This document shows positions 1-64,000 of a DNA stretch of 64,000 nucleotides, piece by piece. The notes under the pieces are model-generated. The model saw only the letters and a list, made by a program, of their open reading frames with translations, ran no database searches and was not told the origin of the DNA. Positions within the stretch are counted from its first letter, which is position 1. Each line of letters opens with the position of its first letter. Made by a program: the position numbers and the translations under genes. Origin of the DNA: Clostridia bacterium (GTDB taxonomy: Bacteria > Bacillota > DAOUPZ01); NCBI GenBank assembly GCA_030625885.1, contig DAOUPZ010000010.1, positions 29,812 to 93,811 on the forward strand, given 5' to 3'.

Positions 1-2
1 AA

Positions 3-146
3 GAACCTTCAAATGAAGAATTTTCTCAAAATGTAAAAGCTTTTATTGCTACATTGGAAAGTATAAGTGCAATAGAAAAGCTTTCTGATAACAGCTATAT
101 TGTGTATGATAGCGGAAGTATAGGAGGTGTGTCATGGTTAATATAA
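3..146 (+). CDS. 3' end of an upstream gene in the AT-rich island (frame 3, open from the window edge, stop TAA at 144-146). It overlaps the next start by 13 nt.
   Basis: Frame 3 is open from position 3 to the TAA at 144-146 (…EPSNEEFSQNVKAFIATLESISAIEKLSDNSYIVYDSGSIGGVSWLI*). GGAGG at 123-127 serves the ATG at 134. Composition matches the island. Confidence 0.4.
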   Translation, partial: EPSNEEFSQNVKAFIATLESISAIEKLSDNSYIVYDSGSIGGVSWLI

Positions 147-3100
147 CAACTATAGATGAAAAGATATATAATATTTTATTGAAATATATAAAGGGAAGGT
201 ATCTAGGAGATACTCTTTTTTGTTGTATATCAGGCTGCAATAATAGGGTGATAAAGTATATAAAAGACAATTTATCAATACTTCAAAGTATAGAGAAAGA
301 ATATCATATCATGCCTATTTTTGAAGAAAAAACCAATTTTTCGTTTAATGAAATTGTGAGAATAAGAAATGATAAGGATATTAAGAAAATAATTATTTTT
401 ACAAATGGAAGTATAAGTAATATAGATTCACTTAAGGATTTTGCCCAAGTTGACATTAAAAAAATTCCATTTATGGATTTATGGGGTATTATTCAAGAAG
501 AGTGTGAAATTTATTGGAATGAAAATGATAAGTATAATGCGATTGAAAAATTTTTAAAGGATTTAACAGATATAATACAGCCTGAAATATATAATTTAAT
601 AGAGTATTTAGAGAAAGTAAATAAAGATAGTGTAATATATGATGATTTAATTTTAGCATTGAATACAGATTTGTATATGTTTAATATCTGGGCATCTTCA
701 TGTAATACGGTGTTACGAAAAAGCAAATTACAGACTATATATCATAATTCTGATCCTATTCAAATTCATAAGAAGATAACATCACCAAAAGATATCGAAA
801 AAATACAAAAGAGCAAAGATATTGACAAAGCCATACGAGGAAGATTCGGCAATATACGAAAGCAAAAAACAATACTAAGAGAGATGTTTTATGAGCGAAA
901 ATATAGCCAAGCATACAGAGAAATTTATTATGAAATTATTGAAAATATTCTTAAAGGAAGTGGAAAAAAGAAGAAAAGGAAAACTCATGAAGAAGAGGAT
1001 TCTTATAGTTACACTAATATATATAGTCTAGCATTAGGTGCATTAGCAGATTTAGACAATGATGTCACAGTAAGTGTTGATGAAATTAAAAGAGTTACAA
1101 GTTTTAATGATATAGATTTTGAGAATGATGCTGAAGAAGATTATCATTATAAGGTTGATATACCGTATTACTCAAATGAACAAAGTAATAATGAAGATAT
1201 ATTCGTAAATTTGGAAGATGCTAAAGTGAAGTGGAGTCAGTTTCAAAATAACTTTGCAGATAAAGATTATAGAGAAGATATTGTAGAATTATGTGATAAT
1301 TTAAATATACATAATAAAGATAAAATAATTTTAAAAAATAAGTTGGAAAGGTATCTTAATGCTAGAGATTATTTTATAAAACAAAACAATAATCCAATTA
1401 ACCTCAATGGTCTATTAAATAATTCCATAAAGTATGTAACATCTTTTTTCGAACTAATAAAAGAATTATATAATTTTAGACAAGCTACAATAAAAAATAT
1501 TTCTATGAATGGTTTAATTAATAAACTTGTTAACATTGATATCAAAATAAAAAATAATGAAATATATGTACCATTCTATAGTCCATTATTAATATTTCAT
1601 TTGCATAATATGAGAAGTAGATATGAAAAATGTTTATCAATTATTAATAAAATGAATACATATAGAGTTGAGATATTAGAACAAATAAATACTAAAATTT
1701 TAAATGAATATATAGTTTATGATAATAAAACCTATTTATTATCTCAAGATAATAGTAAATTTCCTTATTACATTAAATATATATGTGAAGAATATGTAGA
1801 TAGTATTATTACAATTAATTTTAATGTTATTTCACCATATATAATTAAATATATTAAGAAATATCCTTATAAAAATATAATTAAATTATGTCTAATAGGT
1901 GAAGTAGATTTAAAATCATTAAAAAATACCCTGTTAAAAATATTAGAAAAGATAGATTATTCAAACTTAACACGTTTTAGGCTTAAAATTATTACAAAAT
2001 CACCCAATGATGTTAGAGAAGTTCTTATTTCATTGTTTGAACAAAAAGAAAGCTTAAATAAAAAAATTGAATGTACTATAGAAAGGATGAAGTTAAATAT
2101 TAATCTAGAAAAATATGTGGAGAATTTAATTATTGAAAATGATATAACACTATTTTTGGATAGCAGTATAATGTATTTAAAAACACGTTTTAATAAAAAG
2201 AATGATAGTTATATTGAGAGGGTGGTTAGCTATAGAGATATATCTAGTGAAATTAATAGTATTTCTTATGTTTTAGAAGGTAAAAAAGACAGTATGCCTA
2301 TTATACCTAATGTTATAAATGTATTACAGAACTCTATTGAAAATGAAAACTTACAGAATGGAGAACTAGATAAATATAACTTAAATAATAATTTGATTTC
2401 TTGTATAAATAAGACTTTAAGTGATCTGAAGAATGAAGATAAAGAAGTTATACTTCTTTCAAGTGATAGCAAAATAGATGAACAAATTTTAGATAATCGA
2501 AATCTTAGTGAAATTGACGAGGCTGTCAATAAAAATGACAAAATAAAAGTGTTGACATTTTGTAAATGCACTAAAAATAAAGATGAATATACATTTAAAG
2601 AAAGCAATCATTACATTGAGTTTAATGCAAGTAATTTGTTAGATAGTTTTTTAATTGATAGTAAGCTGGGTTTTTCTTTTATGGACATAGATTTTGAAGA
2701 TATAATTATACGTATGTCATATGGAAATTTTCCACAAGCAATTGATATAGCCTATTATTTTATTAAAGAGTATGATGATGAAATCAGTAAAAAGATTGAA
2801 ATTGAAGTAGAATGTAAAAAAATGTTTGATACATTTATTAAAGTATCTATTAAACCTGAGTTATTTTTAGATAATTATAACAAAGAAAATTTTGTTAAAC
2901 TATTGTTAAGGAGTGCTAAAACAGAGGAAGATGTAGTTTTTATATATTCATTTGAAAATATTTATAATGATATTAAAATTAATTATATAGGAAATATAGA
3001 TTATAAAGATAAATCAAATATTACTAAAATATCTTCAATTAATAGAAATACAGTGTATAGAATATTAAAAATTTTAGGTGAAGAAGCTATTTCTGAACAA

Positions 3101-3262
3101 GCAATAAATAATTTTTCAGAAATGCTCAAAGTTAATAATTTTAGTATTAGCAATTTACCAATGTTACAAATATTAATTTCAAAATATAACCACAATTATA
3201 ATAACATGAAATATTTATATGAGAATATAGGTGCCGTGATTAAAAATATGGAGGTGAAATAA
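134..3262 (+). CDS. Large hypothetical protein (1042 aa), N/K/I-rich, with no recognisable catalytic motif. It is the first complete gene of the island operon.
   Basis: Uninterrupted 3.1-kb ORF, RBS GGAGG 7 nt upstream. Its stop TAA is directly followed by the ATG of the next gene (taaATG). No Walker or other known motif found by eye. Confidence 0.7.
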   Translation: MVNITTIDEKIYNILLKYIKGRYLGDTLFCCISGCNNRVIKYIKDNLSILQSIEKEYHIMPIFEEKTNFSFNEIVRIRNDKDIKKIIIFTNGSISNIDSLKDFAQVDIKKIPFMDLWGIIQEECEIYWNENDKYNAIEKFLKDLTDIIQPEIYNLIEYLEKVNKDSVIYDDLILALNTDLYMFNIWASSCNTVLRKSKLQTIYHNSDPIQIHKKITSPKDIEKIQKSKDIDKAIRGRFGNIRKQKTILREMFYERKYSQAYREIYYEIIENILKGSGKKKKRKTHEEEDSYSYTNIYSLALGALADLDNDVTVSVDEIKRVTSFNDIDFENDAEEDYHYKVDIPYYSNEQSNNEDIFVNLEDAKVKWSQFQNNFADKDYREDIVELCDNLNIHNKDKIILKNKLERYLNARDYFIKQNNNPINLNGLLNNSIKYVTSFFELIKELYNFRQATIKNISMNGLINKLVNIDIKIKNNEIYVPFYSPLLIFHLHNMRSRYEKCLSIINKMNTYRVEILEQINTKILNEYIVYDNKTYLLSQDNSKFPYYIKYICEEYVDSIITINFNVISPYIIKYIKKYPYKNIIKLCLIGEVDLKSLKNTLLKILEKIDYSNLTRFRLKIITKSPNDVREVLISLFEQKESLNKKIECTIERMKLNINLEKYVENLIIENDITLFLDSSIMYLKTRFNKKNDSYIERVVSYRDISSEINSISYVLEGKKDSMPIIPNVINVLQNSIENENLQNGELDKYNLNNNLISCINKTLSDLKNEDKEVILLSSDSKIDEQILDNRNLSEIDEAVNKNDKIKVLTFCKCTKNKDEYTFKESNHYIEFNASNLLDSFLIDSKLGFSFMDIDFEDIIIRMSYGNFPQAIDIAYYFIKEYDDEISKKIEIEVECKKMFDTFIKVSIKPELFLDNYNKENFVKLLLRSAKTEEDVVFIYSFENIYNDIKINYIGNIDYKDKSNITKISSINRNTVYRILKILGEEAISEQAINNFSEMLKVNNFSISNLPMLQILISKYNHNYNNMKYLYENIGAVIKNMEVK

Positions 3263-4285
3263 ATGAATAATGAAACTGAAAAGAAAAGTAATATAATTTG
3301 TATAAATTCTATTAAAGGTGGAGCTGGAAAGACAACTATTGCATTATCATTAGCATATTCTTTGCTTTCAGAGTTAGAAGTTAAATATGATAGTGATAGA
3401 TTGCAAGGAGAAGATGAGAATGTTACAGAAATACAAGAGCCAAAAGTTTGTTATATTGATTTAGATATATTGGGTACGGGGGCTAAACACATAATTTATG
3501 GAGAAAATTATATTGAAGATGATATAAAGTATTTAAATGATATGAAATCTACCGATAAAGATTTTAAACAATACATAAACTACTTAATAATAGAAGGTAA
3601 AAAATTTTGTGTTGATTGTATTATATTGAATGATGCTCCTGAAGAAAAAAATAAGTTTATTAATAATGCACGTTCACATACATCTACAGTTAATATAAAT
3701 ATGTTTCAAGGTAGGGCAAAAAAATTATTAGCTGAAATAGTTAAAGAAAATATTTATGACTATATTATTATTGACTGTGCTCCAGGTTACGAAGGATTTT
3801 CGCGAAATATATATGATTATTTAAAAAAAGAAATCAAGCTAAGGTATAATCATGTGAGAAATGTATATAATTTATTTATAACCACTTTGGATAAAGCGCA
3901 TGTAATGAATACAATTTCTTTTGTATATAATATTATAACTGCCACTGATAATAACCTAAATATTAAAATAGTTCTAAATGATACTTTGAATTACTTTGAT
4001 AATGAAGGCAAAAAAGAGGAGTTTATTAGTAATGTGATTGATAAATTCTCATTATTAAGTAAGAAAGAGATGGAGGAGTGTGGGGACAACCATAATCCTT
4101 CAATAATTAGTTTTAATATTGAATCTATAGTTGTAAAAAAATATAGTGATATAGCATTAAATATGTTTTTTGGAAATGGCAAACAATTACATGGTACTAG
4201 ACTTTGTGAGAACATAGATGATCGAGAGCTAGTTAAAACATTAAAAATATTATCATTTGGAGGTAATGATATTGTGGATTATTGA
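3263..4285 (+). CDS. ParA/MinD/Soj-type P-loop ATPase (deviant Walker A).
   Basis: N-terminal ICINSIKGGAGKTTIALSLA matches the KGGxGKT deviant Walker A. The hydrophobic YDYIIIDCAPG matches a ParA-type Walker B. Translationally coupled to the flanking genes. Confidence 0.75.
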   Translation: MNNETEKKSNIICINSIKGGAGKTTIALSLAYSLLSELEVKYDSDRLQGEDENVTEIQEPKVCYIDLDILGTGAKHIIYGENYIEDDIKYLNDMKSTDKDFKQYINYLIIEGKKFCVDCIILNDAPEEKNKFINNARSHTSTVNINMFQGRAKKLLAEIVKENIYDYIIIDCAPGYEGFSRNIYDYLKKEIKLRYNHVRNVYNLFITTLDKAHVMNTISFVYNIITATDNNLNIKIVLNDTLNYFDNEGKKEEFISNVIDKFSLLSKKEMEECGDNHNPSIISFNIESIVVKKYSDIALNMFFGNGKQLHGTRLCENIDDRELVKTLKILSFGGNDIVDY

Positions 4286-5963
4286 TGATAATAATATGCA
4301 AAATTTTTTTTCTGAGTGGTACGATAAATCAAATAAGATATTTAGTGATGAATTATCGAATGATATAGAACAAATGAACAAAAACATATTTTTATCACAA
4401 AATATAGATTTGAATTATGCAACTATGCAAAAAAACTTACACATGATTTTTGGTGAAAATACAAATGTAGAAAAACAGGTTTGTTTATTTGATGGTGTAT
4501 TAGAATTTTTACAGCATGTTGTTCAAGTAGATGGAGCTGATAGATTATTTAGTAAACATTTTTATGATATTGAATGGAATATGTTTTTAGAAGCAGATTT
4601 TGAAAAAAGTGAGATGAAAGTATATAGAGATCATTTTGTACATCAAATTAGAAATGCTTATTTAGGATATTACCTAATATGGGAAATAGGATTATATAAA
4701 AATATTGAATATGCAGTTCATAAATATGGTTCAACAGGATTCTCACAATATATAAATATATATAAATCAAAAGAATTAAATTCTGATGATAGAAAAATTT
4801 TTTATCAAAAAGTAATAATGAAAACTTGGTTTTTATCAGCTCTTTTTCATGATATAGGATATCCATTAGCATATCACCAAAGATATTCAGCAAGAATGGA
4901 CAAATATATGCCATATCTTAGAGTTTTGGATAACAGAAGACAGATGGATTTTATAGAACTATCGGCATTATTATCAGATACTTACTTGTTTAAAATGGTT
5001 GATTATGAAGAATTGAAATTAAAATATGAAAGATTTGATCATGGAATGTTGTCAGCAATATGCTTGCTCTTAAACTATTATCATACCGGTGCTATACACA
5101 GATTGTCAAATTCGGATAGATGTTCAATTGAACTAGCTGCTTATGCAATATTTGTTCATACAAGAAATTATTCTATACAAGGAAATTTAGAAAAAAATAT
5201 AAGACCTATTTTTGTTGAAGATCCTATTGCATATCTGCTACGATTATGTGATGATTTACAAGAATGGGCAAGAGTATATTTTATAGTAGGAGAAAATAGT
5301 AATGTTTTAATATGTGATAAATGTAAAAAAACAGTTGAGAAACAGGAAAATAGTGATATATATAGATGTAAATGTGGTAATACCTTCAAGAAAATTACTT
5401 CCATTAATTATAGAAAGATTAATCTAGTTGAAGTATGTAAAAAACTAACAATTGAAGATGATGGTAAAAAAATTATCTTTAAATTGGATTATGATTTGTT
5501 AAAATTAATGGAAGTTATAAAAATAGATGAACAATATGCAAAATATAGGGTAAAAGAACTTTCCAATTTAAAGAAATTATTAACAGATCAAGCGTTATTA
5601 CCAGAAATTGATATTAATTACTTTATAAGTAATAATCATATGGAAATAAAAGTTGAAATATTCTTGAGATATATAGAAAAATATTTTAAAGAAAAATATA
5701 TTAAAATAGCGTCTAAAGATTCAAATAGAATTAAACATGAATTTATGTTAGAAAATCAGAAAGAAATAGAAACATCTATTATTCGCAATTTACACTTGGA
5801 GTGTGATGATAATATAAAAGAATCTCTACGATGTGAGATGGAGAGTATTATTGAATATTTATGCAATAATAAACAAAGAGAACTAATATGCAAAAATCCT
5901 CCATGTGAAAATTATATGGAAAATATATATCTATATACATTAATAGACGGTGTTTGTCAATAA
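4257..5963 (+). CDS. HD-domain (metal-dependent phosphohydrolase or nuclease-like) protein with an internal Cys4 zinc ribbon. Start is uncertain: TTG 4257 or 4272, or ATG 4296.
   Basis: RDHFVHQIRNAYLG (His motif I), LFHDIGYPLAYH (HD motif), FDHGMLSAICL and LLRLCDDLQEW (distal His and Asp). CDKCKK…(x14)…CKCG zinc ribbon. It overlaps the end of the ATPase gene by 29 nt. Confidence 0.6.
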   Translation: MEVMILWIIDDNNMQNFFSEWYDKSNKIFSDELSNDIEQMNKNIFLSQNIDLNYATMQKNLHMIFGENTNVEKQVCLFDGVLEFLQHVVQVDGADRLFSKHFYDIEWNMFLEADFEKSEMKVYRDHFVHQIRNAYLGYYLIWEIGLYKNIEYAVHKYGSTGFSQYINIYKSKELNSDDRKIFYQKVIMKTWFLSALFHDIGYPLAYHQRYSARMDKYMPYLRVLDNRRQMDFIELSALLSDTYLFKMVDYEELKLKYERFDHGMLSAICLLLNYYHTGAIHRLSNSDRCSIELAAYAIFVHTRNYSIQGNLEKNIRPIFVEDPIAYLLRLCDDLQEWARVYFIVGENSNVLICDKCKKTVEKQENSDIYRCKCGNTFKKITSINYRKINLVEVCKKLTIEDDGKKIIFKLDYDLLKLMEVIKIDEQYAKYRVKELSNLKKLLTDQALLPEIDINYFISNNHMEIKVEIFLRYIEKYFKEKYIKIASKDSNRIKHEFMLENQKEIETSIIRNLHLECDDNIKESLRCEMESIIEYLCNNKQRELICKNPPCENYMENIYLYTLIDGVCQ

Positions 5964-6095
5964 AGTTGTCATAAAAACCTAGAATTTCAGATTAATATTT
6001 TTCGGTATTTGTTGATCAGGTTTTTCCTCAGTTTGTTTTTCAGGATTAAGCCATACTTGATCTTCAAGTGACCAGTCACGAATGCCTTTGACGCT

Positions 6096-6215
6096 CTGTC
6101 AAAGGGACGGGGTTGTTGACAACACCCCTAATTTGGGATAACCTAGATTAGGGGTGTTTTTTATGCCGAGAAAAGCAAGAAACAAAATTGAGAGGCTAAC
6201 AGGTATCAACAGGGT
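6096..6215 (+). repeat. Structured repeat, copy 1: TTGACA, 36-nt perfect hairpin, T6, conserved ATGCCGAGAAAAGCAAGAA, and a GCTAACAGGTATCAACA box.
   Basis: Hairpin is ACACCCCTAATTTGGGATAACCTAGATTAGGGGTGT followed by TTTTTT. The flanking sequence aligns with copy 2 at 9198-9300. Confidence 0.7.
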
Positions 6216-6296
6216 GATTGTTTTAAAAGCAAAACAGCATCTTTTGTGGTATAATTATCCACAAAAGATGCTGTTTTTAGTATAGAGAGGAAGGAT

Positions 6297-6629
6297 ATGA
6301 TGGAAAAAATAAATTTAAGCGCTGCCAATGTGAAAAATGCTAAAAAAAATATCAAGAGGAACATTGATTTGCAAAAACCTTTTACTGTCGTGCTTCAAGG
6401 AAGAAAAGCGCAATCAATAATTAGAAAAATTAATACCTCTTCCCTTAAGGAGGATTTTGTAACCGCAAAAGGGGCATTATTAGATAGTGATTCTGATTTA
6501 AAATTTTATATCGTTGCAGCGATCGGGTTAATTACAATGGTAACTTCATTAGAAGGTTATAGACTATTTGTAAAAACAAATATAGATAATAGTGAGGAAG
6601 TAATAATCATATTTAAGAGAGAGAAATAA
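6297..6629 (+). CDS. Hypothetical small protein (110 aa).
   Basis: ORF with GAGAGGAAGG RBS-like sequence upstream. No motif recognised. Confidence 0.35.
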   Translation: MMEKINLSAANVKNAKKNIKRNIDLQKPFTVVLQGRKAQSIIRKINTSSLKEDFVTAKGALLDSDSDLKFYIVAAIGLITMVTSLEGYRLFVKTNIDNSEEVIIIFKREK

Positions 6630-6794
6630 ATTTTCCTCTTTCCTTCGCTTTTTCTGCAAACCTGTAATGTAAGTTTTTTATTGCGTTACGTATACTTAAA
6701 AAATAAAAGAGGAATACAATTTGTCAATCAGACAAATTAAGGGGTTAACGGGTATCAGCAATCTTGTTCCCCCTGCTAGATTGGAGGAAAACTT

Positions 6795-7079
6795 ATGCGG
6801 GATAATGTTTTAGATGAAATAAGAGAAATTGCTATGAAGTATAATATTCAAAAGGTTATACTGTTTGGCTCTCGTGCAAGGGGAGATTATTTACCTACTA
6901 GCGATTATGATTTTGCAATCATTGCAGAGGATTTATCTGTTTTGGATAAAGCTATTTTTTGTGCCGACGTTGAGGAAATTAACACACTCAAAAAAATTGA
7001 TATTGTATTTGTTGACTCAAATACTAGTAATGATTTGATGAAGAATATCAAGAGGGATGGTGTGATCATATATGAGTAA
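6795..7079 (+). CDS. Nucleotidyltransferase (MNT or MntA-like antitoxin) of an MNT/HEPN pair.
   Basis: LFGSRARGDYLPTSDYDFAI carries the GSxxxG…DxD pol-beta-type nucleotidyltransferase signature. It overlaps the downstream HEPN gene by 8 nt. Confidence 0.8.
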   Translation: MRDNVLDEIREIAMKYNIQKVILFGSRARGDYLPTSDYDFAIIAEDLSVLDKAIFCADVEEINTLKKIDIVFVDSNTSNDLMKNIKRDGVIIYE

Positions 7080-7464
7080 GTTAGAAACAAAATTAAATAA
7101 TTTTACTAATGCATTACAGAGATTAAAAGAAGCCGCAATAGAGCTTGAAAAAGATGATGCGAGTGATGTTGTGCGTGATGGTCTTATTCAAAGATTTGAG
7201 TTTACTTATGAACTTGCATGGAAGACCACAAAGCAATATTTGGAAGAGGTCGGTATTGTAGACAATAATTCTCCAAAAGCTGTTATAAAAGCAGCATATG
7301 CTCAGAATCTTATTTTTAATGAGCAAAACTGGTTACTTATGCTAAATGATAGAAATCTGACTTCTCATGTATATAAGGAAGAAATAGCAGAAGAAATAGC
7401 TGAGAGAATAACCGATTATTATATTAATGAATTTGAGAAATTGCTAAGCAAACTACAAGTATAA
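7072..7464 (+). CDS. HEPN-domain toxin (HepT-like).
   Basis: C-terminal RNLTSHVY fits the Rx4HxY HEPN motif. Size 130 aa. Gene order MNT then HEPN. Confidence 0.8.
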   Translation: MSKLETKLNNFTNALQRLKEAAIELEKDDASDVVRDGLIQRFEFTYELAWKTTKQYLEEVGIVDNNSPKAVIKAAYAQNLIFNEQNWLLMLNDRNLTSHVYKEEIAEEIAERITDYYINEFEKLLSKLQV

Positions 7465-7502
7465 ATAAGTCTGTTACCAGACAAAAACGGAAGGAGACGA
7501 CT

Positions 7503-7955
7503 ATGAAGAAATTAATTGTTTATGTTTCAGTACATCATAACAATACTAAGAAAGTAGCGGAGCGGATGGCAGCTGTTTTAGGTGCGGATTGCCTAGCAGC
7601 TAAAGATGTTGATCATGCGTTGCTTTTGGAATATGATGTGATTGGTTTGGGTTCGGGTATCTTTTTTGGTAGACATCATAATCGTTTGATTCAACTGGTT
7701 AAGGAAGCTGCTGTTTTAAAGGGGAAAAAGGTTTTTGTTTTTTCCACGGCTGGTTTTGAAAAAATAGCGTTTCATAATCACTTAAAACGATTACTTGATA
7801 ATATAGGTGCAGAAATTATAGGTGAATTTATTTGCTCTGGTTGGGATACTTATGGTCCTTTTAAATTAGTAGGTGGTATCAAAAAGAATAGACCGAATAA
7901 TCATGATTTAGAGCGGGCTGTTCAGTTTGCGGAGGAACTTAAAAAGGGAATATAA
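7503..7955 (+). CDS. Flavodoxin-like fold protein.
   Basis: MKKLIVYVSVHHNNTKKVAERMAAVLGA… has the typical flavodoxin N-terminus and a GLGSGIFFG loop. Confidence 0.5.
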   Translation: MKKLIVYVSVHHNNTKKVAERMAAVLGADCLAAKDVDHALLLEYDVIGLGSGIFFGRHHNRLIQLVKEAAVLKGKKVFVFSTAGFEKIAFHNHLKRLLDNIGAEIIGEFICSGWDTYGPFKLVGGIKKNRPNNHDLERAVQFAEELKKGI

Positions 7956-8024
7956 AGAAAGTATGGACTATATTTATGTATTGATAGTTTTTTATTTTAT
8001 TATATACTTTTTAGGGGTTGGGAA

Positions 8025-8070
8025 ACAATTAGGCATATTGTATTCATACAATATGCCTAATTGTTTTTTA
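8025..8070 (+). terminator. Intrinsic terminator after the flavodoxin-like gene.
   Basis: AAACAATTAGGCATATTGTA/TACAATATGCCTAATTGTTT perfect 20-bp stem followed by TTTTAAT. Confidence 0.6.
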
Positions 8071-8238
8071 ATTATATTAAAAATAAACATTGAACTGTTA
8101 TATGTAATGGTATATAATATAATTAAATAAAACATAATATAATATATATGCGGTATAAGCAAAATGAATCGATACAATAAAAGTATATAACAAGACAATT
8201 TATAAAAAATTTTTTAAAATATATAAAGGAGGCTTGGA

Positions 8239-9186
8239 ATGATGAAAGTTTTTGGACCAGTTCCTTCAAGGCGGTTAGGGCAAAGTTTGGGTATTAATAA
8301 TATTCCACCAAAATTTTGTACTTATTCCTGTGCATATTGTCAACTGGGGCACACTAAAAAAGTGCAAATTGAACGTCGTGAATTTTATAAACCAGCGGAG
8401 CTTGTAGCGGAGGTAGAAGAAAAAATAAAAAAAGCGGCAAAAGTAGGTGAGAAAATCGATTACATGACTTTCGTTGCAGATGGTGAACCCACTTTAGATA
8501 TTAATTTAGGTGCGATTATAGACGGTTTAAAACCGCTTGGTATTAAAATAGCCGTGATTAATAATAGTTCACTTATCTGGCGTGAAGATGTCAGAAACGA
8601 CCTTTTGAAAGCAGATTGGGTTTCTCTGAAAGTAGATAGCCTGAGAGAAGAAATATGGCGTAAGATAGATCGTCCTCATCGTGCTTTAAAGCTGGATTCT
8701 ATATTAGAAGGGATTCTGGCGTTTGCGAAAGTTTATAAAGGACAACTGATGACAGAAACGATGCTTGTAAAAGGTATTAACGATGAAGAAGAATATATTA
8801 AGGAAATTGCTGACTTTTTAGCAAAACTCAACCCCAACACATCCTACTTATCTATTCCAATCAGACCACCAGCTGAAGCGTGTATACAAGCGGCAGATGA
8901 AACATTTATCAATCAAGCTTATCAGATCATCAGTGAAAAAGTTAGCAATGTAGAATATCTGATCGGCTACGAAGGTAATGCCTTTGCTTTTACGGGAAAT
9001 GTAAAAGAAGATATCCTCAGTATTACTGCGGTACATCCAATGCGCCAAGATGCGATTGACGACTTTTTAGTTAAGGCAAATGCGACTTGGAATGTTATAA
9101 ATGATTTACTTAAAGAAGAAAAAATTTTCGAAATTAAACACGACAAAAATACTTTTTATATGCGAAATATTGGTTTAAGACGTTAG
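8239..9186 (+). CDS. Radical SAM enzyme.
   Basis: GPVPSRRLGQSLGINNIPPKFCTYSCAYCQLG carries the CxxxCxxC cluster motif immediately after the GPVPSRRLG N-terminus. Confidence 0.8.
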   Translation: MMKVFGPVPSRRLGQSLGINNIPPKFCTYSCAYCQLGHTKKVQIERREFYKPAELVAEVEEKIKKAAKVGEKIDYMTFVADGEPTLDINLGAIIDGLKPLGIKIAVINNSSLIWREDVRNDLLKADWVSLKVDSLREEIWRKIDRPHRALKLDSILEGILAFAKVYKGQLMTETMLVKGINDEEEYIKEIADFLAKLNPNTSYLSIPIRPPAEACIQAADETFINQAYQIISEKVSNVEYLIGYEGNAFAFTGNVKEDILSITAVHPMRQDAIDDFLVKANATWNVINDLLKEEKIFEIKHDKNTFYMRNIGLRR

Positions 9187-9197
9187 ATGCGAACGGG

Positions 9198-9300
9198 ATG
9201 TCAAGGGGGCAGGGTTATTGACAGTATCTCTAATCTAGGATAATCTAGATTAGAGATACTTTTTTATGCCAAGAAAAGCAAGAAGAAAGAGAGGCACAGG
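9198..9300 (+). repeat. Structured repeat, copy 2: TTGACA, 36-nt perfect hairpin, T6, conserved ATGCCAAGAAAAGCAAGAA.
   Basis: Hairpin is GTATCTCTAATCTAGGATAATCTAGATTAGAGATAC followed by TTTTTT. Outer stem bases differ from copy 1 but remain complementary. The inner CTAAT…GGATAA…CTAGATTAG core is conserved. Confidence 0.7.
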
Positions 9301-9304
9301 TAAT

Positions 9305-10033
9305 ATGGTAGTAATTATGATGTGTTTGATAATTATACTATTTGCCAGTGGTATTCAAGGGCTTACCAGTTTTGGATTTGCTATGATCGCAATACCCTTA
9401 TTAACGCTGTTTTTGCCTTTGAAAATTGTAACACCACTGCTTATTATCTATAGTTTGCTGGTTAATGTCATCATTATTTATAAGATAAAAGAATATATAC
9501 AAATTCAGAAAATGGTATATTTGATTATATCCGGGATAATAGGTACGCCTTTGGGGATTTATCTGTTATTAGTAATAGAGGAAGATATATTAAAAGCCGG
9601 TGTGGGAATTGTTATCTTGTTAGCTGCGGGGGCATTATATTATGGGTGTAAGGCAAATATTAAAAATCAAAAACTAGCGAACATCATAACAGGATTATTA
9701 AGTGGCATATTAAATGGTAGTTTAGCAATGAGTGGCCCGCCGGTCATTTTATTTTTGAAAAATGAAGATGTTGAAAAGCAAATTTTTCGAGCAAATCTTG
9801 CGTTCTACTTTGCTATTATTGACCTATTAACCATACCCATATTGATTTATGGAGGATTGATCACACAGGAGGTCTTAAGATATACGTTGTTTTTATTACC
9901 GGGACTTATTATAGGCGCATGGCTTGGAATGTATTTTAGTAATAAGGTGAACAATGAGATATTTAAAAGATTTACTTTATACCTAATAGCTGTTATGGGT
10001 GTTTTATCAATTGTGTCTTCAGTTATTAAATGA
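9305..10033 (+). CDS. TSUP (TauE/SafE) family membrane transporter. The start is probably at the internal Met MVVIMM rather than the MPRKAR of the ORF track.
   Basis: Polytopic membrane protein with duplicated 4-TM halves and GIIGTPLG / SGILNGSLAMSGPP glycine-rich motifs. The first 13 codons of the tracked ORF lie inside the repeat element. Confidence 0.6.
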   Translation: MVVIMMCLIIILFASGIQGLTSFGFAMIAIPLLTLFLPLKIVTPLLIIYSLLVNVIIIYKIKEYIQIQKMVYLIISGIIGTPLGIYLLLVIEEDILKAGVGIVILLAAGALYYGCKANIKNQKLANIITGLLSGILNGSLAMSGPPVILFLKNEDVEKQIFRANLAFYFAIIDLLTIPILIYGGLITQEVLRYTLFLLPGLIIGAWLGMYFSNKVNNEIFKRFTLYLIAVMGVLSIVSSVIK

Positions 10034-10293
10034 TTTTTATTCCCTCCCAAAATGCTTCTGCAAATTTCGGCATATTTTCCTAAAAGAATCTACAATAGAA
10101 AACATCACTATTGAGCTATAATGATGATGAAGTATTGCCAAGTCTTAATTGGGATTTTCCCGACACATGGATTTTTAACGGAGAAGATGCAATAAGACCG
10201 ACTCTTAAAAATGTAGGGGATGATAACGGGCAATAATTAATCCTAAACTCATTTCCTTGTGTCAAGATGAGGGGTTAAAGTTAAAAATTACTA

Positions 10294-10322
10294 TTGACAA
10301 ATGCATGATGAACAGGTATCAT
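10294..10322 (+). promoter_or_regulatory. Sigma-A-type promoter upstream of the SAM riboswitch.
   Basis: TTGACA at 10294-10299, 17-nt spacer, TATCAT at 10317-10322. Confidence 0.5.
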
Positions 10323-10361
10323 ATTTAGAAATAACAATTAAATATTAATCATGATCAATTG

Positions 10362-10482
10362 ATCTCTTATCGAGAGATGGCGGAGGGACTGGCCCAATGA
10401 AGCCCGGCAACCGATCTTTGCACATTTGTAGAGACACGGTGCCAATTCCAGCAGAATACATTTATTCTGACAGATAAGGGGA
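10362..10482 (+). ncRNA. SAM-I (S-box) riboswitch.
   Basis: CTCTTATCGAGAGATGGCGGAGGGACTGGCCCAATGAAGCCCGGCAACC…GGTGCCAATTCCAGCAGA…GATAAGGGGAGG matches the S-box consensus, including the P1 halves CTCTTATC/GATAAG. Confidence 0.85.
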
Positions 10483-10502
10483 GGCGTGTTTTTTGTGTAC
10501 TT

Positions 10503-10537
10503 TAAAACCTCTTCTTATTGGAGAGGTTTTTTGTTTT
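10503..10537 (+). terminator. Riboswitch expression-platform terminator.
   Basis: AACCTCTCTTATTGGAGAGGTT followed by a T-run. Its 5' arm CCTCTCTTAT can alternatively pair with the P1 3' strand GATAAGGGGAGG as an antiterminator. Confidence 0.7.
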
Positions 10538-10627
10538 GTGTAAGAAGTGATAAATTTGATTGAGAAAAAGAAAACGACTTAATGAGAATGACGTATGTTG
10601 TAATTGTGAAATTATTTTGAGAAGGGA

Positions 10628-12004
10628 ATGAGTGATATGAGGCGTTTAAGACAGTGTGGTAAAGAACATCCGTATATTTCTGTAGGAATATTTAAGCTTA
10701 GGATCCCATTTGTGCATTATGGATGGGAATGGCCTGAAGCTTTGCAAGGTATGATATTAGTTGCCGTGGCATTAGGTGCAATACCTATATTACAGGAAAC
10801 GTTAGGCGTTTCTTTTGATTTGGCGCTAACCATAGTTGCTTTGAATGGGATTTTATATGTTCTACATCCTACCTTTGGCGATCCGGTATTTCCGGGTTGG
10901 ATTACGCCTGCTATTCCTCTTGTATTAGGTTATACGGCTGGATTTTCCCAAGGCATTGATCGAATTCATGCTATTATTGCTTTGCAGTTATCTATGGCCA
11001 TCGTTTTTACTTTTATGGGGGTAACAGGTTTAGCTAAAAAAATGGTATCTATTGTACCGGTTTCCATGAGGGCGGGTATTATACTGGGAGCCGGTATTGC
11101 GGCCGTAGTAAGCGTTATTAAACCAGATGGCCGTATGGCCGGTCAAGAAACAACGATCTTAATCGGGAGTGTGATCTGTTATATTATTTTGTTTTCCTAT
11201 CGTTTCAGTTGTGTGAAAGAAAAAGTGGGGTTTTTGAAATATTTATCTAAATACGGTATGCTCCCTGGCATGATTATCGCCGCAATTATTGGCCCAATAG
11301 TGGGGGAGATTACATTTCCGCAAATAGAGATGGGGATGATCAGTTTTAGATTGGGTGAAGTGATTAAAGGGTATTCCGTTTTTGGTATTCCTGGTTTCCC
11401 GCCGCTTACGTATTTTCTCAAGGCGATTCCCCTGGCCATTACGGCTTATATTATAGCTTTTGGCGATTTTGTTGTCGCTGAGGTGGTAGCCAAGGATTCT
11501 AATAAGGTTCGTGGTGATGAACAGATTGATTTTAATGCCAATCGCTCCAATATTATTGCAGGTATAAGAAATTTAATCATGGGATTATTTGCACCATTTG
11601 CACCGTTATGCGGCCCGTTATGGGCCGGTGGTACCCTATCGATATATGAACGTTATAAAAGTGGTAGAAGGGATATGGATACCATATTTGGAGGAGCGGG
11701 TTCATATGTTATTACCATGGCGATTGCCGCATTTTTCTTACCCATTATTTCATTAGTAAAACCTGTGCTTCCTGCTGCTTTATCATTAACATTAATTGTT
11801 CAAGGGTTTGCATGTATCTATATCTCAATGGACATGATTAATACAAAGGAAGAACGTGGCACAGCAGGGATCATGGCTATTTTCTTAGCTTTTAGGGGTG
11901 CCTCATGGGGATTAGCAGCGGGTATTGTGCTTTGTTTGATTATTGGTTATAAGAAAGAGGTCATTGAATTGACTCCAAAATCTAAGGCGAAACGGTTAGC
12001 ATAA
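10628..12004 (+). CDS. Polytopic membrane transporter of unrecognised family, SAM-riboswitch regulated (alternative start ATG 10637).
   Basis: 458-aa hydrophobic protein with many predicted TM segments, directly downstream of the S-box leader. Confidence 0.6.
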   Translation: MSDMRRLRQCGKEHPYISVGIFKLRIPFVHYGWEWPEALQGMILVAVALGAIPILQETLGVSFDLALTIVALNGILYVLHPTFGDPVFPGWITPAIPLVLGYTAGFSQGIDRIHAIIALQLSMAIVFTFMGVTGLAKKMVSIVPVSMRAGIILGAGIAAVVSVIKPDGRMAGQETTILIGSVICYIILFSYRFSCVKEKVGFLKYLSKYGMLPGMIIAAIIGPIVGEITFPQIEMGMISFRLGEVIKGYSVFGIPGFPPLTYFLKAIPLAITAYIIAFGDFVVAEVVAKDSNKVRGDEQIDFNANRSNIIAGIRNLIMGLFAPFAPLCGPLWAGGTLSIYERYKSGRRDMDTIFGGAGSYVITMAIAAFFLPIISLVKPVLPAALSLTLIVQGFACIYISMDMINTKEERGTAGIMAIFLAFRGASWGLAAGIVLCLIIGYKKEVIELTPKSKAKRLA

Positions 12005-12036
12005 AAAAGATGCCCCTTTTGAGGGCATCTTTTTTT
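12004..12036. terminator. Bidirectional terminator between convergent genes.
   Basis: AAAAAAGATGCCCTTTTGAGGGCATCTTTTTTT: a GC-rich hairpin flanked by A-run and T-run. Confidence 0.7.
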
Positions 12037-14101
12037 ATTCTGCAAAAAACTCTTTGACAAATTCGGGCATATCTTCTTCAAAAAATCCGCCATAGAAAGT
12101 ATCGCCGTTGTTAAGGTAAAAGCCAATGGTATAAGGGGTGTTACCCTTATACTTATAACGACGCAAGCAGACTTCCAGTTGTTCGGGATCTTTGATTTCT
12201 AACCGTTTGATATTAGAATCTTTTGGTGCTTCTGTTTCCTGATAAGCTATTTGTTTTTTTTCATATGTTATTTCATTGTTATCAAGATTTCTTTCCACAA
12301 TCGCATATTTAATATCTTGAGCTGGGATAATCCGAGCATTATCAAATTCATTAATTTCTTTCAGCCACTGTTCAAAGTTGATGAATGATTTATTCCAGTT
12401 AAGATGAATGCGTTCTTCATTATTCATTAATATATTGATATCTGCCCATGCTGGTTTATTATCTGTCATTGATTCATAGGTTTGGTCTTTTACATCGTTT
12501 TGCAGCGCGTTGATTGCTTGTTTAATCAGGGTTGGGTCAGTAATTTTCACGCTTTTATTGATTTCATGGGCGTTAACTTCAATCTTATCAACAGGTTCAG
12601 GGGTAATATTTAATATGTCATAATGCAATTTTTTGTATTCTAATGATTCGTATAGGGGCTTGAGGTACGCCATATATTTATTGGTATCTATTTCATAATG
12701 GCGATAAAGCATCCGACCATTTTTTAATTTATAGGCTAGGCAAATATTTCGATTATGTGAGTTATAGTTTGATTGAATCTGATTTTTTTCCTCCTCTATA
12801 TTATTAATAATTTGCTTATGCAGTCGATAAATATTGACGATATTATAGGGATCTGAATAAATCATTTTAATATTATTTCTAGTGTATAATTTGGTTTGCA
12901 ATTCATGTGTATCAGAAGCGTAAGGGATATCCGGATTGGTTAAATTATAAAAAGAATGATTAAAATAGACGCTTTCTACATTCTTTAATTCGGGTATCGT
13001 TTTTTCATAACCGGTTAAGTCAAAGTTTATACCGGTTATGAGTACCGTCGTAATGACAGCATAGATCACATACCCTTTAAGATTTCTTACTTTAAAAATA
13101 GACAGTGATTTGTTAATGATAATTTCGATAATTACGTAACCCAATAGTGATCCGAGAAAGTAGCCAAAGATCGTCCAGCCCAGACCATCTTGTACTTCAT
13201 TAAAATAACTGCCAACTAGCAGCATACTACAAAAAGTGACACCGTATTTGAAAATCGGGCGCAGTGTACTGAAAGAAATTGAACAGGTAGCGGTTTCCAG
13301 CTGGCGTCGGTTGTACAAGATTCTGGCAATAAAATACAGGGTAATACTTATGCCGACGTAAGTTAATATGTCAATTGTCGTAAAGGGATTATGATATAAT
13401 TCGGGAATCCGCATGAGCGGGGAAATAATAATATTTTCCAGATAATAATCATACGCAAACCCATAAACGAACACTCTGATATTATGTAACAGTAAAAAAG
13501 ACAAACCGGTGGGTAAAAATAGTAATATATACGTTAAAACGCCCTGCACAGAAGTCATTCCGGTCATCATACCCACGGTTACAGTGCTGATAAAAAGAAT
13601 TAGGTTGAAGATCAGGTTGATACCGATCCAGGTAATGATATCTTGATTAGTAAAATAATGGATACCCAGCGCTGTTTTTATGATCCATGAGGTCAATCCA
13701 GTCACAATGATGGGAAGGTATAATAAGATGATGCCCGCTATTAAATGAGTATTATACAGCGTTTCCCGTTTGATAGGCAGGGTATGAATCATATTGGCGG
13801 ATCGATTGACCTGTAAATAACGGAAGAGCAGAATAGCGACTATTACCGGGATTGTGAGAATGAGAATAATCTGCATTCCGGAATCAAACTGAAAAATATC
13901 CCTAAATTGGTTTTGAAGCAGGTCGTATTGCGGCACGTATTCACCACCGAATTTTTTTTGTTCGCTGTAAAGCATCAGTATTTGCAGCGGGGTACTGAAA
14001 AGCAATCCTAAAAGATAGACGACGCCAATCCAGCTGAAGCCTTTAAAATCATTGAGCAGTATCCCAGGATTAATAAATGATATTTTTGATTTCATAGCCA
14101 T
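12035..14101 (-). CDS. ABC-transporter-associated membrane protein (N-terminal polytopic permease-like region plus a large C-terminal extracytoplasmic domain).
   Basis: 688 aa with multiple TM helices in the first ~340 aa. It overlaps the upstream ABC ATPase gene, in a YtrA-like operon context. Confidence 0.55.
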   Translation of the reverse strand: MAMKSKISFINPGILLNDFKGFSWIGVVYLLGLLFSTPLQILMLYSEQKKFGGEYVPQYDLLQNQFRDIFQFDSGMQIILILTIPVIVAILLFRYLQVNRSANMIHTLPIKRETLYNTHLIAGIILLYLPIIVTGLTSWIIKTALGIHYFTNQDIITWIGINLIFNLILFISTVTVGMMTGMTSVQGVLTYILLFLPTGLSFLLLHNIRVFVYGFAYDYYLENIIISPLMRIPELYHNPFTTIDILTYVGISITLYFIARILYNRRQLETATCSISFSTLRPIFKYGVTFCSMLLVGSYFNEVQDGLGWTIFGYFLGSLLGYVIIEIIINKSLSIFKVRNLKGYVIYAVITTVLITGINFDLTGYEKTIPELKNVESVYFNHSFYNLTNPDIPYASDTHELQTKLYTRNNIKMIYSDPYNIVNIYRLHKQIINNIEEEKNQIQSNYNSHNRNICLAYKLKNGRMLYRHYEIDTNKYMAYLKPLYESLEYKKLHYDILNITPEPVDKIEVNAHEINKSVKITDPTLIKQAINALQNDVKDQTYESMTDNKPAWADINILMNNEERIHLNWNKSFINFEQWLKEINEFDNARIIPAQDIKYAIVERNLDNNEITYEKKQIAYQETEAPKDSNIKRLEIKDPEQLEVCLRRYKYKGNTPYTIGFYLNNGDTFYGGFFEEDMPEFVKEFFAE

Positions 14102-14969
14102 GATCCCCCATTTCGTAAATAAATATTTCTTCTAGTGTCAGAGGCAGGACATCGAGAATAGCGGGTTGATATTGTTTAAACTGTTCAAGTATCTCTTCAC
14201 GATCACCCCGAACGATTAATATGAACACACTGCCTCTTTTTTCCTGGTAAAGGGGTTTCATATCAGTTATCAGAGACGGTGGGATTTCTTTTGAAAAGGC
14301 AATCTGAATTTTATGGACATCGGCTTTTAAGTCATCCAGTTCTTTTTCGATAATCAATGTACCTTGATGCATAATACCAATGTAATCACAAATGTCTTCC
14401 AATTCTCGTAAATGATGGGAAGAAATGATGACGGTCATTTGGCGGTTGGCAACATCCTGAATAATAAGATTCTTAACTTCCTGACGCATAACGGGATCTA
14501 AGCCGTCCAAAGGCTCATCTAAAATCATGACCTCCGGCATAATTGCAAAACTCAGCCAGAAAGCGACCTGGCGCTGCATGCCCTTAGATAGGGTTTTAAT
14601 ACGCTGATTGATATCCATATTAAAGACAGCCTGAAGCTTCAGAAATCGTTCGTTATTCCAGGTGGGATATACCCTTTGATAAAAACGTGCCATGTCTTTA
14701 ATGGTATAGTTCATAAAAAAGTAAAGCAAATCTGGAATAAAGACGATTTTTGATTTCACAGCATTGTTCTCGAAGACAGGGGCAGAATCAATCTGTATTT
14801 TGCCTGTTTTCTGGCGGTAGATGCCGGCTAAAAGTTTGAGCAGTGTTGTTTTACCAGCACCGTTAGAGCCCACTAAACCATAAATTGATCCTTTGTGAAC
14901 GGTTAAATTAATATCTTTTAGTGCTTCAAAATCGTCAAAATATTTACTGGTATTTTTAACTTCAATCAT
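14070..14969 (-). CDS. ABC transporter ATP-binding protein.
   Basis: Walker A GSNGAGKTTLLK, signature LSKGMQRQVA, Walker B ILDEPLDGLD. Confidence 0.85.
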   Translation of the reverse strand: MIEVKNTSKYFDDFEALKDINLTVHKGSIYGLVGSNGAGKTTLLKLLAGIYRQKTGKIQIDSAPVFENNAVKSKIVFIPDLLYFFMNYTIKDMARFYQRVYPTWNNERFLKLQAVFNMDINQRIKTLSKGMQRQVAFWLSFAIMPEVMILDEPLDGLDPVMRQEVKNLIIQDVANRQMTVIISSHHLRELEDICDYIGIMHQGTLIIEKELDDLKADVHKIQIAFSKEIPPSLITDMKPLYQEKRGSVFILIVRGDREEILEQFKQYQPAILDVLPLTLEEIFIYEMGDHGYEIKNIIY

Positions 14970-15354
14970 TTTCCCGGCCTCCTTTGTCAGTTAATGGTAT
15001 GTTCTTAATGAGATGAATGATTTCTTCTTGATTCATTCCCAAATAAAGCATTTCTGAAATGATTTTTAATAATTCTGTCCTTAAGTCGTCAAGTTTCTCG
15101 GTATTTATACTTTGAGTTGAGGGCATCACAAAATTCCCCTTTCCCGGAATGGAATAAATGTACTTTTGATGTTCCAGTTCTCGATAAGCTTTTTGAATGG
15201 TATTGGGGTTAACGGTTAATTCTTGAGCCAGCATACGAACAGATGGTAACTTTTCATCAGGCTTTAAAATATTTTTAATGATTAATTCTTTAAATTTAGT
15301 GACCAGTTGTTCATAAATGGGGAGACGACTCCGAAAATCAAGTTCAAACATCAA
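14962..15354 (-). CDS. GntR-family (YtrA-like) transcriptional regulator.
   Basis: KLPSVRMLAQELTVNPNTIQKAYRELE winged-HTH typical of GntR. Small (130 aa) YtrA-subfamily size, first gene of the ABC operon. Confidence 0.8.
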   Translation of the reverse strand: MMFELDFRSRLPIYEQLVTKFKELIIKNILKPDEKLPSVRMLAQELTVNPNTIQKAYRELEHQKYIYSIPGKGNFVMPSTQSINTEKLDDLRTELLKIISEMLYLGMNQEEIIHLIKNIPLTDKGGREND

Positions 15355-15576
15355 ACCCCTCCTTTCGTGTATAGTGTACTATCACTAGTAATACAGTTAA
15401 TACAGATGTATTATAACAAGTAAATACCCCCTTTGTAAATATTTAATTATAATTTTGTTTTGTCATTACGTTAAATGTACCTACTTAAAAACGCCATATG
15501 TGGTATAATTAACCATAAATGGCGTTTTGCGTAAAATATTAAGGCGCGTTATTATTTAGCAAAGGGAGGATAAAAT

Positions 15577-16467
15577 GTGAAAAAAATGTGGGTTGTTTTA
15601 TTTATCATAATGCTTCTATGCAGCGGTTGTTCCGGTATATCAATAACTACTTGTAGTGGAGAACCGCAAAATGATGGCAGTGATAATAAACAGGAAGAAA
15701 TAACATCTGAGCCTGAATCTAGCGATCATAATACGGTTCCCGGCAGTGTATGTCCCATAATTTCTGGTGCAGGTTGTGTAGTAGGGGGCGTAAAAGATGG
15801 GGAATGGCTTGAAGTGGGTGATGAGCTTCAGGAATTAATAAAAGGCGAGAAAAAATATAACATTTATTCATTAACAGGAAAGGTTGGGGAAGTGACGGGA
15901 AGTCCGGCTGTTTGGGTACAGGAGGCTGTGGAATGGTTGCGAGTAGAGTTTGCGCCGGAGTATAACCTGACAGCAGAAAATGTTGCTATGGCTGCAAGTA
16001 GGACGGCTATGCCGCGCGTACCCGTCATGCAAAAAGATAATATTGAGGGATATGAACAGGAGGTAAAGCGAATTTTAGAGAAAAATGGAATTACGGATAC
16101 TGTAATAAAGGTCAATCGGGTTATTCGTATTGATTTGGAAGGTGATGGTACGGAAGAAGTGATTGTAAATGCGTCTTCCTTAGAGGGTGAAACGCCTATT
16201 AAGGCCCAAAAAGGGGCATATTCCATGATTTTTTTGCGCAAATTAATTGATGGAAAAGTAAAGACGATGATGCTCAGGGAAGAATACTATACTGATTATT
16301 TAGAAGCACCAGTTATTAATAAAGTGGCTTCTGTTTTGGATGCAAATGGTGATGGGGTTATGGAAATCATGATCTGGGAAGCTTATTATGAGGGTGAGGC
16401 CATGTATGTTTATGAGATAAAAGACGATATGGCAAAAATTGTTTTAGGGTTTGCCATAGGGACTTAG
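15577..16467 (+). CDS. Putative lipoprotein (GTG start).
   Basis: Signal peptide with lipobox LLCSGCSG. No catalytic motif recognised. Confidence 0.5.
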   Translation: MKKMWVVLFIIMLLCSGCSGISITTCSGEPQNDGSDNKQEEITSEPESSDHNTVPGSVCPIISGAGCVVGGVKDGEWLEVGDELQELIKGEKKYNIYSLTGKVGEVTGSPAVWVQEAVEWLRVEFAPEYNLTAENVAMAASRTAMPRVPVMQKDNIEGYEQEVKRILEKNGITDTVIKVNRVIRIDLEGDGTEEVIVNASSLEGETPIKAQKGAYSMIFLRKLIDGKVKTMMLREEYYTDYLEAPVINKVASVLDANGDGVMEIMIWEAYYEGEAMYVYEIKDDMAKIVLGFAIGT

Positions 16468-16529
16468 GATTGTCATGAAGGGCTTTAATGGTTACCCCGC
16501 TAAGTAGATTCTACTTAGCGGGGCGATTG

Positions 16530-17672
16530 TTATTTTCCCATAAATCGTATTTCTCGCGGGCCTTTTATTAGTAAGTGATAATCTGGTATTTGAGGTAATG
16601 ATGAAAGTGGCATATATAAGGTGTTTTCTTTTATGATGCCGTCTTTTTTAGCTGAAATAATTGTTTGTTGTTCTGACCATTTGATCTGGGCAGAAAACAT
16701 TTCGGAATTCCAGGTTACAGTGCCGCCTAATTTGGTAAATAAATCGCGAACCGGTAAATAATAAGTGTTGTTTACCCGAAAAGGGCTGTGCTTAAACTCA
16801 ATTAAATCATCATTTAGATAGATTTGAGGCGCAATTTTGGCAACCGGTGTTTGTTCTAAGGCCATTGCTTTAACAACTTTTAAAACAAATTCCTGACAAT
16901 AGCCGCCTGCTTTTGGGTCCCATCCCTGGTTAAGGAGTTCACTGTTGGAAATGATACGAATACCTAAAAACGGAATACCATATGCTTCTGCTACCTGGGC
17001 CACAGAGGCAGTTTCCATTTCTTCAGCGGAAGTATTAAAGGTTTCATGAATCCAGTTAATGTGATCTATTTCTCGATTCCACTTGTTATCCGTTCCAATC
17101 GTTCCTAGAACAATGTTTCCGTGGGTATAAAGGTTTGCAATACTTTGAGCGGTTTTAATTAATTGCGGTGAACCCTCAAAACGATTAAAATCTTTTCTTT
17201 CTCCATTTATTAGTACCTGAGCAGCCATAGGCATCCAGCTTGTTGGTTCAATTCCCTCGCCTTTATCCTGATGGTTGCTTTTTAACATGCCTGTACTGAT
17301 TGATTTTCCCCCTAATATGATGTCAAATTGATTTAAATTGGGATCATGGCCGCCTGAAGTACCTTGATTGATAATATAAAGCGGGTTGAATTTTTCAATA
17401 CCTAAAACGGTAGCTGCAGCAGCATTGGTCATCCCTATTTCTGTTCTGGATACAACGACAGGCTGGCTCTCTATCGTTCCTTGCCAGAAAGTCCATCCGG
17501 CATAGGTTACTTCTTGGGGATTTTCCAGGGCATTAACCAGAGTTTGGATTTCCAAGTCCATGGCTCCCTGAATTAAAATGGGTTGAGTGCTTGACTGAGA
17601 AGCTAGAGCGCTGGAAAGGCAAGCTAAAAGCAATAGAAAGATCAAACCTGTAATAAATAATTTTCTTTTCAT
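16530..17672 (-). CDS. Secreted MTA/SAH-nucleosidase-like (PNP_UDP_1) domain fused to a C-terminal copper-amine-oxidase N-terminal-like domain.
   Basis: Signal peptide. ILIQGAMDLEI (GAMxxE), NQGTSGG, MESAAVAQVA and RIISN motifs parallel those of Pfs. C-terminal YYLPVRDLFTKLGGTVTWN is CuAO_N-like. Confidence 0.6.
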   Translation of the reverse strand: MKRKLFITGLIFLLLLACLSSALASQSSTQPILIQGAMDLEIQTLVNALENPQEVTYAGWTFWQGTIESQPVVVSRTEIGMTNAAAATVLGIEKFNPLYIINQGTSGGHDPNLNQFDIILGGKSISTGMLKSNHQDKGEGIEPTSWMPMAAQVLINGERKDFNRFEGSPQLIKTAQSIANLYTHGNIVLGTIGTDNKWNREIDHINWIHETFNTSAEEMETASVAQVAEAYGIPFLGIRIISNSELLNQGWDPKAGGYCQEFVLKVVKAMALEQTPVAKIAPQIYLNDDLIEFKHSPFRVNNTYYLPVRDLFTKLGGTVTWNSEMFSAQIKWSEQQTIISAKKDGIIKENTLYMPLSSLPQIPDYHLLIKGPREIRFMGK

Positions 17673-17821
17673 GAAGCACCTCCATGTATATGTTGATAAA
17701 AATAAAATTCAATATAAATTAGGGTTTCCCTTTTTATTTGTTTAAAAGAATGTAAAATGTATAATACCTAATGAGAGATTGTGTATAATAAATAGTGATG
17801 ATTAAATGAAGGGGGATATAA

Positions 17822-18241
17822 ATGAAATTTAAACAATTTGGTAATCGGTACGTCGTACGAATTGATAAAGGAGAAGAAATTGTTCAATCGTTAAAATGTT
17901 TTTGTGAAGATCAGAAAATAAAATTGGGCTGGGTTTCGGCAATAGGAGCAGCTAATCGAGTGACCATTGGGTGTTTTGAGACCGGCACGAAAAAGTATCA
18001 TCAGAATGAATTAACTGGAGATTATGAAATCACCAGTTTAACGGGGAATATATCCCAGAAAGAGGGTGAAGTTTATTTACATCTGCATATTAATTTAGCA
18101 GATATGAATTCTCAAGCTTTTGGAGGACACTTAAATTCAGCCTGGATCAGTGGTACTTGTGAAATGATTGTTGATGTCATCGAAGGTGTGGTTGAAAGAG
18201 CGTTTAATGAAGAAGTAGGATTAAACCTTTATAAAATATGA
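17822..18241 (+). CDS. PPC/DUF296-domain protein.
   Basis: GEEIVQSLKCFCEDQKIKLGWVSAIGA…YEITSLTGNIS…VYLHLHINLAD…FGGHL matches the DUF296 pattern. Confidence 0.5.
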   Translation: MKFKQFGNRYVVRIDKGEEIVQSLKCFCEDQKIKLGWVSAIGAANRVTIGCFETGTKKYHQNELTGDYEITSLTGNISQKEGEVYLHLHINLADMNSQAFGGHLNSAWISGTCEMIVDVIEGVVERAFNEEVGLNLYKI

Positions 18242-18447
18242 TGTTGTTGTGGCTCTCATTTGCTAATTATTTTCGGATGAGAGTTTTCTTTATGTTAGAA
18301 TGATTTTCCAATAAAAATACGTTGATAAAATGCGTGCATTTAGTGTAAAATTAAAATGTAATGATTATAAATTGTCAATCATCACAACTAAATAATTGTT
18401 TTAATATGTGTTGCCCTTTCGAATAACAATAGAAAGAAGGGAGATCA

Positions 18448-18870
18448 ATGGAACTTAGCAACTTAAATATTGAAAAATATTTGAAACAAAATGGTATTAA
18501 ACCGTCCTATCAAAGAATAAAAATTTTTGAGTATTTGGTAAAGCATCGCAATCATCCCACGGTAGATATAATTTACCAGGAATTAGTCAAAAATATACCC
18601 ACGCTTTCTAAAACCACTGTTTATAATACTTTAAAGTTGTTTTTAGAGAAAAGAATCATACAGTTAATTGTTATTGAAGAAAATGAAACGAGGTATGATG
18701 CGGATATTACAACACATGCGCACTTTAAATGTGAAAAGTGTGGTCGTGTTTATGATATTCGAGTGGATCTGACGGAAATGAAAATTGAAGGATTAAAGAC
18801 GTTTCAAGTTAAAGAGAATCATATTTATTTTAAGGGTATTTGTGAAAAGTGTCTGAAAGAGAATAAGTAA
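18448..18870 (+). CDS. Fur-family metalloregulator (PerR/Zur-like).
   Basis: HPTVDIIYQEL…TVYNTLKLF DNA-binding helix. HAHFKCEKCG…CEKC metal site. Confidence 0.8.
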   Translation: MELSNLNIEKYLKQNGIKPSYQRIKIFEYLVKHRNHPTVDIIYQELVKNIPTLSKTTVYNTLKLFLEKRIIQLIVIEENETRYDADITTHAHFKCEKCGRVYDIRVDLTEMKIEGLKTFQVKENHIYFKGICEKCLKENK

Positions 18871-19173
18871 AACTCCCAAGAGGTATTTTGGGAGTTTTTT
18901 TTGTGTTTAAGGGAGTTTCAAAAGAAGTATTTATCAAACATTAAATAATATATATTTGCGCATAATATGAAAGATATAGTTGAAAACCATTATTAATTTT
19001 ATATTTTATCTTTAATTATGAAATGTGTTGAAAAAAGACGAAATATGCCGAAATATTAATCATTATTATCATAATTAAAACATTTTAGCCATAATAATAA
19101 TTGATATAGTATAAGTTATTTTGTATAATGAAACTGTTGAAGATGTTGTAATTAAGATAATAGAAACATTGGC

Positions 19174-19300
19174 AGAGTATTCAAGAAGAATGCTATGGTA
19201 GATCTAAGAGAAACCTGAGGGTGGCTCAAAGGAAGACCAATATTTTTATAGCGAAGCTCATATTTTGAGTAGGCGCATAAAAGTATTGGTTATTTTTATT
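19174..19300 (+). other. Conserved leader-like element A (~125 nt) ending in a terminator-like hairpin AAGACCAATA/TATTGGTT plus T-run.
   Basis: Aligns over its whole length with element B at 19810-19918 (GAAT..TGGTRG.T.TAAGRAAAACCTGAGGGTGG.TC..AGGAAGACCAAT.TTTTTAT…ATTGGT.T.TTTTT). Confidence 0.6.
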
Positions 19301-19353
19301 TCGTAAAAAATAGTAGCAATTGTAATTGTTGGAATCTGAGAGGATGTGAGATC

Positions 19354-19803
19354 ATGACTGATTTTACCGATAAAATGGGAAAGACAGGGAAGTCTAACAA
19401 TAAGCAAAAGCAAAATGGTAACAACTCAAGAGACATCAAGTTAAATAACCAACAGAGAAAACAAATGCAGCATGAATTAAAACTATATATGGAAAAATAT
19501 TTTAAACAGAAATTAGGCAAAGGTGTTGATTATACTAAAATAGTAATCTGGGATGATATGCTTATCATTCGAGGAGAGAGTTTTTTAACGGAACCAGAAA
19601 AATACATTGTTCAAACACCTATGGGGCGGGATGTGGTTAAAGCAGCTCGGATGGAGGTCGCTAGACAGCATTCCATAGATAATCTGGCATATTTTGAAAA
19701 AAGGCTAGGTGCTACATGTATTCATCAAGTTTATGATATAGAATCAGAAAAGGATTATTGGATCCATGTGATGGTTTTTGATCGAGTGTTGACAGAAGTA
19801 TAG
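19354..19803 (+). CDS. Hypothetical protein with a K/N/Q-rich N-terminus.
   Basis: 149-aa ORF, RBS GAGAGGATG upstream. Flanked on both sides by the leader-like elements. Confidence 0.5.
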   Translation: MTDFTDKMGKTGKSNNKQKQNGNNSRDIKLNNQQRKQMQHELKLYMEKYFKQKLGKGVDYTKIVIWDDMLIIRGESFLTEPEKYIVQTPMGRDVVKAARMEVARQHSIDNLAYFEKRLGATCIHQVYDIESEKDYWIHVMVFDRVLTEV

Positions 19804-19809
19804 AAAAGG

Positions 19810-19918
19810 GAATATTTTGGTGGTTTTAGGAAAAACCTGAGGGTGGTTCTGAGGAAGACCAATGTTTTTATGACGTACTCTATTCTGAGTGTGTGCATGA
19901 GAATATTGGTCTTTTTTT
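19810..19918 (+). other. Conserved leader-like element B, upstream of the alcohol dehydrogenase gene.
   Basis: Second copy of element A. Terminator-like AAGACCAAT…ATTGGTCTTTTTTT. Confidence 0.6.
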
Positions 19919-19986
19919 GTACTAGAATGATTTCTAAAAGGTTTTAAGGGTCAACAGGCCTTAAAATAAATAAAAAATAGGGGGAA

Positions 19987-21051
19987 TTGAACATGAATCA
20001 AAAAACAATGAAAGCTGCAGTGTATCATGGACCGGGGGATATGAGATTGGATGAGGTGCCGGTACCTCAAATTATTGAACCAGATGATGCTATTGTTCGG
20101 GTAACGACATCGACTATTTGCGGAACTGATATTCACATTGAAGCAGGTGGTATGCCAGAAGTTGAACCTGGACGCGTTATAGGTCATGAATTTGTGGGAG
20201 AAGTTGTAGAAGTGGGTCCAAATGTAAGAAATGCTAAAGTAGGGGATAAAGTAGCTGTTTCTTGTGTCACACAATGTGGAGAATGCTTCTATTGTGTTCG
20301 TGGAGACTATTCCCACTGTACAACTGGAAGCTGGATTTTCGGTTATATGATTGATGGCTGTCAGGCTGAATATGTTCGTGTCCCACATGCTAACATGGGA
20401 TTGCATCAAATTCCGGAAGGGCTAACCGAAGAAGATGTATTATTTGTGGGTGATATCTTATCTACAGGTTATTTTGGCGCAGAAAAAGCAAGAATTCAAC
20501 CTGGTGACACAGTAGCAGTAATGGGTTGTGGTCCTGTTGGAATGTGTGCTATGGCAACAGCAAGATTATGGGGACCTTCACAAATTATTGCTGTGGATAT
20601 GAATCAAGATCGATTGGATATTGCGGTAAAAGAAGGTATTGCAGATATTGCTATTAATCCTGCAAAAGAAAATGCTGCGGAAAAAATTAGAGAATTGACT
20701 CAAGGTCGTGGTGCTGATGTAACAATCGAAGCAGTAGGGGCAAAAGGAACTTATGAGTTAGCGCTAGACGCCGTAAGAGCAGGTGGAAATGTTTCAATTA
20801 TAGGTGTATTTGAAAAACCACAAGAATTACCAATGAATAAATTATGGATTAAAAATATTAATATCAGCATGGGATTGGTTACTGCTAACCGTATTCCAGA
20901 ATTAATTAAACTCATTCAGACTGGAAAAATTAACACCAATTTCTTAATTACACATCGGGCACCACTAAATGATATTCTTAAAGGTTACGATGTTTTTGGC
21001 AATAAGAAAGACAATTGCCTAAAATGGATTGTTACACCTTTTGAAAAATAA
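19987..21051 (+). CDS. Zn-dependent medium-chain alcohol/threonine dehydrogenase family oxidoreductase.
   Basis: CGTDIHI…GHEFVGEVVEVG catalytic Zn site. C-x2-C-x2-C-x7-C structural Zn site. GCGPVG NAD fold. Confidence 0.85.
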   Translation: MNMNQKTMKAAVYHGPGDMRLDEVPVPQIIEPDDAIVRVTTSTICGTDIHIEAGGMPEVEPGRVIGHEFVGEVVEVGPNVRNAKVGDKVAVSCVTQCGECFYCVRGDYSHCTTGSWIFGYMIDGCQAEYVRVPHANMGLHQIPEGLTEEDVLFVGDILSTGYFGAEKARIQPGDTVAVMGCGPVGMCAMATARLWGPSQIIAVDMNQDRLDIAVKEGIADIAINPAKENAAEKIRELTQGRGADVTIEAVGAKGTYELALDAVRAGGNVSIIGVFEKPQELPMNKLWIKNINISMGLVTANRIPELIKLIQTGKINTNFLITHRAPLNDILKGYDVFGNKKDNCLKWIVTPFEK

Positions 21052-21403
21052 ATAATCATATGAGTTATTGTACTTGGGGTTAACACTAGTAATAAATAAC
21101 CTCAAGTACAAGATATAAATGAAAGAAAATATGAATGATTAAAGTTTATTAGTATTCTGTAATTAAGCTTGTGGTAAGTACCCCCAATATTTACCACATG
21201 ATTCATGTTCAAAGAAGATATATAACCAGTGTAGTTACCAGTGTAAACAAGCAAAAACTTTCCTTTATTAAGGGAGGTTTTTTGCTGTATCAAAAAGAAT
21301 GAGATAATAAAGAAAAACAAGATGAATAATAAAAATTACATGTTTTGATGTTGATTAGGTAACTTGCATGATAGGATAAATAACTAAGTTTGGAGAATTA
21401 AAA

Positions 21404-22330
21404 ATGAACTATAAAAAGATATTTACTGATCCCTCAGGGGTATTATTTTTTTCTATAATTTGCTGTTTCTTGTGGGGGAGTGCCTTTCCTGTTTTGAAGA
21501 TTAGTTTTGAAAAAATGGGATTCTTGCCAGAAAACAGTTTGGATAAGATGGCTTTTGCGGGAATGCGTTTTTTGTTAGCATCGATTATAATTTTCTTTTT
21601 TTATAGAATTGTGTTAAAGGGCAGTATTGCTATTCCAAAATCGTTAGGGTGGCAATTGTTGTTGTTAGGGATTTTTCAAACAAGCCTCCAATATTATTTT
21701 TTTTATAATGCATTAGCCTATATAACCGGAATGAAAGGTGCGATTTTAGAGTCGGTTGGTAGTTTTTTTGTTGTAATATTCGCCCATTTTTTGTACAAAA
21801 ATGATCGGATAAATAACAGGAAAGTATGGGGGGTAATATGTGGCTTTGTTGGTATTTTACTTGTTAATTGGGGAAAAGAATTTTCGTGGACATTTTCTAT
21901 TAAAGGAGAAGGTTATCTCATTTTTTCAGGGTTAGTCAGTGCACTGGGAATGTTGTTAGCAAAAGAGCTTTCTAAGCAGATTCATCCATTTTTGCTTACG
22001 GCATGGCAGATGTTTATTGGATCGCTAATTTTGTTATTATTGGGCATGTCTCGAATTGCGGCTGTTATGGTGCAATTTACACCAATAACAGAAATCCTTT
22101 TTATTTATGCAGCACTTCTATCTGCCATTGCTTTTTCCATTTGGCACTTGCTTTTAAAATATAATAAAGCGGGTGAAGTGGTACTTTATCAATTTATGAT
22201 TCCGGTATCAGGAGCATTACTGTCAACAATTTTTATTCCCGGAGAAAAATTGACTTTGTTTATGATATTGGGGTTGATATTTGTAAGTTTAGGAATATTG
22301 ATTGTTAATATACAAATAAAAGAGAAATAA
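21404..22330 (+). CDS. DMT-superfamily (EamA-like) transporter.
   Basis: Ten TM segments arranged as two EamA-like halves. Confidence 0.7.
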   Translation: MNYKKIFTDPSGVLFFSIICCFLWGSAFPVLKISFEKMGFLPENSLDKMAFAGMRFLLASIIIFFFYRIVLKGSIAIPKSLGWQLLLLGIFQTSLQYYFFYNALAYITGMKGAILESVGSFFVVIFAHFLYKNDRINNRKVWGVICGFVGILLVNWGKEFSWTFSIKGEGYLIFSGLVSALGMLLAKELSKQIHPFLLTAWQMFIGSLILLLLGMSRIAAVMVQFTPITEILFIYAALLSAIAFSIWHLLLKYNKAGEVVLYQFMIPVSGALLSTIFIPGEKLTLFMILGLIFVSLGILIVNIQIKEK

Positions 22331-22399
22331 ATATTAATTATAAAAAATATGTATCTATTTTAGATACATATTTTTTTGAAAAATAATTCAAAAAAGATA

Positions 22400-22428
22400 T
22401 TGACAAAACGATTAAATGTAATTATAAT
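22400..22428 (+). promoter_or_regulatory. Consensus sigma-A promoter for the reverse rubrerythrin gene, followed by a Per-box-like palindrome (22437-22451).
   Basis: TTGACA at 22400-22405, 17-nt spacer, TATAAT at 22423-22428. Downstream TTGTAACTATTACAA is a 7-1-7 inverted repeat resembling TTATAATNATTATAA. Confidence 0.55.
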
Positions 22429-22478
22429 AAAATTGTAACTATTACAAATTATTATAAAAAGCTAAAGGAGGATTTACA

Positions 22479-23027
22479 ATGAAAAAATTTGTTTGTTCTG
22501 TTTGTGGTTATGTACATATGGGAGATACTGCGCCAGAAAAATGTCCGCAATGTGGTGTAGCAGCAGATAAGTTTATTGAAAAAGTTGAAGGCGGAGATTT
22601 GAAATGGGCTGATGAACATAAAATTGGTATCGCAAAAGGGTTAGATCCGGAAGTGGTTCAATGTTTAAAAGATAATTTTATGGGTGAATGTACGGAAGTG
22701 GGGATGTACTTGGCAATGGGTCGTCAAGCGGATCGGGAAGGATATCCTGAGGTAGCAGAAGCTTATAAAAAAATTGCTTTTGAAGAGGCAGAACATGCCG
22801 CAAAATTTGCAGAGCTTTTAGGGGAAGTCGTTGCCGCAGATACCAAAACCAATTTACAAATGCGAGTGGATGCAGAACATGGTGCTTGTCAAGGTAAAAA
22901 GGATTTAGCAACAAAAGCAAAAGAACTCGGTTATGATGCTATTCATGATACGGTACACGAAATGTGCAAGGATGAAGCGCGTCATGGCTCCGCATTTGCT
23001 GGAATGTTAAAAAGATATTTTGGCTAG
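22479..23027 (+). CDS. Reverse rubrerythrin (N-terminal rubredoxin-like domain plus ferritin-like diiron domain).
   Basis: CSVCGY…CPQCG rubredoxin motif followed by E…EAEH diiron helices ([20 protein letters not shown]). Confidence 0.8.
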
Positions 23028-23257
23028 AGTAAACATAATAAGGTTAAGAAGTGCTTGTCGAAAATGATAGGCACTTTTTTTATGGGCTAAACAGATTATA
23101 TTTAGTTATGAAACAGAAGGAAGAGAATCATTGATGTTGAAGTTTTAATTATATTACCCTTATTTGGAAATGTATGCTACGTATATATGAGGTTTTAGGA
23201 TGAAAAAATAAAATGAGATATTATAAGCATCAAAGCTAAATATAAAGGGGAAATATA

Positions 23258-23764
23258 ATGAAACAAATTTTATTGATTTTATTATTACAGCTGATTTACC
23301 TGCCGCTTTTGACACTAAGAACAATTTTTCTGGTTAGAAATAATAGTGTGTTGGCTTCAATTTTAGGCTTTATGGAAGCATTGGTTTATATATTTGGCTT
23401 AGCACTTGTTTTTAGCGGCGAACAAACCATGCTGGCTATGATTGTATATGCTGTTGGTTATGGCTTAGGGATTTTTGTAGGTGTCTATATTGAGCAAAAG
23501 TTAGCCATTGGGTATACAACGTTTGCAGTATGTTTAATAAACAAGAATGCAGAATTAATAGCGCATCTTAGAATTGAAGGATTTGGGGTCGCAGTTTTTG
23601 AAGGTGAAGGAATGGATGGGAAACGATACAGGTTGGAAATTTTAACAGAACGGAGTCGGGAAAAAGAGTTATTAGAATTCATTGAAGCACATGAGCCCGA
23701 AGCATTTATTGTTTCTTATGAGCCAAAGAAATTTAAGATAAGAAGAAATTTACTATTTAAATAG
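23258..23764 (+). CDS. DUF2179/UPF0316-like small membrane protein.
   Basis: Four TM N-terminal half plus a soluble C-terminal domain, the pattern typical of the UPF0316 family. Confidence 0.45.
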   Translation: MKQILLILLLQLIYLPLLTLRTIFLVRNNSVLASILGFMEALVYIFGLALVFSGEQTMLAMIVYAVGYGLGIFVGVYIEQKLAIGYTTFAVCLINKNAELIAHLRIEGFGVAVFEGEGMDGKRYRLEILTERSREKELLEFIEAHEPEAFIVSYEPKKFKIRRNLLFK

Positions 23765-23777
23765 GAGCGATATCATT

Positions 23778-24401
23778 ATGGGAAATAAACAGGAACTGTT
23801 TTGGGAATTTGAAAAACATTTAATGGAAGATTCCAAACCATCTAACTATTTCAATGAAATGCTTAAGTCAGGGCTGTTTTCCGAAACATATCCTTTTACA
23901 TTATTAGGAGATTTAATGGATACATCGCAATCGGCCAAGTATCATCCAGAAGGGAGTGTTTGGAATCATACCATGCTGGTTGTGGATCAAGCTGCTCAAG
24001 TGAAGCAGCGCAGCCAAGCGCCACGAGTTTTTATGTGGGCAGCGTTATTACATGATTTAGGCAAAGCCCGTACAACCAGAGAGAAGAAGGGCAGGATTAC
24101 TTCTTATGATCATGATAAATGTGGGGCAAAACTTGCTGCAGAATTTCTCGAAGTATTTAGCGATGATCAGGATTATATAAAAAAGGTAGCGAAAATGGTA
24201 AGATGGCATATGCAAACGCTTTTTGTGGTACGTGATTTGCCATTTGCAGAAATTAAGAAAATGCTTGATGAAGTTTCACTGGATGAAATTGCGTTATTGT
24301 CATTGTGCGACCGTTTAGGGAGAGGTGGGATGACACCGCAGAAAATCGCAGAAGAACGAGAAAATATCAGATGCTTTGTGGAAAAATGCCAGACTTACTA
24401 A
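23778..24401 (+). CDS. HD-domain phosphohydrolase.
   Basis: H…LLHDLGK…D motif series. Confidence 0.65.
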   Translation: MGNKQELFWEFEKHLMEDSKPSNYFNEMLKSGLFSETYPFTLLGDLMDTSQSAKYHPEGSVWNHTMLVVDQAAQVKQRSQAPRVFMWAALLHDLGKARTTREKKGRITSYDHDKCGAKLAAEFLEVFSDDQDYIKKVAKMVRWHMQTLFVVRDLPFAEIKKMLDEVSLDEIALLSLCDRLGRGGMTPQKIAEERENIRCFVEKCQTY

Positions 24402-24494
24402 TCCATCATTTGCAATAGAGGTTTATGAGAAGGATGCTGGAAAAAAAGATCCGGCATCCTTCATGAAAGTATTAAATAGAGTGGAAGTTGCTTT

Positions 24495-25262
24495 TTATAT
24501 ATCTAAGATTTTCCTCAATTCTTTTGCTTGTCGGCGGCTGACCTGTATTTTGCTTTGGCTTTTATCTGTTAGAACAAGATTATAAGTACCTTTGAAAAAG
24601 GGAAGAACTTCTTTGATTTTACTAAGATTGACGATAAAGCTTCTGTGTGTTCTGAAAAATGTTTTCGAGTCCAATTTTTTTTCTAATGATGATAATGTAT
24701 ATCGAGTAATATATTGATCATTGGCGGTTTTGACATATACATAGCTTTGTTCAGTGTAAAAGTAGTAGATATCATCTGTACTTAATATAATGATTTTACC
24801 ATTTTTTTCTGCGGATAGTCTGATCATATTGTCTGGTGGAATATTACTTTTTTCAATTGATTGATCAGATAAATCATCATTATTAATACTGATTTTAGAA
24901 ATGGCTTTAGCTAACTTACTTTCTTCTATGGGTTTTAGTATATAATCTATAGCATTAACTTCAAAAGCTTTATAAGCATATTCTTCATATGCTGTTACAT
25001 AAATAATCTTTGGCGGATTTTCCATGTTTGCGATTTCTTTTCCAACATCTATGCCATTTGAATTAGGAAATGATATATCTAAGAAAACGACGTCATAGTT
25101 TAGGGCGTTGATTAAAGTTAATGCTTCTTCAGCATTGGTTGCTTCTCCAACTATATTGATATGATGTAATTTATTTAGGCAATATCTTAATTCTTCTCTG
25201 GCGGGGTATTCGTCATCTACTATTAAAGCTCTAATTTTTATCATATTCCAACCTACTTTCAC
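24495..25262 (-). CDS. LytTR-family response regulator.
   Basis: Receiver domain (LIVDDE…D) and C-terminal LytTR domain (FFRTHRSFIVNLSKIKEV). Confidence 0.85.
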   Translation of the reverse strand: MKVGWNMIKIRALIVDDEYPAREELRYCLNKLHHINIVGEATNAEEALTLINALNYDVVFLDISFPNSNGIDVGKEIANMENPPKIIYVTAYEEYAYKAFEVNAIDYILKPIEESKLAKAISKISINNDDLSDQSIEKSNIPPDNMIRLSAEKNGKIIILSTDDIYYFYTEQSYVYVKTANDQYITRYTLSSLEKKLDSKTFFRTHRSFIVNLSKIKEVLPFFKGTYNLVLTDKSQSKIQVSRRQAKELRKILDI

Positions 25263-26592
25263 CTTCTAAACATATAGGTATTTTAAACCACGCTTTTGTT
25301 CCTTGATCATAAACACTTTCAATGTTTAATCCATAACGATCTCCATAGAGAAGCTTTAGTCTTTCATTAACATTAGGGATTCCGACGCCGCATCCTGTAC
25401 CGTAACCTGGAAGAAAAACATGGTGAAGGTTTTCTTTTTTTATACCTATACCATTATCAGTGACTGAAATGATTATTTCGTCATAAATCTTTTTTGCTGA
25501 TATTTTCACTAAGCCTTCATTTGATTTCGGGATAATTCCGTGTAGTATAGAATTTTGTACTAAGGGTTGAATCGTTAAAACAGGGATCATAATATGTTTT
25601 AAGTTTTCATCTATATCCAATATAACGCTTAGTTTATCTCCGAATCTAGCTTTTTCAATTAAGATATAGGTTTTTACATAGTTTAATTCTTCTTCTAAGG
25701 TGATATATCTATTATTATTATTAAGCATATATCTCAATAGAGAGGATAATTCGATGACGAGTTTTCTGGCATACTCAGGGTTTTTGTTGATATACATATT
25801 GATCGTATTCAGGGTATTAAACAAAAAATGTGGGTTAATTTGTGCTTGCAATGCATCAAGTTTAGCTTCTGTAACTAATTTTGCCTGTCTTTCTAATTCT
25901 GATAATTGTATTTGTACATTTAATAAATTAGCAAGACCGGTTGCTAACCTTACGGTATCATTTGATATTTTACCTTTTTCTGTATGATATAATTTTAAAG
26001 TGCCAATTACTTTATCTTTGTAAAATAAGGGTACGATGATGGCTGATTCGAGGGGGCAAATGCAATTTTTAACATGGCAATTAAATTCATTTTTGCTTTT
26101 AATAATTTTAGTTTTACCAGTCTTAATAGCATCCATGGTGGCCTGAGTTACAATTGGATTGCCCGGAGGATGATGTTCGCATCCTGTTCCTATGAATGCA
26201 AGCACTTTTGTGGTATCAGTAATGGCAACTGCAGGGACGTCGCTGATTGTTTTAATAATATTTGCAATAATTTTGGCTGTTTCTTCATTTAGACCATGTC
26301 TTAAATGAGGTAAAGTTTTATTTGCGATTAGCATGGTATTTTTTAGGGATTCGTAGTTGCTTTGAGTTTGATTTAATTTTTGTTTTGCAGGTATTTTGAT
26401 GATTAGAATGCTCCCGACGAAGCATGATAGTGCAATTAACATGATTTGAAAATAAAATGTTTTATAAATATATGAAAAAATTGAAACAACACATATAAAG
26501 AATACAAACAGATACAAAATTCTAACAGTAAAAATAGAATGGATTATTTTATTCATACTGCTTAATGTGTATTTTATTCTTTTTGTTTTCAT
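25231..26592 (-). CDS. Sensor histidine kinase of the LytS/YehU type (2 TM, GAF-like domain, His_kinase/HATPase).
   Basis: INPHFLFNTLNTI phospho-acceptor box typical of PF06580. GxGxG ATP lid near the C-terminus. Confidence 0.8.
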   Translation of the reverse strand: MKTKRIKYTLSSMNKIIHSIFTVRILYLFVFFICVVSIFSYIYKTFYFQIMLIALSCFVGSILIIKIPAKQKLNQTQSNYESLKNTMLIANKTLPHLRHGLNEETAKIIANIIKTISDVPAVAITDTTKVLAFIGTGCEHHPPGNPIVTQATMDAIKTGKTKIIKSKNEFNCHVKNCICPLESAIIVPLFYKDKVIGTLKLYHTEKGKISNDTVRLATGLANLLNVQIQLSELERQAKLVTEAKLDALQAQINPHFLFNTLNTINMYINKNPEYARKLVIELSSLLRYMLNNNNRYITLEEELNYVKTYILIEKARFGDKLSVILDIDENLKHIMIPVLTIQPLVQNSILHGIIPKSNEGLVKISAKKIYDEIIISVTDNGIGIKKENLHHVFLPGYGTGCGVGIPNVNERLKLLYGDRYGLNIESVYDQGTKAWFKIPICLEGESRLEYDKN

Positions 26593-26844
26593 TATTGTTT
26601 CTCCTATATTTTTTATTTTATTATATCCTTATTAAACATCAGACGTCAAAAAAAATATAATGATCGGATATATAGACCTTTAAACGGTCTTTTTTTTATT
26701 TAAACGGTTATTATGCAATTTAATTTACCATTTATTTACCACTCATATATTCAAAATGACCATTTATGTACTGATTGATACCGTTGAAATGGAAAAACTA
26801 TCTAATTGTGCTTGTACTCATATATGATAAATAAAAAAGGAGGA

Positions 26845-28761
26845 ATGATTATGAGCGATTCAATGAAAAATAGTAAAAAAATATACGGACCAAATCCATC
26901 ATTTGTGGAAAATGCTAATGTCAAAAAGATTGATGAAAATCTTAGTATAGAAAGATTTTGGGAAAAAGAGGCAGAAAGGCTACATTGGTTTAGGAAATGG
27001 GATTCTGTTTTAGAGGGAGAGATTCCTTTCACAAGATGGTTTACCAACGGCAAAATCAATGCGAGTTATAATTGTATTGATAGACACTTAAATAGCTGGA
27101 AAAAGAATAAAGCTGCGTTGATATTTGAAGGTGAACCGGGGGATAGAGCGGTCTATACGTATCAAGATTTGTATAGGGAAGTTACGAAATTTTCCAACGT
27201 CCTTAAAAAAATGGGAATTAATAAAGGGGATGTTGTAACCATTTATTTACCGATGATTCCTCAAGCGGTCATATCAATGTTGGCATGTTCTAGAATTGGT
27301 GCCGTTCATTCAGTTGTATTTGGCGGGTTTTCATCTCAAGCGCTTAGCGATAGAATCAATGATTCTGAAGCGAAACTGGTGATTACATCGGATGGGTATT
27401 GGCGAAGAGGAGGGATTGTACAAGCTAAAGATCGTGTAGATAAAGCGCTGTATGAGACAACCACAGTAGATCATGTTATCGTTATCCAACGATCTAAGAA
27501 TCATATTCATATGGTTAAAGATAGAGATTATTGGTATCACGAATTAATGGATTGGGCGGAAATAGGTTGTGAAGCGGAGGCAATGGATGCTGAAGATGAT
27601 TTGTTCATGCTTTATACGAGTGGGACGACGGGCAAGCCTAAAGGTGTGGTTCATTCAACAGGTGGTTATTTAACTGGCGTTAGTTCAACACATCATAATG
27701 TTTTTGATCATAAAGATGAAGATGTTTATTGGTGTGCAGCAGACATCGGTTGGATAACAGGTCACAGCTATATTGTTTATGGGCCATTGAGTAATGGCTC
27801 AACATTGTTGATATATGAAGGTGCGCCGGATTACCCAGCTAAAGATAGGACATGGGATATTGTGGAAAAATATAGCGTTTCCATACTATATACAGCACCT
27901 ACTGCGATTAGAATGTTTATGAAATGGGGAGAAAAATGGTTAGAAAATAAAAACCTTTCTTCTCTTAGATTGCTTGGATCAGTTGGAGAACCTATAAATC
28001 CGGAAGCTTGGGAGTGGTATTATAAGAATGTAGGTAAAGGTAATTGCCCTATTGTTGATACCTGGTGGCAAACAGAAACAGGCAGTATTATGATTTCTTC
28101 ATTACCAGGCATAAATAAGATGAAGCCGGGTTCCGTGTGTAAACCTTTACCGGGTATTTGTGCCGATGTTGTAGATGATAAAGGTGAATCTGTACCATAT
28201 GGAAGAAATGGATATTTAGTTGTTAAAAGGCCGTGGCCTTCAATGTTAAGAAATGTATATAAGAATACACAAAGATATGTGGAGACGTATTGGAGTATGT
28301 TTGACGGGATGTTCTGTACGGGAGATGGGGCATTCAAAGATGAAGATGGATATATATGGGTTTCCGGTAGAGTGGATGATGTCATAGTTTGTGCGGGTCA
28401 TAATATTGGTTCTGCAGAAGTAGAGAGTTCAATCGTTACACATAAAAGTGTTGCAGAAGCGGCTGCGATTGGTTGTAATAACGCAATAAAAGGTTTAGGG
28501 ATTTGTATATTTGCGACACTAAAAGAAGGAGAATTTCCAAGTCGAGATTTGGAAAATGAATTGAGTGAAATTATCATTGCAGAAATAGGTAAATTTGCTA
28601 AGCCTGATAAATATTTCTTTGCTAAGGAGCTTCCCAAAACGAGAAGTGGTAAGATTATGAGGAGATTATTAAGAGATGTTGCAGAAGGCAGAGAGCTTGG
28701 AGATACGACAACATTACTAGATGTGAGTGTCATAGACGATTTTATGACCATGGATGATTAA
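26845..28761 (+). CDS. acs: Acetyl-CoA synthetase (acetate–CoA ligase).
   Basis: YTSGTTGKPKGV AMP-binding motif. Length and N-terminal WF..W region typical of Acs. RBS AGGAGG before ATG 26845. Confidence 0.9.
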   Translation: MIMSDSMKNSKKIYGPNPSFVENANVKKIDENLSIERFWEKEAERLHWFRKWDSVLEGEIPFTRWFTNGKINASYNCIDRHLNSWKKNKAALIFEGEPGDRAVYTYQDLYREVTKFSNVLKKMGINKGDVVTIYLPMIPQAVISMLACSRIGAVHSVVFGGFSSQALSDRINDSEAKLVITSDGYWRRGGIVQAKDRVDKALYETTTVDHVIVIQRSKNHIHMVKDRDYWYHELMDWAEIGCEAEAMDAEDDLFMLYTSGTTGKPKGVVHSTGGYLTGVSSTHHNVFDHKDEDVYWCAADIGWITGHSYIVYGPLSNGSTLLIYEGAPDYPAKDRTWDIVEKYSVSILYTAPTAIRMFMKWGEKWLENKNLSSLRLLGSVGEPINPEAWEWYYKNVGKGNCPIVDTWWQTETGSIMISSLPGINKMKPGSVCKPLPGICADVVDDKGESVPYGRNGYLVVKRPWPSMLRNVYKNTQRYVETYWSMFDGMFCTGDGAFKDEDGYIWVSGRVDDVIVCAGHNIGSAEVESSIVTHKSVAEAAAIGCNNAIKGLGICIFATLKEGEFPSRDLENELSEIIIAEIGKFAKPDKYFFAKELPKTRSGKIMRRLLRDVAEGRELGDTTTLLDVSVIDDFMTMDD

Positions 28762-29152
28762 GCGTGTAGGATCAAATATGTAAATGAACTAACATGAGAA
28801 CGGTCGATGAGCTGTTCTCATGTTTTTTAGTATGCGGTAGATTATGTTAGAGCCGGTTACTTTTTTGTTTGAGATATAGATATCCAAGCTGATAACTTAA
28901 ATTATAGATTTTTTTATCTTTTATTTCCAACTAACCAACTTTCCAACTAACCAACTGCCCTCTGAAATTAAGCTCTAAGAAAAATATTTGATGCGTTCAA
29001 TATAATAATTTTAATTTTGACATTGGATATCTATAACAACGCCGTTTAATGGATATTAGCGCTCAAAAAGGGCTGATTTGAACCATTGAAAGCATAATGG
29101 TCGTTAAAGTTCAGGATACGTATTAGAATAAATAAAAAAGGGTGGTGTAGAA

Positions 29153-29410
29153 ATGGATAATCAGAAACGATATCAAGCGTATTGGAAAAAGAATGTTTCA
29201 GTCATTAGAAATCTATTAATTGTTTGGGCAACAGTGTCTTTTGGAGTTGTAATATGTTTAGGTGATGTGTTGAGTGATATTAGATTTTTTGGTGTTAATC
29301 TATCCTTTTGGTTTGCGCATCAAGGTGCAATCATTGTGTTTGTACTATTGATACTATATTATGCATGGAAAATGGATAAGATTGATAAAGAATATGGTGT
29401 GGAGGAATAA
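29153..29410 (+). CDS. DUF4212 small membrane protein (accessory subunit of solute:sodium symporters).
   Basis: 85 aa with 2 TM and a YWKKN…FWFAHQGA pattern, immediately upstream of an SSS transporter. Confidence 0.7.
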   Translation: MDNQKRYQAYWKKNVSVIRNLLIVWATVSFGVVICLGDVLSDIRFFGVNLSFWFAHQGAIIVFVLLILYYAWKMDKIDKEYGVEE

Positions 29411-29482
29411 TGATAGACCCGATAAGCTGTGGTTAGATCGCGTTAAGTTAAACTTTATAAACAGAGATAGGAGGATTGCAAA

Positions 29483-31159
29483 ATGAGTGTTGAAGTTTTA
29501 ACTTTTGTCTTAATTTTAGTAACATTTGGGATTTATGCTTATATCGGATGGTGGGCGAAAGCAGTAGATACACAAAGCTTCTATGTAGCAGGTCATGGCA
29601 TTCCAACCACTGCCAATGGAGCAGCAATAGCTGCAGATTGGATGTCAGCAGCATCTTTTATATCAATGGCAGGGCTTATATCTTTCCTGGGATATGACGG
29701 GACCATTTATTTGATGGGATGGACGGGTGGGTATGTTCTGCTTACATTATTGCTTGCGCCATATTTGAGGAAATTTGGCAGATATACGGTTCCTGACTTT
29801 ATTGGAGATCGATTCTATTCTAATAAAGCGAGAGCAGTTGCAGCGATTGCCACAATATTTATTTCATTAACTTATGTGGCAGGGCAGATGCGTGGTGTCG
29901 GAATCGTTTTTAGTAGATATTTACAAGTGGATGTGAACGCAGGTGTTATCATTGGAATGGCCATTATTACTTTTTTTGCGGTGATTGGGGGCATGAAAGG
30001 GATCACATGGACACAGGTTGTACAGTATATCATTCTGATGATTGCGTTTTTAATACCTGCTATTGCGATTTCATTTAAACTGACAGGAATCCCTATTCCA
30101 CAAGCGGCACTTACATTTTCAGATATTGCCACTCGATTAGGGGTTGCTCAGATTGAGATGGGGTTAGGGGAGTATATCATTCCATTTCAGAACATTAGCA
30201 AATTAAATGTATTTATGATGACATTAGCATTAATGGTAGGGACAGCAGGGTTACCGCATGTGATTACTAGATTCTATACCGTAAAAACGGTAAGAGCAGC
30301 AAGATGGTCGGGTGTATGGACATTGATTTTTATATCTATTTTATATACGACAGCACCAGCACTTGGCGCATTTGCAAAGTTTAATCTTATAGATACATTA
30401 AACCAAAAACCGATTGAAGCAGTTAGACAAATTGAATGGGTGGAAAAATGGGAAAACACAGGACTGCTTTCATTTGAAGATAAAGATGGCGATGATAATT
30501 TGCAGTTTTCTTCATCACCTAAAACAAATGAGGTTTTCATTGATAGAGATATTATTGTATTAAGTACGCCAGAAGTGGCAAATTTAAATCCAATCATTAT
30601 TGCATTGTTATCAGTAGGGGGATTAGCAGCGGCTCTATCAACAGCAGCAGGATTGCTGTTAGCAATGTCTAGTGCAGTTTCTCATGATGTTTATTATCGA
30701 ATTCTAAAACCAAATGCAACAGAAAAAGAAAGATTATGTGTTGCAAGGATGATGATCTTTGTTTCGGTAATAGCAGCAGGTTATTTTGGTATTAATCCAC
30801 CGGGGTTTGTTGGAGAAGTTGTGGCATTTGCCTTTGGGTTGGCAGCAGCTAGTTTGTTTCCACAAATTTTCCTGGGGATATTTGATAAACGGAATAACCG
30901 GGAAGGTGCAACGGCAGGCATCATAGTCGGATTAGTATTTACATTGGTCATGATCACGCTTATGAAGTCCGTGCCATTATTAGGAACTAAATCCCCCATT
31001 ATATCAGATTTGTTTGGGATAAATGCACAGGGTGTCAGTATAATAGGTATGATTCTTAATTTCGGTGTATCGTATATTGTATCAAGAAATACGGCGGAAC
31101 CGCCTGTAGAGATCCAAGAGATGATTGAAAACATTAGAATACCGAAAGAGTATGCTTAA
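29483..31159 (+). CDS. Solute:sodium symporter family permease (ActP-like acetate or monocarboxylate permease).
   Basis: 13-14 TM SSS architecture. Genetic linkage to acs and DUF4212. Confidence 0.8.
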   Translation: MSVEVLTFVLILVTFGIYAYIGWWAKAVDTQSFYVAGHGIPTTANGAAIAADWMSAASFISMAGLISFLGYDGTIYLMGWTGGYVLLTLLLAPYLRKFGRYTVPDFIGDRFYSNKARAVAAIATIFISLTYVAGQMRGVGIVFSRYLQVDVNAGVIIGMAIITFFAVIGGMKGITWTQVVQYIILMIAFLIPAIAISFKLTGIPIPQAALTFSDIATRLGVAQIEMGLGEYIIPFQNISKLNVFMMTLALMVGTAGLPHVITRFYTVKTVRAARWSGVWTLIFISILYTTAPALGAFAKFNLIDTLNQKPIEAVRQIEWVEKWENTGLLSFEDKDGDDNLQFSSSPKTNEVFIDRDIIVLSTPEVANLNPIIIALLSVGGLAAALSTAAGLLLAMSSAVSHDVYYRILKPNATEKERLCVARMMIFVSVIAAGYFGINPPGFVGEVVAFAFGLAAASLFPQIFLGIFDKRNNREGATAGIIVGLVFTLVMITLMKSVPLLGTKSPIISDLFGINAQGVSIIGMILNFGVSYIVSRNTAEPPVEIQEMIENIRIPKEYA

Positions 31160-31315
31160 TTGTTTTGTTAAATTTTAAACTTTTTTCAATATATTACTCG
31201 TAAAAGAAGCTTCTTTGGTGTACGTTATACATAGTAACCAAATTTGAAGCTTCTTTTTGGGTTTATAGATTATTCAGATTTTGGTTATAATATGACGAGA
31301 AAAAAGGTGATAAAA

Positions 31316-32140
31316 ATGCATATCGGATGTCATTTAATGGTTTCTAAAGGATATGAAAACATGGGGAAAGTGGCATTAGAAATAGGTGCTAATGTATTTC
31401 AGTTTTTTACACGAAATCCGCGTGGAGGAAAGGCTAAAGCATTAGATCTGGAGGATGTTGAAAAATTACGAGTGCTAATGAAAGAAAATGATTTTGGTCC
31501 GCTGCTGGCGCATGCGCCTTATACAATGAACATGGCGTCCTATAAAGAAGATACTTGGGAATTTGCTAAAAGGACTTTAGCGGATGATTTAAAACGATTG
31601 GAAGACATTCCTTGTTCGTTATATACATTTCATCCGGGAAGTCACACCGGAAAAGGATATGATTACGGAATTGAAAGAATTGCAACAGGTTTAAATGAAG
31701 TGTTTACGGGCAATGAAAATACGCTGATTTTATTGGAGACGATGTCTGGCAAAGGAACGGAGATCGGGTATACCTTTGAGCAATTAAGAGCGATCATGGA
31801 TAAAGTAAAGTATTCCGAAATGTTGGGGGTAACGCTGGATACCTGCCATGTTTTTTCCGCGGGTTATGATATTGTTAATGATTTAGACAACGTTTTGGAA
31901 CAATTTGACAACATCATTGGGATAGATCAATTGAAAGCCATTCATCTGAATGATAGTATGAAAGAATTTAACAGCCGCAAGGATCGTCATGCGGGGATCG
32001 GCGAAGGTACCATTGGTCTTGAAGCCATTGTTAAAATTATCACTCACCCTCAGCTTAAGGATTTGCCTTTCTATTTAGAAACACCATATGATCCTGAAGG
32101 ACATCGAAAAGAAATGGAACTGTTGAAAACGTTTAGATAA
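31316..32140 (+). CDS. nfo: Endonuclease IV (AP endonuclease, TIM-barrel).
   Basis: HAPYTMNMAS, FHPGSH and LDTCH…HLND metal-ligand motifs of Nfo. Start taken at the MHIGCH Met with RBS AAGGTGA. Confidence 0.75.
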   Translation: MHIGCHLMVSKGYENMGKVALEIGANVFQFFTRNPRGGKAKALDLEDVEKLRVLMKENDFGPLLAHAPYTMNMASYKEDTWEFAKRTLADDLKRLEDIPCSLYTFHPGSHTGKGYDYGIERIATGLNEVFTGNENTLILLETMSGKGTEIGYTFEQLRAIMDKVKYSEMLGVTLDTCHVFSAGYDIVNDLDNVLEQFDNIIGIDQLKAIHLNDSMKEFNSRKDRHAGIGEGTIGLEAIVKIITHPQLKDLPFYLETPYDPEGHRKEMELLKTFR

Positions 32141-32221
32141 TTTTAGGATTTTTTAACCAAACAGGAATAAAAGAAAAGGGTGGTACTTTGTTTCGAACGA
32201 TATAAAGTACCATCCTTTGTT

Positions 32222-33295
32222 TTAAAGGTTATAAATTAACTCTGTTCGAGATGTTACGCCTGTTTTTGTAAAAATCCGCTTGATATAAGTTTTTACTGTG
32301 TTTTCACTGATAAAAAGAGCTTGGGATATTTCTTTGTTTGTTTTTCCTTCTACAATTAAGGTGATGACGTCCATCTCACGCTTCGTAAATTTAATGGCAT
32401 TATTTTTTTTCCAGTCAGCTTTGTGAGGATTATAGTGCATATTGATAATGATAAGACAATGTGGTCTATGATTAATATTTTCATCTTCTAAGATTATGAT
32501 TTTAAAATGAGCTTTTCCATCTTTGAAGTTTAGAGAACCTGTTTCAAAATATGGACCGGAAACGGAACGATTCTTATGTTCAGTGATAAGATGGCAGCAG
32601 ATTTCTTTTAGATAGCTGTAAACGTTTTGGCCTGTTACAAGTTGAAGGGTTAATATGTTCTCAGCCAAAGGGTTGGAGCCCGTTATTTTACCATTGCTGT
32701 CGACTAAACAAAGCCCTGTTTTTTTATAACCGTTAGTATAACGCATGGTTTCCAAGGGGGAATGGTTGTTAAGTAAAGAAGCGTTATGAAAAGCATTGTT
32801 GATATGACCGTGTAATAATCTTAATATATCCATTTCTCTGTCACTAAAGTCTGGAGAATTTGCGCTGCGATGCAGAGATATTTCCCCTATTAAACGGTTG
32901 TCATTTAATATTTGTAGACAAGCAAGGTGATGCATTCCATGCGGGAGCAGGAAATCGGCGCGATGTTCATTTTTTGCCCATTTTTTGTAATCCATATAAT
33001 CAGAACTACGGTCTATGATCGGAATAGAATTGCCGGAAAATACAGCTTTTTTGTATTCGTCTTTATCTTCATAATATAATTTGTACTGATGAAAAAGACT
33101 TGCATTCAGGTTAAGAATAAAGGGTTCTGAAAAGCAAAAGGTTTCCGGGTCAGCCGTGAAGAAAGCCCCACTATCGTAGGGAATAAGATGCGAAAGATGA
33201 TTCATGATCAGTGGACGAATTTCTTCCACAACAGTGCTTTGATAAAGCTTTTTAATCATGGTGTCGTAAACTTTAAATTCATCCCAGCGAAGCAT
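32222..33295 (-). CDS. LuxR-family transcriptional regulator with N-terminal sensory domains.
   Basis: C-terminal EISQALFISENTVKTYIKRIFTKTGV helix-turn-helix. Confidence 0.7.
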   Translation of the reverse strand: MLRWDEFKVYDTMIKKLYQSTVVEEIRPLIMNHLSHLIPYDSGAFFTADPETFCFSEPFILNLNASLFHQYKLYYEDKDEYKKAVFSGNSIPIIDRSSDYMDYKKWAKNEHRADFLLPHGMHHLACLQILNDNRLIGEISLHRSANSPDFSDREMDILRLLHGHINNAFHNASLLNNHSPLETMRYTNGYKKTGLCLVDSNGKITGSNPLAENILTLQLVTGQNVYSYLKEICCHLITEHKNRSVSGPYFETGSLNFKDGKAHFKIIILEDENINHRPHCLIIINMHYNPHKADWKKNNAIKFTKREMDVITLIVEGKTNKEISQALFISENTVKTYIKRIFTKTGVTSRTELIYNL

Positions 33296-33443
33296 TTTTT
33301 TCCCTCCTTTTGCTTAAAGGATTTTTAACCGTAACGAAGAATTTACATAATAACAGTTAATATTACTTATTTCGACATAAGTCAAAGGTGTTCCTTTTTG
33401 AAGAAGTGGAAAATATTATAAGTGAGTAGAGGGATTAAATGAT

Positions 33444-34685
33444 ATGAAGATTGAAACCTATGGACTACAGCCTGTTCCCGAAATCGAGAGAAAATCCAAC
33501 TGGTTTGATTTATTTGTCATTTGGGGAGGCGTAAGCTTTTGTCTGCCATCTTTTATCGTTGGGGCGTTGCTTATTCCTACATTTTCTTGGGGTGAGGCTG
33601 TTCTTATTAATTTTATAGGGAACCTGGCAGTGGGGATACTCATTGTGCTAGGCGGTTACTACGGAACGAAAACAGGCTATCCCGCTGTCATTTTTGGACG
33701 CTATGTATTTGGTTATCCGATTGGGCAATGGCTGCCTACCATTTCTTTACTCTTTTCAACACTAGGCTGGTATGCTGTTATGACAGCATTGACAGGCCAA
33801 ATGTTAAACGTGACGCTTGAAAAATTTGTGGGTTTTTCCAATTTAACACTCGTAACGATCATAGTGGGTGTTTTGAATGCTTTTACGGCTGTGTTTGGGT
33901 ATCAAAAGATTCGGTGGTTTAGTAAGCTGTCATTTCCTATACTCAGCTTTTTTTGTATTATTATAACCATAAAAATAGCTTCCTTTGGCCCCGTATCCAT
34001 GGCGCTTGACTATCAACCCACTCGGCTGCTTACTTATGGAGAAGGGATAGACATCATAATTGGCAGCTTTATTTCAGGGGCATTTGCGGCCTCAGACTTT
34101 TCCCGATATGCAAAGAGTAATAGGCATAATTGGGTGGGGACATTATCGGGCACATTTTTTGTCTCATTTATACTGGGACATTTAGGAATGATATCTATGA
34201 TCGTGACGGGAAATTCCAATCCTTTGCTTATGATACAAGATATGGGAATGGGCATACCAGTACTCATCTTTGTCCTGCTGGCAAATTGGACAACCAACGA
34301 TAATATGCTCTATTCTTCCGGGTTGGCGATGACAAATGTGTTACCTTCGTTTGACCGTTGGAAAAGTACACTTCTGTGTGGTGGACTTGGAACAGTACTA
34401 GCTGTACTTGGTGTGACTCATTTTGTTAAATCATGGTTAATGATGATGGCATGTATTTTTTCACCACTTCTCGGGGTGGTGTTATCAGAATTTTTTATTA
34501 TAAAAAGAGGCGCTGTTCATACTTCAATTAATGTGGAAGCTGTGATTGCTGTAGGAGGAGGAATTTTTTTAGCAAAAATTACGCCGCCGCAGTACATGGC
34601 TTCAGTAGTAGGATTATTGGCAAGCGGCTTAATTTATATTGGAGCAGTGAGATTGAATAAAAAAACGACAAAGGGAGCCTCTTAA
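33444..34685 (+). CDS. NCS1-family permease (cytosine/purine/uracil type, CodB-like).
   Basis: LQPVPEIERKSNWFDLFVIWGG N-terminus and 12-TM layout. Confidence 0.7.
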   Translation: MKIETYGLQPVPEIERKSNWFDLFVIWGGVSFCLPSFIVGALLIPTFSWGEAVLINFIGNLAVGILIVLGGYYGTKTGYPAVIFGRYVFGYPIGQWLPTISLLFSTLGWYAVMTALTGQMLNVTLEKFVGFSNLTLVTIIVGVLNAFTAVFGYQKIRWFSKLSFPILSFFCIIITIKIASFGPVSMALDYQPTRLLTYGEGIDIIIGSFISGAFAASDFSRYAKSNRHNWVGTLSGTFFVSFILGHLGMISMIVTGNSNPLLMIQDMGMGIPVLIFVLLANWTTNDNMLYSSGLAMTNVLPSFDRWKSTLLCGGLGTVLAVLGVTHFVKSWLMMMACIFSPLLGVVLSEFFIIKRGAVHTSINVEAVIAVGGGIFLAKITPPQYMASVVGLLASGLIYIGAVRLNKKTTKGAS

Positions 34686-34707
34686 GAGGCTCCCTTTGTC
34701 GTTTTTT
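34667..34707. terminator. Bidirectional terminator between the convergent permease and glnA.
   Basis: GACAAAGGGAGCCTCTTAAGAGGCTCCCTTTGTC followed by TTTTTTT. Confidence 0.7.
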
Positions 34708-34729
34708 TATTGCGTTACATATAGATATT

Positions 34730-36169
34730 CTATAAGTCGTAATACAACCCAAATTCTGCTGGGTGAGGAATTTGATTTAGTTCGGCAACCTCTTTGCGTT
34801 TTTTCTCAATCCAGATCTCAATTAAACGTTCAGGGAAGACGTTACCTTTTAGTAAGAAATCATGATCAGCTTCAAGGGCTTCTAAAGCTTCATCCAGTGA
34901 TTTGGGTAATGATTTTAATTTGGCTTGTTCATCTTCAGAAAGATGATATAAATTGTAATCATAGGGGCCAAATCCCATTTCAACTGGATCCATTTTTTTA
35001 TCAATACCGTCCAAACCAGCCATTAGGATGGCTGCATAAGCATAATATGGATTGCAGGTTGCATCTGGACATCTCATTTCAAAACGTTTTTTATCCGGTG
35101 CTTTGGCGTAAGCAGGGATACGGATAACAGCACTGCGATTAGCAGTCGCAAAACCGATCGTTACGGGTGCTTCATAACCGGGAACCAGACGTTTAAAGGA
35201 ATTTGTACTTGGGTTTGTGAGTGCACACAGGGCAGGTGCGTGTTTTAACATGCCGCCAATAAAATAAAGCGCGGTTTGGCTGAGACCGGAATAACCTTTT
35301 TCGTCATAGAAAACAGGCTGACCTTCTTTAAAGAGGTGCATATGGACATGCATTCCATTACCAGCTTCCGCAAATAAAGGCTTAGGCATAAAGGTTGCGC
35401 TTTTTCCAGAAGCGAAAGCCGCATTTTTAACAATGTGTTTAATGAGCATGGTTTTATCAGCCATTTCACGCATGGGGCCGAATTCTACTTCGATTTCTAC
35501 CTGACCCGGGCCGCCTACTTCATGATGATGGTATTTAACTGGAATATCGCGTTCTTCCATGAGCATACACATCTGGCTCCGCAGATCATAGAGGATATCC
35601 ATCGGGGGAGCAATATGATATCCGGCCTTATTTGGAATCTTGTAGCCTAAATTCTGAAATTCTTGCTCACTACTATTCCATTCTGCTTGTTCAGCGTCAA
35701 TTTTAAATCCGGTAGAATTTGGTTTGACTTCATAACTGATGTGATCAAAAACATGAAATTCAAATTCTGGACCAATTCTCATTTCATCTGCGATACCAGT
35801 AGATTTCATATATTCTTCCGCATGGTATGCGACATTACGAGGGTCTTGCTCAAAACGACGATTGGGATTTCCAATAACAAAAACATCGCCAATCATAGAA
35901 AGGGTAGGAACTTCAACAAAGGGATCTAAACAGGCTGTAGTGATATCGGGAATAAAAACCATATCACTTTTCTCTACTGGTGCAAAACCATAATTGGAGC
36001 CATCGAAGCCAATACCATTTTCCATGGTATCTTCATTAAATCGGCCAACTGGAATACTTAGATGACGCCATCTGCCAAAGAGATCGATCATTTTGAAGTC
36101 TACCATCTGGATATTTTGTTCTTTACAATACTTTTTTACCTCATCAAGCGTTTTGAACATTTCTTTCAC
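34730..36169 (-). CDS. glnA: Glutamine synthetase.
   Basis: GNGMHVHMHL and NPST…FKRLVPGYEAP catalytic-domain motifs. Confidence 0.85.
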   Translation of the reverse strand: MKEMFKTLDEVKKYCKEQNIQMVDFKMIDLFGRWRHLSIPVGRFNEDTMENGIGFDGSNYGFAPVEKSDMVFIPDITTACLDPFVEVPTLSMIGDVFVIGNPNRRFEQDPRNVAYHAEEYMKSTGIADEMRIGPEFEFHVFDHISYEVKPNSTGFKIDAEQAEWNSSEQEFQNLGYKIPNKAGYHIAPPMDILYDLRSQMCMLMEERDIPVKYHHHEVGGPGQVEIEVEFGPMREMADKTMLIKHIVKNAAFASGKSATFMPKPLFAEAGNGMHVHMHLFKEGQPVFYDEKGYSGLSQTALYFIGGMLKHAPALCALTNPSTNSFKRLVPGYEAPVTIGFATANRSAVIRIPAYAKAPDKKRFEMRCPDATCNPYYAYAAILMAGLDGIDKKMDPVEMGFGPYDYNLYHLSEDEQAKLKSLPKSLDEALEALEADHDFLLKGNVFPERLIEIWIEKKRKEVAELNQIPHPAEFGLYYDL

Positions 36170-36480
36170 TCTCCTCTAATAGATTGTTGGTAACGGATAA
36201 TTCATGATGCTTGTTACCTATCATTGGAACATTTGTACATATTAATACAAATATAGTAGAATTATAACATAATTACATTATGAAGGAACATTTTATAATA
36301 AATTTCTACTAATTTTACGTTAATTTCTTTAATATATTCAGGTGATATTTACGTAATCGGAATATTGTTAATAAATGTAAATTATTTATTACATTATCTA
36401 TAATTATAATTACATAACAGAAGCCTGGATGACACATATCAAAAAAATGTATCATCCAGGCTTCTGTATTTAATATTATC

Positions 36481-38229
36481 TTATTCTTGTGGATTCACAA
36501 GAATGTTCTTATGATGGTCATAGAGGACGAATCCCGGTTTAGCCCCTTTAGGCTTACGCACGTATTTGCGTAACGTATAGTCAACGGGTACTTTGGTATC
36601 ATGTTTGGCTTTACTATGGCGTGCGGCCAAAATGGCAGCTTCTTTGATGGTGGAATAGGGAACCTCTTTTCCATGGGGAATTTTGATAATAACATGAGAA
36701 CCAGGGATATCTTTTGTATGGAACCATAAATCATGAGGTTCTGCCAATTTAAACGTTAACATATCGTTTTGACGGTTATTTTTTCCTACATATATATCCC
36801 AATCGTTTTCAGATCGGATATGCAACGGGGGACTGGGTTTACTTAATTTTTCTGTATTCTTTTTATTTTTAGAAGAAACTTTTTTGATATAATTTCCTTT
36901 TATTAATTCTCTTTTAATCTCTGCTAATTCTTCTAAAGATTGAACGCCTTCAATATTGACTAATATACCATCTAAATAATCTATTTCTGATTTGGTTTCG
37001 GACATTAACTTTTCAGTTGCTGTAAGCGTATTTTTAGCTTTTGCGTAGCAGGCGAAATAACGTTGGGCATTTTCAATAGGTGATAGATTAGGATTCATGG
37101 CGATCGATATTTTCTTTTGTTGTGGATCATGGTAATCAATGACTTCAATGGATTCCAAACCCGTACTAATTTGATAAAGATTAGCGGTAATTAATTCGCC
37201 TAGTTTTTGGGTACTCAAATCTTGTTGTGCATGATTGAAAGCCTCTTCTTGTAATGTGTATTTTTTTACAAAACGGTTAAAGTGTTGCCTTACAATCTTT
37301 TCAATGGGGTGTTTAGCGCCTTGTAATTTTACAATCTGCTGTTTTTCATAGAAAAAATAATCTGTTGCCTGATTCATGCTAGGAAAGGAGCGGCTTTCAA
37401 GTCCTTCATATTGTTCTAAAGGAAAAGGGGAAAAGAATTTGGGTGCGCCTCGATCCATTACTATAATCGGTTCAAAATTTTTGTGATGTGCTTTTTGGGT
37501 GAAACCTTGTAAAACTTCCCACAAAGATGAAATATCTTGGCGACTCCAATTTTGTGATGAAGGTGAAAGATGGGCGCGATAAATGGCTTCCTTGATGAGT
37601 TGCGGGCTCATTCCTGCTACATGCTCTAAAAACACTTTCCATAATGCTTTAGGAGATTGAATATTAAAAAATATTTCCGTAAAAGTATTTTCCGATAGTA
37701 AAAAGGGATTGAATTTATTTTGCTCTGGCGGTGTTTCGTAGGGAATACCTGGAAGCACCTCGCGACGTCGACTGATGGCAGTCGTAATATATTTCATGCA
37801 TCCTAAAATATTTTTATTTTCTTTGTCAATCAGTATCAAATTACTATGCCGTCCCATTATTTCTAAAATAAGCTCATAAGAGCGTAGATCACCTACTTCA
37901 TCATTGTTTTCAATGTGAATGATAACCACCCGTTCAATACCGGGTTGAGAAACACCCGTTATTTTTCCATGGGATAAATATTTGCGCAACAGCATACAGA
38001 ACATAGGCGCTGTTTGCGGGTTAATATACCGATGTTGGGTTGAATGAATACGGGAGGATTCGGGGTTTGCAGATAATAGCAGTGAAAATTTCTCTTTGTT
38101 AGAACGCATTTGTAAAATAACTTCATATTTATGAGGTTGATGTATTTTATCAATGCGAATGTGGGTCAGTTGATTGTTTAATTCATCGACTAGTGCCATA
38201 ATGGCAAAACCGTCAAGGGACATAGGCAA
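36481..38229 (-). CDS. rqcH: RqcH/FbpA (NFACT-family ribosome quality control protein).
   Basis: MPMSLDGFAIMALVDELN N-terminus, coiled-coil middle region, C-terminal DUF814/NFACT-R with DIPGSHVI. Confidence 0.8.
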   Translation of the reverse strand: MPMSLDGFAIMALVDELNNQLTHIRIDKIHQPHKYEVILQMRSNKEKFSLLLSANPESSRIHSTQHRYINPQTAPMFCMLLRKYLSHGKITGVSQPGIERVVIIHIENNDEVGDLRSYELILEIMGRHSNLILIDKENKNILGCMKYITTAISRRREVLPGIPYETPPEQNKFNPFLLSENTFTEIFFNIQSPKALWKVFLEHVAGMSPQLIKEAIYRAHLSPSSQNWSRQDISSLWEVLQGFTQKAHHKNFEPIIVMDRGAPKFFSPFPLEQYEGLESRSFPSMNQATDYFFYEKQQIVKLQGAKHPIEKIVRQHFNRFVKKYTLQEEAFNHAQQDLSTQKLGELITANLYQISTGLESIEVIDYHDPQQKKISIAMNPNLSPIENAQRYFACYAKAKNTLTATEKLMSETKSEIDYLDGILVNIEGVQSLEELAEIKRELIKGNYIKKVSSKNKKNTEKLSKPSPPLHIRSENDWDIYVGKNNRQNDMLTFKLAEPHDLWFHTKDIPGSHVIIKIPHGKEVPYSTIKEAAILAARHSKAKHDTKVPVDYTLRKYVRKPKGAKPGFVLYDHHKNILVNPQE

Positions 38230-38329
38230 ACACTCCTATTCTGAAATTTAAAATGGAAAATTGAAAATGTAAAATAAAAGGAATAAAAGATAATGAAGTT
38301 TTATTATTTATTCTATATTCTATATTAGA

Positions 38330-38500
38330 AAGTATAACTTTTGATGTGAAAGTTTGTACTTAGACGGTTATGCTTCCAGTCAATTTATAACTTCTATCTT
38401 CTAGCATGACCATGTCCAAGTGGGTTTAATTTTTTTCTACCTGCTACCTGCTGGTTGCTACCTGCCCAAAAACGGTGAAAGCCGTTTTTCGCATTTCTAA
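38330..38500. repeat. Copy of a dispersed ~150-bp intergenic repeat family (includes a CTACCTG heptamer run).
   Basis: TTAGACGGTTATGCTTCCAG…AGCATGACCATGTCCAA…TTTTTTTCTACCTGCTACCTGCTGGTTGCTACCTGCC aligns with 57230-57440 and partly with 61380-61620. Confidence 0.6.
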
Positions 38501-38699
38501 TTCAGTATACAGTCCTATAATTAATACGTCAATCTAACGCTAGTTTTTCCATTTTTTTTGTTTTAATTTTTAATTTACTATTATTAATTTTTAATTTCAT
38601 TGACAAGACTTTTTCCACTATAATATAATAAGGTTTAATTGGTAATAATAAGGTGAAAAACGGCGCAATTTTTAAAAATCGAGAGGGAGGTTAAGAAAA

Positions 38700-39542
38700 T
38701 TGAAGTTTGCTAAGATTCATGGACTAGGAAATGATTTTGTTATTGTTGACCATAAAGAATTGCCTCATGATGATTATAAAACATTAGCTATAAAAGTATG
38801 TGACCGTCATTTTGGTATCGGTGCGGATGGTCTTATTTTAGTGTTTCCTTCTGAAATAGCTGATTTTAAGATGAGAATTTTTAATGTGGATGGCAGTGAA
38901 GCAGAGATGTGTGGTAATGGTATTCGCTGTTTTGCCAAATATCTTTATGAACATGATTTGACTCATGAAAAGAAGATTACGATAGAAACCCTTGCGGGTA
39001 TAATCATTCCTCATTTAGTGATTAATAATGGTAAAGTGGATCAGGTTCGAGTAGATATGGGGGAACCCCGCTTAAAGCGGAGCGAAATTCCAGCAACAGG
39101 AAATGAAGAGCGTGTGGTTGACGAGCCTTTGGATGTGAAAGGACAAATATATCGTATTACAGGTGTATCCATGGGAAATCCTCATTGTATTACCTTTGTT
39201 GATCATGTAGATGATATTGTTTTAGACGTTATAGGTCCTATGATAGAAAGTCATCCTCTTTTTCCTCAGAAAACGAACGTAGAGTTCATTGAGGTAGTGG
39301 ATAGAAATGAAATTAAAATGCGAGTTTGGGAACGGGGCAGCGGGATTACGTTAGCTTGTGGTACAGGTGCTTGCGCCTCGGTTGTTGCATGTGCATTAAA
39401 TAATAAAACTGAGCGTAAGGTTAAGGTACATTTGCCGGGTGGTGATTTATTGATCGAATGGGCTGAAAACAATCATGTTTATATGACAGGTTCTGCAACG
39501 GAAGTTTTTGTAGGCGAGATGGAAGAAGTTCATAATTCATAA
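38700..39542 (+). CDS. dapF: Diaminopimelate epimerase (TTG start).
   Basis: [17 protein letters not shown], and the two catalytic Cys motifs ([17 protein letters not shown]). Confidence 0.85.
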
Positions 39543-39727
39543 TTAATAATTTACAATAAAAAACAAAAGATTATGAAGAGCAGGCAGCCAACGGAATATA
39601 ATTGACAACTGACGATTAATAATAATTTATAAAGGATAAAAACAATTTTAAAAATATATTTTTATCTAGAGTTTGCTACAAGAAATGGGTTAGAATTAGC
39701 TAAATGCTATTAATAGGAGCTGATGAC

Positions 39728-40606
39728 ATGGTTAAAAGCATGACAGGATATGGACGTGGAGAGAGTTATGGAGCAGGGTATCATATGACTGTAGAGATGC
39801 GTTCTGTTAATCATCGCTATAGTGAAACTGCGATACGACTTCCCAAGCAGTATGCGATGTTTGAAGATCCAATAAGACAGGATATTCTTTCTAAAGTGAA
39901 ACGGGGACGCATAGATGTATACTTTACCTTTGAGGAAAATGAATCTCGCCATAAACAGATTTTTGTTGATCAGGAGCTTGCACAGAAATATTACCATGCG
40001 TTGAAAGATTTGGCAGAATCCTGCCATTTTCGAGATGATTTAGGCGTTAGCTTATTGACACATATTCCTGAATTAGTTCGTATCGAGGATGCTGGTACAG
40101 ATCCAGAAGAATTATGGCCCTATCTGGAGGAAGCTTTGCAAAGTGCTTTAAAAGCGCTTGTGGTTATGAGAGAAAAAGAAGGCAATAAATTATGGGAAGA
40201 TATTGAAGGTCGTTTGCAATACATTAGTAACCTTATTTCTCAAATTGAAACGCGTGCACCTAAAGTTGTCGATGAACATGCAGAAAAATTAGAACAACGT
40301 ATTAATGATATTGCAGCGGGTGTTCAAATTGAAGAAAATCGGTTGGCAATGGAAGTCGCTTTTTTTGCTGATAAAAGTAATATTACAGAAGAGATTGTAC
40401 GCTTTAAAAGTCACGTCGTGCAATTTTACGATACCATGAAAGTGACGGATAGTATTGGTAGAAAGTTAGATTTCTTAGTGCAAGAAATGAATCGAGAAAT
40501 TAATACAATTGGTTCTAAAGCCAATGATTTAGAGATTACCCGCAATGTAGTAGAAGTTAAGAGTGAAATGGAAAAAATAAGAGAACAAGTGCAAAATCTA
40601 GAGTAA
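39728..40606 (+). CDS. YicC-family protein.
   Basis: MVKSMTGYGRGE N-terminus and C-terminal DUF1732-type region. Conserved position upstream of remA and gmk. Confidence 0.8.
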   Translation: MVKSMTGYGRGESYGAGYHMTVEMRSVNHRYSETAIRLPKQYAMFEDPIRQDILSKVKRGRIDVYFTFEENESRHKQIFVDQELAQKYYHALKDLAESCHFRDDLGVSLLTHIPELVRIEDAGTDPEELWPYLEEALQSALKALVVMREKEGNKLWEDIEGRLQYISNLISQIETRAPKVVDEHAEKLEQRINDIAAGVQIEENRLAMEVAFFADKSNITEEIVRFKSHVVQFYDTMKVTDSIGRKLDFLVQEMNREINTIGSKANDLEITRNVVEVKSEMEKIREQVQNLE

Positions 40607-40702
40607 AATGCTGTATACTATGGATGGAGTAGAAAGCGTGAACAAGAAGATTTACTTGTCGTTGCTAGAGTTATACATTAACATAGTGGGAGGTTAAGTT
40701 AC

Positions 40703-40984
40703 ATGGACATTAAGCTAATTAATATTGGTTTTGGAAATATTGTGGCAGCTAACCGTATTGTTGCAATTGTCAGCCCAGAGTCTGCACCAATAAAGAGAAT
40801 TATCCAAGAAGCGCGGGATCGAGGTATGTTAATAGATGCAACATATGGAAGAAGGACGCGTGCAGTTGTTGTTACGGATAGTGATCATATTATTCTATCT
40901 GCTGTACAGCCTGAAACGGTTGCGCATCGTCTTGGCAGTAAAGATTGTAGTAAATATATAAATGAAGAACCTGATGAATCTTAA
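40703..40984 (+). CDS. remA: RemA (DUF370) biofilm or matrix regulator.
   Basis: [34 protein letters not shown]. Confidence 0.8.
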
Positions 40985-40999
40985 TAAAAGGTAGAGGGT

Positions 41000-41572
41000 G
41001 TGTTGGAATTGGAAGTGAAACAGCACAAAAAGGGGAGGCTGTTTGTTATCTCTGGTCCTTCAGGTGCTGGAAAGGGCACGTTATGTAGTGAAATACTAAA
41101 AGAAGAACAAGTAATGTTGTCAATTTCTGCTACCACGCGGGCACCACGAGAAGGAGAGATAGATGGTAAACATTATCATTTTCTTACTGCCCAAGTTTTT
41201 CGTAAAATGATTGAAGAAGATCAATTATTGGAATGGGCAGATGTCTTTGGAAATTATTACGGAACGCCTCGGAAATTTGTAGAAGAGAAATTAGAAAAGG
41301 GTCAAAATATTATCCTTGAAATAGATGTGCAAGGTGCTTTGCAGGTGAAAGAAAAGCTGCCTGAGGCCGTTCTTATTTTTGTAAAACCACCGTCTATGCA
41401 AGAGCTTAGGAGAAGAATTGAAAGTCGAGGGACGGAAAATAAAGAGGTCCGTGAGAAAAGATTGCAAGAGGCTGCACGAGAACTAGAATTTGCTAAAAAA
41501 TATGATTATGTTATTATTAATGATGATTTAAAAAATGCGTTAAATGATTTAAAACAAATTTTATACCGCTAG
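41000..41572 (+). CDS. gmk: Guanylate kinase.
   Basis: GPSGAGKGT P-loop and guanylate-kinase core. Confidence 0.85.
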   Translation: MLELEVKQHKKGRLFVISGPSGAGKGTLCSEILKEEQVMLSISATTRAPREGEIDGKHYHFLTAQVFRKMIEEDQLLEWADVFGNYYGTPRKFVEEKLEKGQNIILEIDVQGALQVKEKLPEAVLIFVKPPSMQELRRRIESRGTENKEVREKRLQEAARELEFAKKYDYVIINDDLKNALNDLKQILYR

Positions 41573-41604
41573 ATGATGCGGTAAGAGGAGGGGAAAAAAA
41601 TAAT

Positions 41605-41817
41605 ATGATGCTTTATCCTTCTTTAGATACTTTAGTCCAAAAAGCGGATAGTCGTTATACATTGGTTATTGCCACTGCTAAACGAGCGCGCCAAATTATG
41701 GATGGTTCAGATGTTTTATTGGAAGCAGAGGCGTCTAAGCCGGTTACCAAAGCTTTGACAGAAATCAATGAGGATAAAATAAAGTATAAGATTTTATCTA
41801 AACCAAAAGAAGTATAA
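41605..41817 (+). CDS. rpoZ: RNA polymerase omega subunit.
   Basis: SRYTLVIATAKRARQI. Confidence 0.85.
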   Translation: MMLYPSLDTLVQKADSRYTLVIATAKRARQIMDGSDVLLEAEASKPVTKALTEINEDKIKYKILSKPKEV

Positions 41818-41823
41818 AATGAG

Positions 41824-43032
41824 GTGAAAGGATTGTCACAGCAAAATATTGTCGTTGGCGTGACGGGTGGGATTGCCGCTTACAAAATGGTTGATGTCGT
41901 GAGTCAATTAAGAAAAGCAGGATTTAATGTTCATGTTATCATGACGGCAAATGCAAGTCAATTTATTAATCCTCTAACCTTTCAAACAATTTCTCAAAAT
42001 GCGGTCATGGTGGATCAGTTTCAAGCACCATCCCATTGGGATGTGCGACATATCTCAATGGCTGATAAAGCGGATTTATTTTTAATCGCCCCTGCATCTG
42101 CAAATATGATTGGCAAAATTGCTAATGGAATTGCAGATGATATGTTATCGACAACTGTCATGGCAACGACGGCGCCGGTACTTATTGCGCCAGCAATGAA
42201 TGTGCATATGTACGAAAATGAAATTGTACAGCAAAATATTAATAGGCTAAAGGCGTTGGGGTATCAATTTATTGATCCGGAGTTTGGACGATTGGCTTGT
42301 GGATATGAAGGTAAAGGCCGTTTGGCGTCTAATGATGTCATTGTTAATACAATCCTGGAATTTAATTGTCTTAAAGACTTACAGGGACAGAAAGTATTAA
42401 TTACAGCAGGGCCTACTCGTGAGCATCTTGATCCTGTACGTTTTTTTAGTAATCCATCTACAGGGAAAATGGGATATGCGCTTGCTTCTCAGGCCGGGAA
42501 GCGAGGGGCATCTGTAACATTGATATCGGGTCCTTCACATTTGCCTGATCCGAAGGATGTGAATACGGTTCGTGTACAAACAGCCCAGCAAATGTACGAA
42601 GCTGTTTTAGAGCATGAATGTGATGCTGATATTATCATTGGAGCAGCAGCGGTGGCAGATTATCGCCCCGTTCAGCAAGCTGCCCAAAAAATAAAAAAGG
42701 CACAGGATGAATTGACATTAACACTGGTGAAGAATCCTGATATTTTAAGAGAAATCGGTAAGCACAAGAATAATCGTATTCTAGTAGGATTTGCAGCAGA
42801 AACGCATGAACCCCTAAAATATGGCCTAGAAAAACTGGTTAAAAAGAATCTTGATCTAATAGTAATTAATAATGTGAGCGATTCTGATGCGGGATTTGCT
42901 GTTGATACAAATCGGGTGGTACTAATGGATGTTGAAGGAAACGAGGAAAAAATCGAATTAACTTCTAAGCAGCAGATTGCCATTGCCATATGGGATTATA
43001 TTGTCAAACATTTGATAAATAAGGAGGCATGA
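41824..43032 (+). CDS. coaBC: Bifunctional phosphopantothenoylcysteine decarboxylase / phosphopantothenate–cysteine ligase (GTG start).
   Basis: IVVGVTGGIAAYK flavoprotein N-terminus and C-terminal CoaB domain. Confidence 0.9.
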   Translation: MKGLSQQNIVVGVTGGIAAYKMVDVVSQLRKAGFNVHVIMTANASQFINPLTFQTISQNAVMVDQFQAPSHWDVRHISMADKADLFLIAPASANMIGKIANGIADDMLSTTVMATTAPVLIAPAMNVHMYENEIVQQNINRLKALGYQFIDPEFGRLACGYEGKGRLASNDVIVNTILEFNCLKDLQGQKVLITAGPTREHLDPVRFFSNPSTGKMGYALASQAGKRGASVTLISGPSHLPDPKDVNTVRVQTAQQMYEAVLEHECDADIIIGAAAVADYRPVQQAAQKIKKAQDELTLTLVKNPDILREIGKHKNNRILVGFAAETHEPLKYGLEKLVKKNLDLIVINNVSDSDAGFAVDTNRVVLMDVEGNEEKIELTSKQQIAIAIWDYIVKHLINKEA

Positions 43033-43039
43033 TGGTTGA

Positions 43040-44239
43040 ATGAAAAGTAAGCGTTATTTATTTACATCGGAATCAGTGACAGAAGGGCATCCTGATAAAA
43101 TTGCAGATCAAATTTCTGATGCTGTACTAGATGCTATTTTAAAAGAAGATCAAACGGCACGAGTTGCTTGTGAGACGATGGTTACCACAGGGATGGTTAT
43201 GGTAACGGGCGAAATTACGACGCATTGTTATGCAGATATTCCTAAGATTGTACGACAAACAATTAGAGAGATTGGTTACACACGTGCCAAATATGGTTTT
43301 GATTGTGATACTTGTGCTGTGCTGACTTCAATTGACGAACAATCCGGTGATATTGCTATGGGTGTTGATAAAGCGCTGGAAGCAAGAACCGGGGAAATGA
43401 CAGAAGAGAATATTGAAGCCACTGGAGCCGGAGATCAAGGCCTTGTATTTGGTTATGCAACCAAGGAAACATCGGAACTGATGCCTTTGCCGATTTCACT
43501 GGCTCATAAATTAGTACAAACTTTAGCTAAAGTACGTAAATCAGGAGAAATTGAATATTTGCTGCCTGATGGTAAAAGCCAGGTTACAGTAGAATACGAA
43601 GGGGATAAGCCAATTCGGGTTGATACAGTTGTTATTTCCACTCAGCATATGCCTTCCGTCTCTCATCAACAAATTGAGCAGGATATTATTGAAAAAGTTA
43701 TTAAAGTTACAATCCCTGCGGAATTGTTAGATGATCAAACTAAGTATTATGTGAATCCTACCGGACGTTTTGTTATTGGCGGGCCGCAAGGCGATGCTGG
43801 ATTGACTGGAAGAAAGATTATTGTGGATACTTATGGGGGAATGAGTCGTCACGGCGGGGGTGCATTTTCCGGAAAAGATCCGACAAAAGTTGATCGTTCT
43901 GCTAGTTATGCGGCTCGATATGTGGCCAAGAATATTGTTGCTGCTGGGCTGGCTGATCGCTGTGAAGTCCAAATCGCTTATGCAATTGGCGTAGCGCAGC
44001 CTGTTTCTATTATGATAGAATCATTTGATACCCATCATGTATCACAGGAAAAGATTTTAGAATTGGTGCAAAAACATTTTGATTTAAGACCTGCAGCCAT
44101 TATACGGGATTTAGATTTGCAACGTCCCTTATATCGGCAGGTAGCAGCATATGGTCATTTTGGGCGAAATGATTTGGATTTACCCTGGGAAAGAACAGAT
44201 AAAGCAGATGTTTTACGTAAAGGAGCAGGCTTAGAATAA
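43040..44239 (+). CDS. metK: S-adenosylmethionine synthetase.
   Basis: [43 protein letters not shown]. Confidence 0.9.
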
Positions 44240-44332
44240 CCTATTTCCTCTACTCATTAATGAGTAGAGGATTTTTTTCGTTTTTGTCGAATTACTCTTA
44301 TTCAGATTTATCTTACTACCGGAGGAATTCGA

Positions 44333-46603
44333 ATGAAACCAATGAAAAATATAGTAGAAGTTATTATAGATATTGGAAGTTCAGCTTTAAATCAAACATT
44401 TTACTATCATGTTCCAGAGTCTTTGCAACAAGAGATTGAGATTGGCCACGCAGTCTTGGTCCCTTTGCGTAATCGCACTCAAGTGGGTTATGTTGTAGGG
44501 TATGTTGAACAAACGACAATGAATAATATGAAAGATATTAAGGAAATATTAGGAGAGCGTCCCTGGTTCGATGCTGATATGTTGGATTTAGCGCGGTGGA
44601 TGGAACAATACTATATGTGCTCACTGATGGATGCTTTAAACAGTATTTTACCTACTGGAATCAAAAATCGTGTCAAGAAAACGGAGCTTCTTCCCCCAAA
44701 AGTTCAGGTTCGCTATGAAAAATGGGCGTGTTTAAAAATAACGAGTGACAAAATGGCTGAATTATTACCTTCTTTAGTGCATCGGGCACCCAAGCAAGCT
44801 ACTATGCTTTCAATTTTGCAGCATGAAAAAGAAATGCCGGTTCGTTTGTTGCTAAAACAAGCTGCAACTACCCATAGTACACTAACAGCACTAAACCAAA
44901 AAGGGTGTATTGAAATAAAAGAAAAGGAGTTTCGGCGAGATCCGTTTACAGCGATTCAGGTTGAGCCTGACTCTCCCATGTCCCCTACTGTCGAACAGCA
45001 CTTAGCTTTAGAAAAGATTGATAAAGAATGGAAACAAAAACAGAAGCATCCTCTTTTACTTCATGGGGTAACGGGAAGCGGAAAAACAGAAATATATCTT
45101 CAAACCATTAATCAAGTGATTAAGGAAGGGAAACAGGCCATTGTGCTTGTGCCTGAAATTTCTCTAACACCTCAGATGGTAAAACGATTTAAAGCACGAT
45201 TTGGTAATGATGTTGCTGTTCTTCATAGTGGACTGTCATTAGGAGAACGGTATGATGAATGGCGCCGTATTAAAGAGAATAAGGTGAAGATTGTTGTTGG
45301 AGCACGTTCAGCTATCTTTGCGCCCTTTAAGAAGCTTGGGCTCATTATTATTGATGAAGAACATGAAAATACTTATAAACAATCTTGTCACCCCCGTTAT
45401 CATGCGCGTGAGGTAGCTATTAGGCGTAGTATGAAGGAAGATGCGCTGGTTATTTTGGGGAGCGCTACCCCTTCTTTGGAGAGCTATCAAAAGGCATTAA
45501 AAGGGGAATATTTGCTCGTTGAAATGAAAAAAAGGATAGATGGCCGAGCCTTGCCTCCCGTTAAATTGGTTGATTTACGGGAAGAGATTAAGAAAGGCAA
45601 TAAGAGTATATTAAGTTATTCTTTGCAGCAAGCTATTAATGAAAGGTTGGAAAAACAGGAACAAATCATCTTATTTTTAAATAGAAGGGGATTTTCTACC
45701 TTTGTTTTATGTCGGGAGTGTGGTTTGGTACTTCGGTGTCATCATTGTGATGTTTCTTTAACCTATCACGCGGATCACCATAAAATGCACTGTCATTTTT
45801 GTGATCACCAAGAATCAGTACCTGATCGGTGTCCTAGTTGTCAGAGTCCATATATTAAATATTTTGGTATTGGAACCCAAAAAGTAGAGGAAGTCGTAAA
45901 AAGTACTTTCCCAGAAGCAAGGGTACTACGGATGGATATGGATACGACTTCCCGTAAAGGTGATCATGAGCGCTTATTGTCTGCTTTTGAGCATCACGAA
46001 GCTGATATTCTAATAGGCACGCAAATGATTGCCAAAGGATTAGATTTTGGAAATGTGACGCTGGTGGGGGTTATTTCTGCAGATACATCGCTTCATCTGG
46101 CTGATTTTCGCGCGGGGGAAAGAACATTTCAACTGATGACGCAGGTGGCTGGTCGAGCGGGGAGAGGTACTTTAGGAGGAGAAGTGATTGTGCAGACGTA
46201 TTCTCCACAGCATTACAGTTTGATTGCTGCTGAGCATCATAATTATCAGGCATTTTACGAAGATGAAATAAAAGCGCGGCAGGAACTGGATTATCCGCCT
46301 TTTTCTCATATTATCCGGCTTTTGATTACGAGTATCCAAGAGAAGCAGACGATACAAGGTGCAGAAACGTTAGGAAATCATTTGCAAATTTTTGCGAATG
46401 AAAGGGGTTGTCACGTATTAGGTCCTGTTCAAGCTCCAATTTCCAAGATTAAGAACGCTTATCGCTGGCATATTATTTTAAAAGGTGAAAATATGATGGC
46501 TTTACAAGATACCGTTCATCAAGCATTGGCAGCTTTTAAAAGTGCAGCGCGGACATTACACGTCGATATTCATATTGATGTTGATCCCCTGTCAATGTTA
46601 TAA
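44333..46603 (+). CDS. priA: Primosomal protein N' (PriA helicase).
   Basis: GVTGSGKTE Walker A, DEEH, Cys-rich zinc-binding region CRECG…CHHCD. Confidence 0.9.
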   Translation: MKPMKNIVEVIIDIGSSALNQTFYYHVPESLQQEIEIGHAVLVPLRNRTQVGYVVGYVEQTTMNNMKDIKEILGERPWFDADMLDLARWMEQYYMCSLMDALNSILPTGIKNRVKKTELLPPKVQVRYEKWACLKITSDKMAELLPSLVHRAPKQATMLSILQHEKEMPVRLLLKQAATTHSTLTALNQKGCIEIKEKEFRRDPFTAIQVEPDSPMSPTVEQHLALEKIDKEWKQKQKHPLLLHGVTGSGKTEIYLQTINQVIKEGKQAIVLVPEISLTPQMVKRFKARFGNDVAVLHSGLSLGERYDEWRRIKENKVKIVVGARSAIFAPFKKLGLIIIDEEHENTYKQSCHPRYHAREVAIRRSMKEDALVILGSATPSLESYQKALKGEYLLVEMKKRIDGRALPPVKLVDLREEIKKGNKSILSYSLQQAINERLEKQEQIILFLNRRGFSTFVLCRECGLVLRCHHCDVSLTYHADHHKMHCHFCDHQESVPDRCPSCQSPYIKYFGIGTQKVEEVVKSTFPEARVLRMDMDTTSRKGDHERLLSAFEHHEADILIGTQMIAKGLDFGNVTLVGVISADTSLHLADFRAGERTFQLMTQVAGRAGRGTLGGEVIVQTYSPQHYSLIAAEHHNYQAFYEDEIKARQELDYPPFSHIIRLLITSIQEKQTIQGAETLGNHLQIFANERGCHVLGPVQAPISKIKNAYRWHIILKGENMMALQDTVHQALAAFKSAARTLHVDIHIDVDPLSML

Positions 46604-46692
46604 TAAAGTGTTAATTAATATTGGATTATCATAAAATTGTTGTGGGTTACAGAATAGATAAATACTAAATTAATAAGGGAGGAATTTGAGTC

Positions 46693-47154
46693 ATGCGTCT
46701 TAAAATATATCGGATTGGTGTAGAAGAAGAGGAAAAAGTGCTACGGAAAAAGGCAAAACCTTTGCAAAGAGTTGATACGGCAGTGCAAAAATTCGTAGCG
46801 GATATGTTTGAAACAATGTATGAAGCACCTGGCGTTGGTTTGGCAGCACCGCAAGTAGGACGTTCTCGGAGAATTATTGTCGTAGATGTCGGTGAGGATC
46901 CTATAGCGCTCATTAATCCGGTCATTAAAAAATTTGAAGGAGAAGAATGGGATACAGAAGGATGTCTAAGTGTTCCTGGTAAAGCAGGAGAAGTGTGTCG
47001 TGCAAAGCGCGTTGAAGTAGAAGGTTATGATTTAAAGGGAAAAAAAGTCAGAATAAAGGCAGAAGGTTTTCAAGCCCGTGCATTACAGCATGAGATTGAT
47101 CATCTTGATGGAACGCTCTATATCGATAAAGCTGAAGATATTAAAGATGTATAA
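46693..47154 (+). CDS. def: Peptide deformylase.
   Basis: GVGLAAPQVG, EGCLS, HEIDHLDG. Confidence 0.9.
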   Translation: MRLKIYRIGVEEEEKVLRKKAKPLQRVDTAVQKFVADMFETMYEAPGVGLAAPQVGRSRRIIVVDVGEDPIALINPVIKKFEGEEWDTEGCLSVPGKAGEVCRAKRVEVEGYDLKGKKVRIKAEGFQARALQHEIDHLDGTLYIDKAEDIKDV

Positions 47155-47375
47155 ATAAGAAAACAAGGGTGTGTTGCGTAATAAGAAAAAGTTGTTGCTT
47201 TGTTTTTGGTGTAGAAATTTCTGGCGCTTAGTTCTCAGTTCTCGGAAAAATAAAAAGACGTTGAAGGTAGAAGGAAAAAGATTAAAGCTTTATTTTAGCT
47301 TGTTTAATTTATCTTTTGCTGAGAACTGATAACTAATAACTGATAACAGTACTTAAAGTAAAGAAGGTGAAAAAT

Positions 47376-48317
47376 ATGCGAATTATTTTTATGGGAACTC
47401 CAGATTTTTCTGTTCCTACGCTTGAGGCACTAATCAAAAGTAGGGAAGAGGTCATTGGCGTGGTGACGCAACCCGATCGTCCAAAGGGAAGGGGTAAGAA
47501 GCTGGCACTTTCCCCAGTAAAAGAAGCGGCATTAGCTGCTGGCCTTCCTGTGTTTCAACCTAAAAAAGTAAAAACGCCGGAATTTATTGCTCAGTTAAAA
47601 TCACTAAATCCAGACTTGATTGTGGTAGTTGCCTTTGGGCAAATTCTATCCCAAGAAATACTCTCATTGCCACAGTATGGCTGTATTAATGTGCATGCTT
47701 CTCTGTTACCTTACTATCGGGGTGCTGCTCCGATTCACTGGGCAGTGATTAATGGTGAAACAGAAACAGGTATTACAACCATGCACATGGATGCAGGATT
47801 AGATACAGGAGATATGTTGATCCAGGAAAAAATATCCATTAGACCTGAAGATACAACTGTACAAATTCATGATCAATTGGCCGTTTTAGGTGCAAAAGTA
47901 CTAATAGATACATTGCAAGCGTTAAAGGCTGGAACGTTAAAATCTACTAAACAGAATGATGCTGTATCAACGTATGCGCCGCTGCTGAAGAAAGAGCATG
48001 AAATAATTAATTGGGTTGAGGATGCTGCTGTCATTCATAATAAGATAAGGGGCTTAAATTCTTGGCCAGGTGCGTATACCTATTATAAAGGCAAACGACT
48101 AAAAATATGGCAAAGTCGGATATATAGCGAGCAAGATACAAATAATGTACCTGGAGAGGTAATTAATATAGAGCAGCAAGACGGATTTATTCTACAAACT
48201 GGAAAAGGAACATTATTAATTTTAGAGGTTCAGCCTGAGGGGAAACAGAGAATGAAAGCGGAAGCTTTTGCAAGGGGTTATCATCTTGGAGCTGGCGACA
48301 AAATGGAAGAGGCATAA
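47376..48317 (+). CDS. fmt: Methionyl-tRNA formyltransferase.
   Basis: RIIFMGTPDF, HASLLPYYRGAAPI. Confidence 0.9.
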   Translation: MRIIFMGTPDFSVPTLEALIKSREEVIGVVTQPDRPKGRGKKLALSPVKEAALAAGLPVFQPKKVKTPEFIAQLKSLNPDLIVVVAFGQILSQEILSLPQYGCINVHASLLPYYRGAAPIHWAVINGETETGITTMHMDAGLDTGDMLIQEKISIRPEDTTVQIHDQLAVLGAKVLIDTLQALKAGTLKSTKQNDAVSTYAPLLKKEHEIINWVEDAAVIHNKIRGLNSWPGAYTYYKGKRLKIWQSRIYSEQDTNNVPGEVINIEQQDGFILQTGKGTLLILEVQPEGKQRMKAEAFARGYHLGAGDKMEEA

Positions 48318-48320
48318 ATA

Positions 48321-49109
48321 ATGGCACAAATAATAGAAGAGGCAAAGAAGCGCTTGTTTTTAGAAATGTTGTTACTAGGACTAGCATTTTTAATGCTTAT
48401 TGCAGTCGGATTCTGGTATTTGGTATTTCGTCCTCAGCATCAGCTGTATCAAACTATAACAACGATTATGGGATCACTTCTGTTTATAGTTATTATATTC
48501 TTAGGTTTGGGAATAATAGGAACGGTGTATGCCATTATCAAAGGGCATACTTTTCCCTTTTTACAAAATTCAATTCGATTTGCTGTTTATTTATTATATC
48601 CCATGGCGATTTATGTGGGTAAAATGTTGGATATTGAAAAAGAGGCAGTGGAACGTTCTTTTATAGCAGTGAACAATCAATTGGTGAAGGCTAAAGTGAA
48701 AGGTATACCACCCCAAAACATTCTTATTTTGACACCTCATTGTTTGCAAAAGAGTGATTGTCCCCATAAGATTACCGTGAATGCTTGGAATTGTAAGCAG
48801 TGTGGGCGTTGTTCAATTAATGGATTACTGGATCTATCTTGCAAATATGGTGTGCAAGTAGCAGTGGTAACAGGGGGGACATTAGCACGGATTATGATTA
48901 AAAAGATGAGACCGAAAGCCATCGTAGCAGTGGCTTGTGAACGTGATTTAACGGCAGGTATTCAGGATGCTTACCCTATTCCTGTATTGGGTGTTTTAAA
49001 TATGCGTCCTGAAGGTCCTTGTATGAATACCAGTGTGAATCTCGATTTAGTAGAGGAAAAAATTTTGGAGTTAGTGCAGCCTTTGGCTGCGGCAAGTGGG
49101 AAAAGATAA
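48321..49109 (+). CDS. DUF116-family protein (membrane N-terminus, Cys-rich C-terminal domain).
   Basis: CPHKITVNAWNCKQCGRCS motif. Lies in the conserved fmt–rsmB interval. Confidence 0.7.
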   Translation: MAQIIEEAKKRLFLEMLLLGLAFLMLIAVGFWYLVFRPQHQLYQTITTIMGSLLFIVIIFLGLGIIGTVYAIIKGHTFPFLQNSIRFAVYLLYPMAIYVGKMLDIEKEAVERSFIAVNNQLVKAKVKGIPPQNILILTPHCLQKSDCPHKITVNAWNCKQCGRCSINGLLDLSCKYGVQVAVVTGGTLARIMIKKMRPKAIVAVACERDLTAGIQDAYPIPVLGVLNMRPEGPCMNTSVNLDLVEEKILELVQPLAAASGKR

Positions 49110-49202
49110 GTGGAAAGACAAAATAAAGCAGTTAGCTCTTAGCAGTTAGGGAAAGATTAACGGCCAACCCTTAAAAGCTAGTAAATAAAGGAGGCAACGA
49201 AC

Positions 49203-49886
49203 ATGTTTTATTGGGGAGACTTTACATATATTTTGCTGATACCCGGGATGATATTGGCTTTTTACGCTCAGAGTAAAGTTAAGTCTACTTTTGCAAAGTT
49301 TTCGCGCGTATCGACATCTGGAGGTCTTAGCGGGGCTCAGGTGGCTCGGGCGTTGCTGGATGATGGCGGGTTGCAGGACGTTGCAATTGAACAAGTAGCT
49401 GGGCGTCTTTCCGATCATTATGACCCACGGATAAAAAAGCTGCGTCTTTCTTCCGAGGTATATCACGGGACTTCAGTCGCTTCAGTAGGCGTAGCGGCGC
49501 ATGAGACAGGGCATGCCCTGCAGCATGCAAATCATTATGTTCCCCTTAGTTTACGTAATACCATTGTACCGGTAGCGCAACTGGGATCAACCGCTGCGTT
49601 TCCCTTGTTTTTTATTGGTCTTTTAATGAGAAGCGGCTTTTTTATGGATTTAGGGATTATCTTTTTTATGGGTGCTCTGGTTTTTCAATTGGTTACTTTG
49701 CCTGTAGAATTTAATGCAAGCCGACGTGCTGTTTATCTTTTGGAAAAACGCCATTTTTTAACAGCACGTGAATTAGATGGGGCTAAGCATGTGCTTAGTG
49801 CAGCGGCTTTGACCTACGTTGCGGCAGCAGCTATGGCGGCGCTTCAACTGGTAAGGCTATTAATTTTAAGAGGAAATAGAGATTAA
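49203..49886 (+). CDS. Membrane zinc metallopeptidase (YugP-like).
   Basis: GVAAHETGHALQH HExxH motif. TM segments. Confidence 0.7.
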   Translation: MFYWGDFTYILLIPGMILAFYAQSKVKSTFAKFSRVSTSGGLSGAQVARALLDDGGLQDVAIEQVAGRLSDHYDPRIKKLRLSSEVYHGTSVASVGVAAHETGHALQHANHYVPLSLRNTIVPVAQLGSTAAFPLFFIGLLMRSGFFMDLGIIFFMGALVFQLVTLPVEFNASRRAVYLLEKRHFLTARELDGAKHVLSAAALTYVAAAAMAALQLVRLLILRGNRD

Positions 49887-49908
49887 TTCCCTATTATGGA
49901 GGTTAAAC

Positions 49909-51252
49909 ATGACTGCAACAAAGAAACGCAGCGCACGTGAATGGGCGTTAATTATTTTAAAACGAGTCACAGAGGAACAAGCTTATGCACATATTGTTCT
50001 GGATCAATCCTTGGAGAAGAGTAACCTTTTGGATTTGGATAAGTCCTTGGTGACCGAATTGGTATATGGAACACTACAGTATCTTAATCAAATGGATTGG
50101 ATTATTGGACAATTTTCTTCACAGAAGGTTAAAAAAATAGCACCGTGGATTAAAAATATATTGCGTATGGGTATATATCAATTGATATATCTAGATCATA
50201 TTCCTTCCCATGCAGCCGTTCATGAAGCGGTGGAACTGGCTAAAAAGTATGGACATGCCGGGACGGTTCGCTTTGTAAATGGGGTATTGCGTAGTATATT
50301 GCGTCAAAAGGATAATATTTCATATCCTGACATTAAACAGGATCCGATTGCACATATTACCTATAAATATGCGCATCCGGAGTGGCTTGTAAAAGCTTGG
50401 GTTAAGGAACTGGGTGTTGATGAAACGATTTTGCTTTGTAAAGAAAATAATGATAAAGCACCGATGGTACTACGAACTAATACATTGTGCATGACACGAG
50501 ATATGTTAAAAGAACAATTAGAAGCAGAAGGTGTCGAGACAATTGAAAGCAAATGGACGCCAGAAGCGCTGAAGGTCATGTCCAGATTTAACGTGAGGCG
50601 TTCTGAGGCCTTTGATAAGGGGTTCTTTCAGGTGCAAGATGAGAGTTCACAATTGGTGGCGAGATTGTTGGATCCACGTCCAGATGAATTTATTATTGAC
50701 AGTTGTAGTGCACCTGGCGGAAAAACAACCCATATTGCTCAGTTAATGGAAAATACTGGGCGTATTCTGGCTTGTGATATCCAAAATAATAAATTATCAT
50801 TGGTTGCACAAAGCACCGCACGATTGGGTATTACTATTGTGGAGACGAAACGTATGGATGCGAGAGATTTACAGCATGATTTTTCTGCAAAAGCAGATCG
50901 TGTGTTAGTCGATGCGCCTTGTTCAGGTTTGGGAATTATTCGTCGCAAGCCAGATATAAAATGGCAAAAAGGTTTGGAACAATTGGAAAAATTGCCTGAA
51001 TTACAATTAGAAATATTAAGCCAAGCAGCCCAGTGTGTTCGAACAGGAGGGTATTTAGTGTACAGTACGTGTACATTAAATCCTGCCGAGAATCAAGGCG
51101 TAATCAAATCATTTCTAAGCATTAACCCTGATTTTCAATTGGTGCCATTAGCAGAAGAATGGCCCCAAAAAGAGGGGATGGTACACTTATTTCCGCATCG
51201 TCATGGCACGGATGGTTTTTTTATGGCGAAAATGAGACGCAAAGAAGATTGA
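49909..51252 (+). CDS. rsmB: 16S rRNA m5C967 methyltransferase.
   Basis: NusB-like N-terminus, SAM fold DSCSAPGGKT, PCSGLG. Confidence 0.85.
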   Translation: MTATKKRSAREWALIILKRVTEEQAYAHIVLDQSLEKSNLLDLDKSLVTELVYGTLQYLNQMDWIIGQFSSQKVKKIAPWIKNILRMGIYQLIYLDHIPSHAAVHEAVELAKKYGHAGTVRFVNGVLRSILRQKDNISYPDIKQDPIAHITYKYAHPEWLVKAWVKELGVDETILLCKENNDKAPMVLRTNTLCMTRDMLKEQLEAEGVETIESKWTPEALKVMSRFNVRRSEAFDKGFFQVQDESSQLVARLLDPRPDEFIIDSCSAPGGKTTHIAQLMENTGRILACDIQNNKLSLVAQSTARLGITIVETKRMDARDLQHDFSAKADRVLVDAPCSGLGIIRRKPDIKWQKGLEQLEKLPELQLEILSQAAQCVRTGGYLVYSTCTLNPAENQGVIKSFLSINPDFQLVPLAEEWPQKEGMVHLFPHRHGTDGFFMAKMRRKED

Positions 51253-51265
51253 AAGGTGAAGTATA

Positions 51266-52330
51266 TTGAGAGAGAAAAAGATAGCTTTAAAAGGTTTGTT
51301 GTTCAGTGAAATGCAGCATTTCGTAAAAGATATAGGGGAACCAAAGTTTCGTGCTCAGCAATTAATGGATTGGATATATAAAAAGAATGCAGTTGATTTT
51401 GAGGAGATGACTAATCTTTCCAAAACATTGCGGGAAAAATTAAATAAGTGTGCAACAATTAATGATTTACAGAATAAAAATTGTTCTGTTTCAAAAATTG
51501 ATGGAACCATGAAGTTTTTATTTGCTTTAGAAGATCATCATACGATTGAAAGTGTGATCATGTTTCATCCTGACCGAGTGTCCGCAAAGCGGGTTACAGC
51601 CTGTATATCAACCCAAGTAGGGTGTGCTATGGGATGTTCATTTTGTGCGACGGGGAAAAGTGGTTTAGTGCGCAATTTAACATCATCTGAAATTGTGAAT
51701 CAAGTGGCTACTTTAAATCATGTGCTGGCTGCTAGTAATGAAGGTCCTATTAATAATGTTGTTATTATGGGAATGGGAGAGCCGCTGGCAAATTACGAAT
51801 CAACATTAAAAGCGATCCATATTTTTAATATGAAAGAGGGCTTTCAAGTTGGAGCACGGCATATCACTTTATCCACCTGTGGTTTAGTGCCCCAAATTTT
51901 AAGGTTAGCAAAAGAGGAATTACAAATTGTTTTGGCAATTTCGCTTCATGCGCCTAATGATACATTAAGAAATCAGCTGATACCGATTAATCGTAAGTAT
52001 CCCTTGGCACAATTAATAGATGCTTGTCAGCAATATATCCATGATACTGGAAGGCGAATCACTTTTGAGTACAGCTTGATGAGTGGTGTGAACGATACAT
52101 CTCATGATGCCAAGGAATTAGCTGCGTTATTAAAAGGATTGTTATGTCATGTTAATTTAATACCCATAAATCCCGTGGAAGACACCAATTATAAACGAGC
52201 AACGGAAGTTCACATTGCAAAATTCAAAGAAATTCTTGAAGAGAAAGGAATTCCGGTGTCTCGTAGAGAAGAAAAAGGAGCAGATATTGAAGCTGCCTGT
52301 GGGCAACTACGTCGACGTCAAATGACGTAG
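51266..52330 (+). CDS. rlmN: 23S rRNA/tRNA m2A methyltransferase, radical SAM (TTG start).
   Basis: GCAMGCSFCATG cluster motif. Confidence 0.9.
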   Translation: MREKKIALKGLLFSEMQHFVKDIGEPKFRAQQLMDWIYKKNAVDFEEMTNLSKTLREKLNKCATINDLQNKNCSVSKIDGTMKFLFALEDHHTIESVIMFHPDRVSAKRVTACISTQVGCAMGCSFCATGKSGLVRNLTSSEIVNQVATLNHVLAASNEGPINNVVIMGMGEPLANYESTLKAIHIFNMKEGFQVGARHITLSTCGLVPQILRLAKEELQIVLAISLHAPNDTLRNQLIPINRKYPLAQLIDACQQYIHDTGRRITFEYSLMSGVNDTSHDAKELAALLKGLLCHVNLIPINPVEDTNYKRATEVHIAKFKEILEEKGIPVSRREEKGADIEAACGQLRRRQMT

Positions 52331-52346
52331 GTTGGGAGGTAAAGAA

Positions 52347-53072
52347 ATGGAAATGGGTATTTGTTCTCATGTAGGATGTGTCCGCGAAATGAATCAGGAC
52401 AGTTTTGGCTATTCATTACAAGCGCCAATCTTTATTGCTGTTGCTGATGGAATGGGAGGACACAAGGCAGGAGAGGTAGCTAGCGCACTGGCTATTCGAA
52501 CGACAGAGGAAAAGGTTTCTAAAACCAGTCATCTCGATATACGAGATATCTTTAACAGCGCGAACGAAAAAATTATCAACCATGCCAACCTACATGATAA
52601 AATATGTTCAGGAATGGGAACAACCTTGAGTTTAGGGGTTTTGAGGCGAGAACGACTATACATAGGTCATATTGGGGATAGTCGTATCTATCTTATTCGT
52701 GATGGTGACATTAAGCTTTTGACCAAAGACCATTCATTGGTTGCTGAGTTAGTGGAAAAAGGAGAAATTAAGCCGGAACAAGCCGAAAGTCATCCTCAGC
52801 GACATATTATCACGCGGGCGTTAGGGATCGATGAGCAAGTCTTACTGGACGAAAGCGAGGCGATGATATTAGTGCAGGATATTCTCGTTTTTTGTACAGA
52901 TGGATTAACGAATTTGGTGAATAATCAAGAAATTAAAGAAACCTTGCTTTCTGCTGCAAATTTACAAGATGGCGCGGAATGTCTGGTTAATTTAGCGAAT
53001 CAGCGTGGCGGACATGATAACATTACGATTGTATGTGGGATGGTTGAAGCCTGTGATATTGAGAAGAGGTGA
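52347..53072 (+). CDS. PP2C-family Ser/Thr phosphatase.
   Basis: VADGMGGH, GHIGDSR, DGLTN. Confidence 0.85.
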   Translation: MEMGICSHVGCVREMNQDSFGYSLQAPIFIAVADGMGGHKAGEVASALAIRTTEEKVSKTSHLDIRDIFNSANEKIINHANLHDKICSGMGTTLSLGVLRRERLYIGHIGDSRIYLIRDGDIKLLTKDHSLVAELVEKGEIKPEQAESHPQRHIITRALGIDEQVLLDESEAMILVQDILVFCTDGLTNLVNNQEIKETLLSAANLQDGAECLVNLANQRGGHDNITIVCGMVEACDIEKR

Positions 53073-53076
53073 AATA

Positions 53077-54978
53077 ATGGTTGGAACAGTGTTGAGTGGT
53101 CGATACGAAATATTAGAGAAAGTCGGAGAAGGTGGCATGTCTGTTGTATATAAGGCGCGTGATCGAGTGTTAAATCGCATCGTGGCCGTTAAAATATTGC
53201 GTGAACAGTTGACCGGTGATGAAAATTTCATTCGTGCTTTTCATCGTGAAGCTCAGGCAGCTGCTAGTTTATCCCATCCTAATATTGTTAGTATTTATGA
53301 TGTGGGTCAAGATGCAGATAAACATTTTATCGTCATGGAGCTTATTGAGGGTAAACATTTAAAGGATATTATTCGTCAAGAAGCCCCCTTTCCGATAAAG
53401 CAGTCTTTAATAATCACACGTCAAATATGTGATGCTTTAAGCCATGCTCATCAAAAGAACATCATTCATTGTGACATTAAACCCCACAATATTTTGATTA
53501 ATGAAGATGGGCGAGTGAAAGTAGCGGATTTTGGTATTGCAAGGGCAGTTAATTCTGTTACGATGAATCTTTCTGATGGGATTATGGGTTCGGTACTTTA
53601 CTTTTCACCGGAACAAGCCCAACAGGAAACATTGAATCGGACATCTGATATTTACTCCCTTGGTATTGTCTTATATGAAATGCTGATGGGAAATGTTCCG
53701 TTTTCCGGGGAAAATCCTATTGCCATAGCGCTTAAGCACGTGCGGGAAGATATTCCTATTACGGATGAAATGGCAAATCGGTGGCCTAAAGAATTGATTA
53801 ACATATTACATAGAGCATTGGAAAAAAACCCTGATGATCGTTATCAATCTGCACAACAAATGGCACGGGATGTCAGTACTTGTCTGGATAAAATTGCGCG
53901 GAATCCTAAATGGGATGATGAAGCAAACCAAACAGCTGTTTTTGCGGGGTTAAATCCTAATGAAACGGAAGAAGAGGAATTAGCGTTACGGCGTCATCGG
54001 AGGGAAAAATCAGTGAAAAAAACAGGTTCTCGTAAACATAAAATCGGTATTGCCGCAATTCTTTTAATAGCAATGTCCTTAGGCATATTTATTGGATTAT
54101 GGAAATTTGCTCCAGCACAGAGTGTTGAAATGCCAAAGTTAATCGGAGAAACCGTTAAGGATGCACAAGGAACATTGGAGGATATTGGATTAGAAGTGAA
54201 CGACATCAAAGAAAAAGAAGATCAAGATTTTCCACCAGGTGTTATTGTTGATCAAGAACCCTCAGAAGGGACAAAGATTGGCAAAGGAAAGGGTGTTACG
54301 CTCTTTGTGAATAAAAGTGATGGTGGTTTAGTCCAAGTACCTAGCGTCGTTGGAAAAACGTTAGAAGATGCAGAACGTTTGTTAGAAGAGGCAGGATTCC
54401 AGATTGGAAATGAGACAAATGCCTATTCGGAAGATATTCCTGAAGATGAAGTGATGGCACAAAATCCTCGTGGCAGGACACAAGTAGGGTATGGGGAAAA
54501 GATTGATTTAGTGATTAGCATGGGCAAAGAAATTGAAACCGTTGTTGTTCCGGATTTTACAGATCAAACAGTAGAACAGGCAAAACAACGTTTGGCGTCA
54601 TTAAATTTAGAACTAGGTAAAGTAGAAGAACAGGAAAACGATCATGTGAATTCCGGACTTATATTCAAACAGCGTCCTGGTAAAGAGATGATCGTAGAAG
54701 CGGGTTCAACAGTTGATTTTGTTGTTTCTGCTGATCGTGAGCAGGAGCAGGAGAATAGAGTACGGACATATACAGTGAAATATAAACTTCCTGAAAGTGC
54801 AGTAGAATCGAAAGTGGATATCATTCTTAAAGATTTAAGAGGAACACGTACGGTATATACGGGAAGTCATAGTCCCGGTGATGTTCTTGAAGAAACCATA
54901 AAATGGGAAGGACAACAGGCTTTAGTTCAAGTTTTAGTCAATGGCAGTGTAGTGGCGGAAGAAATTATTACGCCTTAG
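53077..54978 (+). CDS. prkC: Ser/Thr protein kinase with PASTA repeats.
   Basis: GEGGMSVVYKA, HCDIKPHN, DFG, TM segment, three PASTA-like repeats. Confidence 0.9.
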   Translation: MVGTVLSGRYEILEKVGEGGMSVVYKARDRVLNRIVAVKILREQLTGDENFIRAFHREAQAAASLSHPNIVSIYDVGQDADKHFIVMELIEGKHLKDIIRQEAPFPIKQSLIITRQICDALSHAHQKNIIHCDIKPHNILINEDGRVKVADFGIARAVNSVTMNLSDGIMGSVLYFSPEQAQQETLNRTSDIYSLGIVLYEMLMGNVPFSGENPIAIALKHVREDIPITDEMANRWPKELINILHRALEKNPDDRYQSAQQMARDVSTCLDKIARNPKWDDEANQTAVFAGLNPNETEEEELALRRHRREKSVKKTGSRKHKIGIAAILLIAMSLGIFIGLWKFAPAQSVEMPKLIGETVKDAQGTLEDIGLEVNDIKEKEDQDFPPGVIVDQEPSEGTKIGKGKGVTLFVNKSDGGLVQVPSVVGKTLEDAERLLEEAGFQIGNETNAYSEDIPEDEVMAQNPRGRTQVGYGEKIDLVISMGKEIETVVVPDFTDQTVEQAKQRLASLNLELGKVEEQENDHVNSGLIFKQRPGKEMIVEAGSTVDFVVSADREQEQENRVRTYTVKYKLPESAVESKVDIILKDLRGTRTVYTGSHSPGDVLEETIKWEGQQALVQVLVNGSVVAEEIITP

Positions 54979-54992
54979 AGAGGAATGTGACA

Positions 54993-55859
54993 ATGCAAGA
55001 AGGTAAAATCATAAAGGCATATGGTGGTTTTTATTATGTACAAACGGGGACGGACATTGTTCCATGTTTTTTGCGGAAACGCATCAAAAGGGAAGTGAAT
55101 GTTCTCGTGGGTGATGAAGTAAAAATACAAATGGCAGATCAGGAAAAAGGGGTTATTGAGGCGCTTTTACCGCGTCGGAATGAACTTCTGCGTCCTCCTG
55201 TGGCCAACGTGGATCAGATGGTGATTGTATTTGCTGCCTCAGAACCAGAACCTAACTTTATGCTATTAGATCGGTTCCTCTTTCTAGGGGAGAAGGCAGG
55301 TCTTCATATCATCATTTGTTTTAACAAGATGGATTTGGTAGATTTGCCTGATTTTCAAGCGAAGACAGCGTTATATCATAAAATAGGTTATCCAGTGCGG
55401 TACTTAAGTGCCAAAAAAGAGTTAGGGATAGATGCTTTCAAGGAAGTATTAAGCCAAAAGATTTCTGTTTTTTGCGGCCCTTCAGGTGTTGGTAAATCGG
55501 CATTATTAAATGTTGTTCAACCTGGAATGCAACTTAAGACAGGTGAACTCAGTGAAAAGATAAAGCGGGGCAAGCATACAACTCGCCATGTGGAATTGCT
55601 TCCTTTCAAACAAGGCGGATACGTTGTAGATACACCTGGTTTTAGTTATTTGACTTTTGAAGATATGAAACCAGAACAGGTTATTGATTATTTTCCTGAT
55701 TTGAAACCGTATCAAAAAAACTGTCAATATGGTGAGTGCCTACACCAACAACAAACGGGTTGTGGTGTTTATGAAGCGCTTTTAGCAGGAAACATTAGTA
55801 TAGAGCGTTACGAGCGTTACTTGGAGTTTCTAACAGAAATTAGTGGGGAGGAAAAATGA
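54993..55859 (+). CDS. rsgA: Ribosome small-subunit-dependent GTPase A.
   Basis: OB-fold N-terminus, circularly permuted GTPase (NKMD…GPSGVGKS), C-terminal Zn-finger Cys/His. Confidence 0.85.
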   Translation: MQEGKIIKAYGGFYYVQTGTDIVPCFLRKRIKREVNVLVGDEVKIQMADQEKGVIEALLPRRNELLRPPVANVDQMVIVFAASEPEPNFMLLDRFLFLGEKAGLHIIICFNKMDLVDLPDFQAKTALYHKIGYPVRYLSAKKELGIDAFKEVLSQKISVFCGPSGVGKSALLNVVQPGMQLKTGELSEKIKRGKHTTRHVELLPFKQGGYVVDTPGFSYLTFEDMKPEQVIDYFPDLKPYQKNCQYGECLHQQQTGCGVYEALLAGNISIERYERYLEFLTEISGEEK

Positions 55860-56530
55860 TGATTCAAATTGCACCATCCTTATTAGCAGCAGACTTTGGG
55901 GCTTTAGGGGAAGAAATTATACGTGCTCAAAAAGCGGGAGCAGATATGATTCATATTGATGTCATGGATGGCCATTTTGTACCTAACATTACGATAGGCC
56001 CTCCTATTATTAAAACACTTAGAAAAGTTTCGCAGCTGACTTTTGATGTTCACCTCATGATTGAAAATCCGGAAAATTATATTAAAGCTTTTGCAGAAGC
56101 AGGTAGTGATATCATTTCCGTGCATGTGGAAACGTGTCCTCATTTACATCGTGTTGTACAATTGATAAAGTCTTACGGGGTGAAAGCTGCCGTAGCGCTT
56201 AATCCTGCTACACCAGTCGTTCTTTTGGAGGATATTCTGGAAGAGATTGATATGGTTTTAATCATGTCTGTGAATCCTGGTTTTGGTGGGCAGCAGTTTA
56301 TTCCAGCTGCAACTTCTAAAATAAAGCGTCTAAAAGAGATGATTGACCAGAAAGGGTTAGATGTGGATATTCAGGTAGATGGAGGCGTAAACGAAAAGAT
56401 AGCCTCATTGGTTGCTGAAGCGGGTGCGAATATTCTGGTGGCTGGATCTGCTGTTTACGGTAAATCAGATGTCAAACAGGCGATTGAGGGAATACGAAGA
56501 AGTGCGGAAAAGGCAATTCACAATTCATAA
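55856..56530 (+). CDS. rpe: Ribulose-phosphate 3-epimerase.
   Basis: IAPSLLAADF, HIDVMDGHFVPN, VDGG. Confidence 0.9.
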   Translation: MMIQIAPSLLAADFGALGEEIIRAQKAGADMIHIDVMDGHFVPNITIGPPIIKTLRKVSQLTFDVHLMIENPENYIKAFAEAGSDIISVHVETCPHLHRVVQLIKSYGVKAAVALNPATPVVLLEDILEEIDMVLIMSVNPGFGGQQFIPAATSKIKRLKEMIDQKGLDVDIQVDGGVNEKIASLVAEAGANILVAGSAVYGKSDVKQAIEGIRRSAEKAIHNS

Positions 56531-56548
56531 TTATTAATTCATAATTAA

Positions 56549-56632
56549 AAGGCTAAAGGCTAAAGGCTAAAGGCTAAAGGCTAAAGGCTAAAGGCTAAAG
56601 GCTAAAGGCTAAAGGCTAAAGGCTAAAGGCGT
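56549..56632. repeat. Tandem heptamer array (GGCTAAA)x~12.
   Basis: Directly visible: perfect 7-nt periodicity. Confidence 0.95.
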
Positions 56633-56768
56633 AAAAGGTTGAAGGGAAAAGATAAAGGCTGAAAGTTAATGCAAAAATGGGGATATTCCGTGAGGTACGA
56701 GCGGTGTGTCCCCACTTTTTGCATATGGAGTAGATAAAAGAATTGCTAACTCCTTTTTACAAATGTCT

Positions 56769-56797
56769 TGACTTTTGTAAAAATATCGGTAATACTA
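56769..56797 (+). promoter_or_regulatory. Putative promoter of the FMN riboswitch and rib operon.
   Basis: TTGACT, 17-nt spacer, AATACT. Confidence 0.4.
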
Positions 56798-56815
56798 TTG
56801 ATAGACAATTAAATA

Positions 56816-56935
56816 ATATGTCTCTTCGGGGTGGGTGCAAGTCCCAACCGGCGGTTAAAGCCCGCGAGCCACATCATGTGGTTGATTCAGTGTAATTCTG
56901 AAGCCGACAGTTAAAGTCTGGATGGGAGAAGAGGA
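56816..56935 (+). ncRNA. FMN riboswitch (RFN element).
   Basis: TCTCTTCGGGGTGGGTGCAAGTCCCAACCGGCGGT…AGCCCGCGAGC…GGTTGATTCAGTGTAATTCTGAAGCCGACAGT.AAAGTCTGGATGGGAGAAGAGG matches the RFN consensus. Confidence 0.9.
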
Positions 56936-56963
56936 TTTAGAATAATTTTGTAGTGATATGTAT

Positions 56964-56996
56964 ACCCTGAGGATAAGAATAGCCTCAGGGTTTTTT
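56964..56996 (+). terminator. FMN riboswitch terminator.
   Basis: CCCTGAGGATAAGAATAGCCTCAGGG followed by TTTTTT. Confidence 0.75.
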
Positions 56997-57039
56997 ATTT
57001 GTATGAAAATGAGAATTTTAGCAAGAAATATAAACAAAT

Positions 57040-57510
57040 CGTTCGCTGACAAAGTTTTTTGAGTGGTTCTAACAGCTTGTTACGCCAAAAATCCTAAATT
57101 TTTGATTCAAAAATTTTTAACGGATTTCCGGCGTCCCTTCGCTGAGAACCACATACAAAAAACTTTGAATGCTTACTCATTTGTTTATATTTCTTAGGTT
57201 TTTAATTATGAATTATGAATTGAAAGCTTGTGCTTAGACAAGGTTATGCTTCCAGATAATTTCTGAAGCTAAAGAATGTTGTACAAGGAGACAACTTGCT
57301 TACTGTAGATCATTTGCAGAAGATCGTAAGGTGTTAGGTCACCGACGCCATAAATTGTCTTTCAGCATAACCATGTCTAAAACGGTAATCTTTTTCTACC
57401 GGCTGGTTGCTATCTGCCAAAAAGCTTTGAATGCTCACGCATTTGTTTATATTTCTTAGACTTTTAATCTTTTAATTATGAATTATGAATTATGAATTAT
57501 GAATTGAAGG
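57040..57510. repeat. Repeat-rich spacer: an internal ~65-nt duplication (AAAGCTTTGAATGCT.AC.CATTTGTTTATATTTCTTAG…AATTATGAATTATGAATTG), a copy of the dispersed family, and a (GAATTAT)n heptamer run.
   Basis: 57159-57225 aligns with 57421-57510. 57230-57440 aligns with 38330-38470. Confidence 0.7.
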
Positions 57511-57513
57511 ACG

Positions 57514-58623
57514 GTGGTGAAAGCAGTGAATCATGAACAATATATGGAAATGGCTTTGGGTTTAGCACAAAAAGCGTTGGGAAGAACCAGTCCCAACCCA
57601 ATTGTGGGTGCCTTAATCGTTAAGGATGGGAAAGTAATTGGGCGTGGCTATCATCAGAAAGCGGGAACACCCCATGCGGAGATTCATGCACTGAAGGAAG
57701 CGGGTGAAGCGGCAAGAGGAGCAATAATGTATGTTACACTGGAACCCTGTTCGCATTATGGTAGAACGCCCCCTTGTGTAGATGCAATCATTAAAGCAGG
57801 TCTTTCTGAAGTGATTATTGCGATGGAAGATCCCAATCCATTAGTTGCGGGAAAGGGAATTGAGATGCTTAAGGTGGCAGGAATTAGAACGGTTACCGGT
57901 ATTTTAGAAGAAAAGGCAAGACGAAGTAACGAAGTTTTTTATATGTATATGACGACTGGAAAACCATTTGTGGCGCTGAAAACGGCCATGACCTTGGATG
58001 GGAAAATTGCCACACCGCAAGGTGACTCTAAATGGATTACTGGAGAGGTGGCACGCCAGGCTGTGCATCAATTGCGTAATAGGTATGACGCTGTTATGGT
58101 AGGGCTGGGTACGGTGATAAAAGATGATCCGCAATTGACCACCCGTTTAGATACTCAGTCAGGGCGGGATGCCCATCGAATTATTGTTGATTCTCGGGGA
58201 GAAATACCATTGGAATCACGTGTTTTATCTTTAAATTCGGCTGCGGATACCCTTATTGCGGTGACACATTTGGCTTCAGGTGATAAACTTCGGTTAATCC
58301 AAGAAAAGGGAGCCAAAGTACTGAACTGTCCTGTTTGTGATGGTGAAGTGGATTTGGTTTATTTGATGAATAAATTAGGAGAACAAGGTATCACCAGTAT
58401 TTTGTTAGAAGGTGGTGGTACCTTAAACGCTGCAGCTTTAAGAACCGGTATTATAGATAAAGTGTATGCTTTTATTGCACCTAAGATTCTAGGCGGGGTT
58501 GATTCGTTAACCCCGGTAGAAGGCGTAGGAATGGAATGGGTCAAAGATGCGATTAGCATTACTGATACGCAGGTAACGCGATATGGAGAGGATGTTTTGA
58601 TAGAAGGATATGTAAACAGTTGA
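57514..58623 (+). CDS. ribD: Bifunctional riboflavin biosynthesis deaminase/reductase (GTG start; alternatives 57526 and 57544).
   Basis: HAEIHAL…PCSHYGRTPPC deaminase zinc site. C-terminal reductase domain. Confidence 0.9.
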   Translation: MVKAVNHEQYMEMALGLAQKALGRTSPNPIVGALIVKDGKVIGRGYHQKAGTPHAEIHALKEAGEAARGAIMYVTLEPCSHYGRTPPCVDAIIKAGLSEVIIAMEDPNPLVAGKGIEMLKVAGIRTVTGILEEKARRSNEVFYMYMTTGKPFVALKTAMTLDGKIATPQGDSKWITGEVARQAVHQLRNRYDAVMVGLGTVIKDDPQLTTRLDTQSGRDAHRIIVDSRGEIPLESRVLSLNSAADTLIAVTHLASGDKLRLIQEKGAKVLNCPVCDGEVDLVYLMNKLGEQGITSILLEGGGTLNAAALRTGIIDKVYAFIAPKILGGVDSLTPVEGVGMEWVKDAISITDTQVTRYGEDVLIEGYVNS

Positions 58624-58767
58624 AAGTTTACAGTGGACAGTTGACAGTTAAAAGAAGGAGTGAAGAAAAGGAGTTAGCAGTTAGGTCTTAGCAGTTAGGA
58701 AAAGATAAAAGATAGAGTGAAGAGGAACGAGATAATAAAAGATAGAGGGAAAAGGGGGAAGGGAAGG

Positions 58768-59421
58768 GTGTTCACAGGCATTGTAGAAGAAATTGGTACG
58801 GTTCAAGAGATACAGTGGGGGGCTAATTCTTGTCGGTTAACGATTATAGCTCAGGTTGTTTTAAAAGATGTAAAAGTAGGCGATAGTATTGCTGTTAATG
58901 GTATTTGCCTAACCGTAACAACTTTTTCAGCCACTTCATTTACAGTAGATGTGATGCCAGAGACACTCCGTAAAACCAGCCTGCATCATTTACGGAGTGG
59001 AGGAAGGGTAAATTTAGAGCGGGCACTACAGGTAGGGGGTCGTTTGGGCGGGCATTTTGTCAGCGGGCATATTGACGGGGTAGGGGAAATAATGGCTTTA
59101 ACCCAGGAGGATAATGCACTTCTTATTACCATAGATGCGCCGCTTCAGGTGATGCGATATATTCTTCCTAAAGGTTCTGTAGCCATTGATGGAACCAGCC
59201 TCACTGTTGTCTCTTGTAGGGATCAATCTTTTGTGATTTCTTTGATTCCCCATACCCGCAGTGTAACCATACTAGGTGCAAAACGTGTGGGAGAATCGGT
59301 TAATTTGGAAGGCGATATGATTGGTAAATATGTTGAGAAGTTGCTTCATTCTAAGCAAGAAGATAGTGTAGAACCTAGTGGTTTAAGTATGGAGAAACTA
59401 GTAGATAGTGGATTCCTATAA
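58768..59421 (+). CDS. ribE: Riboflavin synthase (alpha subunit; GTG start).
   Basis: VFTGIVEEIGTV N-terminus and internal repeat GHIDGVGEI. Confidence 0.85.
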   Translation: MFTGIVEEIGTVQEIQWGANSCRLTIIAQVVLKDVKVGDSIAVNGICLTVTTFSATSFTVDVMPETLRKTSLHHLRSGGRVNLERALQVGGRLGGHFVSGHIDGVGEIMALTQEDNALLITIDAPLQVMRYILPKGSVAIDGTSLTVVSCRDQSFVISLIPHTRSVTILGAKRVGESVNLEGDMIGKYVEKLLHSKQEDSVEPSGLSMEKLVDSGFL

Positions 59422-59424
59422 GGG

Positions 59425-59520
59425 CAGTTGACAGTTGACAATGGACAGTTGACAGTTAAAAAGATAAAAGATCAAATAAGGTAAGTAGTAAGTAGTAAGT
59501 AGTAAGTAGTAAGTAGTAAC
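59425..59520. repeat. Heptamer tandem repeats: (CAGTTGA/GACAGTT)n and (GTAAGTA)x5.
   Basis: Directly visible 7-nt periodicity. Confidence 0.9.
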
Positions 59521-59575
59521 CGTAGGGCATGTACCACTTACTACTTACCCTATTATAATAAAAGGAGATGAGCAT

Positions 59576-60781
59576 ATGGGTCAATTTAACACCATTCCTG
59601 AAGCCTTGGAGGATATTAAGGCGGGGAAGATGATTATCGTTGTAGATGATGAAAATCGAGAAAATGAAGGCGATTTAGTGATGGCTGCAGAAAAGGTTAC
59701 GCCTGAAGCAATTAATTTTATGACAAAGGCTGGGAGAGGGTTGATTTGTGTACCGCTTATTGAAGAAAGACTTGAAGCTTTAATGCTGCCGCAGATGGTA
59801 AGTCAAAATTCAGACAGTCACGAAACGGCTTTTACGGTTTCGGTGGATGCAAAATATAAAACGACAACGGGGATTTCGGCTCCGGAGAGAGCCGTAACCA
59901 TTCAAACGTTAATCGATCCGTCAACTCAGCCTGATGAATTAGCTCGGCCTGGGCATATTTTTCCACTACGCGCTAAAGAGGGTGGTGTTTTGCAGCGGTC
60001 AGGCCATACGGAAGCAGCTGTTGATTTAGCAAAATTAGCAGGTTTTTATCCCGGAGGGGTTATTTGTGAAATAATGAATGAGGATGGGACAATGTCCCGT
60101 GTACCACAATTGTTTGAAGCCGCCAAAAAATATGGTTTAAAAATGATTACAATTGCAGATTTAATAGCTTATCGAATGCTTAATGAAAAGTTGATCAAAC
60201 GTGTATCGGAGGCAAATTTGCCAACCAAATATGGTGTGTTTAAAGTGATTGCTTATGAAAATAAGTTGGACAAACATGAGCATATTGCTTTGGTCAAAGG
60301 TGATATTGATACTGCAGATAAAGCTTTAGTCCGGGTTCACTCAGAATGCTTAACTGGAGATGTATTTGGTTCTTTAAGATGTGATTGTGGTGATCAATTA
60401 GCAAGTGCGTTACGGCAAATAGAAGAAAACGGTACGGGTGTTTTGTTGTATATGCGGCAGGAGGGAAGAGGAATTGGTCTTGCCAATAAGATAAAGGCGT
60501 ATGCCTTGCAGGATCAAGGTAAAGATACGGTGGAAGCAAATATCCTGCTAGGATTTCCCGATGATTTACGAAATTATGGCATTGGTGCACAAATTTTGGT
60601 GGATTTAGGGATAAAGAAAATGAGTCTAATGACTAATAATCCTAAAAAAATGATTGGTCTAGAGGGATATGGATTAGAAATAACGGAACGCGTACAGATT
60701 GAAATAGAGCCTAATGAAATTAACAAAACCTATTTGCAGACAAAGAAAGAGAAGATGGGACACTTGCTCCATAAAGCATAA
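59576..60781 (+). CDS. ribBA: Bifunctional 3,4-dihydroxy-2-butanone-4-phosphate synthase / GTP cyclohydrolase II.
   Basis: [11 protein letters not shown] (DHBP synthase). CxCGxxxxxC zinc site ([15 protein letters not shown]), RQEGRGIG. Confidence 0.9.
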
Positions 60782-60841
60782 AGGGTATTTATGCTTTATG
60801 GGATTTAAAATTGAAAGTTGATACAACAAGGAGGCATATTG

Positions 60842-61312
60842 ATGACAAAAACATACGAAGGTCATTTGATTGGTGAAAATTTGAAATTTGGGATTGTGGT
60901 TAGCCGTTTTAACGAATTTATTACGGGTAAATTACTAGCAGGTGCTTTGGATGCATTAAAGCGTCATGGCGTAGATGAACAACATATAGAAATTGCCTGG
61001 GTACCAGGTGCATTTGAGATTCCATTAGCAGCACAAAAGATGGTAGCATTGAAAAAATATCATGCAGTGATTTGTCTTGGTGCGGTCATACGAGGTGCTA
61101 CACCCCATTTTGATTATGTATGCAGTGAAGTATCCAAAGGCGTGGCACATATTTCTCTGCAATCCGGTTTGCCAGTTATTTTTGGTGTTGTCACAACTGA
61201 TACCATTGAACAAGCGGTAGAACGTGCGGGTACAAAGGCAGGTAATAAAGGCTATGATGCTGCGTTATCAGCCATTGAAATGGCAAATTTGTTAACAGAT
61301 ATAAAAGGTTAA
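60842..61312 (+). CDS. ribH: 6,7-dimethyl-8-ribityllumazine synthase.
   Basis: [37 protein letters not shown] before ATG 60842. Confidence 0.9.
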
Positions 61313-61379
61313 TTTATTTAACAAGGCATCTTAATCTCTTTATGATTAAGATGCCTTGTTTTTGTAATACTAGGAGTAA

Positions 61380-61620
61380 AGAGATGCAGGTAGCGAACAG
61401 CAGGTAGCAGGTAGGTTTAATTTGATGTTCTCTACTTTTTTAATAGTGTTTGTTACTAGACCATTAATAGGTTATAAAAGCTTTTTTAATAATCTATAAC
61501 TTGTATTTAAAAAGTAAAAATCCACAAAACTTTTTAGCCCTAACCAACATTTATTGCAAATCCTAAAATGATCTAATTTAGTCCTACCTGCTGGTTGCTA
61601 CCTGCTACCTGCAAAAATAG
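61380..61620. repeat. Intergenic repeats: GCAGGTA/CTACCTG heptamer runs in inverted orientation, ~200 nt apart.
   Basis: 61385-61415 GCAGGTAGCGAACAGCAGGTAGCAGGTAGG. 61583-61612 CCTACCTGCTGGTTGCTACCTGCTACCTGC (same motif as 38441-38470). Confidence 0.7.
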
Positions 61621-61706
61621 TCGTAGACTATTTTTTATCATATTATTCCTACCAATGGCATATATATCAATAAGAGGAAAATAGTGATAAGTAGAGGGAG
61701 ACGAGC

Positions 61707-62948
61707 ATGAAAAAGTTAAAACGTTTGATGATAAAGATGATTTGTATACTTGGTTTATGCGGGGTGATCTGGTTTGTTTTATTGCAGAATCCTAAATTTA
61801 TTGTGCAAAATGAGTATTATCAAAAGGCTTACAACGGGTTAGCCTATCATTGGACGGTTCATCAGGATCTTGTTAAGATAGATGATGAACAAGAGCAAAA
61901 CCTAATTCAGTGTTATGAAAATTTTTTAACCCCCCATGAAATGGGTTTGCTTCAACAAAAAAAAATAATAGTTCTGCAGCCTGATGAGGTGCTATTACGG
62001 GAGGCACTGGGGGAAGAAATAGCTGAGGATATTTTTCCAATATTAGTTTATACACCGCACGAAAAGAAAGAAAATAATATTTGTGAAGAGATGAAAAAGC
62101 TATCTGATGTGGTTAGAGCAGCTCATAACTTACATATCAAGGTAATTGTGGATTGCTCATATTCTGATCGGTTAAGACGTATGCCAGAGGGATTTAATAG
62201 CGTTCTTCTTTGTAAACAATATGGTATCCGACGGATTGTTGTTTTTGATGGAGGGCATCATTTGGCTTCATTACCTTTGAATCCGGATTTTATTTTACTC
62301 CCTTTAACAGCTGTTGGTAACCATATGAGATATGTTAATCACGCCTTTATGCGGGATGCGATACCTCTTAATAATGTAAGTGAGATTGTTAATCATTTGG
62401 AATTAGATACAGTGATGATGCATACTTCGCGAATTCGTACGATTGCTAAGACCAAAGGGTCTATGGGTGAATTGGCTCGTCAAATTCTCATAAAAGGGGA
62501 TAAAGCAAGAGAAGATTTATCAGTTATGGCAGGAGAATATCAGACTGAATGGTCATCATATGCTATGGATCAAGTGCAGGCCAGAGATTGTATGGTAATT
62601 GCGCCCAAACAAACGGCAATGATTTATATTTCTCAATGGCAAGAAGATGCTGAACATATTTTAGGGCAAATAGAAAAGCAGGTTACAGAAGCATTAAGCG
62701 AAAATCCCATAAAAACATTTTATATTGCTATTGATTATGGGGATAGTACGATAAAATCATTAGGGAAAAAAATAGTCAATCCGACAATTTTGGAGGAGAA
62801 GGTTAAAAAAATAGGAGATACGCACAATCTTAAAATTAAAATTGTTAACATCCCGTATTCAGGATGGGATTTGTATTGGCAGAAAATAATTGGTTTTGTG
62901 AAACAAAAAAAGGATTTGGTTCGCCAAATCCTTTCCTTTCATTTATAA
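61707..62948 (+). CDS. Hypothetical membrane-anchored protein.
   Basis: N-terminal signal-anchor MKKLKRLMIKMICILGLCGVIWFVLL. 413 aa. No motif recognised. Confidence 0.5.
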   Translation: MKKLKRLMIKMICILGLCGVIWFVLLQNPKFIVQNEYYQKAYNGLAYHWTVHQDLVKIDDEQEQNLIQCYENFLTPHEMGLLQQKKIIVLQPDEVLLREALGEEIAEDIFPILVYTPHEKKENNICEEMKKLSDVVRAAHNLHIKVIVDCSYSDRLRRMPEGFNSVLLCKQYGIRRIVVFDGGHHLASLPLNPDFILLPLTAVGNHMRYVNHAFMRDAIPLNNVSEIVNHLELDTVMMHTSRIRTIAKTKGSMGELARQILIKGDKAREDLSVMAGEYQTEWSSYAMDQVQARDCMVIAPKQTAMIYISQWQEDAEHILGQIEKQVTEALSENPIKTFYIAIDYGDSTIKSLGKKIVNPTILEEKVKKIGDTHNLKIKIVNIPYSGWDLYWQKIIGFVKQKKDLVRQILSFHL

Positions 62949-63134
62949 CGCACGTTGCACTTTTCCTGCTTTTAAACATTTTGTACAAACATGGACCCGT
63001 TTAGGAGTGCCGTTAACAATGGCTTTGACTTTTTGTACGTTAGGAGCCCATTGTCTGTTTGAAACGCGATGGGAGTGACTCACTTTATTTCCAAAAGTAA
63101 CGGTTTTGCCACAAATTTCACATTTTTTAGACAT
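62943..63134 (-). CDS. rpmB: 50S ribosomal protein L28.
   Basis: MSKKCEICGKTVTFGNKVSHSHRVSNRQWAPNVQKV. Confidence 0.9.
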   Translation of the reverse strand: MSKKCEICGKTVTFGNKVSHSHRVSNRQWAPNVQKVKAIVNGTPKRVHVCTKCLKAGKVQRAL

Positions 63135-63268
63135 CTATTCCACCTCCTTCAAGACGAGAAGCTTTACAATAAATACTGTTTAGATAAAATTAACTCAATA
63201 AGTATTTTATCATATATTATAGTAAGTTGACAAGAGATAAAGAAATTTTCAATTTATATAATTGGTGT

Positions 63269-64000
63269 TTATTCAACGCCAATTATATAGTAGTACAGTG
63301 GTTGGCCGCCATTATGACACTCAACTTCACAGTCTGGATATAATGACTCAATATTTTCTGCTAATGTTGCAGCCGTTTCTTTATTAATATCTTGACCATA
63401 AATTAAAGTGATGATTTCACTTTCATCATCAACCATTTTTGACAGAACTTCCATTGTAATTTCTTCAATGTTTTTACCAACATATTGAATATGATTGTCA
63501 ATTAATCCGAGAATATCGTCTTTTTGAATTGCCTTGCCTTCATAATTGGAATCACGAACAGCATAAGTAATTTCTCCTGTTTTAACTTTTTGAAGTGCAT
63601 TGCACATGGCACTTTCATTTTCTTCACGTGATGCATTTTCGTTGAAGGCTAGAATAGCCGTAATACCTTCCATGAGTGTTGTAGAAGGAATAAGGGTAAC
63701 GGATTGATCACTTATTTCCTTTGCTTGTTGAGCCGCGAGAATAATATTTTTGTTATTAGGCAAAATGTAAATTTCATCACTGTTAATACTGTCAATACTT
63801 TGAAGAATATCTTCAGTACTGGGATTCATTGTTTGTCCGCCTGTGATGATTTCATCCACTCTCAAGTTTTGTAATAATGCTTTAATACCTTCACCTGCAG
63901 CAACACTGATAAAACCATAGGGTTTTTTAGGAATAGATTGACTTGCGGCAGCTTCATCATAGGGTAAAGATTCTTTTTGCGTTTGGAATTCTTTGCTTTG
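63269..64000 (-). CDS. fakA: C-terminal part of the DAK2-domain fatty-acid kinase subunit (YloV/FakA-like). The 5' end lies beyond the window.
   Basis: The ORF is open to the window edge and ends …ECHNGGQPLYYYIIGVE, as in YloV/FakA. Position next to rpmB as in Bacillus. Confidence 0.65.
   Translation of the reverse strand, partial: QSKEFQTQKESLPYDEAAASQSIPKKPYGFISVAAGEGIKALLQNLRVDEIITGGQTMNPSTEDILQSIDSINSDEIYILPNNKNIILAAQQAKEISDQSVTLIPSTTLMEGITAILAFNENASREENESAMCNALQKVKTGEITYAVRDSNYEGKAIQKDDILGLIDNHIQYVGKNIEEITMEVLSKMVDDESEIITLIYGQDINKETAATLAENIESLYPDCEVECHNGGQPLYYYIIGVE

Follow-up and report, generated by a model that had tools for sequence, protein, structure and literature searches.

A dyad-symmetric RNA hairpin overlapping a transcription terminator accompanies DUF2294 genes and is a candidate protein-dependent antiterminator

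The window, by which we mean the whole 64,000-nucleotide stretch of Clostridia bacterium DNA analysed here, contains two consecutive forward-strand genes, each of which is preceded by a copy of the same RNA element. The first gene, at 19354–19803, codes for a 149-residue protein of the DUF2294/MpsC family (PF10057, E 5.6e-25), and the second, at 19993–21051, for a Zn-dependent alcohol dehydrogenase (Zn-ADH) with ADH_N and ADH_zinc_N domains, the regulated target in the window; its ATG start at 19993 is taken from the gene call, and its nearest solved structures, 5yln and 4cpd, are generic alcohol dehydrogenases. The element is a 53-nt irregular hairpin, present as copy A at 19192–19244, ahead of the DUF2294 gene, and copy B at 19814–19866, between the two genes, both on the forward strand. 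The best match to a sigma-70-like promoter in the region (TTGATA-17-TATAAT, forward strand, 19101–19129) agrees with the consensus at 11 of 12 positions, and it is likely that the operon transcript begins from it about 60 nt upstream of copy A, an assignment that rests on the consensus match only.

Comparison of the two copies reveals that 19188–19249 and 19810–19871 align over 62 nt without a gap at 81% identity, that a further 37 nt (19261–19297 and 19881–19917) are 76% identical, and that the mean column identity in a global alignment of both elements is 79%. The 64 kb contain exactly two instances of the 31-nt core pattern AAACCTGAGGGTGGNTCNNAGGAAGACCAAT, compared with an expectation of 0 from 100 shuffles, and in a covariance-model search of the entire window with filtering disabled only copy A (about 74 bits: 73.9, or 74.0 in the whole-window search; E 6.5e-15) and copy B (71.8 bits; E 2.2e-14) score high, the next match reaching 14.7 bits (E=0.43). 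The helices of copy A are P1 (19196–19199/19236–19239), P2 (19203–19205/19230–19232), P3 (19208–19210/19225–19227) and P4 (19213–19215/19220–19222), and its variable loop lies at 19216–19219. In copy B, P1 (19818–19821/19858–19861) starts 14 nt past the DUF2294 stop codon, and P3 differs from that of copy A by one compensatory change, G-C to A-U, read off the alignment.

The hairpin is dyad-symmetric, each strand reading GGUNG-N9-ANACC; in copy A the half-sites are GGUAG (19197–19201), AAACC (19211–19215), GGUGG (19220–19224) and AGACC (19234–19238). There are two identical modules, one at each end of the stem, consisting of a GGU/ACC helix and a closing G.A pair, and the same sequence variants occur in both, a pattern expected of two equivalent binding sites. 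P1 comprises only 4 bp without any selected extension; lengthening it into the conserved AAU(A/G)UU found no support in either of two registers or in a comparison of own-flank with swapped-flank duplex energies.

Both copies terminate in a long hairpin, which reads AAGACCAAT...ATTGGT(C/T)T and has a T-run behind it. Terminator A (forward strand, 19235–19300) has its hairpin at 19235–19291 and a fold of -25.2 kcal/mol ending at TTTTTATTT; terminator B (forward strand, 19854–19918) has its hairpin at 19854–19914, a T-run to 19918, and an energy of -32.2 kcal/mol with a z-score of -7.0. Folded at full length, the two elements reach -42.5 and -47.1 kcal/mol; relative to dinucleotide shuffles their z-scores are -5.2 and -7.0. 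The 5′ arm of terminator A overlaps the 3′ strand of P1 (ACCA, 19236–19239), the same holds for terminator B and the P1 of copy B, and in the full-length minimum free energy structure of copy A the terminator replaces P1 while P3 and P4 are kept. Of 111 distinct copies, 98 have a strong terminator that begins within the P1 3′ strand, and the 4-bp P1 is the sole helix in competition with it. Because the 5′ arm of the terminator begins within the basal helix, on its 3′ side, the arrangement follows the logic of an ON switch; and since P1 has 4 bp and no extension, it needs an outside holder if it is to withstand a terminator of -20 to -30 kcal/mol.

Searching with a covariance model derived from six copies returns over 320 matches, which amount to about 200 distinct sequences; 190 of the matches are in 83 sources picked by protein and 131 in loci picked by DNA pattern. 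They are present in Syntrophomonadaceae, Syntrophaceticus, Thermacetogenium, Gelria, Desulfotomaculum-group bacteria, Acetobacterium, and Bacillaceae; some 15 pattern-scan matches in Actinobacteria, Proteobacteria, and Bacteroidia have no covariance-model match and serve as negative controls. When 117 diverse copies are aligned by MAFFT without reference to structure, RNAalifold recovers P3 and P4; pairing in the 15-pair structure stands at 84.5%, compared with at most 56% in slid controls, and 11 of its 15 pairs show double changes. Purine-rich internal loops are conserved between the covarying helices, and the conserved positions lie mostly within the helices, as two identical modules and not as one pocket. 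The elements occupy 5′ UTRs and intercistronic leaders, with nearly all matches on the coding strand, and the generic criteria of a structured cis-regulatory RNA are satisfied: the secondary structure is conserved, with compensatory changes, and both the orientation of the element and its place with respect to genes are fixed. The hairpin and its overlapping terminator are a real, widely conserved cis-regulatory RNA. No description of the motif was found in the literature searched, which covered DUF2294, MpsC, ybcI, and riboswitch candidates in Syntrophomonas or linked to aldehyde ferredoxin oxidoreductase, and included two Breaker-lab motif catalogues.

The hairpin matches no Rfam 15 family, either at gathering thresholds over the whole window or at E<=10 for 18850–20050. 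The best matches at E<=10 in the latter region are chance-level miRNA and snoRNA families and SAM-III, none of them on the hairpin core, and the SAM-III match (19917–19995) was rejected as chance, at 19 bits against a threshold of 45. The sole matches in the window at gathering thresholds are an FMN riboswitch at 56818–56937 and a SAM riboswitch at 10364–10480. A T-box leader comprises a Stem I with a specifier loop and an antiterminator bulge that pairs with the tRNA 3′ end, in about 200 nt; this was rejected, as RF00230 gives no match at E<=10 and the element has 53 nt without Stem I or a specifier loop. AGGGUGG in the window copies does bear a resemblance to part of the T-box sequence, but it is not conserved, part of it falling in the variable loop.

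The original prediction, made from sequence alone, had described two alike leader elements at 19174–19300 and 19810–19918, each ending in a terminator-like stem and T-run, and had read them as a cis-regulatory RNA used twice in one operon and belonging to no known riboswitch class. These claims held: for the likeness, at both positions, by the alignments; for the terminators by the folds and z-scores; for the regulatory RNA by the covariation and the overlapping terminators; and for its novelty by the Rfam search, even at its loosest threshold. Two outcomes that would have refuted it, a dispersed repeat without association to 5′ UTRs and an absence of covariation among homologues, were checked and not borne out.

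The association with DUF2294 is close. Of the distinct DUF2294 genes, 93 have flanks long enough to be assessed, and every one of them has an element within 300 nt downstream, with a median gap of 23 nt from stop codon to P1, and 76 of the 93 have an additional element upstream. Considered from the side of the RNA, a DUF2294 gene is the immediate neighbour, on one side or the other, of 209 of the 228 distinct elements (213 if those between two DUF2294 genes, or in tandem behind such a copy, are counted), and the 15 that do not directly adjoin one are found at SDR genes, at second ADH genes, and as divergent orphans. The hairpin structure, the terminator overlap, the conservation, and this adjacency are all directly demonstrated. 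The genes 3′ of the post-DUF2294 copy vary and include Zn-ADH, SDR, MFS, 2-hydroxyacyl-CoA dehydratase, and an AOR operon; Zn-ADH orthologues lie downstream of the element in 50 of the 131 matches in genome loci. In Bacillaceae the target is a cytochrome b561 / 4Fe-4S / aldehyde:ferredoxin oxidoreductase operon, and there the element lies directly downstream of DUF2294, with none upstream of DUF2294 itself. Since the target changes while DUF2294 stays, the element is tied to the DUF2294 gene, and the oxidoreductase link is secondary.

Catalase was considered as a regulated gene, which would have suggested a link to oxidative stress, and was rejected: the copy concerned has the 3′ end of a DUF2294 gene on one side and the 5′ end of an ADH gene on the other, both truncated, and the locus is a broken DUF2294–element–ADH cassette. 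Judging from this copy, it seems likely that the 'orphan' elements are cassette remnants. DUF2294 genes about 32% identical to the window protein (loci L169 and L170) are accompanied by a diverged hairpin, TTGCG...AGACC..GGCAGC..AACCAAC, which retains the terminator overlap and precedes ETF/FixC genes; the RNA hairpin and the protein diverge together, and shared descent alone could also account for this.

No function has been assigned to the DUF2294 protein itself. Pfam at E<=10 returns PF10057 only, NCBIfam returns nothing, a PDB sequence search has no match, and CAT_RBD and PRD domains are absent by Pfam from every neighbour. Its core of about 115 residues has an alpha-beta-beta unit twice over; comparison of its AF2 model (pLDDT 83) with the PDB and viral structures gave nothing significant (best PDB match E=0.08, TM about 0.3), and the PDB search matched no known RNA-binding fold. 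Weak structural matches to TRAPPC3 and H-NOX (TM about 0.33) are not relied on. Deletion of mpsC in S. aureus has no phenotype, and mpsC is not part of MpsAB (PMC6689103).

On balance we lean towards DUF2294, the element's invariant partner, being its trans-acting factor; RNA binding is inferred, and there are no whole-genome co-occurrence data. The original prediction had named the flanking genes as a hypothetical protein and a Zn-ADH, which held with the correction that the former is DUF2294/MpsC. Its treatment of that gene as merely one of two regulated genes gives way to the role of partner and probable trans-acting factor, with binding inferred, and its question of whether the element always precedes an oxidoreductase or the hypothetical gene finds only the DUF2294 link constant. 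A protein-responsive attenuator, one of the options it offered, is the one we favor.

Our preferred interpretation, held by a modest margin, is that the element is a protein-dependent antiterminator RNA comparable to those of BglG/LicT or HutP, with DUF2294 as the binder; the binding itself, which way it acts, and what signal is sensed are all inferred. In this view transcription would start near the promoter described above, each leader would fold first into the dyad-symmetric hairpin, and by default the downstream ATTGGT would invade the basal module P1 and complete a terminator of about 20 bp, whose only basal G-C pairs are those of P1, so that transcription would stop. DUF2294 in its active state would clamp the two modules, whether by forming a dimer or by means of its internally duplicated alpha-beta-beta unit; with P1 clamped, the terminator would lack its G-C base beside the U-tract, and RNA polymerase would read through. 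Copy A would provide positive autoregulation of the regulator gene, copy B would act as a gate on Zn-ADH, and the sensed signal would probably be an aldehyde/carbonyl or related redox cue. A protein clamp is favored because there are two equivalent modules and P1 is weak. Against it, no experiment or structure shows RNA binding by DUF2294, and the adjacency would be equally expected if DUF2294 were the gene most often regulated by a riboswitch. The 15 non-adjacent elements would require action in trans, and a small ligand explains them equally well; pseudo-symmetric small-ligand RNAs exist, the c-di-AMP riboswitch among them.

A bolder reading, which we would neither press nor discard, is that PF10057 is an unrecognised family of RNA-binding antiterminators, travelling as cassettes with their own dyad-symmetric operator fused to a terminator, and that its specificity subfamilies would switch on Zn-ADH, SDR, tungsten-type aldehyde oxidoreductase, ETF, and 2-hydroxyacyl-CoA dehydratase genes in anaerobic and facultative Firmicutes; here too RNA binding is inferred.

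The alternative that survives best, towards which we incline less than to the protein reading without being able to set it aside, is that the element is a new riboswitch that senses a small molecule or ion and switches expression on; its ligand (for example an aldehyde/carbonyl or NAD(H)) would stabilise P1 and block the terminator, DUF2294 being merely the most-regulated gene and having a ligand-related function. In its favor, the overlap of an aptamer P1 with a terminator is a classic architecture, the conserved purine-rich loops between covarying helices would suit it, the targets share a theme of aldehyde/alcohol/carbonyl redox (Zn-ADH, SDR, aldehyde:ferredoxin oxidoreductase), and some copies precede an SDR or second ADH gene without an adjoining DUF2294; tandem and intra-operon riboswitches are known, as are hairpin-shaped ones (nhaA-I Li+, DUF1646 Na+). 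However, it leaves unexplained why all 93 DUF2294 genes examined are followed so closely by an element whatever gene comes next, and why DUF2294 in Bacillaceae lies upstream of the element and outside its control. The core sequence shifts in distant DUF2294 lineages, while a riboswitch that binds a given ligand normally keeps its core unchanged, most conserved positions form two helical modules and not a single pocket, and an unextended 4-bp P1 is a weak lever for a small ligand.

A second alternative, for which we see little prospect, is that DUF2294 binds the element with the opposite effect or at another level, through apical binding that favors termination (negative autoregulation) or through mRNA stability or processing. 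P3 and P4 survive in the terminated fold, so a protein could bind that conformation, and autoregulatory leaders of RNA-binding proteins are often repressive. However, only the basal module is mutually exclusive with the terminator, and a symmetric protein on both modules can only oppose it; moreover, the terminators are far more stable than P1 without a factor, so the default is OFF and a repressor adds nothing. The last alternative takes the elements to be a repeat that contains a terminator and was duplicated locally, or else a T-box/tRNA-responsive leader, without a dedicated sensor. It can point to the 81% identity of the window copies and to AGGGUGG, but is already contradicted by the data and virtually ruled out, with about 200 distinct copies in many genera showing covariation and a fixed gene context, only two copies in the 64 kb even with filters off, both on the coding strand, and no Rfam T-box match.

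If the antitermination reading is correct, the element is a new class of cis-regulatory RNA, absent from Rfam 15 and with about 200 distinct representatives, the DUF2294/MpsC domain gains a function as a new antiterminator protein family with a new fold among the few known, and the Pfam name of PF10057 ('Na+-translocating...') is misleading. It would also imply a dedicated aldehyde/alcohol redox circuit in syntrophic oxidisers of fatty acids and acetate (Syntrophomonas, Syntrophaceticus, Thermacetogenium), which are central to methanogenic digestion and whose gene regulation is almost unknown. Should the RNA bind a small molecule instead, it would represent a riboswitch class of its own, new and equally notable, whose ligand might be an aldehyde or redox cofactor. 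The system is small, with a 53-nt RNA and a protein of about 140 residues, and is amenable to in vitro work.

Several known systems share part of this design. Like the nhaA-I Li+ and DUF1646 Na+ riboswitches, the element is one extended hairpin, has conserved internal loops and uses a terminator as its expression platform, and like the c-di-AMP ydaO riboswitch it has internal pseudo-symmetry; it differs from all three in lacking an Rfam match, in associated genes that are not transporters, in its constant neighbouring protein gene, and in a core that varies between lineages. The ANTAR systems (EutV/AmiR/NasR) likewise depend on a protein for antitermination and on an RNA structure in competition with the terminator, but with two small hexaloop hairpins in place of one long hairpin with a variable loop, and no ANTAR protein is encoded nearby according to Pfam searches of the neighbours. 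HutP of Bacillus subtilis, about 150 residues long and encoded by the first gene of its operon, binds upon ligand activation to an RNA target that lies, with its terminator, directly downstream of hutP and ahead of the catabolic genes, and the order of small regulator gene, RNA target with terminator, and target genes is the same here. However, HutP acts as a hexamer on single-stranded UAG triplet repeats and not on a structured dyad-symmetric hairpin; we found no HutP domain or fold match, and UAG triplets are not conserved between the window copies.

The RAT elements of BglG, SacY, LicT, and GlcT are likewise short hairpins with two internal loops that overlap the terminator 5′ arm, and their criterion of mutual exclusion between hairpin and terminator is met by both window copies and by the 98 of 111 distinct homologues noted above. 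Binding of protein to the RAT hairpin prevents termination, and in the published LicT–RAT structure a CAT dimer reportedly clamps the quasi-symmetric RAT hairpin. The present system differs in having a PF10057 protein in place of CAT-PRD, no PTS link, redox enzymes as targets as opposed to sugar-utilisation genes, and an element of about 45–53 nt with four short helices, the GGUNG-N9-ANACC dyad, and unrelated sequence. The gene order is nonetheless closely comparable: licT or glcT followed by RAT/terminator and target operon parallels the Bacillaceae loci, as does the hutP layout, and the E. coli arrangement RAT/terminator–bglG–RAT/terminator–bglF parallels copy A–DUF2294–copy B–ADH in the window.

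Both of the similar leader elements claimed in the original prediction are present as described, one preceding a gene for a 149-aa DUF2294/MpsC protein (Pfam PF10057; 19354-19803, +) and the other preceding the Zn-dependent alcohol dehydrogenase (Zn-ADH) gene (19993-21051, +). Downstream of a good match to a sigma-70-like promoter (TTGATA-17-TATAAT; 19101-19129, +) lie the copy A hairpin (19192-19244, +) and terminator A, a long hairpin (19235-19291, +) with a T-run; the copy B hairpin (19814-19866, +), whose basal helix begins 14 nt past the DUF2294 stop codon, is overlapped by terminator B (hairpin 19854-19914, T-run to 19918, +). The leaders are 81% identical over 62 nt (19188-19249 and 19810-19871) and 76% identical over 37 nt (19261-19297 and 19881-19917), with a mean column identity of 79% in a global alignment. 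Across the 64 kb of the window, a 31-nt core pattern has exactly two occurrences, against none expected from shuffles. A covariance model built from six hairpin copies, run on the whole window with filters off, scores 74.0 and 71.8 bits at copies A and B and 14.7 at the next match; as it sees only these two sites, a generic dispersed repeat, which would have refuted the prediction, is ruled out. No Rfam 15 family matched the element, whether the whole window was searched at gathering thresholds or 18850-20050 at E<=10, so the claim that it belongs to no known riboswitch class also held. We note a promoter-like sequence (TTGACA-16/18-AATATT/TATTTT; 19789-19818) within the 3' end of the DUF2294 gene, just ahead of copy B; it is probably fortuitous, because its TTGACA represents conserved V-L-T codons and is missing from the orthologue at the homologous locus L002.

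Each copy folds into a single irregular hairpin with four helices, which in copy A are P1 at the base (19196-19199/19236-19239; UGGU/ACCA), P2 (19203-19205/19230-19232), P3 (19208-19210/19225-19227; GAG/CUC), and P4 at the apex (19213-19215/19220-19222; ACC/GGU), capped by a variable loop. At two homologous loci (L010, 2309-2379, and L009, 2344-2412) the apical loop has an extra G+C-rich insertion of ~20-25 nt, confirming that it lies outside the conserved core. There are many DUF2294 homologues, annotated for the most part as Syntrophomonadaceae, and the DUF2294–Zn-ADH pair recurs at their loci with both leaders; in 83 sources picked by protein alone the covariance model finds at least 190 matches, nearly all on the coding strand (searches of public collections were incomplete, and match counts from them are lower bounds). 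The model-fitted alignment has 91% paired cells, and both sides have changed in 9 of 13 pairs; its paired fraction, its number of both-sides changes, and its covariation score each exceed anything obtained in 500 shuffles. Because that alignment was fitted to the model, 117 diverse copies were re-aligned by MAFFT alone; from this alignment RNAalifold independently recovered P3 and P4, in which G-C/A-U and C-G/U-A exchanges occur. In this alignment the full 15-pair structure is 84.5% paired, versus 33-56% with partners slid, and double changes are seen in 11 of the 15 pairs. P2 is the weakest helix (61% paired), and pairing of P1 is neither supported nor contradicted because it is nearly invariant (GGU/ACC). 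Structural covariation in homologues, whose absence would have refuted the original prediction, is present, for P3 and P4 even in a structure-blind alignment; the element is a conserved structured RNA with homologues beyond the window.

The stem also has dyad symmetry, reading 5'-GGUNG-N9-ANACC-3' on either strand, with the same variant spectrum at all four half-sites of the 117 copies. Counting only the commonest forms, the 5' GGUNG half-site is GGUGG in 67, GGUAG in 25, and GGUUG in 12, and the 3' one is GGUGG in 71, GGUAG in 12, and GGUUG in 7; the apical ANACC half-site is AAACC in 60, AGACC in 20, and AUACC in 9, and the basal one is AGACC in 64, AAACC in 31, and AUACC in 7. The closing G.A pair is found in 106 of 117 sequences apically and 103 basally. 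The sequence and variants shared by both strands thus indicate that the two modules are equivalent and share two-fold symmetry, and by analogy the hairpin may be likened to a palindromic operator made of RNA.

An unbiased search used a degenerate DNA pattern of the hairpin against one genome per species, with the covariance model then applied to the returned loci. Genuine matches occur in Syntrophomonas (including S. wolfei subsp. methylbutyratica) and other Syntrophomonadaceae, Syntrophaceticus schinkii, Thermacetogenium, Gelria, Syntrophothermus, Sporotomaculum, Desulfoscipio, Desulfosporosinus, Acetobacterium, a Bacillus species, and a few MAGs labelled Deltaproteobacteria; some 15 pattern matches in Actinobacteria, Proteobacteria, and Bacteroidia have no covariance-model match and serve as negative controls. 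The first gene downstream of 131 matches is Zn-ADH in 50, DUF2294 in 48, a short-chain dehydrogenase (SDR) in 13, and another gene in 11, with nine at a contig end. All 93 distinct DUF2294 genes with enough flank have an element within 300 nt downstream (none is without), at a median gap of 23 nt from stop codon to P1, and 76 of them have an upstream element as well. Conversely, among 228 distinct elements, 115 lie directly after a DUF2294 gene, 92 directly before one, and two between two such genes, three are tandem repeats behind a DUF2294-adjoining copy, and one is at a contig edge; the other 15 accompany SDR genes or a cluster's second ADH, or are divergent orphans or remnants. The original prediction had left undecided whether oxidoreductase genes or the then hypothetical gene were the regular neighbour; it is the latter, DUF2294, that is the invariant partner, in an obligate coupling, and the targets vary.

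Variation in the targets is evident in several lineages. In Bacillus sp. FJAT-29814, Neobacillus niacini, a Neobacillus sp., and two metagenomic relatives, no copy precedes the DUF2294 gene (52-59% identical by tblastn), the element and terminator lie a few nt past its stop codon, and a cytochrome b561/4Fe-4S ferredoxin/aldehyde:ferredoxin oxidoreductase operon follows. An MFS transporter gene follows the element in Desulfosporosinus, and 2-hydroxyacyl-CoA dehydratase activator and dehydratase genes follow it in a lineage with a 36%-identical DUF2294. Two or three complete hairpin-terminator units, ~125-260 nt apart, stand in tandem between DUF2294 and ADH at some loci (L019 at 2911, 3095, and 3284; L025 at 2533 and 2791; L028 at 2921 and 3105; L067 at 2888 and 3098; L081 at 2945 and 3069), and L019 and L017 each have two DUF2294 paralogues.

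Where DUF2294 is only ~32% identical (Robertmurraya and a relative), a related but diverged hairpin, with TTGCG replacing TGGTG and a terminator using ACCAAC/GTTGGT, lies both upstream and downstream of the gene, preceding ETF and FixC-like genes. The RNA diverges along with its neighbouring DUF2294, a correlation confounded by shared ancestry. In Bacillaceae-like genomes, distant DUF2294 paralogues accompanied by a diverged hairpin-terminator adjoin ETF-beta/alpha and FixC-like genes at L169 (1986-2700, -; 2780-3430, +) and L170 (2780-3620); one L169 paralogue has an element upstream only, with an ordinary terminator behind the gene, and a still more divergent hairpin (GGGGUCUC..GGAGAGC..AAGACUAAC) follows the other. 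At L106 (3950-4800, -) a large catalase gene lies beyond an element that has a truncated DUF2294 3' end before it and a truncated ADH 5' end after it, and this case is therefore a broken cassette. Two orphans in Sporotomaculum and Desulfoscipio (L159, 6292-6343, -; L147, 5003-5054, +), likewise broken cassettes, precede a 227-aa ORF that has no Pfam match and begins with ~14 residues of the ADH N-terminus. In several loci a divergently oriented orphan hairpin (GGAGAACCU...AGAGGCUCC...AGAACCAAU) with its own terminator lies upstream of the DUF2294 promoter (L003, 2621-2673, -; L122, 2646-2698; also L053, L059, L125, L089, and L141); its downstream gene is inconsistent, and it could be either a short transcript serving as decoy or sRNA, or a relic.

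The terminator-like expression platform of the original prediction held: a strong hairpin with a T-run begins at the P1 3' strand (ACCAAT) in 98 of 111 distinct copies. In full-length MFE folds of the two leaders (-42.5 and -47.1 kcal/mol; z-scores -5.2 and -7.0) the terminator displaces P1 while P3 and P4 persist, and the basal helix is therefore the only mutually exclusive part. The terminators are otherwise A/U-rich, their basal G-C pairs being the ACC/GGT that P1 would sequester; holding P1 should thus disable the terminator, from which we infer an ON switch. Because a 4-bp P1 alone cannot rival terminators of -20 to -30 kcal/mol, a clamp of some kind is needed. A longer P1 extending into the AAU(A/G)UU after ACC is unsupported, since pairing in two registers is only ~50%, with no excess over shuffles, and own flanks form no better duplexes than swapped ones (-1.23 versus -1.30 kcal/mol). 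This AAU(A/G)UU (columns 61-66 of the hairpin alignment; 19239-19244 and 19861-19866) is >90% conserved at most positions and sits in the terminator stem without extending P1; its conservation is unexplained. An inner CUCGG...CGAG hairpin is common to the interiors of many terminators.

The AF2 model of the window's DUF2294 (pLDDT 83) has a disordered N-terminus and a basic helix ahead of an internal alpha-beta-beta duplication. Domain searches found no CAT, PRD, HutP, or ANTAR domain, and structure and PDB sequence searches detected no fold relative. Non-significant matches of the model (m34f3cbbacb03; 19354-19800) were to archaeal TRAPPC3/Bet3 and an H-NOX domain (TM ~0.33), folds akin to V4R domains, which bind small molecules; this hints weakly at ligand binding by DUF2294. 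S. aureus deleted for mpsC shows no phenotype, and the authors of that study judged mpsC not to belong to MpsAB (PMC6689103); no function is known for DUF2294.

Just upstream of the locus is a PerR-like Fur-family regulator gene (18448-18870; NCBIfam PerR 120.9 bits, under the family cut-off) ending in a strong bidirectional terminator (18869-18898). Several inverted repeats (e.g. 19062-19080/19083-19101) in the 480-nt AT-rich spacer ahead of the promoter (region 18871-19100) resemble Fur/PerR-box palindromes, and a rubrerythrin gene lies at 22479-23027; together these may reflect an oxidative-stress context or mere coincidence. Ordinary FMN (56818-56937, +; 109.6 bits) and SAM-I (10364-10480, +; 88.5 bits) riboswitches are also present in the window.

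We modestly favor a reading in which antitermination depends on a protein, DUF2294, that binds the RNA, although RNA binding, its sign, and the signal are all inferred, whereas the RNA structure, the terminator overlap, and the DUF2294 coupling are shown. Termination would be the default state; DUF2294, as a dimer or via its internal repeat, would clamp both modules and hold P1, depriving the terminator of its G-C base, so that copy A would provide positive autoregulation of DUF2294 and copy B would gate ADH. The Zn-ADH, SDR, and aldehyde:ferredoxin oxidoreductase targets suggest an aldehyde or carbonyl signal.

The main rival, a small-molecule riboswitch, fits the architecture and the coherent enzyme theme among the targets, but it leaves unexplained why a tight DUF2294-element cassette stands before varied targets, why the Bacillaceae layout keeps DUF2294 out of the element's control, why the core differs by lineage, and why the anatomy has two modules, and on balance we find it rather doubtful. 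That a protein works with the opposite sign, or at a different level, is unlikely, and all remaining explanations are very unlikely.

Antitermination by DUF2294 would be similar in function and layout to the BglG/LicT-RAT and HutP systems. It is not a member of either, however: DUF2294 lacks the CAT and PRD domains of the former and the HutP domain of the latter, has no detected fold relative, and acts on an RNA without an Rfam match, if it acts on it at all. In the full-text literature searched and in two large motif catalogues, this RNA is not described and DUF2294 is not linked to RNA. The mechanism would be of a known type, terminator-based attenuation through an RNA-binding factor, in which the RNA class is new and the protein family probably so.
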